64,000 bases of DNA from the NCBI RefSeq assembly GCF_006345805.1, contig NC_043012.1:18476001-18540000 (forward strand), given 5' to 3'. Below, one piece after another: positions 1-64,000 of the stretch. A program made the translations under genes and the position numbers. The notes beneath the pieces were generated by a model. The model was not told the DNA's origin and made no database searches. It saw nothing but the letters and a program-made list of their open reading frames with translations. The number at the start of each line of letters is the position of its first letter. The first letter of the stretch is position 1. The DNA comes from Octopus sinensis. Its lineage: Eukaryota.

Positions 1-989
1 GTGTAAAAACTTTCTGCTGTAATCTGATGAATGTTTTTTCCATATTCTTTTTGGCTACGTCTTTTCCTGTGTAATGGTATTTTGGTTCTATGAAGAGCAT
101 AACGAAAATTTCCTTTCACATGCAGACGAAAAAAGTAAGAAAAAATACTGCTAACACATTTTGTTGTTAATTTTTTTCAGTAGTAGATGTATGAATTTTT
201 ACATATAAGATGTGCCTCGAGATTTTGAAAATGAAATGAGCCATTCATTTGTAATGAAAAAGTCAAAAGTAAATATATAAATTATAGTCTACACAATTTG
301 AAATACTGATTAACACTTTAGGTACGTCAACGGTTATATTTGAAGTATCGAATGTGTTATTTATTTTTTCTTCAGTTCGTTAATTTTACTTTAGATCATA
401 CCTTCATTGGTAATGTCTCCTGAGTTACGAAACACATATTTAACTATCTAACTAGTAAATTATAGAAACACCTATTAATGACGTTATTTCTGAATAGATA
501 CATGATGGCAAATCTTGCGCAGTAGCATTAAGAATATTTTAGATTGGTTATTTGAAGATGCAAGTTTATTTGACTAGTTTCAAATTGTGTTTCCAGACAT
601 TCTTTGTATAAATAGAATAGTGTATACTTTTTGTCAACATAGAAATCAAAACAAGAACATCTAAGTAAATACAATGCTTCTGTATCTGGAATCAGTTTAT
701 AAATAAATAACCAATCTGTCAAACACTGCTGTACAAACCTACGTCTATATATGCTATGGCGCTAGAACTGGGAAAAAGAAAGAAAAAATGCAGTGTATTA
801 GTTGATTCAAATATCTTACAAAATATTGTACAATGGCGGAGAATTTGCAGAATTGTTAGGCTACCTTTAGCTATTCAAATATAACCACCATGTTCCACGT
901 TCAAATCGCACCAGCGTCAATTTTAGCATTGTTAATTTCTTGTCCAGTAAATCCCTACTTTCTTTCTGAATCCAGTTTCATCTCACTCA

Positions 990-1400
990 ACCTTGAACCT
1001 TCTAAATAAATACATGAGCTGGAATCATAATCTGGCAAAAAACGAAATGATGTGTATGGATAGACACACACGGAAACCGTTGTCATTACACGGAGCATTT
1101 CAAGCCAGCGACGAGACTGATCGATTGTACTTCTCCATAAGTTGTGTAAGTCGATGGGTGGGTGTTCAATCAGTTGTGAGGACTATGTTGAATCAAAGGA
1201 CAAGAGTTTATGGTGGTATGTAAAAAACGCCGTGGAACAATTGATGATGCATGTGAAGTAATCGGACACCATCAAAACTAAAAACTATGTTAAGAAATAA
1301 GTTTGAAGAGGAAAAAACACGAAATAAAATGTACGCCCAGTTAGAAAGAAATACGACCGCAAAGACAGAAACAGCAGCCCGATGGTTATGGATGCGGATA
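990..1400 (+). mobile_element. Decayed R4/Dong-like non-LTR retrotransposon fragment (region after the RT domain)
   Basis: Translates across frameshifts to MDRHTRKPLSLHGAFQASDETDRLY...LWWYVKNAVEQL...KMYAQLERNTTAKTETAARWLWMR, resembling the DRKTRKLLTMHGALHPKSDVDRLY...HGQF...W.WL pattern of REL-endonuclease LINEs. Confidence 0.7.
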
Positions 1401-1403
1401 CAA

Positions 1404-1598
1404 GGCGGCGAGCTGGCAGAATCGTTAGCGCGCCGGGCGAAATGCTAAGCGCCGAGGTCGGCTTTGCCTTTCATCCTTTCGGGGTCGATAAATTAAGCAC
1501 CAGTTACGCACTGGGGTCGATGTAATCGACTTAATACCTATGTCTCTCCTTGTTCGTCCCCTCTATGTTTAGCACCTTGTAGGTAATAAAGAAATAAG
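1404..1598 (+). mobile_element. tRNA-derived SINE, family A (internally deleted)
   Basis: Head ggcggcgagctggcagaatcgttagc with a box A-like motif; body ctttgcctttcatcctttcggggtcgataaattaag recurs many times in the window. Confidence 0.85.
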
Positions 1599-1729
1599 TT
1601 ATGGATGCGGAAGATGAATTGACGATAGAAAAAGAAGCACTTACATGCGCGATACAAGAATAAGTTTTGATGATAAACTATTTGAGGTGCAGATTTAATA
1701 AAACAAGAGCGACAAATGCAGAATGTGTG

Positions 1730-2138
1730 GGGAGAGGGGTAAAACAGTGCGGTACACACAGTGCTAAACTGGTACTTAATTTATCGAGCCCGAGAGGATA
1801 CAAGACAAAATCGATCCCGGCATAGTTTGTATTCAGAACGTAAAGACGGACGAAATACCGACAAGCATTTTGTCCGGCGTGCTGCCAATTCTGTTAGTTC
1901 GTCATATTAACAACAACAATATAGTCTACACATGGGGCAACCTCTCGTCTGATGATAAAGTTTTGGCACAAGTCCAGCAATTTGGGATGAGCGGGCGTCC
2001 CTGGTGCTTAATTTATTGACCCTGAAAGAATGAAAGGTAAAATCGACCCCGGCGCTATTTGAACAGAGAATATAAAGCAACATGAAATACTGCTAAGCAT
2101 TTTACTCTGCATAGTAAGGATTCTGTTAGTCCACCGCC
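1730..2138 (-). mobile_element. Two adjacent diverged family A SINE copies
   Basis: Reverse complements of the family A head and body at ~1730-1903 and ~1960-2138. Confidence 0.7.
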
Positions 2139-3059
2139 ATTTTGCATTTATACATATTGGTAAATGATTGCTTTGTATATTTGCAGAAAGCGATTTGGGA
2201 GTTTATTAAATTATCGTTAGGACATAAAACAGCGAGATATAAACTTCAGTGGAAATATGGTCCATACCACCTAAAACACAAATTTTGAAATAGCGAGGTC
2301 ATTTGTCTGTCGTATACTGTGAGCTGAAGAATTAGTTCTCTCATTATTTTCCCTCCTTCCTCAATGGTAAAAATGTTGATACTATCTCAATATTACGTTA
2401 TGGACCCGTCATATGAAACTGTAATCCTGAATCCAGACGAGAATATTCCATACATCGTGTTAGGAAAGCAATGTCAAACTAAAGTTAAACAAAACAATAC
2501 AACAACCAGCTTCAAAATGGTTATGATCAAGAGAAACGCTGAAATTTGGATAGCTTCCATATGATAATGGATTTAAGATTCAACCGACAGCTTTTATGAA
2601 TGCATTCCATAACTTTAAAGCGGAATATCCCTGCAAATATGATTTTAATTAATATTGTTGCTTTCTCTGCTTCTATGAAAAACAATGTATGATGTTGAAT
2701 ATATAAAGACATCCAAAATATCAGAAATTAAATAAATTACTTCATATTTCATGTTTCTTGTATACTGGGCATTATCTAACAAAATATTTCTTCCATTTTG
2801 AATTTGCATACGGACTGGACAAAACAAAATGTACCTCTCGTAAAATTGTCGCTTCCTTCACTAACATTAACTGTATGCAACATTAAAAATATAGCAAAAA
2901 AAAAGAAGGCAATGGTATCTAAATTTGAAGTATCTAAATATAAATAGATACTTGCTTTAAATATTATTTTCCTATGATATAAGGTCACTGTAAGAATTTA
3001 CGTGTAAAGACGAGTAAAATATTATTATGTATAACCTTGACGCCGGAAAAAATTCATAC

Positions 3060-3605
3060 TGGCTTCTGATCTGTCTTTGTGATATGAATTCAAATTCTGC
3101 CAATGTCTACTTTGATTTCCATGATTTTGAGGTCGATAAAATAAGTACCAGCCGATTTACGGTGTCGATATAATCTCCATGATCCCCACCCATAAGGTTT
3201 TGGACTTTTGAAACCAGTAATAATTGATTTCTACTCTAGGCACAATACCGATTTTTTTCCGGGAGGGGGCCAGTCGATTAGATCAGCTCCAGTGCGTAAC
3301 TGGTACTTATTTTATCGACCCTCGGCGGAATTTAAACTAAGAACGTAGCGGCAGACGTAACACAGCTAAGCATTTCGCCGGCGTGCTAACATTTCTGCCG
3401 GCTCGGCGCCTTTGAAAGCAGTAATGATTAATATAACAAAAGCAGCGAACTGGCAGAATAGTTTACACGAGCTACAATCTGCTTCGCGGCATTTCGTTCG
3501 TCATTACGTTCTGGTTTCAAAGTCTGCCGCGATCGACTTCCCCTTTCATCCTTTTACCGTCAATAAAATAAGTACTAGTCAAGCATTGGGGAATATGTAG
3601 ACGAA
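3060..3605. mobile_element. Cluster of three family A SINE copies (+ 3060-3220, - 3236-3412, + 3440-3605)
   Basis: Each carries the gtcgataaaataagtaccag body; two also carry the ctggcagaa head. Confidence 0.75.
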
Positions 3606-3910
3606 TTCTCTATCGAAATTGCTGGCCTTGTACCAAAATTTGAAAGCAATATTATAACGTATATTAAATCGGAGAATCGTGGCTTTGGTACTACATGTAT
3701 TAAAGAATAACGGTAATAGCCACGCATTCATTTCTTCACTAACTCTATTATTCTTCCTGTGTAAGATATTCTCCTTGGATGTTGCTTTCTGCGGAACGAT
3801 TTCATTGAAAAAATACTTTCAGCTTGTAGGCATGCTGTTAGCTACCTTTCGCAGAATGGCTGAAACGAAAACGCTCCGACTTCTAAATAATTTTTTCCCT
3901 ATTGCAATGG

Positions 3911-3990
<80 letters not shown>

Positions 3991-4119
3991 ATATCTTTCT
4001 TTCTTTCTTTCTATCTATGTGTGCGTATCTGTGTGCGTTTGCGTGCGTGTGTGTGTACTTGTGTGAGTGTGTATGTGCTTATATATGTATACATTGGGTA
4101 TATATGCTTATCATTATTT

Positions 4120-5345
4120 ATTTTCATTTCCAGATTTGTTGCCAATAGAAAAGGATCTAGTTTCTAACCTAGATCCAAGACTTCTCCATTTCAACAATAT
4201 CAACTAGTTATTTTGTTTTTATGTATATATGTACGTATATGTGCAGATTTGTATGTTTTGGTTTATGTATTCTCATGCATATGGTTGCATATCTAAACAT
4301 GCTCATGTATAAATAATAATTTTACAGATTTTTACATTCCCAGTGATAGACTGGATTTGTAGTCTTCGAATCAACTTTCTCCTTTGTGGTTTGAGAAGGC
4401 TAATTTCTCAAGATTCGTATTTAGATAGTGTGTTACATATCCCAGTGTCCCAATGATTACAGGCGTAAACCTAAACTTGTAATCTTGATAAAATAACAGC
4501 AAATTTGTCAATAGTTCAGCATAAGTATTTTGTTTATCTCTGATATTTTGCTTTATACTAACATCCGCTGGGTAGCTACTTTAAGAACTGTACACAGTTT
4601 CTCTTCTCTATCACAAATCGCTATGTCAGGTCCATTATTTTACATTTTATTGGGTTTTCACTGGGGCATTGCACCAGTATTCCTTTTTATTATGAATGGC
4701 TATGTCTTCTCCCATATTATGGGATCTTATTTCTTTATCCTCTGTGCTATCCTTCTGACGGAACTCGTTATACAGTGTCATAGCTAGTATATCGTTTCTC
4801 ATCGATAGATAATCCCCTGACATAATTTTCGGACAACTGCTTATAATATGGGTGATATCTCCGGTGTCATTTCCACAAAGTCTGCATCGGTTGCCTCATT
4901 TTGCCGATTTTCCCGCACCTCTGTCACTTCTGTGCATCAGGTATTTGTTTGATATTTCCTGTTCCTTGATTGCAAACACATACCCTCAAAGTGGGAGGTA
5001 GAAATCGGGTTGTTGAAGTCACTGTCATCTCACAGCTTTCTACTAACATATCCATACATGGTCTTCTGCTTATATGCCCTCATCAGATGGTACGTTGCGG
5101 TAAAATATTGCGAATTCGCTGGGCATGTGTTTAAGTTTATCAGAATTTATTTTCCAACTGCTATGATGTTATAAACTTCATGTACGCAAACTTAGTCAAG
5201 GGATGCATTTCGACACTTGGTGGATAATATTTGATGACGAAGGGATAGGATCCGACATTCAAAGGCAGTCTGGATTGATGTTAAGACTCTGTCGCCTTGC
5301 TTTTCTTTTAGGTAGTGGCTTTCTACGTCACTGTTGATGTATAAA
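4120..5345 (-). mobile_element. R4/Dong-like LINE 3' fragment with CCHC knuckle, REL endonuclease remnant and 3' UTR (copy 1)
   Basis: Minus strand reads RCRLCGNDTGDITHIISSCPK (4827-4890), then EYWCNAPVKT..GPDIAICDREEKLCTV and FTPVIIGTLGYVT; multiple stops and frameshifts. Confidence 0.85.
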
Positions 5346-5405
5346 TTATGTATGATGTATCTATGTATGTTTGCAATCATGCATGCATCTATCTATCTAT
5401 CTATG

Positions 5406-5522
<117 letters not shown>

Positions 5523-5651
5523 ATATCTTTCTTTCTTTCTTTCTATCTATGTGTGCGTATCTGTGTGCGTTTGCGTGCGTGTGTGTGTACTTGTGTGAGT
5601 GTGTATGTGCTTATATATGTATACATTGGGTATATATGCTTATCATTATTT

Positions 5652-6877
5652 ATTTTCATTTCCAGATTTGTTGCCAATAGAAAAGGATCTAGTTTCTAAC
5701 CTAGATCCAAGACTTCTCCATTTCAACAATATCAACTAGTTATTTTGTTTTTATGTATATATGTACGTATATGTGCAGATTTGTATGTTTTGGTTTATGT
5801 ATTCTCATGCATATGGTTGCATATCTAAACATGCTCATGTATAAATAATAATTTTACAGATTTTTACATTCCCAGTGATAGACTGGATTTGTAGTCTTCG
5901 AATCAACTTTCTCCTTTGTGGTTTGAGAAGGCTAATTTCTCAAGATTCGTATTTAGATAGTGTGTTACATATCCCAGTGTCCCAATGATTACAGGCGTAA
6001 ACCTAAACTTGTAATCTTGATAAAATAACAGCAAATTTGTCAATAGTTCAGCATAAGTATTTTGTTTATCTCTGATATTTTGCTTTATACTAACATCCGC
6101 TGGGTAGCTACTTTAAGAACTGTACACAGTTTCTCTTCTCTATCACAAATCGCTATGTCAGGTCCATTATTTTACATTTTATTGGGTTTTCACTGGGGCA
6201 TTGCACCAGTATTCCTTTTTATTATGAATGGCTATGTCTTCTCCCATATTATGGGATCTTATTTCTTTATCCTCTGTGCTATCCTTCTGACGGAACTCGT
6301 TATACAGTGTCATAGCTAGTATATCGTTTCTCATCGATAGATAATCCCCTGACATAATTTTCGGACAACTGCTTATAATATGGGTGATATCTCCGGTGTC
6401 ATTTCCACAAAGTCTGCATCGGTTGCCTCATTTTGCCGATTTTCCCGCACCTCTGTCACTTCTGTGCATCAGGTATTTGTTTGATATTTCCTGTTCCTTG
6501 ATTGCAAACACATACCCTCAAAGTGGGAGGTAGAAATCGGGTTGTTGAAGTCACTGTCATCTCACAGCTTTCTACTAACATATCCATACATGGTCTTCTG
6601 CTTATATGCCCTCATCAGATGGTACGTTGCGGTAAAATATTGCGAATTCGTTGGGCATGTGTTTAAGTTTATCAGAATTTATTTTCCAACTGCTATGATG
6701 TTATAAACTTCATGTACGCAAACTTAGTCAAGGGATGCATTTCGACACTTGGTGGATAATATTTGATGACGAAGGGATAGGATCCGACATTCAAAGGCAG
6801 TCTGGATTGATGTTAAGACTCTGTCGCCTTGCTTTTCTTTTAGGTAGTGGCTTTCTACGTCACTGTTGATGTATAAA
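5652..6877 (-). mobile_element. R4/Dong-like LINE 3' fragment (copy 2, created by the tandem duplication)
   Basis: Near-identical to 4120-5345 at offset 1532. Confidence 0.85.
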
Positions 6878-6937
6878 TTATGTATGATGTATCTATGTAT
6901 GTTTGCAATCATGCATGCATCTATCTATCTATCTATG

Positions 6938-7023
<86 letters not shown>

Positions 7024-8073
7024 ACTAACTAACTAACTATCTATACACATATATATTTGGAGACTTTTGATTTATAGCTATAAGAATCAAATTACATCCT
7101 CCATTTAGCGTAATAATAATTATAATGCAAATCCTGTTATAATTCCTAGGCGGTGTCTTCCTTAATGAAATTAATTTTTATACTTATTTCGCATATAATT
7201 TGCTTCTTATATGAGAAAATATTTGAAAAATCTTGCATAAACATCTATTACAAAGAGATACCACTGGATGAATAAGTTATTCTGGCATTAGGCCAATGTA
7301 GGAAATTCCATATAGTCATTTCACCAGTGCGAAAAGCAAACAAAACTCCATCAAATCATATTCCGCTTTCCAAAATAGGAGTCGTACATGATATGTTGTA
7401 GTATCACGCAAGTTATATGATCATTTTTTAAAAAGGCCGCCATGGCTCCATTACATTCGAACGGGAATTAAATTGATGCGTGTATGAACTGGGACAAAAT
7501 AACGCCGAAGTATAGTAATATATTTTCAAATAAATATGAAAACTTTCGAAATATTTATAAGAAATACATTTTGAATGAATAGTTTAGTCTTACTACAAAA
7601 TTAGAGCATCACAAGAGATTATATTAACTCAACATGGTGATGTGTTAGAGAGAAACGTTACAGCCATTTGGGCAATCAGAGTGCAAAGTAGCAATTGATA
7701 TTTTCAGATATTCAAGTGGTAAATAATGGAAATCATACAGGTTACTGTTGAAATCATTACTATTTATCTAGCAGCTATTTACTACAGCATTTTAGATTCC
7801 GTTTATAGTATACGTCTACGAAAATCGAAAATGTAAATATTAACTTTCTCCAATACAGAATCCCGCTTGAGTCCTTCATCGTATACTTTATATTCAAATT
7901 ATATTTCAACATTTTGTTTACAGCATATTACAAACATCACAGGCTTGTTAATATTTACAAAATTATTCAATGTTCGACCGCCAAATTTCAGTAGCAAATA
8001 CCAACTTAAGAGTAAAATCCTCACTTGTATCGTACTTCTTAAATATTTCCAAGGAAATAATCGATAAATTTGT

Positions 8074-8143
8074 TCATATCAAGTTGCCTAATAGCAATAA
8101 CACCAACGGAAACACAATGTTACTACTTGAGATGAAGGAATTT
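8074..8143 (-). CDS. Candidate terminal exon with hydrophobic, GPI-signal-like tail (NSFISSSNIVFPLVLLLLGNLI*)
   Basis: Acceptor ctctctgaatttcgacAG; phase 2 start matches the end of the 12569-12672 candidate exon; ends in TGA. Confidence 0.3.
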
Positions 8144-8271
8144 CTGTCGAAATTCAGAGAGATAGATTATCTGATTTTACGACGTTAATATATAACACGA
8201 CAAAAGAAGAAAATAGTTACATTGAATAATCTACGTTATATAATATTTACAATTTGCACAATAGTTTTTGT

Positions 8272-8304
<33 letters not shown>

Positions 8305-8319
8305 ATGGATGTATGGATG

Positions 8320-8400
<81 letters not shown>

Positions 8401-8439
8401 GATAGATAGATAGATAGATAGATAGGTATTCATATGTAA

Positions 8440-8746
8440 ATATACTGTTGTGTCTGGGGAGAGTCATTTTCTTTTTGTGCCTTATAATATAACACATTCA
8501 CCGGTAAATATTTCCACCTTTTTCTTATTTTTATTTTCCTAAAATCTTCGTTGCGTCTTGCAACCTTTTCAATAGTTTTGACTGATAGTTAGATAGATTG
8601 ATAGCCAAAACTATTGAAAAGATTGCAAGAGGGAAACGAAAATGTTTGGAAAATAAAAACAGGAAAAAATTGGAAATGTTACTGGTGAGTGTGTTATATT
8701 ATAAGGCACAAAATGAAAATGACTCTCCTCAGACACAACAGAATAT
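8440..8746. repeat. Foldback element: ~140-bp imperfect inverted arms with a 25-bp spacer
   Basis: 8440-8580 is the reverse complement of 8606-8746 (ctgttgtgtctggggagagtc... / ...gactctcctcagacacaacag). Confidence 0.9.
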
Positions 8747-8984
8747 GCTTCAACACACGAACTGATGCAAATAATCTTGCAAACAAAATCCCAAAACGAA
8801 ATATGTATATATATATATATATATATACACATCTTTATCTGTTATCTTTTAGGAGTTTTACCTTGAGAACTGCCGCCATGTTGGAGCACTACCGTTAGCA
8901 ACAACTTCACTACCTGGTACATACTCTGACATGTACAAATTGATGAAATGACGGAATTTGTTTGTTACCCTGCATACATACATG

Positions 8985-9375
8985 CATACGTACAGTTTAG
9001 GTTTGTACCTGTAATTACTGGGGGCCCTGGGATATGTAACACGCTGGCTAGATTCCAATCTTTAGAAACTGTGCTCCTCAAAACCAGAAAGGAGAAAGCT
9101 ATTTCCAAGACTACAGATCCAATCCATCACTGGAACTGTAAAATTCTGTGAAACTTTTCAGAAGTTTATCATTTAAAAATATATGAGCATGTCTCGATAT
9201 GCAACTATATGCATGAGAGAACATACATAAAGCAGAACATACAAATCTGCATTAATGCATACATACATTCAAAAAACAAAAATGCCATGTTGATGATGCT
9301 GAAATTCCAATGAAGGAGCCTTGGATCTTGTTTAGAAACAGGCTCTTCTATTCGAAATAAAACTGAAAGATGACA
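8985..9375 (+). mobile_element. 3' end of the same R4/Dong-like LINE family as 4120-5345
   Basis: Aligns by eye to the reverse complement of 4125-4480 (FRFVPVITG..GYVT tail plus UTR ttggatct.gttagaaac). Confidence 0.75.
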
Positions 9376-9385
9376 TGACACATGC

Positions 9386-9430
<45 letters not shown>

Positions 9431-10228
9431 AACGAATGATTCTAATTCCAAGTTTCCGTATAGAAACGATTACTGCCTTGTTCGTTCCACAGCCGTAGAG
9501 GAATCATCGTTCTCAAAGGAGAACAACCTACCAAACACAATATAGATCTAGGCGTCGCATCCACTGGACCAAATTAAATAAATTCTCTCCTTTAATGTAT
9601 TGCGTCGAGTTACTTTTATTCGACCATTTCTATTTATTTCCCAGCCAAGATATCTATATACGTTTGAAATTGTATATCAACCCGTTTTCCTATTTATACA
9701 TTTCTGTACATACACAAACACACACACACACACACACATACGCGCATATAAACACAAGTATGTATGTATATGTGTATTCGTGAGAGAGAGTAGGGTGTAT
9801 TTCTTTGTGTGTGTTTGGATGTTTGGTTGTTTGGACGGCTGCATATTTGCGTTTATGCTGGTATTCAAAGTAACAAAGGCCCCTCCTTGATTACGTGTTG
9901 GCCTTACCGTTGCAAACATAAATCTACGAATATACGCTTAAAGTATGTGTTCGAATATATTTATAACTGAAGTAATTACTTTCGCAGGAATCAACACACA
10001 GAAGAATGATCGAGCAGAAACACATATATAGCTATATGAATAACGAATTACTCCCTCTCTCTCTCCCACTTCCTGTCTATCTGTCTATCTATCTATCTAT
10101 ATATTTATTTCTCTCTGTCTCTCTCTCTCTATATATATATACATATAATGAGAGAGAGAGAGAGACATACATACATCCATACACATATATATATATCATG
10201 TATACATATACATTTAAATATATAAATT

Positions 10229-10303
<75 letters not shown>

Positions 10304-10630
10304 TTATACATATACATTTAAATATATAAATTACATATATATATATATCACGTATACATATATATTTAAATATATAAATTATATTTACGCATACACACAT
10401 TGTATTTTATATATACAAAAACATATACAAAGATATATATATATACACATATATGTATATGCATTATATGTGTTTATATATATATATTTCTTATATATTT
10501 AAATATATATAAATGTTATATATATGTATATGACTATATATACATACATAATGTACTTTATATATTCCATTTCCACAAATATATCTATTTATCTATATGT
10601 GCATATTGGTGTGAGTGTGTGTGTCTCTGT

Positions 10631-10681
<51 letters not shown>

Positions 10682-11146
10682 GAAAGATGGGGATTCTGAG
10701 TGGAAGTGAGAGTGGTACTTGCGTATATAGCTTGAAGCTTACATCCGTTTTATAAATGCATAAATGTTAAACGATTGTGACAAAATCGATTGATATCTGC
10801 TTACAATAGAACTATATTTATATGACTAAAAAAGAATTACAAATTAATTTCCTGAAATATTCCTGGTGGACGTACATATTGCGTGTGATAAAATCATGTT
10901 TGGCTACCGTTTGAATCTAAGATGAGAGCCGTGCATCGTTTCTTAGATATATTTCCATCGTTCCAGGCTGCAAGCCAGATTCATGTAAGTAAACAAATCA
11001 TGCTACATATATGATTATACTTTGATTGCTTTTCTTGAAATATATCAAGCTATATATATTGCAATCAAATTCGTACCTTCTCATATTTCACATCCAAAGT
11101 ATTATTTTCCATTTCATCAATATACATTGAAATAACATTAGATTTA

Positions 11147-11182
11147 TTATTATTACTATTATTATTATTATTATTATTATTA

Positions 11183-11263
<81 letters not shown>

Positions 11264-11265
11264 GG
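11147..11265. repeat. (ATT)n microsatellite
   Basis: Direct observation. Confidence 0.95.
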
Positions 11266-11583
11266 TTGTTGTTTGTTGTTGTTCTGATTGATTTTCTTTT
11301 TGTTATTTTCCTGTAATCACCCTTCTTAATTTACTATCATGTGCATCATCAATATCGCTAATTATCATTGGAGCGATGGGTCTAGTAAAATAAACCCGAA
11401 CTCCTCCCTACTGTTTATGACAGTGCGATATACTCATAGAAAACTTGTCCGAGCTTTCTGCTCAGCGAAGCAGTATTACTACGCAAAGTTACAGTCCATG
11501 TCTAACATCCACACTGATTTCATTAAAATTCCAGCCGGCATTGTTGAAGATAATGGTAATGTGAGGTAAGTTAGAACTATATT

Positions 11584-11645
<62 letters not shown>

Positions 11646-12568
11646 TATATATATATGTATGTATATATGTATGTATGTATATAAACCTATCGACCAAAAT
11701 ATCGACTATTGCTACATCCCGCTGGTCACAACGCCCTTCATGGCATTGGGCTTCATTTCGAAGGAATCCATCAGCTTGAATAGAGGTGCATGCATTTTGC
11801 GCAAACGTACAAAGTTTTGCATTTGGGCGTATCGAAGCCTGGATCATGCGGTAGTGAGTGCTCTTAAGTCGCAGACCACGTTCGTATACATACATACATA
11901 CATACATACATGCATACATACATACATATATGGAGAAGCATATGAATATACTCCATATATATCTATACAAATATACACGTGTGTGTTTCTTTATATGTAA
12001 GATAGCCACCAAGATATTAAACACTCTTCAGCAAAAGAAATTATCTGTCTTAGTTTGGGTGCATCCAGCACCTGTGATCCGAAATTTCAACTCGTCTCCT
12101 CGCTGCAATTCTACGTTCAATAAATTTCGTTAAAAATAACTTCAGGCTACTGTATAGCGCCATTTGTATGGCGTTGGTAGGTGATGCTGATTATTGTTGT
12201 AGTAATGGATTTTTTTTTATATATAGATTGATATCTTAGTTTTATTATCGTCCTGTATTACCCGTCTTGCTATCAACGTCTGCCATAAATAACGCATTAC
12301 TGCACAATGTTCAGTTTCAAGATAGTGAGGTGACAGTGATGGCTAAAGATCATACTCTTGGAAAATGTATCTCTTTGTTTGTTGATCTTGATCTATATGG
12401 CGATGCTTTTATTTAGACTTACTTTATTAGCATTGTTGCGCTATTCCGAAAACTTGCGTTGAAGAATTTCGTAAACTTGATTTTTCTCTTGTTTCCTCCC
12501 AACATAGATCATTTTAAAGATATATTAGTAGAAGATAAATAATGGAGTCTATCAGTTAATGTACTCAC

Positions 12569-12672
12569 CTTTTACATGAAGCTGTGATAGTCATCAATAT
12601 ATCATGAAAAACAGGTTGGCTGAGATAGTGAACATCAAATATAATCTGTTGTATCGCTTTCAAGCCAATGGG
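12569..12672 (-). CDS. Candidate internal exon PIGLKAIQQIIFDVHYLSQPVFHDILMTITASCK (phase 0 to 2)
   Basis: Acceptor tattttaatatttctAG, donor AAG|GTGAGT, only one open frame across 104 nt. Confidence 0.45.
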
Positions 12673-13036
12673 CTAGAAATATTAAAATATAGCGACTGGC
12701 AACTGATATAGATGAGTAAGGAGCCGTATATGTCTAGTATTGTTACTATTTAGTGGTTTGAATAAGGAAATATTGTCTGCTGTTACGTCTATGCGTTGAT
12801 ATTTGCGAGAATTTATTGAAAATGCTATTACCAAATTTAGATGCTATGTTACTTCTTCATGTTATGTGAAAAATATGGTTGTCATCTTGTTTTCCAGATA
12901 AGCTGATAAATTAATAGTAATTACTATTGTAAGATTGGAAAGGATATCCATAAGGATATAAAGTAACTTCATGAATATAAATAATCCTTTATCTAAGAAC
13001 ATGACGAAAAAGGATTTTTAATATATACAGATCAGT

Positions 13037-13225
13037 TAAGGCGTCGAGCTGGTATGATTGTCGACACGCCGGCCGTAGTGTTTAGCAGCATAATGTACGT
13101 TTTTACGTTCTCAATTAAAATTCTGTAGATTTTGAGCTTGAATTTATTCCCTTCTCTGTCGATAGAATTAGTACCAGCGTTACACTGGTGACTGTAATCA
13201 AGTTCTCCCTCCCCTCAAAATCTGC
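13037..13225 (+). mobile_element. Old family A SINE
   Basis: aaggcgtcgagctgg head and gtcgatagaattagtaccag body. Confidence 0.6.
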
Positions 13226-13910
13226 AACCAATATGTAAGGAGCAGTAATCATATATCATCATAAAAACTGTATTGTATCAGATTTGCGTATTTGATGCTA
13301 AAATGAGGTGTTTATCTGAGCTTAATGTTCTACGTTTATATATCTGTTCGTGATTAGAATGTGTCAGTGGAAGGAATTGTGTTTGAATTATACTTCAGAT
13401 GCTAATATCTTTGATGCGTTAATTACATTCACTCGTACTGTTAATCGGTGGTGTTAATTACCTGTAGCGTTAACCCATTGATGTGAAATTTGGAAGCCAG
13501 CTGCGAACATCAGCTTATAATTATATAAATCATCCGTATGCTTGGGTTGCCCTCAGCTATATAAGAAGATCGGCATTCATAAGGCATCTGCATAAAATAG
13601 TATATAGAGTACAACTAATTGGATTTGAATAGAGTATTTGCCAATCGATAAAGCCAAAATGAACCGTAACCGATTTAATATCTCCCTGATTTATAAGCTT
13701 TGTGGCATCAGAATGTGCTAAATGCCGGAATAAATAGCTTATGTTTTGTATCCAAACCCATTCTCGCTCACCTTTGATTTAGACTTATATAATGTTGATT
13801 AAAATGGTACCGTTAATATTACAAAGTTCCAGTAAAGGAAACCTCTTCCATTACATATTATAATGCTTTGTCTCATCAGTATATATGTACATGTATGTTT
13901 GTGTATACAC

Positions 13911-13943
<33 letters not shown>

Positions 13944-13963
13944 ACACACACACACACACACAC

Positions 13964-14025
<62 letters not shown>

Positions 14026-14519
14026 GGTGATACTTCAATACATGCATAGATACGTGGACGTTAAAATACGCTTCGCTTAACGAACACATACAGTGTTATT
14101 GTATCATTTAATTATATTTAGAGATCAAAGATATATTATCACATTTATGCTCGCTAAACCTGTTTAGATGGAGAGAGTATTTGCTCCTTAATTTTCCTAC
14201 AGATCTACACAATATTCTTAGGTCACTTTGCGTGACTAGACTAGTGTGAATGTTCACGGGTGCACGAACAATTATTAAAAGCTTGTGCTGTGGGTGAACG
14301 CAGAAATATGCCGATGGGAAAATTTCACTTTTGCTGATAACATGGCGTACATGCCAGGAACAAAACATTATTCAAATTTGTTTCAGTCAAACATTTTTAT
14401 TTCATATTCGTAAATGGCTTATGCGTTAGTATTAACAAGTGTGCAGGTATGTCTGGGGATAACTTAAACAAGACAATAATTACATTTTAATCTTTCTGTT
14501 TACTTTCCTCTCTCCATTG

Positions 14520-15330
14520 TTTGCCTTCTTCGTTCCTTACGGTAGAAAAGCGCACGCTCCAAAGGTCAAAGACATTTCCACTTTTCCTGCGCATCGAATT
14601 AATACACCTTGTTTGTTGTTCCCACACCTGCCTTTATCTTCTGCCTTCTGTCTGCTGTTTTGCAGATTTTGAATCACACACACACACACCTATATCTATA
14701 TATGTATGTAATTATGTATGTATCTATCTATATGCGAACATTAGTGAATATACATAATATATATACATGCAAGGTTCCCTTTCACACACTCCCTTCCATC
14801 GTCACCCTACCCCTCGTAACCCCACCCCATCACTTAGACCCCCTGCTTCCACTACTCTCGCCTCCTTACACCCTAAAACTATCACACCACACAACACACC
14901 ACACATTACAATACCCCACCACATCACACCACCCCGCACACACTAGCACTGACCACTTCCCAGCACCTACACCATCGTCCACATACCTACATATGCACAC
15001 ATTCACACGTCAAGGTCACCAACCCCGTTCCACACGCACATATACACAATCACAAACACAAGCACGTTGATGTATTTTCCTTTTGTGATCATCACTAGTT
15101 TATTATCTCCCCTTCTCTCTAGCTCTCTTGTGTGACCCCTTTTTCTGGCATGATAGATCGCTAGCCAATAAACGTTTTTTCTATTTTCTCTCCCTGTTTA
15201 TTTCTGTGTTCCTTTCTGTTGAAGAGCGTAGGCTCGAAACATAAAAGTCTTTCTCATTTCCAGAGCATTAAACTAATACATCTGCTTGCTGCATAGACAC
15301 CAATCTTTTTTGTTTCTCACTGTCTATACT
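14520..15330 (+). mobile_element. Penelope-like derived repeat with a C/A-rich body and two related terminal modules
   Basis: Module ctgttgaagagcgtaggctcgaaac...aaactaatacatctg at ~15215-15300, and a more decayed version at ~14540-14620. Confidence 0.5.
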
Positions 15331-15747
15331 TATCTCTCTATCTATGCATATCTATTTATGTGTTTGATATACTAGAATAATATATACGTACATACGCGTG
15401 CACATAATCTCTCACACACAAACACACACAAGCACTCACACACATATGCATACTCATATATATGTATATATATATGTGTGTGTTTGAGTGTGTGTGTATG
15501 TATATAGTTACAGAAAGGAAACATAATCAGGAGATAAACGCATATCGACAAGTATATAAATATATGTATATATACATCTCCACAAATAAACAATTTTTAA
15601 CTCTGCAGTGTTCGTTCATAATTGGCAGGTGAAACGCATTAAAAACAATCGATATGCAACTGATAGATGATCGCATGTAGATATTACTCTAACGCCGTAT
15701 TCCTTTGTCACGCCCGAAAATTGTCAATGACAATTGAGATAAACTCT

Positions 15748-15930
15748 AAGGCGGCAAGCTGGCAGAAACCGTAGCCTCCGAGTGAAATGCTTAGCGGCAT
15801 TTTGTTTGTATTTACGTTCTGAGTTCAAACTCCTTTCAAACTCCTAACTTAAGTACCAGTTGCGTACTGGTGTCGATCTAATCGACTGACCCCACGCCAC
15901 CCAATCTTTCGGGAGTTGTGCGTAGAGTAG
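15748..15930 (+). mobile_element. Family A SINE
   Basis: aaggcggcaagctggcagaaac head and gagttcaaactcc box B. Confidence 0.75.
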
Positions 15931-16803
15931 ACAAGAATATGAGTTAAACTGTGACAGATAGTGTGATAAGGCGCGTTGCAATTGAGACGCTGATGTAGGT
16001 TGCGCTTCGAATCTATTTATTTGTATTGTGCATTCATTTTATTTAAGGCAAGAAGAAATTCTGAAGTACACAATATATAAACAATGATTCTCTATGGTTT
16101 ATCCATGACGACATCAGGTTTCGACTGCTTCGACCACTTCTTTCTAACTACTATTCCTTCTCCATTACGATTCAACTCGACCATTTTGGATATTTTAAAC
16201 TTTTATGCTTTGAGTTATCTTGTAAGAAATTTAGGTGAGTTTATTCGTGTGCACGCGTCGCCTATTACCATCCGAAGCAGACTCAAGCTGGTTTAGCTAT
16301 GTCATTAAGATATTTATAGTTGATTTCTTTCTCAGTATACAATATGTTGTGAATAAATTCACCAATAAATACAAGCAAAGTTTCTTGTGCTAATTTCCAA
16401 TATATTGCTGCGACAACTTCGTTCGCTATCCTACTTGTCTTAACAACTTTTGGTAATATTTGATTCTAAAACTCCATTTATATATGAATGTCTAACACTT
16501 ATCCAGATATGTTTCATAATATTTATTGTTTGCATAATGTAATTTTCCCGGAATTCATTTACGGACTGATAAAACGCTTTAATCATCAGAATGGGTCTTC
16601 TAAGATAGCAGATATTGGAAATTGAAATAACCTACTGACCTATTTAGATTAGGTTTTGGTGAAATGAAGATTACTTCAAGCATATTGCATTTGAAGTAAA
16701 TTGTGATTTCACGAATAAAACTAAGATTCTTGGGAAAGTAAATACTCTACTTAAGATAACGCTTCATAGCAGAGCAGAAATCCCGAACGAACATTTCACA
16801 AGA

Positions 16804-16933
16804 CAAATTCTATGTAACCGAAGGGTTTCTGTGATATTTCTCTATAATAAATTGCTTAAATCCACTTACACTTTGACATTTAGTTGTATCTACTGGGTGA
16901 TACTATTATCAGTATCTTTGTTATATGGCACCT
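16804..16933. repeat. Diverged direct repeat, copy 1 (partner at 18613-18742)
   Basis: caaattctatgtaaccgaagggtttctgt...cacttacactttgacattt...actgggtgatactattat shared at offset 1809. Confidence 0.9.
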
Positions 16934-17884
16934 GTGTGACATCGGTTTTACATGATATATATTTCTAAACTATTCCACATCGCATCCAGAAGAAGATTAT
17001 GTAGAAATGTACATCTTCATCTAATTCAATTCAAATGTTCTGTAGATTCTGATAGAGACGTTGATGTATTTTGCACACATGCTACTAAGATTAAACATTA
17101 AAAGCAAACAAAAAAAATTATTGTATGTTTCAGAATAAATGACAAGTGGCTAAGAAATTTCTGATACTTTCTTTTACCCGTTAATGAATTGGGATGTACA
17201 GTTTCTATAGACAGTAGCGAAACGAGTCATGACATGCTGACGTATCAACCACACAAGCGTACAGCATTTCCTTCAGATTTTCAAACGCTCATTGCACGTG
17301 GAGTTCAATTTCCAGTCGTTTATGCTCAAAAAATGACGATATTTATTACCATCGGTTTGTTTCTTTATGTAATTTCTAAATTGTGAAAGTAAGTAATAAT
17401 CCTATCTTCTCATCTCCTACTAATCTAATGTGCTTTATTTTGGTTTCTGCTGATATAATGGAAAGCTTAGGTGACGTTAGAGGATAAGAACAGTGCAGAA
17501 TTCATTTACGAAGCCATGATTAGTGCTTAAAACTTTATAAAACATCCACACTTCATGAGAGACGAGGCAAAATTCCAGAAGGAAATGAGAATAGAACCGT
17601 GACAGTGGGATTCACTTATTTTGGGTGAACTGAAAATAAATAATTTTTTTATAAACAGGTTAAAACAACGCGAAAATATATAAAGCAGAGAAGCAACAGG
17701 ACAAGCTCATTTCCTTTCTGTGGCTCCACATTTTTTGCAATCTGCTTTGTAGCTCTTCTGAGTTCTCGAAACAGAGAAGGAACGTAACACAAGTCTTTGG
17801 TATACGTCTGTATACGCATCTCTATTCAAATAAATGCATAAATATTTGTATCTGGACGTTTCTCTATGTAAGTATATACTCTTT

Positions 17885-18287
17885 ACCCTCTCTCTTTTAC
17901 TTATTTTAGCCATTTGACTGCGGCCATGCTGGAGCACCGCCTTTAGTCGGGCAATTCGGCCCCGGGACTTATTCTTTGTAAGCCCAGTACTTATTCTATC
18001 GGTCCCTTTTGCCGAACCGCTAAGTGACGGGGACGTAAACACACCAGCATCGGTTGTCAAGCGATGTTGGTGGGACAAACACAAACACACACACATACAC
18101 ACACACACACACATATATGTATATATACATATATACGACAGGCTTCTTTCAGTTTCCGTCTACCAAATCCACTCACAAGGCATTGGTCGGCCCGGGGTTA
18201 TAGCAGAAGATGCCATGCAGTGGGACTGAACCCGGAACAATGTGGTTGGTTAGCAAGCTACTTACCACGCAACCACTCCTTCGCCTG
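17885..18287 (-). mobile_element. tRNA-derived SINE, family B, near full length
   Basis: Reverse complement of the 42093-42510 copy, including the internal microsatellite. Confidence 0.9.
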
Positions 18288-18319
18288 TAGGTATGTATAT
18301 ATAATTCTTATCTTCTATG

Positions 18320-18520
18320 TCTTACTTCTTTCAGTCATTATCCTGCGGCCATGCTGGGGCATTGCCTTAAAAGAATTTTCAGAAGACCGATACTTATTTA
18401 TAAAGGTCTATTTTGCCGAACAGCTAAGTTGCGAGATCGTAAACACACCAGCAACGGTTGTAAAGTGGTAGTAGGGGACAAAGGAAGACACAATATTTTA
18501 CATACTTACACATACACACA
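18320..18520 (-). mobile_element. Family B SINE 3' fragment
   Basis: tttcagtcatt..gcggccatgctggggcattgcc tail motifs. Confidence 0.65.
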
Positions 18521-18612
18521 CACACATGTATATAAGTCTGTATGTATTTGTGCCTCAGTTTGTCCCCTTGGGAAAGACAATATACTACTTAAGATCAATA
18601 TTCATAGGAGAG

Positions 18613-18742
18613 CAAATTCTATGTAACCGAAGGGTTTCTGTTAAGTTTCTCTGTAATAAATTGCTTGAATCCACTTACACTTTGACATTTACACGTATCG
18701 ACTGGGTGATACTATTATGTACTTCTTTAGTTTATGGCGCCT
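18613..18742. repeat. Diverged direct repeat, copy 2 (partner at 16804-16933)
   Basis: See copy 1. Confidence 0.9.
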
Positions 18743-19099
18743 CTCTATACCTTCTAACTATTATGCAAAGTCTATTGTTATATATTTGCTTCCTCTCTAA
18801 ATTTACACACAATAACCCACCTAAATGTTTTATACCAAATTTATCCGTATAACAATACACAGTTTTCTGTAAAGTTCTGTAGGCGTAATACCTAATCGGA
18901 TAACAATATATCCTTTTTCTGCCTCTGACGAGATTCTGCTTCATAAAATGCTTGAATTATCCTGATTATAATCTTTAAAGTACGAATCGAAACAGCTGAT
19001 AGAGATTACGTGTATTTTTGCAGTTAATAACTATTCTTATTAATTGATTTATCTCTAGTTTCTTATTTTCTTGACCATATATATATATATACATATGTA

Positions 19100-19265
19100 T
19101 TTACACGGTGGGATTCTTTCAGTTTCGATCTACCAAATCGACACACTGGGCTTTCGTCGACACGAGGTTATAATAGAAGTTGCTTGCCGAAGTTGCGGCA
19201 CACTGAGTTTGGACCTCGAAACTGGTTGGGAAACAGATTTTTTCACCACACAGACATGTCTGCGC
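19100..19265 (-). mobile_element. Decayed family B SINE head
   Basis: ctttcagtttcgatctaccaaatc motif. Confidence 0.55.
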
Positions 19266-19325
19266 ATATTAATATATGTATATTTATATGAATATATGTA
19301 TGAATATGTGTATGTATGCATATAT

Positions 19326-19402
<77 letters not shown>

Positions 19403-19692
19403 TTATCAAATATGTGCAAATTTCCTAGTAATACAATTTCAAGATTAATAGAAATATTTCTCCATTTCTCTAATCTGTAATGGAAATCGCAATTATCACC
19501 TATTAAATTTGTGTCATTATTTTGAAGTTCGATTAAAATCGTAGAAGTCTATTTACTTGGTTTCACTGAAAGCAAGCATTGTTTAACTATTTTAACTTAT
19601 TAATTAACCATTTAGTCACTTTATGGTTGTTTCACTTTCCATAATTTTTGAAAAAAAACATTATGTTTGTATCTCTTCACAATGATATATGC

Positions 19693-19733
<41 letters not shown>

Positions 19734-19734
19734 T

Positions 19735-19784
<50 letters not shown>

Positions 19785-19785
19785 A

Positions 19786-19825
<40 letters not shown>

Positions 19826-21034
19826 AGATACAGAGGAATCATACTCATCAAAACAACCCAGTGAAGATACATGCGTATTCATACACACACAAACACGCGT
19901 ATACATATACATGCTTTTATGCTTAATGCGGATACATTGATGCAGTGTTCAACCATTATTTACAAATGTAAATATAATTCTACGCAATGCGTACATAAAG
20001 ATGGAAGAGCAGAGTATCAGGGTAGATTGCTTGACTTGTTTCTTTTATATCATGTTGTAGAAAAGAAAACAATCGCACGTTAAACGGAAGGGTTGCTCTA
20101 TAATTTTAAAGTTTAATTATATTAATCTTTTACAAGAAAATGTTGAGTAGACTTCCAGGATATAACTCTGTGGTTTTCGCTAAATTTTGGTGTTTCTTTC
20201 GTTTCAACAAGTGTTTTAATTTCGTGTTTGTGTGTGCGGTAGGGTAGTCGAAGCAATGTAAAATGATTTTTATTATAATTTGGTTAAAGATGAAAATGGG
20301 TTGGAAGCGCGTAAAGTAGTATGGTTGGAAGTATGTATTTGTAAGGCGTAGGGAAATTAAAATTTTTGTGAGGAGATTTTGTTTGTTTTGGTGTGTAACT
20401 AGTAGTGTATCATTGAATTGGTGTAAACTCAGGTCAGGACTACGTCATTCTTTGTAAAAAGACGTTCTTTTTGTCCTGAATTTGGAAACAAAGAAATGTT
20501 TGCAGTTAAGCAATTTGGAATGATAGAGTTGATTGCTTCTATAAGGATTATTAGTATCAGCATTGTTTCCTTAATTTGGGGATATGTGTGTGAGATATTG
20601 TCACATGTAGCTGTAGGGAAGATATATAGGTTTGGAACGCCATAGAGATTTGAAGATTTTGTATGTGTAAAAAAAACCTAATTCTGAACTATAGTTCAGT
20701 AATTGGGTTTTAATGAAAAGGATCTTGTAATCTCCATCGGTACCGATTTGTCGGGTTTTTATATTTTATTGTACGGATGACAATACTTTCAATCAGAAGA
20801 CACATAAGCCATATATACATGCGTATGTGTATGTGTGCTTACATGCAAGTGTTTTTTGTGTGTTGTATCACACAAAAGTCCATGTCGATTAGCCATACAT
20901 ATACAAATAATCACCCAGATACTTATCTAGGTTTATCATTAGATTTATCATTAGATAGTCAAGGAAAATATCTCTAAATATACTGAGCTATTTTTCGGAA
21001 AAAATAATTTTATTAGGATTAATGTAAAACTCAC

Positions 21035-21214
21035 CACACAGCGAAAACGAAATCCCAGTACATCATTGATTGGGTATACAGCTACAGTCTCACTTGTGTT
21101 ACAACACCGCATATCAGAACATGTCACGTGCGGGTCACTTCGCGCGTATCCCAGCGTACCATTGCAACAAGTATCTTGGTGATGTACAAGTCGACTGTGA
21201 CGGCTAGATGTCCA
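21035..21214 (-). CDS. Candidate Cys-rich internal exon WTSSRHSRLVHHQDTCCNGTLGYARSDPHVTCSDMRCCNTSETVAVYPINDVLGFRFRCV (phase 0 to 0)
   Basis: Strong acceptor tttattttgccttctttacAG, donor GTG|GTGAGT, 180 nt with only one open frame, GC clearly above the flanks. Confidence 0.6.
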
Positions 21215-21772
21215 CTGTAAAGAAGGCAAAATAAAGAATATCGTTAGCTTCAAAGATGTTCGCACTGAGATTAAAATCAAATCTCACACACACACACATA
21301 CACTCATATACACACAAACAAACACATACACAAACACATGCACACATAAATACATACAAGTATACGTGTATATGTATACATATATATTAGCATTTGTATA
21401 TCCTAGTGTGTTTATTCATTAATAACCCAAAATATATTGTTATGGCGTGAAAGCGTGTAGGTATTAATGTTTGCGAAAATATATAAAACTTGACGGTTTA
21501 TTAAACAAGTATGATCAAACGGTCTTTTAGAAGTAGTATTCTCTGAAGACACGAAGCAATTAAGTGAAAAGCAATATGTACGTTTAATGTTCTCCCACAA
21601 TATCTTACAACTTATTTTACATCGAGGTAGACAGCAACACAGAGTTAAACATGCATAATGGACCCACACCCCATCACAGAGAGCCAGACAGGCATATTCC
21701 ATCGCAGAATTTTATGCGTAAATATAAAAATGAAACAAGAATACAAGTAGACATATATGTGAATATGCATAA

Positions 21773-21830
<58 letters not shown>

Positions 21831-21854
21831 CACACATACACACGCATATATATA

Positions 21855-21891
<37 letters not shown>

Positions 21892-21971
21892 CTATATATA
21901 TATTATATATATATGTATGTAATATATATATGTATATATATATATATTATATAATATATATATATTTATGG

Positions 21972-22246
21972 AATATTAAAACTTATCGTCAAACTAACAT
22001 GGCAGACCAGAAAAATATGATGAATTCTGCCGTTGATTTGCCCCAAGAAGTCATCGCCTGTAACTAGGTATGTAATACACGAACGCGCTACCATTATAAC
22101 CTTCCTACAGGGGGAGGTCAGCCGTTTCTCCGTGCTGGTCTGGCATCTACAGATTAGTTTCAGGGTATTTGCCCCTTACCAATGTAGAGCAGCCGAAACT
22201 AGCAAGCGTCGCTACAGACCGTCTGTTCCAATGATTATTTACCTAA
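21972..22246 (+). mobile_element. Truncated copy of the adjacent MITE
   Basis: Colinear with ~22335-22603 (cacgaacgcgctaccattataac...ggaggtcagccgtttctcc...ctggtctggcatctacaga); lacks the right TIR. Confidence 0.8.
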
Positions 22247-22296
22247 ATTCAGTGGAAAAAATCCACTGGTTTTAAAAAATAGAAATATTAATACAC

Positions 22297-22733
22297 CTAA
22301 GTCTCGCTAAAGGAGACTACATCAGCGGTACTGGATATTAATAGTTATCACCAAACATGGGAGTCCAGAAAAATAGGACGAATGCTGCCGTTGATTTACT
22401 CCAAGAGGTTATCGCCTCTAGCTAGCTATGTAACACACGAACGCGCTACCATTATAACATTCCTACAGGCGGAGGTCAGCCGTTTCTCCTTGCTGGTCTG
22501 GCATCTACAGACTAGTTTCAGGTTATTTGCCCCTGATCAATGTAAATCAGCCGAACCAGGCAGCGATCACCACTTACCGTGTATTTGAAGGATTATTTAC
22601 CTAGGTAGAGGCGATGGCCTCTTGCAGCTAATCAACGGCAGCATTCGTCCTAATTTTCTGGACTGCCATGTTAGCTTGGCGATAACTATTAATATCCAGT
22701 ACCGCTGCCGCAGTCTCTTTTAGAGAGACTTGG
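22297..22733. mobile_element. MITE-like element with ~125-bp terminal inverted repeats
   Basis: 22299-22424 is the reverse complement of 22601-22731; no coding capacity. Confidence 0.85.
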
Positions 22734-22758
22734 AAATATATTTCTATTATATATACAA

Positions 22759-22795
<37 letters not shown>

Positions 22796-22861
22796 TAATT
22801 GTATATATGCATATATATATATATATGTATATATATTTGCATATTATATATACATGTGTGC

Positions 22862-22896
<35 letters not shown>

Positions 22897-22926
22897 ATAT
22901 ATATTATATATATATATATATATATA

Positions 22927-23135
22927 GTTAAAGTTAATCCAAACAGAAAACACAGAAAAAAACAGCAACGCGAGGACGTGGAACAATTAAAGTATTATTT
23001 GACGCTCAAGAAAGAAGGGAAGGAGGATTTAACGTTTCGAGCGGAGCTCTTCGTCGGAAACAAAGGAGAAGGACAGATCCCGAGAAGGGAAGACAGAGGA
23101 AAAAAATTGTTGGGTGGTGGTGCTCAAGAGATCAC
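22927..23135 (-). mobile_element. Penelope-like terminal repeat with a minimal hammerhead-like motif
   Basis: Minus strand tttCCGACGA-AGAGC-tcc-GCTC-GAAACGTT-aaa at ~23030-23062; same family as 27065-27265. Confidence 0.6.
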
Positions 23136-23240
23136 ATGTTGAATATTGTATAATACTCATTAAAACATATCATATATATATATATATATATATACATATA
23201 TACATACATATACATACATACAATACATACATATATATAT

Positions 23241-23290
<50 letters not shown>

Positions 23291-24081
23291 GCACATATAA
23301 ATATATATATTATATATATATACATATATGTATATACATATATACATTGCCATGTTTGTATACACACATACACTCACATGCATGCACATACACATACTCA
23401 TAAACATGCGTCCGTTTCACGTTGAGTATCGGAAGAATCTGTACTTGATACCTTAGAAGCCACTTATAACATGTTTCATTTTCGTCGAGTTGCAAGTTGT
23501 TTGCAAAATCTGAACACTCAGTCAAATCAGGGGTTGCCAAAAGGAATACACTACACACACATGCCCGTATATGTGTGCGTCGATCTGTTCTTGTGTGTGC
23601 ATGTGTATGTATGTGTATCTGTGTGTGTGTGTTTGTGTTCATTATGATTGTTGGGGTGTATCTGAAAGTAAAGGTCAATGTAAGGATATACTTGAATCAT
23701 TGTATTACAAGACTTCGCCTTTCACGACAACGCTTAAGAATTTCAAAAATATTGTATAATACTCATTAGAACATATCATTATATTATATACGTCACAATA
23801 TGTTTCACTTGTTTCATTTGTCTCTACTAGCCTTATTAAAACATTACTGGTCAATTTTTCATAATGAATATGATTTTCAGTACGTTGTCCTAATGAGCAA
23901 AATATCGAACTAGCAACTGGTGGCGTATCAGTTCATACATATACAAATACATATGCATACACACACACACGCACTTAATGCACATGTATTGTACACATAT
24001 TTATATCAGACACATGCACACATAAGTGGTAATATATATGTGTGTGTGTGTGCGTGAGTGAGTGTGTGATGTACATAGATA

Positions 24082-24125
<44 letters not shown>

Positions 24126-24174
24126 TATTATATATGTATGTGTGTGTGTGTGTGTGTGTGTGGTTTCTTTATTA

Positions 24175-24340
24175 CATAGAGGGGACAAACAAGGACAGAC
24201 AAACGGATTAAGCCGATTACATCGACTCCAGTGCGTAACTAGTACTTAATTATATCGACCCCTAAAGTATAAAAGGCAAAGTCGACATCGGCTGAATTTG
24301 AACTCAGAACTTAACGGCAGACGAAATACGGCTATCGAAT
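24175..24340 (-). mobile_element. Family A SINE with tail
   Basis: Reverse complement of the family A body and the ttaatccgtttgtctgtccttgtttgtcccct tail. Confidence 0.75.
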
Positions 24341-25359
24341 TCAGAGTTGACAGGAATAAGTGTAATTGATAATGTTTCCGAAAACGTCCTTCATCAAACA
24401 TTACGAAGACAATGCAGATAATGAAGGGGATAAAATTGAAACAGAAGAAATGGATGGAGGTGCTCTTGTATTTGAGTATGTGCATGCGTATCCGTTTGTG
24501 TCTGTACGTGTGCGGGTGTCTATATATTATAGATTTGCTTCCTTTCCCTGCATACACGTGCTCACACAGTTGTGTACTCCTGTACGAGTTAAATAAAGTA
24601 CTCATATGTCATTTGCTGAATTAGTTCCTGTTAATTATAGATATGAATGTGATATACGCAAATGGGTTAACGGTAACGTTGAAAATTAAGACTGCATCGT
24701 TTTCAATATGATATATATTAGACTAACCCTAATTATCAGCGGTTGACGTCAAGTAGTTATCACTAATGTAATGTAATTCAGAAAGAGGGGACATATATCT
24801 GCAAAGCTTCGGGTGTAGGTGGACACATCCGTGATATATGGTATCCTTGCTTCATTTAACATCAGCGTGTTGTCGTTGTTTACACATTGAAAACATTTAA
24901 TTCTCAACGTCGTTATCTGTATTTCAGTACGTACCATAATGATAATTCATTTAGCTCTCAGCAGGAGAGAAACAAACACGGTGTATGATTCGATTTATCG
25001 GTAGTGAGAACGTAGTGGCTAGAAGATAATCTGAATGACTTCATATCTCGTTTCAGTGAATGCATGTCCACTTCCTTTACACTGTCTCAAAATTATAATC
25101 AACTATTTACACTATTTATTGTTTTTGTGTGCGTTAATAGTGCAGCACATATTCAAATGTAATCCAGTCATTAAAATCATTTACTTGTTTTTGAATCCGA
25201 TTGGTTTGAATAATACAATAGTTTCACCAAGAACCGCTTGCTTTTCAGGGAATGTTTTTATATGAAAATTTTCCAATGCAGCGATTTTATAAATACTGTC
25301 CAAAGTAGGCACGTACGTTAGGAGCAAATAGTATTCAAGACGGACCATTGTTCCCAACA

Positions 25360-25410
<51 letters not shown>

Positions 25411-25709
25411 CAAGATGTGTGTGTGTGTGTGTACGTGAAAGTAGCTTATGAACATTCACAAATTAGCACGCATGTCGCTCAAATTTTAGGAGGATATTCG
25501 TCTCGACCCTAGCTGTATTTTCGTCAAATTATTTCACCCCGAGGCATCCGCGAATAGCGGTAAATAATTTTGAGCCATAACTTCAATTTTCACGGCGGAG
25601 AAATCCACTGTAGTGACACCATTATTGTTTACAAAACATGAGTTAAGTCCCCTTCCAGCGACCGTGTAAAGAGAGGGAGTGAGAGGGAGAGAGATATATA
25701 CACAATATA

Positions 25710-25960
25710 AAAGACCTAAGCCTTGTGAGTAGATTTGGTAGACGGAAACTGAAAGACGCTCGTCATATATATATATTGCTTGACAATCAATTCTGGTGTG
25801 TTTAAGTCCCCGTAACTTAGCGGTTCGGCAAAAGACTAGGTAGAATAAGTACCAGACTTACTGAGAATAAGTCCTAGGGTCGATTTGCTCGAATAAAAAC
25901 GGTGCTCCAGCATGACCACACTGAAATGACTGAGAAAAGTAAAAGAATAAAAGAATTAAA
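25710..25960 (+). mobile_element. Family B SINE, 5'-truncated
   Basis: gccttgtgagtagatttggtagacggaaactgaaag and cggtgctccagcatgacc. Confidence 0.8.
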
Positions 25961-27064
25961 AAATTGCTAAAATTCATAGCTAAGTTGATTATAAATGCCT
26001 GTGAGTGTAAGTGCTTTTCTAATATAAACTAAGATATTATTTATTCCTGCACTTGAACGTGAGCAACACTGTCAGAATGTTTACAAACAATTATGATAAA
26101 AAACATGGGAATATTTCCCTTATATCATCAGCGAAAAAAACCCAAATAATTTAAATTTAAAATACAAAATAAATGAAATCTAAAAAAATAGACACTTGGC
26201 AGAGTCAAGAAATTCCATAATGTAGTACTAGTAGGCGCTAAACTTAGAATTGAACGAGCTTACTTATTTGTATAATATTTAACGAAAAGGAAATTACAAA
26301 GAAACGATTCGAGAAAAACGTGACAGATCCATTAAATCATGTTTTCGCCGATCCTTACGATGACACAAATTACTTTGTGTGAAGTGTAGCTGAATAAGTT
26401 GGAAAAAGCCCAAACAAACGTATGTTGTTAAATTACTATTTTTTATAGATAGAAGGTTACAGGCAAGTCTATAGAGAAACAACCTATAGTTGAGCTGAAG
26501 TAGTTTAGAAACATATTTTTTCTATTTTCTAAAGTAAACAAAAAAGTTTGCCCTGTTTATATCCACCTCAAAATAATGTACTTAGAGAAAGAAAGAAACT
26601 GAAGATTCATAATCACGACGAAACTTCATATATATATGCTAGCAAAAAGGTGTATTCCCCTAGAAGCAAACTGCTATTAGGGGTTGCTGTTCCGTCGCTA
26701 ATTCATAGGTCTGGAAGAGATAATAGGATCGATTTGCTAAAATGTTTATAAATGAAACACAACAGAGACTAACAAACAATGAAGCAGGTATGATTCAATC
26801 TATAGTAGAATCATCCTGTGGTTCGAAGGAACAACGAGGACATCTTCAACAGGTGGATCCCAGACAAGTAACTTATGAAAACGCAGAGCCCCAACAATAA
26901 ACACAGTAATAAATGAAAAATAGTAATAATCATTTATAATCTAGGCACAAGGCTGGTAATTTTAGGGGAGAGGGTCTGCATGATTTTATCAACCAGTATC
27001 CCACTGGTGCTTTTGTCTTCACTCTATCGACCCCAATATATATATATATTATATATATATATAT

Positions 27065-27265
27065 AAAGTTAATCCAAACAAGAAAGCACAAAAAAACACA
27101 ACAACGCGAGGACGTGGGACAAATATAGTATTATTGGACGCTCAGGAAAGAAGGAAAGAAGGAGGGTTTACCGTTTCGAGCGGAGCTCTTCGTCGGAAAC
27201 ATAGCAGAATGAAAGATCCAGAGAAGGGAAGACGGACGAAAAAAATCGCCAACGGTACACATATC
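27065..27265 (-). mobile_element. Penelope-like terminal repeat with a minimal hammerhead-like motif
   Basis: Same family as 22927-23135; minus strand CCGACGAagagctccgctCGAAAC at ~27172-27197. Confidence 0.6.
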
Positions 27266-27342
27266 ATAAACGTTCAATGTGTGCAGCTAAGTTAAACAGA
27301 ACCATATTACTCTTCACTTATTCACTCAGTCACAACCGCTGA

Positions 27343-27379
<37 letters not shown>

Positions 27380-27381
<2 letters not shown>

Positions 27382-27830
27382 CAAACATGAACAAAGAGAA
27401 AACACAAAATCGCAAGGACATGGAACAAGTATAGTGTTATTGGATGCTCAGGAAAGGAAAGAAGGATTTAACGTTTCGACCAGAGCCCTTCGTCAGAAAA
27501 ATGAAAAAAAGGAAAAGTCCAAGAAAGGGAAGACATAGAAAAATATCGCCAACGATACACACGCGGTAACTTATTGAAATGACCGGAAAGGAATGGCTGA
27601 AGAAAAAGTTCTTTCAAAGACAGGAGAGTGTGTGTATGTGTGGGTATGTGCGAGTGGGCAGGTCTCTGTGTGTGTGTGTATAATGATAGCACGTGTGTGT
27701 ACCTGTCTGTGGTTGTGACTGGCTTAGTATCGTTTAAGGTCATAGGAAGAATTTATAGTAAGAATTTTGGTAGGAGTGGCTGCGTCTTGCATGTCTACCT
27801 ACACATGTGCGTAGAAGAATGGTCAGTGGA
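27380..27830 (-). mobile_element. Penelope-like repeat with a minimal hammerhead-like motif
   Basis: Minus strand tttttCTGACGAagggctctggtCGAAACGTTaaat at ~27466-27500. Confidence 0.6.
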
Positions 27831-27907
27831 GGGTACCGGTATTTTCAAGTATGTGTATGTGCGCATGTGTGTATATGTGTCTGTATATATATATGTATAA
27901 ATATATT

Positions 27908-27967
<60 letters not shown>

Positions 27968-28149
27968 TCTGTGTGAATATGGGTTTGTGTGTATGTGCGT
28001 CAGCGGTTGTGACTGTGAGTGAATACGTGAAGAGTCATATGGTTCTGTTTAACTTAGCTGCACACAGAGAACGTTGATGATATCGAATATACGAACGCAG
28101 CCAGGAACATTTCTCTCTCTCTTTCTCTTTGTATATATATAAATGTATG

Positions 28150-28266
<117 letters not shown>

Positions 28267-28407
28267 TAAAGTCAAAGACATAACGCCGCGATTCTTCGAA
28301 TAAAAACAGATACATTGCAATAAAATTGTATCAAAAGTTGCGATCTATTTCGTTAACAAACAACAAAATATGGAAAAGCACCATTTATATAAAACATACG
28401 TAACGAT

Positions 28408-28463
<56 letters not shown>

Positions 28464-29359
28464 GCGCACCCCCCATATATATATATATATACTGATATAT
28501 GTATATATATATATATTTAGACATACATATAAGAATATATTTAAACATATCTGCTGTGCAATAATAAATGTATGCAAATATATACATTCACACATGTACA
28601 TACACACAGACACACATACACGTATATGTAAGCACATATACAGGCACACACACACATGTTGCAGTATATGTTAGTAAGTTTGGGAACAGATATTAAAAAA
28701 AAAATAGCAGCAGAAATACAACACTCACCAAAACACACGCATTCTTATAAACGTCTACACGCACACAATTACGTATAAAATATATTTCGTTACTATTGTT
28801 TATTGAATTATTTTTTTTGTCTCCTAAACAGATAACGGCTTTTGGCTATACATTTATTAGCGTTAATATACACGCACATATAAACAGACACAAACGTACA
28901 TACCGCATCAGAATCAACAACAAATATCATACTTAGAAGTCAATAATACACATAGTTGGACTGAGAAACAACAACATATAAATAGACCAGACGCACGCAT
29001 TGGAGACTATTATATAGTATTCAAAGACATAACCACAATGTTTTGGTCAAAATTTTGTCAAATGAATCAATTAACAATTAATAATTGAAGAATGGACTGC
29101 AAGCAATTTTTGATATTTTTTGGCAGACTGACATCCACAATAGAACAGTACACACACAAACACACACACACAAACACACACACATATGCACACACATACA
29201 CACACACACACACGCACGCGCAAATATACGTATATGTTAAAATTTCACGAGATTAAGCACACTGACATCGAAGCATTGGGCTGTTATTCCACATCATATT
29301 ATTAAAAGTAACAACGTAACAAATACTAACTTATATATATGTATATAGATAGAGGGATA

Positions 29360-29417
<58 letters not shown>

Positions 29418-29449
29418 CATACATATAAACATATGTTCATATATATAAC

Positions 29450-29534
<85 letters not shown>

Positions 29535-29537
<3 letters not shown>

Positions 29538-29740
29538 CACAGAATTGGCAGAGTGATAGGAAACTTGCTTCTCTACCACATGGCTCCTGGTTCAGTCCCA
29601 CTGCGTGGCAACGTCGACGGCTGTCTTCCACCACCATACCCTCGAACTAGTACTAGTGTTGTATCCTTGGGGTGGGGGTCAATGTTAATGATTAACCCTC
29701 TCCCACGGAAAGTCCTGCCTCGTGCCTAAATATAAAACCA
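29535..29740 (+). mobile_element. Diverged family B SINE head
   Basis: ccacatggctcctggttcagtcccactgcgtggc. Confidence 0.6.
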
Positions 29741-29914
29741 ATATTTACAAATCCTATTCAGACCCTTGAAAATTTGTGTTTTTCGCTGATTTACATTTGT
29801 ATTTGTCTACTGATTTGTATTAAAATGATAATGAGTCATCTGCTACTAAGATTTTTCTCCTCTTATAGACAGGTTTTCAGGTAAGATGATAATTTTTTCA
29901 AATCGTTCTAAATG

Positions 29915-30345
29915 GCTAAGAGTGGCTCTGTGGTAAGTATCTTGCTTACCAACCACATGGTAAATCAGCCACATGGTTCCGGGTCCAGTCCCACTGCGCG
30001 GCACCTTGGGCAAGTGATTTCAACTATAGCCTCGGACCGACCAATGCGTTGTGAGTGGATTTGGTAGACGGAAACTGACAGAAGCCTGTCGTATATATGT
30101 ATGTACATATATGTATATATATACATATATGTATGTGTGCATGTTTGTGTGTCTGTGTTTGTCCCACCAACATTGCTTGACAACGGATGCTGGTGTGTTT
30201 ACGTCCCCGTAACTTAGCGGTTCGTCCAAACAGACCGATAGAATAAGTAATAGGCTTCCAAAGAATAAGTCTCGCGGTCGATTTTCTCGACTAACGGCGG
30301 TGCTCCAGCATGGCCACAGTCAAATGACTGAAACAATTAAATGGA
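29915..30345 (+). mobile_element. Family B SINE, near full length
   Basis: Head, caccttgggcaagtg core, internal microsatellite and tail all present. Confidence 0.9.
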
Positions 30346-31089
30346 AAGAGGCGAAATGTATTTTTATCTAAATCGTACAAGTTATTAGATATTTTCGGCA
30401 CACACAATCAAACAAAACTATAAATTTATGCGTATCCTGCCATCGTATATATAAATATGAAAATGTGTGTGCGTGCGTGTGTGTGTATGTGTGTGTGTGT
30501 GTGTGTATGCGCGCGCATGCATGTGTATATGTGTTACTTCCCCGCAAACTAGCAGTCCAGGAAAAGGATAATGGCAGTGGATTTGTTAAAATTATGACTT
30601 CATGAAATAACTGAAACATATAAAAGATAAAAGCTTAAGATACAAATATTTTTCTAAGATTTACTATAGAAAACCACCCAACATCTGATGCAAATAAAAT
30701 TGTATGTGTTATGATACCCAAATATTTTTCGTATCGATATAAACGTTGCAAGTAAATAATAACGAGCCATAAAGACGCCAAAAAGTGTCGGCTCGATACC
30801 CATACCAAAAAATACAGAAAAAAATCATAATTCTAATAAAAGCATATCGTGGAATTCTGCAGAGAGTCTAAATTTGACGCTGCATGTTTACTTATGACCA
30901 AATACATAAGTATATCTAGACACCTACGCTAATTGTTTGCATATACACATATTTATATATATATATATATATCGCTATGGGCTCCGTGTGGGCAGTCATC
31001 TAAAAGTTTTTGTTCATCTTGATGCTGACATAAGTTCCTTGTTTTTCCTGATGAGAAGGCGGCATAATGCACCCCTTATTCCTTCGAAA

Positions 31090-31310
31090 TTATATGTCGA
31101 AAATAAAGGAATTTTGTTAATTCGTCGTTCAACTGCATTCTTTCATTTATTTGTATTAAAAAAAAAACACACAAATTTCCACACGAAGGCACGTGATATC
31201 TGCCCTTGGCATGTAGCTTCAACCGTGTTTTTCTGACGTGAATTTGCTACCCAGGTATCGGTTAATCGAATTATCCATAATAAGATAATTCATTCAACTA
31301 CTCAATTACT
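31090..31310 (+). repeat. Dispersed repeat D (other copies at 45213-45412 and partially at ~51490-51560)
   Basis: atatgtcgaaaataaagga.ttttgttaattcgtcgttcaact...gtgaatttgctacccaggtatcggttaa shared; each main copy ends at a (TA)n tract. Confidence 0.85.
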
Positions 31311-31357
31311 TATATATATATATATATATATCTATATATATATATAATATATATATA

Positions 31358-31405
<48 letters not shown>

Positions 31406-31779
31406 GGGGGTGTTTATGTGTGTACGTGTGCATGCATGTGTACTAATGTATGCGCTCTGTGCATGTGTATGGCCTGAATAGAGGCAATTTCATATTGTTA
31501 ATTATCACCATCGCACAAGTCCTTACCAGTCGACACAGTTTGCTAAGACGACTTTTAAGGCCATAACTATGTTGATAATTGAATTTAGTCACTCACTAGT
31601 GAATAGTATCAACTGCGTTTATATATGTATCTACTACTATGTATACACAGAGGCTAATACATACAGAGAGACCTAAATATATGTAGACATTAATTGAATT
31701 ATCATAAAATCAGCGTTTTTGAAAATACATTTAATTTTCAAAATAAAATAGAATCTACAGGCGTAATTTATTTCTCTTT

Positions 31780-32350
31780 TATGAAACCCCACTCCCATTC
31801 AAAGGAATAATACCGCAAAAGTCACGAAGCAGTTCGTTCTGTGTATGTGCACATTTACGTGCAATGGCTTTTGTTAATCATTCGAGTGTTATGAAAAATT
31901 CACGTTTCAAACATCCCATAAATAAATTGAATTCTAGTCGCGTAATGTCCGGTGAAATCGGACGTGTAATCCCCCTGTATGTTAAAATTTTGGTAGGGTA
32001 GGCACTTATAGTTATATGGTAAGATGAAGAAGTACCATTTTGCTGGAGATAAATCTCTACATTTTCAAAATCCTTTGAAATACTTCGCATAAAATTGTTG
32101 CCGTAGTTTCACTTCAATGTAAACTGTCATAGTATCGTCCAAATGAATGCTCATATTTATCCTTTTGGTGATATGCCGCACCATTCTGTAAATTCTGATA
32201 AATAAACATGATGTTCCCCTGTCCTAATCAGATTCTCAGAACTCCAGTAAGCCTAATTTTACCGGCTAATTAGATAACAATTATACAATTTCTTCAAATT
32301 TTGGCAATGACCACAGTCCGGATTATCTTCAATGAGAGCATGAGCTATTT
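31780..32350 (-). mobile_element. Tc1/mariner transposase remnant
   Basis: Minus strand AYWSSEN...EWCGISPKG...DFENVEIYLQQNGTSSSYH...RPISPDITRLEFNLFMGCLK, resembling the YWSSENP, VWCGI, FQQDGAPPHY and SPDLTPLDFFLWGYLK motifs. Confidence 0.75.
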
Positions 32351-32964
32351 TTGGAATGTAACTTTTTCAATGTACGTATGTAAGCATGTAAGTTTGTATA
32401 TATTTTAGCACCATTAATAATATTCACTCGATCATCATACCAATATGGTAATTGATCTAAAGAAGTTGTCACGATTATCTGCTAAATTGATGTTGTATTT
32501 GCCGTAGTCCAGTGACGGGAACATAGACGCACAAACTGATAAAATAACTTTTGCCAGAAATTATAAAACCCCGGGCAAGCATTTAATAATATACATGCTT
32601 ACACTGCAAAACTGAAGCACAACACATCACTAGAGTAAACAATGTCTATCTTAACACGCTTTTCTGAACAGTTGTGCCTACTGCGCCAAATTTCGGAGAA
32701 ATTAATTTCTGCAAATACTGAAGTGCATATGTCAACCAAATTTAGCAACATAAACAAATCCTCTCTTAACGACGCTCCTTGTCACTTATATGAAGAGACC
32801 ACTAAATATATGCAGAGAACCTCTGAGAATTATCATAATAATGAAATGATTACAACTCTATTAAGATATACAGAAGTAACGTAAAATCCCCACCAATTTC
32901 CGCCAAATTGTACAAAACCGTTTTATTAAGATCTATGCTTTCTTCATTGTGTGTTATAGACACT

Positions 32965-33307
32965 ACTGTGGATGGGTGCACTCCGTCGGTTACGACGACG
33001 AGGGTTCCGGTTGACCGAATCAATGGAACAGCCTGCTCGTGAAATTAACGTGTAAGTGGCTGAGCACTCCTCAGACACGTGTACCCTTAACGTACTTCTC
33101 GGGGATATTCAGCGTGACACAGAGAGTGACAAGGCCGGCCCTTTGAAATACAAGGTACAACAGAAACAGGAAGTAAGAGTGAGAGAAAATTGTCATAGGA
33201 TCGCGCTTTCGATTCCCAGACCGGGCGTTGTGAGTGTTTATTGAGCGAAAACACTTAAAGCTCCACGAGGCTCCGGCAGGGGATGGTGTCGATCCCTGCT
33301 GTACACT
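32965..33307 (-). mobile_element. SINE family C with its 5' part (33194-33307) inverted in place
   Basis: Comparison with 43470-43662: after gagagaaaattgt the expected continuation appears as its reverse complement. Confidence 0.8.
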
Positions 33308-33339
33308 ACTGTACGCGAACTGTGTCTATATACATTCAT

Positions 33340-33400
<61 letters not shown>

Positions 33401-33437
33401 CACACACACACACACAAACACACACATACACACATAC

Positions 33438-33560
33438 TGTTATGTCGCAATACTACACAGTGGCGACGAGGTTTCGAATAGTACCGAAATGGAAGAGTTA
33501 CTGAAAGCAGTTGTAAAACCACAAGAGTAGCAGTCGGTAGACTAGAAGAGAGAACAGTTG
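33438..33560 (+). mobile_element. Possible Ty3/gypsy remnant: LTR end, PBS-like TGGCGACGAGG and gag-like start
   Basis: ...acacag TGGCGACGAGG at 33461-33471, then ATG at 33489 reading MEELLKAVVKPQE*Q. Confidence 0.4.
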
Positions 33561-34982
33561 AGTAGCGGCGAGAGCAGAATAGAGTGATGTAGAGGTCATC
33601 CGAACGTGCGAAATAACACATATATAAATATGCATACTTGTATATGTTACTCTCACATAACAATGCACACACACACATTTCAATTCGGTGATACTTTCTT
33701 TCATGCATATTGTGATTTGACTAGTGTGAATTTGAATCTAACATTTTTCACTTTATGTTTGATTTTGTTCATGTGTATTAGTTTCTAGAGTTTGAACCAA
33801 AAGTCTCGTAAGTCGTTTTAGTCATAACGGTCGGCCTCACGTCCATATTTATTTATCTATTACAAGAAAAATACACCATAAATATTTTTACATGTTCGTC
33901 GCAACGTAGCCCAGATTATAAGATTTATAAAATCGTATTCATATTGCTGGCGTAGTTGAAGAATTGCAGCACTAGTAATGAAAGATTAAATCAATAGATA
34001 AATAAGTTTGTATTAAATGATTTAATAAAATAACATTTTTTTCTATACTATACTCAGAAAGTAATAACAACACCGTTATATTCTGGACACTCAATGGTGA
34101 ATTTACATTACAATCTAAAGCTATTCAATGCCCACCAAAGAAATTATTATTCCATTATAAATCTGCTCCGCTTTTGTATCTAATATCAATAATATTATCT
34201 GTAGATTATACCTATAGTTATTAAATATCCTACTATATATTTGAGAAAACGTCTTGAATTCATACAAAATAATAAATGGCTGTAAAGAAAATGCAATATT
34301 TGTATATTAGTTTCACTTACTTTCATATGAAAAGCTTTGGTTTTTTATTGCTAAATGTTTTTTTCCCTGCTAAATTCATTGTCACGTCATACTGGCAGAC
34401 ACTTATGCATAGCCAGATATTTCTGTTTACCAGTGAATGATTTCATTCCTTTATCAACATATTTCTGGCATTAACAGGCGTCTCAGTATCGACAGTTGCA
34501 CAGAATATTTTGTTCGCTGGAGTTAATTAAGAAACCTTTAATTGTACTTTATTGTATTGCTTCGATTGAAAAAAGAAACATACACATTGATTGCTCTCTC
34601 CACACTTGCAAAGTGAAGTCTAAAAAGCAAACAAAGACCCTAGAAAAATGAACAAAATTCACGTTAGATGCAAATAAAACTAAATGTGTATTTAAGGCTA
34701 CTATTGTCTTCTGCCTATTTGTTTGCGTTCAGGCGGTTTTGTATTACTGGAAAACGTGTGTGTACAAGGTAGCACACAACATATTAATCGAGATATTATA
34801 CTAAACTACATACCACAACGAGCGAGAAGGAGAGCTGAAATTAGAAAACGACGAATATTATACAACTTGTAAACTGTCTCAACACTCTGATGCTTTGCAA
34901 TTCAAATATTTTCATACACATACATCCTTGTTATTCATTGATGCACAGCAAATAAAAGATTCTCTAACAACCTTACAACAGC

Positions 34983-35016
<34 letters not shown>

Positions 35017-35029
35017 CGGGAAGCTTTAT

Positions 35030-35165
35030 GAAAATAAACAAAAGACGAAGGCAGGTGGAATACAAACGAACAATTGTATTAGTATGGCGCTCAAGAATAT
35101 AAATAATACAAGTCTTTTACGTGTAGAGCCTACGCTCTTCAACAGAAAGATACACAGAAAAGAAA
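35030..35165 (-). mobile_element. Penelope-like terminal module (family of 15215-15300), decayed hammerhead-like core
   Basis: Minus strand ctttCTGTTGAagagcgtaggctctacacgtaaaag. Confidence 0.5.
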
Positions 35166-36867
35166 CACATATATTATATGCATGTGCGTGTGTATTTGTG
35201 TTTGTGTGTGTATGTATCCCCATGTCCATTGAGAGAGATAAATACATAAATACATGTCCAGGAAGGTAGAATGATAAACAAAGAAATAATAATGGATAAA
35301 ATATAGGATACATTTATAGTTGTTTGGATAGATAATGTTTCATCCTATCTTACAAGTAGTGGAAAGAGTAGAAATGTTCCAGTAATGTAATATCTGTATA
35401 ATTGCTCGGCCTGATAGCAAAAGAGCAAACAAAAAAACCCCTAAAATTTTACCGTTAATTATTTTAGGGCCAGGGTATGACTGGAAATAACATTGGTTAA
35501 TCACAGCTTCAAGGTCCAAAAAAGGCTGACCTTGGTATTAAACAGCACAGTTGAAAAATTGCATTTATATTCTTTGTTAGATTATCCAATTCCTTAAAAA
35601 ATGTTCATATGACCGTCCCTCATTAGGAAGCTTTATAATTAGATTACTTGCTGCTAATTTGATTAATTTAAGTAAGGTTGTATATTGTTTTGAACACCTT
35701 TCATTAAAGAATTGGATAAGCTGGCAGAATAATTAGTAAAACGGACAGAATGTATCACAGAATTACTTCCGGCTATAAGTGAAGAATTAAAATTTCGTCG
35801 AGGTTGACCTACTATTTCTTCTATCTCTAAAAAAAAGTGTCATTTGAACGGTGAAATTGACGTAATCGATTAGCCTGCTTTTACGCAAATCTCCAGGTCT
35901 TGCGCCTATGGCAGACGTCGCCGCCACCACCATCGCCTCGCCATCGCTTCCGTATTCGTGATGGTCACCGCCATGCCTCGTACACTTTTGCATCACTTTG
36001 TTGACACTACAAGGAAAGTTTTCTCGTTAAAGCGTGCGATCTGCCATCGAATAAAGCGGTAGCGTTACATCGTTCTGGCACTAGCATTGTCCTCTAGTGG
36101 CAGTGATAATGGGGTGGATTGCCATTGCCTTCTTGAACTGGATGGTCATTGGCTCATAAGCAGTACATCCGACCTTTGACAAGTCTTCTTAGTCCTGAGG
36201 GTGCTCAGAACCCTCCTCACAAGAAGAGCAATTACCCAAGTGAACAAAAAACATGTTTATTCACCGAGCTTTATCTGTAGTAGTTCTCATTAGCCTGTGA
36301 TAAGATCCCTGACCTCTCTATACTAGAAAATATTATTCATGAAATATCATGCCATACTCAAGTTTGAGTTTCGTCATTTTCAGTTCAGTAAAAATAACGT
36401 ACAAAGGAGATATTGACTTCAAAATATTGAAAATTCACTTGGCAAGGTTGTGCCAACACAGAATTGCTTTTGTTTGTTTCCAAACGCTTGAAGATTTTTT
36501 TTTTTTCAATTTTCAATGGATTGATTTAAAATTTTCTACGGATGTAGATTTACAAGCTGATGACGAATATTGCATTCATTTTTTCGAAAAAAATTAGTTT
36601 TTAACCTCATAGAAACATTTAAAGAGATATGTTTTGGGCCAATTAACGAGTTGTTTCCTCTCAAGCTGATGTCGAAGCTGTTTGCTGCTATGGCAACCTA
36701 ATTGCCATGACAACATTGATCAAAATGAAGAAGAGAAGCATGTGGCATCTTTTCAAATGAATTTAATGAAAGAAATGAAAACAGACAAACAGTTTTTTTC
36801 TTCTAAAATGATAAAGGAACACAATAAGGAAGTAATGAATATTTTCTTGAAGATTTATATTTATATA

Positions 36868-36943
36868 CAATAATAATAATAATAATATAATAATAATAAT
36901 AAATAATAATAATAATAATAAATAATAATAATAATAATAATAA

Positions 36944-36974
<31 letters not shown>

Positions 36975-37025
36975 GAGAAGAAAAAGAAGAAAAAAAGAAG
37001 AAAAAAAGAAGAAAAAAAGAAGAGG
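36868..37025. repeat. Compound (AAT)n then (AAG)n microsatellite
   Basis: Direct observation. Confidence 0.95.
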
Positions 37026-37079
37026 AAAAGAATACGCCTGAACAGGAAAACAAGAAAACTAACATCTAAAAACATGCAC

Positions 37080-38160
37080 CACCGATAATCTGACGTTGAT
37101 CGTCAGTACCTTCCTACAAGTAATGGGGGAAGATGAATGATTCGAGTAGAACTGTGCTACAAGACTTCCATCATAGCAATGAACAAGTACTTATCTATTA
37201 CAGGGGACTGAATGCTGCGGCTTGTGTGCTAACACGAAATCAGCAAAAGATCAAACTCCATTGTGAAGGAAGCTTCCAAATCCACAAACGAACGCGGCAT
37301 TAACCCTGAATTGGAACAAGAAGCGGAAACAACTTCCACCAAACAATCAAACGGATCAAACATATAGCAAAAAAGTATGGGCAGAAACAAACCGAGAAGA
37401 GGTGGAGCTAGACACCTCTGCATGGACATTATATACTTCGAAACCGAAATGCTCATGTAGAGCAAGCAACAACCCATTGGTGGCTGAGAAGGTCTGAATG
37501 CAGAGAATGAAGGTTTCTAATTTGCGACACAAGATCAAAGCTTGCTTACCAAAAATTACCAGAGTAAATTCTTTAAAACGGTTCACACTCTAAATGCAGA
37601 TTCTGCAATAAATTTTTTGAAACTATAGAGCATCTCGTCTCGGGATGTCCTGTACTGAGACCAAGCGAACAGAAATAATTGCTACGATAATGTAGGACAG
37701 GATTTATAAAAAATGTAAATACTACAAAATCAGAACTCCTGCTTACTGGACATAATCCTGAGTCAATCGTTGAATGTAAAAATGTCACTATCCTCGGGGA
37801 TTTTCCAGTCAACACCGACTGAATGGTGCAGGCTAATCTACAAGAGAGTCATTAAAGAGAAGGAAGAAAATGCTTCTGCACTAATAGATGTAAGTACTCC
37901 CACCGCCAATAATATATCTGTAAAGAAAGGTGACGAATTAATTAAATATAAGGACGTGGAAATTGAAATACAAAATGTGTGGCATCTTAAAGCGGGAACT
38001 AATCCCATTATTGTAGGTTATAACTGGGCAGTTATGATAAGAAAAGGATGTCAGAAACATGTAGATAATATCCGGCGAGAACCATGTCTCAGAGAAATCC
38101 AAAAGATTCTGCTGATAAATACTGCCCACGTCCTATGAAAAACCCTTTTAATTTAAATAT
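37080..38160 (+). mobile_element. R4/Dong-like LINE 3' fragment with CCHC knuckle and REL endonuclease
   Basis: KCRFCNKFFETIEHLVSGCP at ~37592-37650; ALIDVSTPTANNISVKKGDELIKYKDVEIEIQNVWHLKAGTNPIIVG at ~37880-38020. Confidence 0.9.
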
Positions 38161-38328
38161 CTGTATTGTAATATATGATGATACTTCACTACTGCACCTA
38201 CCCCTTCTTGTCCCCATGCCTTCAATCATACTCTAACATGTCTTATATTTTACTAGCCCAGGGCACTGGATGTGTCTCAGCAAGTGATTGTAACAAACAT
38301 GCAGATAATAATAATAATAATAATAATA

Positions 38329-38378
<50 letters not shown>

Positions 38379-38379
38379 T

Positions 38380-38720
38380 AGCATGATGTTGCATGACAAT
38401 TTTACCTACAAATAGTCAAGAAGGAAGTCTAAAAGATAGACAAAAATAACCCTCTTAAGTCCGATATAACTCGGTTATGGAAAATACAGATGGTGAAGAT
38501 AATGCCAGTTATTGTTGGGTCTTTGGGGACAGTACTAGAAAGCATCAAGAGGAATATAAATGAAATTGGAATAGTGTCCAGTCGAGAATTTACAAATGTT
38601 TTGCCTCAGAATAATCAGGAAAGTACTAGATAGCTAAAAGGAGTGTATAGCATGGTAACATAGGCTGCAGGTAGCAACCACGATACGCTTGCAAGACACC
38701 AGGAGCTGAAACAAAACCTG
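38380..38720 (+). mobile_element. Second R4/Dong-like LINE 3' end, starting right after an (AAT)n tract
   Basis: LKSDITRLWKIQMVKIMPVIVGSLGTV, matching the ..IPIIIGALGTI endonuclease tail. Confidence 0.7.
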
Positions 38721-38979
38721 TGTTAAATAGAAAGAAAAAAATTAATAATAACGTTATTGCCATAGCCATAGTTAGATTTCTTCGATATGCCGTTTGAAAT
38801 AACAACCCAAGTAAAACGAAGTCACATGAATAAAACAGAATTTTCTCTCTGATATTTTTTCATTTTGTTTTCTTCCTACTACTTGAAAATTTATATTTAT
38901 ATACATTGCCATGCTGAAAGTTCTTCGAACTGCCACTAGAAGTGAAACGGAAACACATTGAAGGTAGCAATACAATGCA

Positions 38980-39480
38980 GTATCTATTTTAAAGAAGTCT
39001 CGTTTTTCAGACCTGCGGTGCCTCATTGATCGCAGAGATACGAGTTTACTATAACATGATGAGTGTCTCAGAACTGTTTATTTCCTCCCTTCAGACAGAC
39101 TCAATTGCTTCTTATTTGCCGAGTGTGGATCCCGACCTGCTAGTTTACCGTGGTTCATCGTTCTATGGCGAAACTGATATCCTGGTATCTCAGGAATATA
39201 CGAGTATGCAATCCATAGGTCAAAATAAATAGCTGTTCCTGGCAAAAGTCATTGGCGAATGGTTTTTTCAAGGTTCAAGTGTATTATATTGTCAAGAAGG
39301 TTGGCAAAAAGAAAGGTGTCTCGAAATTGGTGATACACACCACCGAAAACCCAATTTTCGAGTAGTATTCAACCCCGTATGTATTTTCTTCTCGGAAAGA
39401 CTGATTCGTCTATTTCAACAATTCTGCCAGGATCAAAACTTTTGGTCACATTGCGCAGATCATCTTCACGGATCTCGCGG
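38980..39480 (-). mobile_element. Merlin (IS1016/IS1595-like) transposase remnant
   Basis: DPGRIVEIDESVFPRRKYIRG*ILLENWVFGGV...LLPGTAIYFDLWIAY...GYQFRHRTMNH, matching the VEIDES, WVFGG, PGT.I.SD.W.AY and TVNH motifs. Confidence 0.85.
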
Positions 39481-40725
39481 GAATTTTTTTCTGGATCTGA
39501 CTTATGCTCCCGCATCAATCCTTAGTTCTTCTTTATAAAACTTGTCGTCATTGCTTTCACCCAGCCTTAAATAATTATAATTATGATTAGCCCCTTCCCA
39601 CCACGTACTTCTTCTAACAGACACGAACTCCAGTATTGGCAGCCTTGTTTGTATTCAAATTAATTACTTGCTGAAGCAGAGTTTCCAGGACAACACACAT
39701 TTTTAAATTCTGCGATGAGGACAGTGGCTAAAATTTCATTGGCTTAAAATGAGTAACTTTAAAATATTCCTTCTGATTTATAATTTTTCCCAAAAGATAA
39801 CTGCGATATTCTGAATCTCAACACGAAATTATATCAAAGGTACAACTTTTTAAAAACTTTCTGATTATGTTTTGTGACTAGAAGCAAACGAAAAAGATCG
39901 CCAACATCAAACATTGTTGGTAAAAGAATTAAAAATGTGTATTTCAATCAACGTGATTTGAGACTTGCACATTATGGTTAGAATTCGATACCATAACGTA
40001 TGTACCCTAGCATTCTACACATTGATCTAAATGTTTTAGAGTAATTATATTTTATCTCCACGATAGTCTTAGGGCAGTCAGTAATGAGTTCAAATGCCAA
40101 ATTTCTTTAAAAAATAATTGCGCTGACAGTGTATGCGTATTCATAAGCAAATAATATTCTTGAACGACAAAATTTGATATTTGGAAACAAAAAAAGAAAA
40201 AAAAAAGAAACAATGAAAGAGAGGAAGAAAATAATACCAAATATTTTGATTCACAATTTACAAAATAAAAGTAGTGAGTGACATGACGTATAATACAACG
40301 CCATAAGCAAATATTTCTATATGGAGAATATTAAATAAGAGTATAGCAAACGATACACATATTCTTGTATTGTTTAATTTTCAATATGAGATGAATTATA
40401 TATACAAAAAGAAAGATGTATTTAATAATAGGCAAAGAATATTCTGTCATTTCCTGGAACTATTCATAGAGTAGGAACACTAACGCTATTTGTGAATTTT
40501 TTGATGTGTGTGATAACAACATAAACAAAAAGAACAAAAGAATATGAATAATGAAATTCGCTCCGCTGCATCACGATTTAACAGAGGGAAATAGATCAGA
40601 AATGTGATTATTTATTAACAAACATACATGCATCGACACACACACAGAAAAATGTATCGAACATATCATATATACAAATATGTATGTGTGTGTGTGCGCC
40701 TGTGTGTGTGTGTGTGTATGCATGT

Positions 40726-40775
<50 letters not shown>

Positions 40776-41389
40776 ATGTATGTATATGTACACATATATT
40801 AGATGTCTGTCTGTATGCTTGTTGACGCGTGAATGTTTACTACTACTACTACTACTACTACAAGTACAACTGCTACTACTAGTACTACATAATTATATAT
40901 TTGTTGTATTGATATGTGTATTATCATTTATCTCTGCATAGGTCAGAAGCAAAAGTACCTTCAATAAAAATAATATACTAGGTTTACATTCATACCAGCA
41001 AATAATATATTTCTGGTGTTGGCATATAACTGGTCAGAATGGAAATACTAAAGAGTGTTCGTCACTATGTCTGAAGTCATCGGTTTTTTACCGTGTCAAT
41101 ATTAGGCATAAAATCGGCAGTAATATTTTAGCCATTTATAAGTATATCAATCTATCTATCTCTCTATCAATCTACTTATCTAGATAGATAGATGTGAAGA
41201 CAGAGAGAGAGAGAGAGGGGGGGAGAGAGGGAGAGAGAGGCAGATACAGTGATGCACACACATAAATTACATATAATCCGATAAACATACATATGTTCAG
41301 ATGTAAGGGTGTTATAACCAATTTATATGTTTCTTTATTCTTCATACCTATATACATTCTTACTCACAGTTTGGCAACATTTAGCACAA

Positions 41390-41540
41390 GAGTAAGTAGA
41401 TAATATCGACCCCGGTACTCAGGTAGTATCTATATAATCTAGTCTTAAAGGCAATAGATGATCTCTGCGCGGAATTTGAACTCAGAATACAAAGGTGCTT
41501 TCCCGGTGTGCAAAGGATTCTGTCAGCCCACAGCCTTCAT
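41390..41540 (-). mobile_element. Decayed family A SINE
   Basis: atcgaccccgg and ggaatttgaactcagaa motifs. Confidence 0.5.
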
Positions 41541-42092
41541 ATAAATTATTAATGTATGAATCTTACTGCCTATCATAATAAATCATTTCTATTAATGGAT
41601 ATCATGATAACAATGAAAATCATTAACCATATATGGTTTCATTTAATAGAAAGGGCATTATTATGTTAAAATCACAACCTCACACAATACCCAACCGATT
41701 ATTTCCCTTAAACTAAGTACCTTTCCTTTATTGTAAATGTTATCCTTAACTAAAACATTGCCAAATATTTAATCTAAAATGCATTTTCTAATCATTCATC
41801 GTGGTATAAAATGTACAAATAGAAAAATATGAATGGCAGATTTAATATTAAACGAAGAATTTGATCAAATCTCATGCATGAACTACACTAAATAAGAGAA
41901 TACAAAATTAATCTAAATCGTTGCTTTGTCTCCAAACCTAGCGGGATACACTTCTCTCCTTTGGCAAACTCACTGTATATGTACATAACATTTCTACGTC
42001 AAACTTATATTGTTTTCAGCTGAGAAAATAATGTATGCTAATCTCTTATTTGGCAAAAGTCTGAGCACATATATTTATCATATTTCAACAAT

Positions 42093-42510
42093 GGCGCAGC
42101 AGTGGCTGTGTGGTAAGTAGCTTGCTAACAAACCACATGGTTCCGGGTTCAGTCCCACTGCGTGGCATCTTGGGCAAGTGTCTTCTGCTATAGCCCCGGG
42201 CCGACCAATGCCTTGTGAGTGGATTTGGTAGACGGAAACTGAAAGAAGCCTGTGGTATATATGTATATATATATATATGTGTGTGTGTGTGTTTGTGTGT
42301 CTGTGTTTGTCCCCCCTAGCATTGCTTGACAACCGATGCTGGTGTGTTTACGTCCCCGTCACTTAGCGGTTCGGCAAAAGAGACCGATAGAATAAGTACT
42401 GGGCTTACAAAGAATAAGTCTCGTGGTCGATTTGCTCGATTAAAGGCGGTGCTCCAGCATGGCCGCAGTCAAATGACTGAAACAGGTAAAAGAGTAAAGA
42501 GTAAAGAGTA
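42093..42510 (+). mobile_element. tRNA-derived SINE, family B, best full-length copy
   Basis: Box A-like TGGCTGTGTGG, box B-like GGTTCAGTCCC, CORE-like cttgggcaagtg, internal (TA)/(TG) tract and gtaaaga tail repeats. Confidence 0.92.
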
Positions 42511-42749
42511 ATGATTATATACATAACGACCTCGAACCCACAAGAGTAAACAGAGACAGGCAGTAACACAGAAAGTGCCACTTATATTTGAACACTATGC
42601 AAATATTATTTTAAAAAACATTTTCTTTTAATTTTTCCACATTTAATTGTGTTTCATACTTACGGTTGAAAAAGTCACAATGACTGAAACCGGCACTGAA
42701 ATGTTTTTTTTTATAAAATTATTTTAGTATTTTCTATCTTAAATGTGTT

Positions 42750-42791
<42 letters not shown>

Positions 42792-42844
42792 GTGGATACA
42801 AACACACACACACACACACACAACACACACACACACACACACAC

Positions 42845-42927
<83 letters not shown>

Positions 42928-43364
42928 GCATGTATAGCCACGTATATATATTCTAATTTACAGTAAATCTCACTGACGAATTCTAAGCATTTAAAGCAGG
43001 GCCCGAAATCGATCAATATGAGATCATCTGTTTATTATTTGTGATTTTTAGTCACTAAATGTAATCTAAATTTCTACTTGCTCCTTTTCCTCAGATTGAC
43101 CAATGTATATGTATAACTTAGGTTGCTTAGAGTGATTTGGTTTCTATTTCTAGCATGTGGGGACTTTTTCCATTAATATTTATTACAATTATGTATATAT
43201 GTATATATGTATATTATATATATATATATATACATATATACCAGAGTAATCACATAAATTTGAAATATGGTAGAGAAAATATAATCGAATACTAGAGGTA
43301 GAGTAATATGATTTATTGAAATAAGCAAAAAGATTCGCTAAGATCTTTTTTATGCGCCCTTTTC

Positions 43365-43662
43365 AAGCCTAGCAAGGCTCATGGGCCCGGTTTTCCGGTT
43401 TCTGTGTCGCATGTATCCCACCCCTTGTTGGACGGTTCGTCAGTCCATCGCAACGTTACTCAAGAAACAGGAAGAATGAGTGAGAGAAAGTTGGTGCGAA
43501 AGAGTACAACAAGGGACACCACAACCCCCTGCCGGAGCCTCGTGGAGCTTTTAGGTGTTTTCGCTCAATAAACACTCACACCGCCCAGTCTGGGAATTGA
43601 AACCGCGATCCTACGAACGCGAGTCCGCTGCCCTAACGACTGGGCCAATGGAGTCGCCTCCA
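43365..43662 (-). mobile_element. SINE family C (tRNA-like head) with an alternative tail
   Basis: Minus-strand head tggcccagtcgttagggcagcggactcgcg...ggtttcaattcccagac; tail differs from the 32965 copy. Confidence 0.8.
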
Positions 43663-43906
43663 CTCGCTATGAGCAATGCATATTAATATTTACGACGCCG
43701 TGGGAGTTACTAGTTCTGCATGTGCATAGACGCATCTCCATATACTCGTATATACACATCTCCATAAACTCGTATATATACAGACACACAACACATTTAT
43801 GCATAAGTGCTCACATATATATTCCCGATCCAATGCAAATTATAGATCCAATACAACATAGCGATGGTTCCAGATATGGCATTTTCGTAAAATAAGATCC
43901 CAAATG

Positions 43907-45048
<1,142 letters not shown>

Positions 45049-45212
45049 ATTTTAATTTAGGATAAAATAGAAGTTAAAACTTGATTCTAAAACCACATTA
45101 AATGTTGTTTTAGAGTCAAGATTTTACTGCTATTTCCAGCGTTGTGGTATCTCTTAGATACCCTAAATTATAATTTTGAATCATTTTTAACTTTGACGGT
45201 TTTTATTCTCAT

Positions 45213-45409
45213 GCCATGAGAATATGTCGAAAATAAAGGAGTTTTGTTAATTCGTCGTTCAACTCCATTCTTTCATATATTTATATTTAAAAACATTCAA
45301 ATTTGCACACGAAAGCACGTAACTTCAAACGTGTCTTCTCTGATGTGAATTTGCTACCCAGGTATCGGTTAACCGAATTATCCTTAACAAAATAATTCAT
45401 TCAACTACT

Positions 45410-45412
<3 letters not shown>
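45213..45412 (+). repeat. Dispersed repeat D copy
   Basis: Homologous to 31090-31310. Confidence 0.85.
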
Positions 45413-45464
<52 letters not shown>

Positions 45465-46392
45465 CACGTTCACACATGCATATTTATGTAGAGAGAGGGA
45501 GATAGCGACAGAGAGAGACATCGGGAGAAAGATATACATAAATATATACACACAGACATACACGCACACCACACATGTATATGTATATGCGTGTATGTGT
45601 GTGTGCATGTGTGACATGCATACACGTGTGTGTATACATACACACAATCACATCTTGTGTAATATTTTTACTCCTAGTCACCCGACGAAATCTCTATACG
45701 TGGGATCACTTTTCTAAAACTTTAATTGAGAAACCTATGTTTAAAGATATACCAGCACTCAGTATCCGAGGCTGTTGTATATAACAGCAGTCAGTAAATG
45801 TGGAGGTCCTCACATACACATTCGATCCATATGGTTTTTATTTGAAGCCCACTCTTTTTCTTCATGTGTGTGTTAATTTATATGAAATAATGAATGTAAA
45901 ATTATAACAATTTCATCTAAATTAATGAGTCATTCTGTTTAGATCGCAAATATTGATGCATATTTAATGTATTTTTAATGAAATTCGACACGCATGAATG
46001 AAATTCTTATCAAATGAACAACTTCACATGAAGGTTTAATAAAGACATGTCTTTAGAGATATGATAGAATGCAGCGAAATATGAAAGTGTCAGGAAAGAA
46101 ACAGTATAGATGGTGGGTGATAAGTTTAAGTTTAAACAGTGGGTCTACATTCTCTGTGGAAGTTCTGTGAGTTAAAGGTATTATACGAGCAAGAATTTGT
46201 GTGTATTCATACATGCATATGAAGATACGCTCGCACACACATACATACACCTACATAAATGTGAATGATTATACATGTATATTTACTCACACACATATAT
46301 CCATAAAACCATACATAGATACATCTGCAGAAATACATACGTACATGGTGCTGTGAATGAAATGTCGTCCAAATTATGCAAAAAATGAAAAT

Positions 46393-46720
46393 AATACTGA
46401 CATCTCATTTTAACAGATATATTTATCAAAATTACATAAAAATATTTTGAAATACTCAAGAGTAAATTTATTCATTAAACTGTCATCGGCTTCAAACACG
46501 GTCTCCAGACGACTTCGGAATCTCCTGCAACTCTTCAGGACGGTCACCTTGTTGGTGATTGCTGTCTTAACCCTTGCCTTCAATTCATCTTTGGTGTTAC
46601 AAGGAATGTTTTTGGTCTGTCGCAAAACTGCGCTCCACACATAATAACCAAGAGAGTTGCAATCTAGGGAGTTAATTGCCGAATATGACAGTGGTGACGT
46701 GGTCGCAGACATCGTCGGAC
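46393..46720 (-). mobile_element. Tc1/mariner-type transposase C-terminal remnant
   Basis: NSLDCNSLGYYVWSAVLRQTKNIPCNTKDELKARVKTAITNKVTVLKSCRRFRSRLETVFEAD, resembling NSPDCNPLDYYVW...ACRRFRSRLEAVVEA. Confidence 0.85.
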
Positions 46721-48447
46721 AGCTATGACTGGGTTCTCATAACTATGTGTCATGAAGATTCCTGTTGTCAGACACAGGGTTTACCAGCAGCTATCCACGT
46801 GACTCAGGGCAGGACTGAGTGTGTGAAGATCAACTGATGCCTAACACCACCATCATTAGTGAACGCACCAAAAACAACGAGACAAAAATGGAAAACAGGA
46901 CAGGAAAACACAAAGAACGACCCTTTATCAGTTGTTGGCTGTCTACTTCTCATTTCGAGCATTCAACGACACTATGATTCTTCAAAGACATTTTCTTCCT
47001 GTGTCTACATAACCTACAGTCACCCGATATATTACGTGTCAGTGGATATATAACATAGTTACAGATTACAGTCGTAAGCAGCGTAGAACAATATGGTACA
47101 AGTGAGGTGTAGTAGGTTGTGACATCTTAATAATTTCAGTAACAATATATCTTTTAGGTACTATGATAAAATACTGTTATGAAAATAAACGCCTGGATCT
47201 GATTTACAAATTTATACGTTATAATTTACATACAATCTATTAATCTTTCCAGCTGTTCAAACAACTAAACGAGTGCGCGTTGAAAAGGTACTCTCTGTTG
47301 TTTAATATCCCATGTTATATTTTTGGTTTCTTATAGATTTGGAGATATTATCGTAGACATCCATAATGATGTGTTATTCGAAAGTAGTCTCTCTGTTTTT
47401 AGACAAGCATTAAAATAAAAACAACTTTTGCATTCCGTTACTTGATTTGTATATATCCAAATTCTACGATGCTATATATCTATAGATCTGGATTCTATTT
47501 TTCAACTAAAAGCGTATAAACAGATAAAGCATGGACACTAATGAGGGTGAAGGCAAGGCAACAACACAGTTTATGCATGGGTTACAGATACATAGAAATG
47601 AGAAGAATTAAGCGAAAACTTAAGATTACACTTTATGGCAAGTTGTTTAGAAATAGCTAATTAATGTGCGTCAATATTGTGATTAATTTTAATGTTTGTT
47701 TAAAAGCAAAGAAACAATTTTCGTGTGAGTCATGTTTATGGATGTCTGCGACTGTATTTCTAGCTTCATAAGAAACTGGAAATATAACGTGGGAAATTAA
47801 ACAGCAGAGAGAAACTTTTCAACACGCATTACTTTAAGCTCCACGAAAAAAAAAAAAAATATCTAATTTTTATGAGAAATTGGAATATAATTATGTCACT
47901 GCTTTAGCAGCTTGGAAATTAAAATGTAATCAAATAATGAGTTGTGATTCTCGCGAACAAAATGGTAATTAATAGAGAATAGTTTAAACGTAAGTGAAAT
48001 TGTCATGTTGGGAATTAAAACCTAATAGGGAATAATTGTTCGAAAACTTTTTAGCTCACAAAGAACTGTACATGCTAATGGAAAATGGAATTTTTATTTA
48101 TCTTACATTCATTTCATTTGTGTCATTCACATTTGCATTCCTTCTACACGAAACGAATAGAATACACGTAGGCATATTTGAAACAACATGTTCTACTGCC
48201 CTCCCCCCCACCCAAAAAAGGAAAGAAAAAGAACAATGCAAATAAGGAAGAAATGCATTTTCCAATATATGCTAGGTAGCTTGTCAGTAACATATCTGAG
48301 TGTGAAATGGCATGTCAGCTATCATAGGATGTTGTGAAATAATACGTAAACTAAAGTGGGCAGCTTAAAAGTAAACGTATGAAATCTCTGGAAAAAAATA
48401 CAGTAACATATATATGTACATGCATAATAGGACTCTAAGGAAAGCAT

Positions 48448-48524
<77 letters not shown>

Positions 48525-48571
48525 AAGTAATATACGTATATATATATACACATATATGTATGTATGTATGC

Positions 48572-48611
<40 letters not shown>

Positions 48612-50960
48612 TATATGAAGATCGTGTGCCTATGTATGTATATGCTAGTGTATGTATATATTTATGCATGAGTATAAATATGAAGGAATAGGAATATCAT
48701 TTTGCAACAGTTTAAAGTATGAAATATGATTTGATGCACCCACTGAATATTTAATAATGTTATTAGCAATGTTCTCAAGGATGCATTATGCTTAAATCAT
48801 ATTAAGTTAAGACCAGGTTTCTATGCTTAATCTAAAGAATCGTAGGCTTATCTAAATCAATTAAAATTATATTTATCACCATCAGAAATTTGGTAAAAGG
48901 AGAATTCTTCTTAAAAAGAAAGAGGAAACGTTTGTATTTTGGTTGGTCAACAATAAAATAAAACTATACTAGCAGTGCTTTAATATGTACTTTTGTAGCT
49001 ATATCCATAACTCCAAACAAATTTCCGTGTTGTTACACCACAGCAGAAAGTCATAGTTAACAATCACCTTAGAACTGATTCACTGAATTACTCCTCTTAA
49101 ATAGAAGACTTAGATTTGAAAAAAGGAAAGAAAACACGACTTGAAAGACCGCCTTTGCTCTGCCATTCATCTTTGAGCCTATGCACTCGATAAAATTCGT
49201 GAAACCATTGTTAGTCTTTTCGCATAACCAGATCTGTAGTTCATCTTTGGAACGGAAATATATTAAAACTCAGCTTTTGGTGTGTTTAGCCTGTGGCTTC
49301 CTGCTAGCACGCAAAATTTAGGTATATGATTTTTTTAACGCTGACTAGTTTGTGAATGTGCGCGTGCGAGCGTATGTGTATTGTATCTGTGCTTGCGTAT
49401 GTGTTCCGTGTTTTGGTTTATATTTCATACACATTTTCCTTCTAATTATGTGAATGACTTACCTGTCATGAATTACATCATGAATTTCTATCTTGCTGAT
49501 ATTGCTCTCAACTTTCCTCTAATCTTCCTCATCCAGTATCATCTTAAAGCATCCTAGATACCTCACATCGAATTTGCATTGTCGTATGAATATTTATATT
49601 TAAAAATATCCTCTCTTGATAACAGGCCAATTTCGTATTTCTAATAACAAAAACACTATCTCAATAATTTATCAAGACAACACTATCGCTCTCTCCCAAA
49701 CTGAAATTTTGATATCCACCTACTAAAATGCTGCTTATTATTTTCATTGACGTCAACATTTTACATTGGAAAAGCTGAATTTGAAAACCGTATTTCTCAT
49801 CCAAAACCAAATAAGGTTTAAAGTTATAGAAAACACTAACATTCGAACCAACATTTGAGTGATACTATAGAGTATTGGTCCCATATATGAAGTGTTGAGA
49901 CCGCTACACAGATAACGACTGCATTATTGATTATTTGACTGAAAGACATGAATCTGATTTCATATAGTTTCTTACTTTTAGCCTCATCCCTTTGACACTT
50001 CTGCCAGTTATTAAGAGGATTTTGATGCTCGTTCCACCTCCAAATGGTCTTAGCGTGCCTCCAATGTGACACAGCAAGCTCTAACTTCCTCAGCACTACA
50101 CACTACGGTCATTCTTTAAAAACCACAGACTTTGGAATATAGTTCTTCTCCATGCTTTACTTACTGGAACTTGTGAAGAGCAAATTGAATCGAATCGATA
50201 TTGTTGGTCTCGTTGGATCCCGAAATATCATGAACTGCCATTATCCAGTTTTTCGTACTTATTTACGAGTGTTCTATAACGGAAAAGTTTCTGTTCGTAT
50301 TTACAGTGTACTTTATATTAAAATGTTATTCACATTAAGACAGTACATTGTCATTTTCAACAATAAAGAAAGTGCTTGGTCCGTCATTAACGATAACTTA
50401 TAATAGTGGTGATAGGTATTTTGAACACTACACTAGTTAACATAATATTTTTCAGGAATACATCCTGTTTCAACATCTGTAATATTTACTTTACTACAAA
50501 TTTCTAGACGCGAAAAGTGTATAAATGGTATTTATGTTAAATCAATGAGTGTCTACTCTTTGAGACACAAAACATGTTGGGATGAGTGTATTGTTAGCTG
50601 ATGGATACCATGGATCCAAATTCTTGACTTATATTTTATTTTGTCGACGCCGGAAGGATAAAGGGTAATGCTGATGAAGGATAATTTGAATCCAGACCAT
50701 AAAGAGACGGGTGGACCAACATATGCAGCGCATATGTTGGTCGACGATCCTGCGATTTTACTAGAGTGGGTACATATCTTGAATAAAGACTATAATTGCT
50801 AGGAGTGAAATGCCATTGATTATTGGTTTACTATAACTTTGCTAATCAAAGCTGAGTCACTAGAACCCTTCACCTACACAAGCGCGTGCACAAACACACA
50901 CTTTATATATATATATACACACACACACATATACATTCACACCCACCCACACATATACAT

Positions 50961-51005
<45 letters not shown>

Positions 51006-51009
51006 CTCT

Positions 51010-51135
51010 TTATTCTCTACTCTTTTACTTGTTTCAGTCATTTGACTGGCCATGCTGGAGCACCGCATTTAGTCGAGCAAATCGACCCCGGGACTTATTC
51101 TTTGTGAGCCCAGTACTTATTCTATCGGTGTCTTT
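51010..51135 (-). mobile_element. Family B SINE 3' fragment
   Basis: gtttcagtcatttgactggccatgctggagcaccgc. Confidence 0.8.
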
Positions 51136-51580
51136 CGCTATTGAATTGGAGTGCACGTTAGCTAATTGTTCAAACCACAGTGACTATCGGTATAAGTTAT
51201 ATGAGTAGAAAGTATGTTTCTGCCAGTGTTTACATTTGTATGATTTTTCTATGAGTGTGTTTACTAGGGGTACCTTAGAGAAGAGAATATGGAAGAGTTC
51301 AGATTTTCAAATGTTACAAAATCTCCTGCTCTTAATCAAAAGGAAAGGATACAGACAGTATGAACCAATCTAACTCGAAAGTTATATTGTTGTCTTTAAG
51401 ACGCCAAATTAATTTACCTAGCCCTGTACTATGTTGGTTTTTACTTTCCCTGAATGTTGAATAATGGTTTGACATGCTCTTGGAGTTTCTACCCTTGGAC
51501 AAGTCACTTCAACCGTGTTTCTGACGTGAATTTCGGCTCAACGAATTTTCGATGATGACAATAAACATATAATGCATTCA

Positions 51581-51619
<39 letters not shown>

Positions 51620-52165
51620 TATATATATATATATATCCAAACGCAAAACCTCTCTAATAATCAAAATACCTTCAAATTAAAATACAACTGCGCATCATAT
51701 AATTCAGTTCAATTTTACATCACTGTAAACACAAATAGAATAGAACTGTTACACAGTTAATAAATATTCAGGTTTGTAAGCCTTTAAAATTTCATTTCCT
51801 TTCTGTTATTTTGAAATTCAGTCCCTTTTGCTATTAGTACCTGCATTACATATCACCTTTGGGTATAGAAGTTTAATGTACTCCTTATTAGAGGCTCAAT
51901 TTTATTTTGTTTATCTCTGTCTTTTACTCCTTGTTTTCCTTCGTTGTGTTATATGAGCATTTAGGTGATTTATTATACGTTTCATAACGAACCGCTATTC
52001 ATATATTTAATTGGCGCGGCTTTATATATATCATCAGCTTACATGTTAGTTACATGTTAAATGTACTTTTGAAAACGGAACATTATTGTTATGTGGGAAA
52101 CGATAAAGCTACATGCTTCAGCAATTTATCAAAAGTACGTATACATACATACACGGATACATACA

Positions 52166-52237
<72 letters not shown>

Positions 52238-52245
52238 TATACATA

Positions 52246-52287
<42 letters not shown>

Positions 52288-52318
52288 TATATAACGTGTG
52301 TGTGTGTGTGTATGTTGT

Positions 52319-52462
52319 ATCAGGATGTTCTGAGATCATCGGTGAATATAGGAACAACTGCAACGAAAAGAAACGTAAACCAATATCATAACATACTGTA
52401 CTTACATGCATACGTGCATTTACATATACATACATACATACATCCATACATACGTACATACA

Positions 52463-52497
<35 letters not shown>

Positions 52498-52696
52498 TAT
52501 ATATATATATATATACATATATATATGTATGTATATATATATACATATATATATATATGTATATATATATATGTGTGTGTGTATGCGCGTATGTTTGTAT
52601 GTATGTATGTATGTACAGTGTGTTATGATATTGGTTTACGTTTCTTTTCATTGCAGTTGTTCCAATATTCACCGATGATCTCAGAAACATCCTGAT
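52319..52696. repeat. Inverted duplication: ~83-bp arms (52319-52401 and 52613-52696) around a microsatellite spacer
   Basis: atcaggatgttctgagatcatcggtgaatat... is the reverse complement of ...atattcaccgatgatctcagaaacatcctgat. Confidence 0.95.
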
Positions 52697-52787
52697 CGTT
52701 CTTGCTTTCTTCCGTAAGCTCCGGGTACGCTGACACAAAGTACTCTTAGCGCTTTATGTAGTCAACGTCTTTACTTTGTCTGCTATC
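52623..52787 (-). pseudogene. Possible decayed HMG-box-like coding fragment
   Basis: [42 protein letters not shown] resembles HMG-box helices 2-3 (P.L...EISKILGE.W....EKKPY); judged by eye only. Confidence 0.3.
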
Positions 52788-55545
52788 TTAAAATGGATAT
52801 CACTTTAATGTCTTCTACTGCTTGTTAATTAAATTCTTTGAAGTAAAAGCTTGATCTTTCTTAGCTAAATATAACTCATAATTTGAAGACATGTTTAAAA
52901 AAAAAGAAGAAACACTCTTTGAAACATTACGAAAGCACTAATCAATCGTCTCTATAATTATTAACAATGCAAAAATGAGGAACAGATATAAAAAAAAGCA
53001 ACAAAACCCAATTTCAATTAACAATATTTTAAATGTATTGACGAATCGTTCGTAAATTATAAATTACTTTTTGTCATTCCTGAAAGAAAACATATTTAGT
53101 AGCAAAAGTTTCATTAGTTGGAGGTATGTGTTTACTGTTAGTTTGAAATCTAAGAATGTTTCAAGTATGCTAAGTGAAAGGAAGCAATTAGTGTTGATTT
53201 CCCATGCAGAAACACAATGAAATGTGGCAACAAAATTTGAATATTTGTAACGTGAGATCGTAAAGGAAATTAAAAATTAGCATTTCTACAACATAATTTA
53301 GTTATCAATAACTGTATATATTGTGAATTATTTTAATACATATTGATTTATTTTGGCATGTAATTCCTACAGATCTTTTATTTAAATTAACTTATGCATC
53401 TGAATAAGGATTTTGAAATGTCAGTTGATAGTCTTCAGGAAACAATCAGTCAACTTGGACAGCAATTCTATAACATTACCTATATTTTTTTTATTTACCT
53501 CCCCAGGTTTATGTTACATATGCCTAGTTAGGTTTAAATGCCATTTTCAGTTACATATTTTTTCGTGAATCGAAAGGGAATGTTAGCAAGTAAAGTGTTT
53601 AGTATCAGATACTTGAATGTACATGGATACATTTCAAAAGGTTATGAAAATTAGTTTTGTGAGGAAAAAATATAAGTATTCGATTATATATTGGTATATA
53701 CCTTGTAGTTCAAGCCAATAAACATTTCAACATTTTGGAGACAGCTGAATGTCAGTAAGATCTTAGAACTCTATATTCACACGAAGTTTAGACAAGCAGT
53801 TTTCGGTGCAATACCGGAATACCAATGTGCTGGGCGGATTTTATAACAATCTATTTCCCACAAGTGAAAGGAAAACAGAGTTATATCTTGCTTTTAACAT
53901 TCTGTCAAAACATCTAGTCACAGAGGTAGAATATAAGATAATTGGTTATTCTTCGATTTTAAGGATAAATATGGTTTTCGATGAAGCGAGCTAGCAATGC
54001 GTTGTTCTTTCAGGATAAATGGCCGTTAAGCCAGAGATTAATACTCACAACTTTATGGTTATTCAACATTAGAATGTATAATAAAACTGGATATCCCAAG
54101 TACAATTTATTGGATATATTTCCACGCTTTATTCCATTTTCTTATTTCTCCCACAACGCGGGTCTATGCTAAATGATACTTGTTTAATATGTCAAACAGT
54201 GGTGGTAGATTCGAAACAGCCATTGTAACAACGGCTCTGAGTCATTCCGATTTATGAGTATTTCAATTACACCTATAATAATCTACTTTCATATTTTATT
54301 AAATATCACACAAATTTAGTTAGATTAGAACATGGAAATACATTAAAGTGAAAAGGTTGTTCTTAGAAGTCATTAACTACACCGGAATATTGTTCAAATT
54401 TTATAAGTTAATATATCTGATGTGACATTTAATTTTAACCAGAGTAAATATGACAGTTTTTGCAGTAGATCTAATGCCGCAACATTTGGCAGATATCGAT
54501 AATCAACAGATGCAGAAGTAATCATAATAGCATCTTGTACTTTTTATAGTATATATACACTATACAAAATGTAAAATGGAAAGAAAACATTATTTCTGCT
54601 GATAAGATAAGTTGTGTATAAAATAGACAAATACTAAGAAACATCAGATTAATTACAAAGCGTGTGAAGTTCGAACCAAATAATATGAAAAGAAGGAAAA
54701 CAAAAATACGCCCACAAATTTCTAAAATATTTGACATAAATAAGATAAAAGTAATTAATTGATTATTAAAAACAAAATATGGGTAAGAGAGTGTAAACGC
54801 TGATAAGGAATGTGAAGAAAAATGTAAAAGAACATAAATTTATCTCCAAGAGTTGTTCGATTTTACACACGATGCAATTAATTGTAATTACTGTTATTGC
54901 GCTGCCAATCAGATTTGATCCATCTGCTATCGTTTTCGCTGCAGGATTAACTTTTCGGCATAAAACGGAAGTTGTTCTATTCTCTTTTTTTATATATATT
55001 TCCGTACATTTCTTCTAGCTTTCTTTCTTAAATTTTTACTTAAGTGCGCATTTTAGCAATAACTACTTGAATTTACGATGATGAATTACTAATCTAATCG
55101 TTATTCGATGATCAATATATGGCACACACACAAACAAACACACACACAGACACACACACACACACACACACACATGCGTGTGTGTACTCAATATATGATA
55201 TCTATATATTTTCTTATTTTCGTTCTTGAAAGTGACAGCAGGATGAAGTTTCTATAGCCATAAACACGTGACTAACAACCGATGGCATTCATTCGCATGC
55301 CTCAAAATACGCTTGTATGTATAGGCAAGTCCGCAGGAAGGCTCCTTTGGCACACACTACTGTGCTTGACTTGGTAATTGATGGAAGTAAAATGTGTAGA
55401 TCTTAGTGGAATATACCCGACAGACATAGAGTTAACTATACTGCCCTTACTTATAGGATGAGCAGCATGTATAATAAATACGCGTCTGAATGTACGTACG
55501 TCCAGCAAGTGGAAAATACACAAAGTATATACATTATGTATATGT

Positions 55546-55603
<58 letters not shown>

Positions 55604-55604
<1 letters not shown>

Positions 55605-56157
55605 CCCTGATGCAGTACCAGGCAGTGGCTCTCATGGCTTCTGATCTTAACTGATTGGAAGTGTTATCATGTACATTGTTTTGTCTTGGTATAAAAGATG
55701 GGCTTCAGCAAATATTCTGCTCAATACCACAGATTTGCTTGTCAGTTGTTTGACCTTAACCAGTTGAGCATGTCCCTTAGTGGCTGACGATATGTGCATC
55801 TCTGATCACGAGCAGAAGTAGTGGGGGGGCATCATGGCCATGTGTTGAGAAGGATTCTTTGGAGTTTGAATGGTTCACCTCTGGAAACATAGGTGTTTCG
55901 TTCAACATCCTAAAGCAACCCTTATTCAGGGACCGTTTGAGCAGGATGGGCTACTCAACCTGAAGAAAATTCTAACTGGGCCCCACCTGCAAGGTCATGT
56001 GCTGTTTATCTTGATATGAGATCACCATGTCGCGCACATATGGTTGTGATGCATGTGCCTGGTGTACCTTTATCAGACGGGTAGTCATGATGGGTATATT
56101 GGGCTTCGTATATTTTACCCCAGTGTCACTTTGATGGCATGAACTGCTCTCTCACTC
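55604..56157. repeat. ~555-bp non-coding element embedded in (AAT)n tracts on both sides
   Basis: GC higher than the flanks; (AAT)n at ~55550-55603 and (AAT)n(GAT)n at 56158-56212; being an interspersed repeat is inferred. Confidence 0.5.
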
Positions 56158-56179
56158 AATAATAATAATAATAATAATA

Positions 56180-56214
<35 letters not shown>

Positions 56215-57050
56215 AATTTCATGTGGCATTTTGCTGAGTGACTCTCTGTTACTTCTCTGATGTCTAACCATAATACCTGTCTGGAAATTGCTTGATGATG
56301 TACAATATGGCTATACAATGTTTGATAATGATATAAATAATCTCTTTTACATGTATGATGTAAAGCCCTTTGCAAAAAATGACCAACAATTACAGGACTT
56401 ACTGGCAATTGTTAAACAATTCAGTGATGACATCAGAAGGCAATTTGGTCTCGGTAAATGTGCAGAAATCACATTTTTGAAGAAAAAAATGTCAGAAACA
56501 TCCAACGTTGAACTTGACCGGTAGAATGGTTAAACATAAAGGAGTTACAAGCAGCGGAGAGCTACAAATACCTAGGATCGGAAGAGAATAGTATCTTAAG
56601 GTTATGGAAATATTAAAGACAGAGCTCAATGCAAGTAATAGGATCGAAGCAATCAATACTTTAGCCATACCGGCCATTACTTAGTTTCAATACCATTAAC
56701 CGGTCAATTACTGAAATATGTAGTATTGACAGAAAAAATACGAAAATTGATGACATTGTATAGAATGCACCACACTAAGACAGATATAGAACGATTTTTC
56801 CTGCCAAGAGGGCGGTCGTGGACTTTTACAACTGGAATAACACTGAAGATTGCCACAATTGGCGTAAACACCTACATGGAAACATCCGATGCCTGGACGT
56901 TAAAATTTGTCTTAAAGCATGAAAACAAGAAGGCATTGTACTCACTAACAAACCAGGAAAAAACAAAATCTAAGTAAATTCCAAATACAACATATCCCAG
57001 ACTTAGACGTACTGGAAACAAGCATAGAACAAGGTAAGTATATGTAAACC
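56215..57050 (+). mobile_element. R4/Dong-like LINE reverse transcriptase fragment
   Basis: INNLFYMYDVKPFAKNDQQLQDLLAIVKQFSDDIRRQFGLGKCA (decayed YMDD) and EKIRKLMTLYRMHHTKTDIERFFLPRG. Confidence 0.9.
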
Positions 57051-57304
57051 CGTGCTAAAACTATCCTTGATCGTGGAGCAACACGTCTTGTGGAACAACC
57101 GATTTTAAAGGAGTATATCTGGATTGTTGACGGCCGGTGGTTTGAAGCTGATATATACGTGTGTAGGCATATGTATGCGTGTGAGCGTGTGTTTATGTGT
57201 AGTCATACAAAATTTTATTATATAGTTATACATACTTACACACGTATATATATATATATATATGTACGCATACATTTCTCTCTCTCTCACTTTATATATA
57301 TATA

Positions 57305-57353
<49 letters not shown>

Positions 57354-57387
57354 ATATACATAGATATTTTTTATGTATGTATATATG

Positions 57388-57555
57388 CGCAGGAGCGGTG
57401 GTAAGTACCTTGCAACCACATGGTTCCGGGTTCAATCCCACTGCGTGGCACCTTGGACGGGTGTTTTCTACTATAGCCTCGAGCCGACCAAAGCTTTGTG
57501 AGTGGATATGGTAGACGGACACTGAAAGCAGACCGTCTGATATATATATATATAT

Positions 57556-57594
<39 letters not shown>

Positions 57595-57823
57595 ATGTGT
57601 GTGTGTGTGTGTATGTGTCCGTGTTTGTCCTCCCATCACTACTTGACAACTGATACTTTCGTGTTTACCTCCTCGTAACTTAGCGGTTCGGCAAAAGACC
57701 AGATATAATGAGTGCTAGGCATAAAAAGAGCAAGTCCTGAGGTCGATTTGCTCGACTTAAGGCGGTACCCAAGCGCGGCCGCATTCAAATGACGGAAACA
57801 AGTAAAAGAATAAAAGAATTAAA

Positions 57824-57830
<7 letters not shown>
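57388..57830 (+). mobile_element. Family B SINE, near full length
   Basis: gcgcaggagcggtggtaag head, ggttcaatccc box B, internal microsatellite and tail. Confidence 0.88.
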
Positions 57831-57883
<53 letters not shown>

Positions 57884-58685
57884 TTTATTACTGTTTGCAA
57901 CCCGAGAGCTTCGGACGGGCTCGGAAATCGCAGTTGCCTGCGGCGATGCTCACGTGCATGTCTTTGTGTGTATATATGTATAAATGCATGATTATATGTT
58001 CTTTTCGGCATAAGTCATTCCTTATTCGTCCATTAAGAATGTGAGGGCATCAGAAGACGTGCAAAGAAATATGGATAATTTTGTGAATATCTACAACAAT
58101 CAATGCTCAGACCGAGATAATTGACAAATGCTTATTATATATTACCCTTCCTATTTCCATAAAAAAATATAACTTGCGTATTGGGAGTTAAGTCCGCAAC
58201 GAAAAAAACTAGGACTGACATATCATAAACATGCTTACAATCAGAATTCTGGACACATAATCACCTGCATTTTATGTGAAGATGTGAATTTATGCAAGTG
58301 TATGTTAATGCTTGCTATACGTATGTGTACGCGACAGTTAATCTATTGCAATAATAGGCTTAGCAAAACGAAAGGAAAAAAGATATTTTTATGGTTATGG
58401 ACAAGATTGAACAGTATCAGCTGGAGCGAAATTGAACAAAGATAGAATATTGAAAACCTATTAAGAGCACCACAGCGTATTTGTTTTCCATGATTACATA
58501 CGTTAAAGATACATCAATAGGTATATACGCTGCCAGACCATTTGGTCTTATATATAAACGAACAAAAATATATACACACATACATACATGCATGTACGAG
58601 CATAAATGTAAGTACACACACATATATTGAGAGAGAGACAGAGAGTGATAGGGATGTGTGGATTTTAATATAATATACATATATA

Positions 58686-58754
<69 letters not shown>

Positions 58755-59322
58755 TACATATATATTCACATGCATATATATATATATATATATAGATGTA
58801 TAGATATATGCCGAAACAAATATTTATATGCTCTGGAAACATGTATTTGTACAACGATACAGACACAATCAAAAATCCATATATACACACATAAAAATCT
58901 ATCTATCTACCTATCTATCTAATTATCTGTCTATCTTTCTATCTACCGATAGACATGTATATGTATATATATAATGATGATAATTGCTTCATCTTGAGAG
59001 ATGATAGCCATCCCATCAACACGCACACCACACCCCTGTCACTCAGCACAATCATTCCGTTAAAACCTTAAATGACTTTAAGGAGTTTAAAACACAAGTG
59101 ATAGATATTATTCAACTCTTTTAAACAGCTTTGCCCTTTGGAATCTGTTTCTCAAGGAATATTTTTGTGGACTAGCTTGTCTTTTAAGTCAAGATATTTT
59201 CTTGAAAGTTTTTTGTCATACGACACAAGTCGTAAGAAGCAGTTCGTGTCCGAGATCATTACCTATTTGGGCATTACAATTCTCATGTGATTTCATATGA
59301 TTCACACACACACCCAAACACA

Positions 59323-59381
<59 letters not shown>

Positions 59382-59939
59382 GTATATACACAGACATGTA
59401 CAATTTTATAAATTTATAAATTTAAGGTCGTGAAGGAAGCAATCAACATTGTTTAAACCGAACCTCCGTCGTCAGGAAAGTAATGTTCTTACATTTCAGA
59501 TCATAATGCCGAGAAGTTCAACAGTGGAATGGTTAAAGGACTGCATATTTAATGTCCTACGTCAACTAACATTACGGTGGCTTTCCGAGCGGCCAGAATA
59601 AGATACTTGATTTAACACCTTACTACCTCCCCATGAATTTACTTTGTCGTTCGTACTCTGGATAAGCTGCATTTGGTAATATAAATATATATATATATAT
59701 TCTTCAATACTCCTCTTTTGAAAGACTCCACGCTTCTTACTTTTGTTTTGCATTTATACACTTGCACACACGCACATACACACACACGCACACATATACA
59801 AACACCCACGCACAAAACATATATATTGTAATTCATACCGAAGCTGTTGTTTTTTATATATTTTATTTGTATATCCGCATAATTTCCTCTCTCCCTTTCT
59901 CTCTCGGTTCCTCTTTCTTCTGGCCATTTCATCATGCTG

Positions 59940-60105
59940 AACCCTTAATCCTCACACATTTTTTCTCTCCCCGTTTTCTTTTTATCTAAAACCTATCTGT
60001 AGAAGAGCGTAGGCTCCTAACTGCACACACTTTTCCTTTCTTCCCGATCGTTAAACTAATATAACTAGTTGTTGTTCCTTCAACTATCTTTTGTTTTCTG
60101 AAAAT
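59940..60105 (+). mobile_element. Penelope-like terminal module, decayed
   Basis: ctgtagaagagcgtaggctc...cgttaaactaatata, same family as 15215-15300. Confidence 0.5.
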
Positions 60106-60219
60106 TTGAATCAAATATATATGTTTGTGTATTTCTGTATATGTATCTATATATGCACACAGACGCACACACGACCTCATTCGCACAAACGCAATCACAA
60201 AGAAATTTGTATATATATA

Positions 60220-60356
<137 letters not shown>

Positions 60357-60934
60357 TATCGACAATACATTCTCATCGAGTAGAAAAGATTATTTGCCAA
60401 TATGCTGCTACTTGCCGGAAATTACTCAAACGCCGGGTGTTTAAATATCTAAAAATCATGGACAGGCGAAACAACACTGCCCAGAAATTTGTCAGCAGTG
60501 ACGGAAACTGATGTTTCGCTATTTCTGTGGCTTATCAATATCAGGCACTAAGAGTGAATCAAACGACCAGTCCACTGTTTATATGCATAAATGTGAAACT
60601 CTGTGATTGTTGGTCCGGTAAATACATACGTAAGAATAAATATGAAATACAAGCAGCAGTAGTGTAATAAAACTTTATCGACATGATAATATTGTTGATT
60701 GCATAGGGACTTTGTAAACTTTCCAGAGAGATTGAAATATTTCTGATTTGAATCTATAACTCGAAGCACGCACGCATAAAGCTATGAGCAATAACACGTA
60801 CGCATTGCCTCATTTACAGCTTTACATTAAGGCATCGCGATGCACTATATAAACAAGATTTTCAGATATGTAACATCCCTTAGGTGTATTTTACACTTAG
60901 ATAAATCGTTATATATATATGGGAATTAGCTCAC

Positions 60935-61057
60935 CTTGATGGGTGTACGTTTAAAAGAACTTGGCTTTATAATCATATGGATTGGTTCGACATGCACACC
61001 ATCTTCAAATATCTTTGGAATTTTCTTCCTGTTGCGATCGTATGGAATGAGTAGCAG
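60935..61057 (-). CDS. Candidate internal exon LLLIPYDRNRKKIPKIFEDGVHVEPIHMIIKPSSFKRTPIK (phase 0 to 0)
   Basis: Branch-like ctaac followed by acceptor gagttcAG, donor AAG|GTGAGC, 123 nt with only one open frame. Confidence 0.45.
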
Positions 61058-61161
61058 CTGAACTCAATGCACAGTTAGTATCACTTAAACGCATTGAAAA
61101 AGACTACGTGCATACCTAAATACGTATATACACAAACTCACGTTCACATTCAAACACACAC

Positions 61162-61204
<43 letters not shown>

Positions 61205-61774
61205 ATATATATATAATATTATATATATATATACATACATACATACATACATACATACATACATACATACATACACACATACATACATAGCTGCATACAT
61301 ACACACATGTGTATACAGAATGCGCTAGACATAGAGAAGAAGTGTGTGACGGACACAGAGGCAGATAGACAGACAAATAGATAGAGAAACAGATATATTG
61401 AATGGGTATACAGGTACATACACATGAAGAGTTGAGACCTAAGTTACATTGCATTCTTATATATCATACGAGTAGTAATGAAAAGCTTCTGGTTTTTAGA
61501 AAAAGAAATACAAGTGAAACAGTTAAACATGATTTAATTCAACATACGTCCCTCTCACACTCTCACACATCTTTCAGTTTTTCTAAGACCTGTAAAAGAA
61601 TTCAAAAGGTTGGGACGCCAAGCAGGCCTTTCACGATACTCTTAAAGATAGGAACTTTTCAGTATGGCTTAGTGCATTTTCTGCAGCATTATATCTCAAA
61701 AAATTAGAAACTTGTTGTGCAGTGCAACATTTTCTAACGCACATGTATGTACGTGTGTATATATGTTCTTTTAT

Positions 61775-62172
61775 TCGTCTATTCTTTTTTGATTCAGTTA
61801 TTTGATTTAGGCCATGCTCGAGCACCGCATTCAGTCGAACAAATCGCCCCCCAGCTCTTATTTTTTGTAAGCCCAGTACTTATTATATCGATTTACTATT
61901 GCCGAACCGCTAGATTACGGGGACAAGCACAGGCACACAACTCCCCACATACACACACACACACATACACACACGCACACACACACACACTTATATATAT
62001 AGACGACAAGCTTCTTTCAGTTTCCGCCTACCAAATTCACTCACAAGGATTTCGTGGAACGGAAATTATAGTAAAAGGCACTTGCCCAAGGTGCCACGCA
62101 GTAGGACCGAACCCGGAAGAATGAGGTTGGTAATCAAGCTACTTGGTAATCAAGTTACACACCCTTGCGCCT
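61775..62172 (-). mobile_element. Family B SINE, diverged
   Basis: ggccatgctcgagcaccgc tail and cttgcccaaggtgccacgcag core. Confidence 0.8.
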
Positions 62173-62182
62173 ATATATATAT

Positions 62183-62226
<44 letters not shown>

Positions 62227-62260
62227 TACATACATATATGCATGTATTTATATGTATATG

Positions 62261-62308
<48 letters not shown>

Positions 62309-62525
62309 TATAACAATGATAAATATCAAAGTGAGTTATATACAGTAGCGGTAACACATCGTGACGTATTTTTGCCATTTCAATATGGCTAACCCCTAAG
62401 GGTGGATGCTACTGTAGTTTTTAGCCCCAGGAGGACACACTCCTCCAGCTGGCCATAGACACACTATCTGTGTCCTGTCAGTATTTGCAAAGGGAAGTCA
62501 TCCTTCCCGTCTTCAACTTATGATA

Positions 62526-62570
62526 CACACGGACTCGAGTTTCGAGGTATTGACCTCTCGTCAGCGTGTG
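62526..62570 (-). ncRNA. Type I hammerhead ribozyme, copy 1
   Basis: 5'-CACACG CUGACGA GAGG UCAAUA CCUC GAAAC UCGA GUC/CGUGUG-3': full core, 6-bp stem I, 4-bp stem II with G10.1-C11.1, palindromic stem III, GUC site cleaving between 62532 and 62531. Confidence 0.92.
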
Positions 62571-62878
62571 ACAATCATAGTTGTCGCCGAGAATTAGATT
62601 TCCTTCACAAATACTTATACTTTTTCCAGCGTCCACTGTCGCTGATATTGAAAAAGTGAAATCAAACAATGATAAATATCAAAGTGAGTTATATACAGTA
62701 GCGGTAACACATCGTGACGTATTTTTGCCATTTCAATATGGCTAACCCCTAAGGGTGGATGCTACTGTAGTTTTTAGCCCCAGGAGGACACACTCCTCCA
62801 GCTAGCCATAGACACACTATCTGTGTCCTGTCAGTATTTGCAAAGGGAAGTCATCCTTCCCGTCTTCAACTTATGATA

Positions 62879-62923
62879 CACACGGACTCGAGTTTCGAGG
62901 TATTGACCTCTCGTCAGCGTGTG
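62879..62923 (-). ncRNA. Type I hammerhead ribozyme, copy 2
   Basis: Identical 45-nt sequence 353 bp away; cleavage predicted between 62885 and 62884. Confidence 0.92.
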
Positions 62924-63787
62924 ACAATCATAGTTGTCGTCGAGAATTAGATTTCCTTCACAAATACTTATACTTTTTCCAGAACTTTTGTATAAATATC
63001 TAAATGAATATGTACGTGTGTGTGTGTAATTATATATATATATATATATAGTTATATGTATATATACAAATATATATATTTACTTGCGTATATGTATATA
63101 CATGTATATATGTAGATACACATATACAATTATCTATGTGCGTGAGCGTACGTCTTTGCTGTGTGTATGTATATTTGTAAACATACATACCCATTTATAC
63201 GTATGTGTGTGTGTGTGTCTTAAGTGTATATCTATATATGGACAAGTTTTCCAGCCAGCACGATTCCTGTTTGCGTGATAAACAAATAACGGCTAACAAA
63301 AATATCAAGATATGACGTAAGAATATAAGAATGATTAATGATTTCACCTCGATGAAATCAATATGAACAGTTTTATCTCCCTTTCCTTTGGAGCCATTTC
63401 AATATACGTTATTGATATTTTTTTACACATTTACTTTTACATATTTTGCTTTTTGCACTTTTTCTTTGTTCAATTAATCTTGGTTATTAATTTTTGTCTC
63501 CATTTCACATTCTATTGATTGATACTTTGTTCAATGTCACTATATACATTTTTATATTTTATTGACAATTTGTATTAGTTTCTTCATATTTTTATGTATA
63601 TTCAGGAAATTTATTGCTTTTGCCCAGAGTGATATCAAACTTTAACATTCCTTGTGTAATATGTCTTATTATTTTTTTGTTTGTGTCTTATTTTGATGTT
63701 TAATTCTAGATAGATCACTACTGCTAGCCGTAATATTTCCGAATCTTAAACTTTCTGAAGAACCTGTCTTGATATGACCACCGTATA

Positions 63788-63820
<33 letters not shown>

Positions 63821-63870
63821 ATTATATATATATATATACACATATGCATAGATAGATAGATAGATACATG

Positions 63871-63906
<36 letters not shown>

Positions 63907-64000
63907 TACAAAGATACACACATATATGTTTATGCATATATATATATGGGTGTGTATGCATATATATATTTATGAATGTGCGAGCCAATAAATATATTGT

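What the first reader, a model, noticed from the sequence alone, without database searches (positions are those of the whole stretch)
62312..62982. Tandem 353-bp repeat with one intact hammerhead ribozyme per unit: a candidate cephalopod retrozyme / circular RNA system
Seen: two near-identical units (2 substitutions), each with a textbook type I hammerhead on the minus strand (CUGACGA, GAAA, GUC, 6-bp stem I, 4-bp stem II). Stem III is the palindrome ACUCGAGU, too short to fold well as a monomer but able to pair between two copies. Known: non-LTR retrozymes in metazoans are short tandem non-coding repeats with type I hammerheads that yield linear and circular monomers, and they are thought to use Penelope-like machinery; weak palindromic stem III ribozymes act as double hammerheads (newt satellite 2, ASBVd). 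Inference: a minus-strand transcript through both sites would release an exact 353-nt monomer (62884 to 62532). The low divergence suggests recent mobility. I cannot tell whether this family is already catalogued.
Basis: partly seen in the sequence, partly recalled or inferred. Interest (0 to 1): 0.92.

Follow-up and report, generated by a model that had tools for sequence, protein, structure and literature searches.

The report
Tandem hammerhead-ribozyme repeat (non-LTR retrozyme)
A 353-bp non-coding repeat, present as 1.9 tandem copies that each carry an intact self-cleaving hammerhead ribozyme, fits by sequence a known class of animal mobile elements (non-LTR retrozymes), so it is real but ordinary for its kind.

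Summary
Window 62312-62982 holds 1.9 tandem copies of a 353-bp unit that differ by 2 substitutions. Each copy has an identical, complete type I hammerhead on the minus strand (Rfam RF00163, 32.2 bits, just under the 34-bit cut-off; a full structural descriptor gave 0 hits in 200 shuffles of the window).

Cutting at both GUC sites would release exactly 353 nt (62884 to 62532). That RNA folds far better than shuffles (z -7.0 linear, -6.3 circular). Alone, the ribozyme's active fold is disfavoured. The predicted lowest-energy fold of a transcript spanning both copies is the classic double hammerhead, with the palindrome ACUCGAGU forming an 8-bp shared helix III.

The unit is non-coding, has 42.5% GC, and sits between (TA)n tracts. 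In RNA sense the array is a 5'-truncated copy followed by a full one. All sequence-level features that define metazoan non-LTR retrozymes are met.

Not testable here: other genomic copies, transcription, circular RNA, mobilisation by Penelope-like elements, and the source organism (the cephalopod assignment is unverified). The class is already described in molluscs, and 235 type I hammerheads were already annotated in the giant squid genome. Verdict: new member of a known kind, of modest interest.

The parts
62312..62982 (-). Whole tandem array, 671 bp or 1.9 units. The RNA sense strand is the minus strand.
   Evidence: TRF period 353, 99% matches; direct-repeat family D16; self-BLAST.
62312..62664 (-). 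Full 353-nt unit, the 3' unit in RNA sense. Its 3' end (...UUAUCAUUGUU) abuts the degenerate end of the (TA)n tract.
62665..62982 (-). 5'-truncated unit of 318 nt, the upstream unit in RNA sense. It lacks the first 35 nt of the unit.
   Evidence: Alignment. The truncation point falls inside a 13-bp hairpin of the full unit.
62526..62570 (-). Hammerhead ribozyme 1 (type I). Cleavage is after C62532.
   Evidence: Rfam RF00163, 32.2 bits, full length; descriptor hit.
62879..62923 (-). Hammerhead ribozyme 2 (type I), identical to ribozyme 1. Cleavage is after C62885.
62532..62884 (-). Predicted 353-nt monomer released by cutting at both sites. This is the candidate circular RNA.
   Evidence: Coordinates. 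Linear MFE is -120.1 kcal/mol, z -7.0. Circular MFE is -115.0 kcal/mol, z -6.3, with 63% of bases paired.
62533..62540 (-). Helix III palindrome ACUCGAGU of ribozyme 1. It is predicted to pair with its twin at 62886-62893 in the double hammerhead.
   Evidence: The self-duplex of the 12-nt GAAACUCGAGUC segment holding the palindrome (8 bp) has -12.1 kcal/mol, whereas a hairpin of the palindrome alone has 0. The dimer cofold and the 503-nt transcript MFE both show the 8-bp shared helix.
62886..62893 (-). Helix III palindrome ACUCGAGU of ribozyme 2.
62619..62657 (-). Hairpin ACUUUUUC-CAGCG...CGCUG-GAAAAAGU (8 + 5 bp). It spans the point where the upstream copy is truncated, which shows that the 35-nt segment 62630-62664 belongs to the unit and is not junction filler.
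   Evidence: Helix list of the circular fold, also seen.
62172..62311 (.). (TA)n microsatellite next to the 3' end (RNA sense) of the array. This is the presumed insertion target.
   Evidence: TRF; sequence; bracketing statistic.
62983..63030 (.). 48-bp spacer between the array and the next (TA)n tract. Positions 62991-63015 weakly resemble the unit segment 62318-62343 (20/25). It may be a diverged 'tail' or it may be chance.
   Evidence: Local alignment score 23, reached by 5 of 500 shuffles.
63031..63126 (.). Degenerate (TA)n tract on the other side of the array.
   Evidence: TRF.

Best explanation
The locus is a dimeric copy of a non-autonomous, non-coding retroelement of the metazoan non-LTR retrozyme class, inserted at a (TA)n microsatellite.

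Shown by the sequence and by computation:
- The array has 1.9 tandem units of 353 bp.
- Each unit carries an intact canonical type I hammerhead on the minus strand.
- The unit has no coding capacity and moderate GC content.
- Its RNA is very strongly self-paired.
- In RNA sense the array is a 5'-truncated unit followed by a full unit.

Predicted thermodynamically: a single ribozyme prefers an inactive fold, in which CUCGA/UCGAG sequesters GAAA and helix III. A minus-strand transcript that spans both copies instead folds into a double hammerhead, with an 8-bp shared helix III and the helix I strands exchanged between the copies. That fold places both GUC|C sites in active cores and would release an exact 353-nt monomer.

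Inferred from what is published for the class:
- The monomer, with 5'-OH and 2',3'-cyclic phosphate ends held together by the closing helix CGUGUG/CACACG, is circularised by an RtcB-type tRNA ligase.
- In the circle, the absence of a second copy keeps the ribozyme off.
- The circular or multimeric RNA is reverse-transcribed for more than one turn by the RT/GIY-YIG machinery of an autonomous Penelope-like element, primed at a nick in (TA)n. This would produce head-to-tail, 5'-truncated arrays like this one.
For: Repeat and ribozymes: and (0 descriptor hits in 200 shuffles).

Core positions read directly from the sequence: C3-A9 = CUGACGA, a G10.1-C11.1 pair, G12A13A14, an A15.1-U16.1 pair, C17, and a C1.1-G2.1 pair. 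Helix I is 6 bp, then an internal loop (UGU/U), then a 5-bp extension AUGAU/AUCAU.

Folding:
- Monomer: -120.1 kcal/mol, z -7.0.
- Circle: -115.0 kcal/mol, z -6.3, 63% paired.
- Isolated ribozyme: active fold -12.1 against MFE -18.0 kcal/mol.
- Two-copy cofold: -40.7 kcal/mol, and the 503-nt dimeric transcript MFE is -174.0 kcal/mol. Both are the double hammerhead.

Composition and coding: GC is 42.5% against 33.4% for the window. The longest ORF in the unit is 63 aa and has no homologue among 5.8 billion proteins.

Context:
- The 35-nt segment is integral and the upstream copy is 5'-truncated.
- (TA)n tracts within 50 bp of both ends occur for about 0.3% of random TA-free 671-bp segments of this window.

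Literature:
- Class definition and mussel 350-390-bp repeats expressed as circular RNA, with RtcB circularisation: PMC7229834.
- Canonical metazoan type I hammerhead (helix I 6 bp, helix II 4 bp, helix III 1-2 bp with a palindromic loop) working as a dimer in tandem repeats: PMC4209133.
- Relationship of retrozymes to Penelope-like pLTRs: bioRxiv 10.64898/2026.07.22.740005.
- (TA)n insertion bias of Penelope-like elements: PMC8557442.
Against: - Only one locus is available. There is no other copy in the 64-kb window and none could be reached in any collection, so membership of a dispersed mobile family is not shown.
- The Rfam score is 1.8 bits below the curated cut-off.
- There is no evidence of transcription or of a promoter.
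- No RT or GIY-YIG ORF was seen in the window. Ten of the longest informative stop-free segments gave no Pfam hit.
- No target-site duplication can be read inside the microsatellite.
- Nearest-neighbour folding ignores the loop-loop tertiary contacts that can activate a single hammerhead, so dependence on the dimer is only a prediction. The authors of PMC7229834 report efficient monomeric cleavage for most invertebrate retrozyme ribozymes.
- (TA)n targeting is documented for Naiad elements, which lack canonical hammerheads, so the identity of the mobilising element is open.
Confidence: 0.8

Rival explanations
1. The array is a remnant of an autonomous Penelope-like element. It would be a tandem pair of its pseudo-LTRs, which carry hammerheads, left after loss of the internal RT/GIY-YIG ORF or lying next to an ORF beyond the window.
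For: Hammerheads sit in the pLTRs of Penelope-like elements, which form partial tandems and prefer microsatellites. Retrozymes and pLTRs are phylogenetically intermingled in Xenopus. In RNA sense, only about 1 kb of upstream sequence is visible before the window ends.
Against: The array is bounded closely on both sides by (TA)n. No long or RT-like ORF lies in the flanks. None of the ten fragments scanned against Pfam lies beside the array, and none gave a hit. Metazoan Penelope-like hammerheads are described as minimal variants with a long helix II (7-8 bp), a short helix I and no defined loop 1. This one has the canonical retrozyme-type architecture.
Confidence: 0.08
2. The tandem arose locally at the DNA level, by replication slippage or unequal crossing-over, from a solo hammerhead-bearing insertion. 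This particular locus would then be a silent relic that makes no circular RNA.
For: A tandem of only 1.9 units with 0.6% divergence can be produced by a single local duplication. No promoter or transcript evidence is available. Many retrozyme families consist largely of dispersed monomers and short arrays.
Against: The layout, a 5'-truncated unit followed by a full unit that ends at the (TA)n tract, is what multi-turn reverse transcription predicts. Both ribozymes are intact and identical. This rival concerns only how the array formed and whether this copy is active. It does not change what the element is.
Confidence: 0.1
3. The second unit is an assembly artefact, and there is a single 353-bp copy in the real genome.
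For: Short tandem repeats embedded in microsatellites are hard to assemble. Reads cannot be inspected here.
Against: The two units differ at two positions and the junction is a clean head-to-tail continuation. Such differences are not what a duplicated-consensus error usually leaves.
Confidence: 0.03
4. The hammerhead motif is a chance occurrence in an ordinary satellite, or it is a host cis-acting ribozyme (for mRNA processing) unrelated to mobile elements.
For: The Rfam score is below the gathering threshold.
Against: The full descriptor gave 0 hits in 200 shuffles and the whole-window E-value is 4.2e-4. All 15 core positions and all three helices are intact in both copies. The one-ribozyme-per-unit tandem layout and the highly structured unit (z -7.0) match the retrozyme pattern, not the single-copy intronic hammerheads of amniotes.
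Confidence: 0.02

Closest known systems
Non-LTR retrozymes of the mussel Mytilus galloprovincialis (Cervera & de la Peña 2020, PMC7229834)
   Same: Both are short non-coding tandem repeats of about 350-390 bp with one type I hammerhead per unit, low GC content and a highly self-paired RNA. If the cephalopod assignment holds, both are also from molluscs.
   Different: No sequence comparison with the mussel repeats could be made here. Mussel copies number about 5000 and are shown to give abundant circular RNA. Here there is one locus and no expression data. The mussel ribozymes are said to lack most loop 1/loop 2 contact nucleotides. Here helix I has the 6-bp stem plus internal loop geometry typical of the canonical form.
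Amphibian satellite 2 / axolotl retrozymes (HHR_Amex1/2, 330-350-bp repeats; PMC7229834)
   Same: The unit size is nearly identical (353 nt was even the size of the axolotl construct). Both have a type I hammerhead with a weak, palindromic helix III and are expected to depend on a dimeric (double) hammerhead.
   Different: The axolotl has about 126,000 motifs in long arrays, and dimeric activity there is shown experimentally. Here dimer dependence is only predicted by folding. Helix III here is of the '2 bp + tetraloop' kind that the authors call invertebrate-like.
Hammerheads in the pseudo-LTRs of Penelope-like elements (Cervera & de la Peña 2014, PMC4209133)
   Same: Both are type I, occur in tandem arrangement, have a palindromic helix III and follow the dimeric-activity logic. 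These elements are the likely source and mobiliser of retrozymes, and they show a microsatellite insertion bias.
   Different: The metazoan Penelope-like motifs are minimal variants (helix II 7-8 bp, helix I 4-5 bp, an extra unpaired base, often no helix III) and flank an RT/GIY-YIG ORF. Here the ribozyme is canonical and there is no ORF.
Rfam Hammerhead_1 (RF00163) hits annotated in the giant squid genome (235 loci; PMC6962438)
   Same: Both involve type I hammerheads in a cephalopod genome, if the window is cephalopod.
   Different: Those hits were only counted, at the gathering threshold, and were called cis-regulatory elements. They were not analysed for repeat context. The present ribozyme scores 32.2 bits, below the 34-bit threshold, and would be missed by that pipeline.
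Plant LTR retrozymes (PMC4918200)
   Same: Both are non-autonomous retroelements whose hammerheads excise a monomer that is circularised by a tRNA ligase.
   Different: The plant elements carry type III hammerheads in true LTRs, have a PBS and PPT, 4-bp target-site duplications, 600-1000-nt circles and GC above 55%, and depend on Gypsy elements. None of these applies here.

Membership tests
Metazoan non-LTR retrozyme (PMC7229834, Fig. 1C; bioRxiv 10.64898/2026.07.22.740005) | Type I hammerhead with an intact catalytic core in every unit of the repeat | tested here: met
   There are two identical full-length RF00163 matches (32.2 bits, E 4.2e-4 window-wide). All core nucleotides and helices I-III are intact. 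The score is 1.8 bits under Rfam's gathering score.
Metazoan non-LTR retrozyme | Short head-to-tail tandem repeat (units of about 170-400 bp, from dimers to large multimers) | tested here: met
   Period 353, 1.9 copies, 99% identity.
Metazoan non-LTR retrozyme | Low GC content (below 45-50%) | tested here: met
   42.5% GC.
Metazoan non-LTR retrozyme | Non-coding, with no LTR, PBS or PPT | tested here: met
   The longest ORF is 63 aa with no homologue. No terminal repeats other than the units themselves are present.
Metazoan non-LTR retrozyme | Highly self-paired monomer RNA | tested here: met
   MFE -120.1 kcal/mol, z -7.0. Circular fold -115.0 kcal/mol, z -6.3, 63% paired.
Metazoan non-LTR retrozyme | Multiple dispersed copies in the genome (a repeat family that has transposed) | not testable with these tools
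   No second copy is in the window. The source genome is not in any searchable collection.
Metazoan non-LTR retrozyme | Transcription, self-cleavage and accumulation of circular monomer RNA | not testable with these tools
   Only thermodynamic prediction of the double hammerhead in a dimeric transcript is available.
Metazoan non-LTR retrozyme | Co-occurrence with autonomous Penelope-like elements in the same genome | not testable with these tools
   None was found in the window. The literature reports recently active Penelope families in Octopus vulgaris (PMC13282606), but the organism of the window is unverified.
Metazoan non-LTR retrozyme | Target-site duplication longer than 4 bp, when present | tested here: inconclusive
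   Both flanks are (TA)n-like, so no unique duplication can be read. The same problem is described for Penelope-like elements in microsatellites.
Autonomous Penelope-like element (pLTR with hammerhead) | RT plus GIY-YIG endonuclease ORF between or next to the hammerhead-bearing repeats | tested here: not met
   No long ORF flanks the array and (TA)n closes it on both sides. Ten ORF fragments from elsewhere in the window gave no Pfam hit. Only about 1 kb is visible on one side.
Rfam Hammerhead_1 (RF00163) | Bit score at or above the curated gathering score (34) | tested here: not met
   The score is 32.2 bits. The alignment is full length without mispairs, so the shortfall reflects sequence differences in helix II and loop 2 and not a defect in the motif.
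Plant-type LTR retrozyme | Type III hammerhead in LTRs, with PBS/PPT and 4-bp target-site duplication | tested here: not met
   The open helix is helix I (type I), there are no LTRs, and GC is 42.5%.

The most novel reading that the evidence does not exclude
This is a currently active retrozyme family in a cephalopod, a lineage where such elements have never been characterised. It would make an abundant 353-nt circular RNA whose ribozyme is switched on only in multimeric transcripts (an obligate double hammerhead). It would spread by (TA)n-targeted, multi-turn reverse transcription using the recently active Penelope elements of octopus genomes. Because it scores below Rfam's threshold, the whole family would have been invisible to standard genome annotation.
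Probability: 0.3. Interest if true: 0.5.

Novelty: new member of a known kind. Interest (0 to 1): 0.3.

Why it matters
If the family proves to be multi-copy and expressed, it would add cephalopods to the animals that make ribozyme-derived circular RNAs. It would also give a clean natural example of a hammerhead whose activity is gated by copy number: active as a double hammerhead in the precursor and silent in the circle. In addition, it points to an annotation blind spot. The ribozyme is complete but scores 1.8 bits under the Rfam cut-off, so gathering-threshold pipelines, such as the one used for the giant squid genome, would undercount such elements. None of this changes current understanding of retrozymes. 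It extends a known pattern to one more lineage.

Tried and rejected
**Searches for related copies (all negative):**
- Exact look-up of the 63-aa ORF that spans the ribozyme, and of two neighbouring ORFs, found nothing on record.
- A homology search with the 63-aa ORF found no candidate.
- Pattern scans for the ribozyme and for a GC-rich hairpin of the unit found 0 matches in JGI metagenome contigs, IMG/VR viral contigs and GTDB genome contigs.
- Ribozyme sequence strings occur in no paper of the library.

**Attempts to identify the organism (all failed):**
- TE-like protein fragments gave no hit, or only two unnamed metagenome proteins.
- There are no tRNA genes and no Rfam family at gathering score.
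- SINE sequence strings appear in no paper.
- The cephalopod label therefore stays unverified.

**Search for a Penelope-like ORF in the window:** there are no ORFs of 120 aa or more apart from low-complexity ones. Ten of the longest informative stop-free segments gave no Pfam hit at E <= 0.01.

**Is the 358-bp tandem repeat at 21996-22740 the same family?** It shows no similarity to the 353-bp unit and has no canonical hammerhead, so the idea was rejected.

**Is the 35-nt segment between the units junction filler or a 'tail'?** This was rejected because the segment forms half of a 13-bp hairpin with the adjacent unit sequence.

**miRNA-family 'hits' around the array** (mir-297, mir-3149 and others) are (TA)n/(CA)n low-complexity artefacts far below their gathering scores.
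Full report
**1. The observation.** The sequence at 62312-62982 is a head-to-tail repeat of period 353, with 1.9 copies, 99% matches and no indels. An alignment of the two units shows two substitutions in the 318 shared positions, and the second unit lacks 35 nt at one end.

The 33-nt string CUGACGAGAGGUCAAUACCUCGAAACUCGAGUC occurs exactly twice, on the minus strand at 62564-62532 and 62917-62885, and never in shuffled sequence. Rfam's Hammerhead_1 model aligns to both sites over its whole length without a mispair, at 32.2 bits. That is 1.8 bits under the curated gathering score, so the default scan reports nothing. The E-value is 5.9e-6 for the local search and 4.2e-4 for the whole window on both strands.

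A structural descriptor I wrote (helix I, CUGANGA, helix II, GAAA, short helix III, UH) finds these sites and gave no hit in 200 dinucleotide-preserving shuffles of the whole window. Helix I is CACACG/CGUGUG. Helix II is GAGG/CCUC, extendable to 5 bp with a CAAU tetraloop. Helix III is the palindrome ACUCGAGU, and cleavage is at GUC|C. Cutting after C62532 and C62885 gives a monomer running 62884 to 62532, which is 353 nt.

**2.

- *Helix I geometry.* Helix I continues past a small internal loop (UGU opposite U) into a further 5 bp (AUGAU/AUCAU). This gives the '6 bp then loop 1' geometry of canonical metazoan type I hammerheads (sequence; description of the canonical form in PMC4209133).
- *Composition and coding.* The unit has 42.5% GC in a window of 33.4%. 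Its longest ORF is 63 aa and has no relative among 5.8 billion clustered proteins.
- *Folding.* The 353-nt monomer folds to -120.1 kcal/mol, against -86.7 ± 4.8 for shuffles (z -7.0). As a circle it folds to -115.0 kcal/mol (z -6.3) with 63% of bases paired, closed by the helix I strands.
- *The 35-nt segment.* The 35 nt present only between the units (62630-62664) are not filler. They form half of a 13-bp hairpin (ACUUUUUC-CAGCG / CGCUG-GAAAAAGU, 62657-62619) with the start of the next stretch. The true unit is therefore 353 nt. In RNA sense (minus strand) the array is a 5'-truncated unit (318 nt) followed by a full unit whose 3' end abuts the degenerate end of the (TA)n tract.
- *Flanks.* (TA)n tracts lie on both sides (62172-62311 and 63031-63126). 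For random TA-free segments of the same length in this window, a tract within 50 bp of both ends occurs about 0.3% of the time.

**3. How the ribozyme would work.** For an isolated 61-nt ribozyme, the active three-helix fold is worth -12.1 kcal/mol, whereas the MFE is -18.0 kcal/mol. The MFE is an alternative in which helices II and III are not formed. In the full-length monomer the alternative pairs CUCGA with UCGAG and buries GAAA and helix III.

Two copies cofold to -40.7 kcal/mol, which is lower than twice -18.0. The structure is the double hammerhead: both helix II hairpins are intact, ACUCGAGU pairs with its twin as an 8-bp helix III, and the helix I strands are exchanged between copies. 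The MFE of the 503-nt minus-strand transcript covering both genomic ribozymes (-174.0 kcal/mol) contains exactly this arrangement around the folded monomer. The self-duplex of the 12-nt GAAACUCGAGUC segment holding the palindrome (8 bp) is worth -12.1 kcal/mol, and a hairpin of the palindrome alone is worth nothing.

The calculation ignores the loop 1/loop 2 tertiary contacts. The authors of PMC7229834 report that most invertebrate retrozyme hammerheads cleave efficiently as single motifs, so dimer dependence remains to be tested.

**4. What it is.** PMC7229834 defines metazoan non-LTR retrozymes as follows:

- type I hammerheads within short tandem repeats of about 170-400 bp, from dimers to large multimers;
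- low GC content;
- no LTR, PBS or PPT, and no coding capacity;
- highly self-paired RNAs expressed as circles and circularised by an RtcB-type tRNA ligase.

A 2026 preprint calls a copy 'active' when every unit carries the type I hammerhead, and it relates the elements to the pseudo-LTRs of Penelope-like elements. PMC4209133 describes this exact ribozyme layout (helix I 6 bp, helix II 4 bp, helix III 1-2 bp with a palindromic loop) as the canonical metazoan form that acts as a dimer in tandem repeats.

All the sequence-level criteria are met here. The criteria that need the rest of the genome or RNA data could not be tested. These are dispersed copies, circular RNA, and co-resident Penelope-like elements. 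I therefore file the locus as a member by sequence criteria, with the life cycle inferred.

The array form fits multi-turn reverse transcription of a circular or multimeric template primed at a nick in (TA)n. It is 1.9 near-identical units, 5'-truncated upstream, with the 3' end on (TA)n and the ends not at the ribozyme cut site. Penelope-like elements show a microsatellite and (TA)n bias that also hides target-site duplications (PMC8557442). This step is inference, and (TA)n bias is documented for Naiads, which lack canonical hammerheads.

**5. Rivals.**

- *Remnant pLTR pair of an autonomous Penelope-like element.* This is unlikely. The array is closed by (TA)n on both sides, no RT-like ORF is nearby, and metazoan Penelope-like hammerheads are minimal variants unlike this one.
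- *Local DNA-level duplication of a solo copy, or a silent locus.* This cannot be excluded. It concerns the history and activity of this copy, not its identity.
- *Assembly artefact.* The two substitutions between the units argue against it, but it needs long reads.
- *Chance.* This is excluded.

**6. 'Recent mobility'.** Two units of one array would be near-identical after one insertion or one duplication. Their 0.6% divergence therefore dates the array, not family activity. Suppose the window were from an octopus, and suppose the distance-to-time scale used for O. vulgaris applied (JC 0.09 at about 25 My, PMC13282606). Two changes in 318 nt would then put the array at roughly 1 My. With only two events, the uncertainty spans more than an order of magnitude. 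This is a conditional estimate of mine, not a tool result.

**7. Organism and novelty.** I could not verify that the window is cephalopod. Within the searchable literature, no paper characterises retrozymes in cephalopods. However, the giant squid genome paper already lists 235 Rfam Hammerhead_1 matches (PMC6962438). Retrozyme-like repeats are stated to occur in many invertebrate phyla including molluscs, and recently active Penelope families are reported in O. vulgaris.

The finding is thus a well-formed new member of a known kind. One practical point is that the ribozyme falls just below Rfam's cut-off, so routine annotation would miss this family.

**8. Other things seen.**

- A second complete hammerhead-like motif, unrelated in sequence, lies at 31036-31112 (+) inside a roughly 330-bp single-copy block that is also bracketed by (TA)n. 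Rfam does not detect it even at E <= 10, and its fold is unremarkable.
- A 358-bp tandem repeat with an inverted partial copy at 21996-22740 is again bracketed by (TA)n. It has a layout like that of a Penelope-like element but no canonical hammerhead.
- Together these suggest that (TA)n tracts in this genome are a preferred landing site for short non-coding elements.

Noticed in passing
window 30974-31303 (motif 31036-31112, + strand): This is a second complete hammerhead-like motif, unrelated in sequence to the 353-bp unit. Helix I is CCUUGUUUUUC/GAAAAUAAAGG (9 of 11 pairs), CUGAUGA is at 31048-31054, helix II is GAAGG/CCUUC with a 21-nt loop, GAAA is at 31086-31089, helix III is short, and GUC| ends at 31098. 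It sits in a roughly 330-bp single-copy block bracketed by (TA)n on both sides. My descriptor found it (0 hits in 200 shuffles), but Rfam did not, even at E <= 10. The fold z-score is only about -0.9. It may be a solo copy of another retrozyme-like family.
   Followed up: partly
window 21996-22740: Two tandem copies of a roughly 358-bp unit (85% identical) are followed by an inverted partial copy, and the whole is bracketed by (TA)n. This tandem-plus-inverted layout is described for Penelope-like insertions. There is no canonical hammerhead (one copy has CUGAUGU..., another has ...GGAAA), no similarity to the 353-bp unit, and no Pfam hit in its ORFs.
   Followed up: partly
window 62983-63030: This is the 48-bp spacer between the array and the next (TA)n tract. 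It starts with AAC, as the unit does, and 62991-63015 matches unit positions 62318-62343 at 20/25 (5 of 500 shuffles score as well). It could be a diverged 'tail' of the kind reported at the ends of Penelope-like insertions, or it could be chance.
   Followed up: partly
window 61947-62160, 18079-18209, 29932-30155, 42115-42306, 57413-57586: There are at least five copies (75-95% identical, both orientations) of a SINE-like repeat of about 130-240 bp. One lies immediately beside the (TA)n tract that borders the array. ARAGORN finds no tRNA-like head.
   Followed up: no
window 3922-4221 and 5454-5753 (also 4650-4895 / 6182-6427): A 1532-bp tandem duplication, 100% identical over the 300-nt pair reported (3922-4221 / 5454-5753), includes (TATC)n microsatellite sequence. 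Two identical 82-aa cysteine/histidine-rich ORF fragments (4650-4895 and 6182-6427), spaced by the same 1532 bp, lie beside it; they look TE-derived and have no Pfam hit.
   Followed up: no
window 46413-46736 (-), 37719-38135 (+), 56261-56974 (+): These are decayed protein-coding fragments that look transposon-derived. The first has two unnamed relatives at 49-55% identity from ENA; the one looked up lies on a metagenome scaffold. None gave a Pfam hit.
   Followed up: partly
whole window: Dozens of below-threshold Rfam 'miRNA' matches (mir-297, mir-3149, mir-1277, mir-466) all fall on (TA)n or (CA)n microsatellites and are low-complexity artefacts. (TA)>=6 tracts cover about 5% of the window.
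   Followed up: yes
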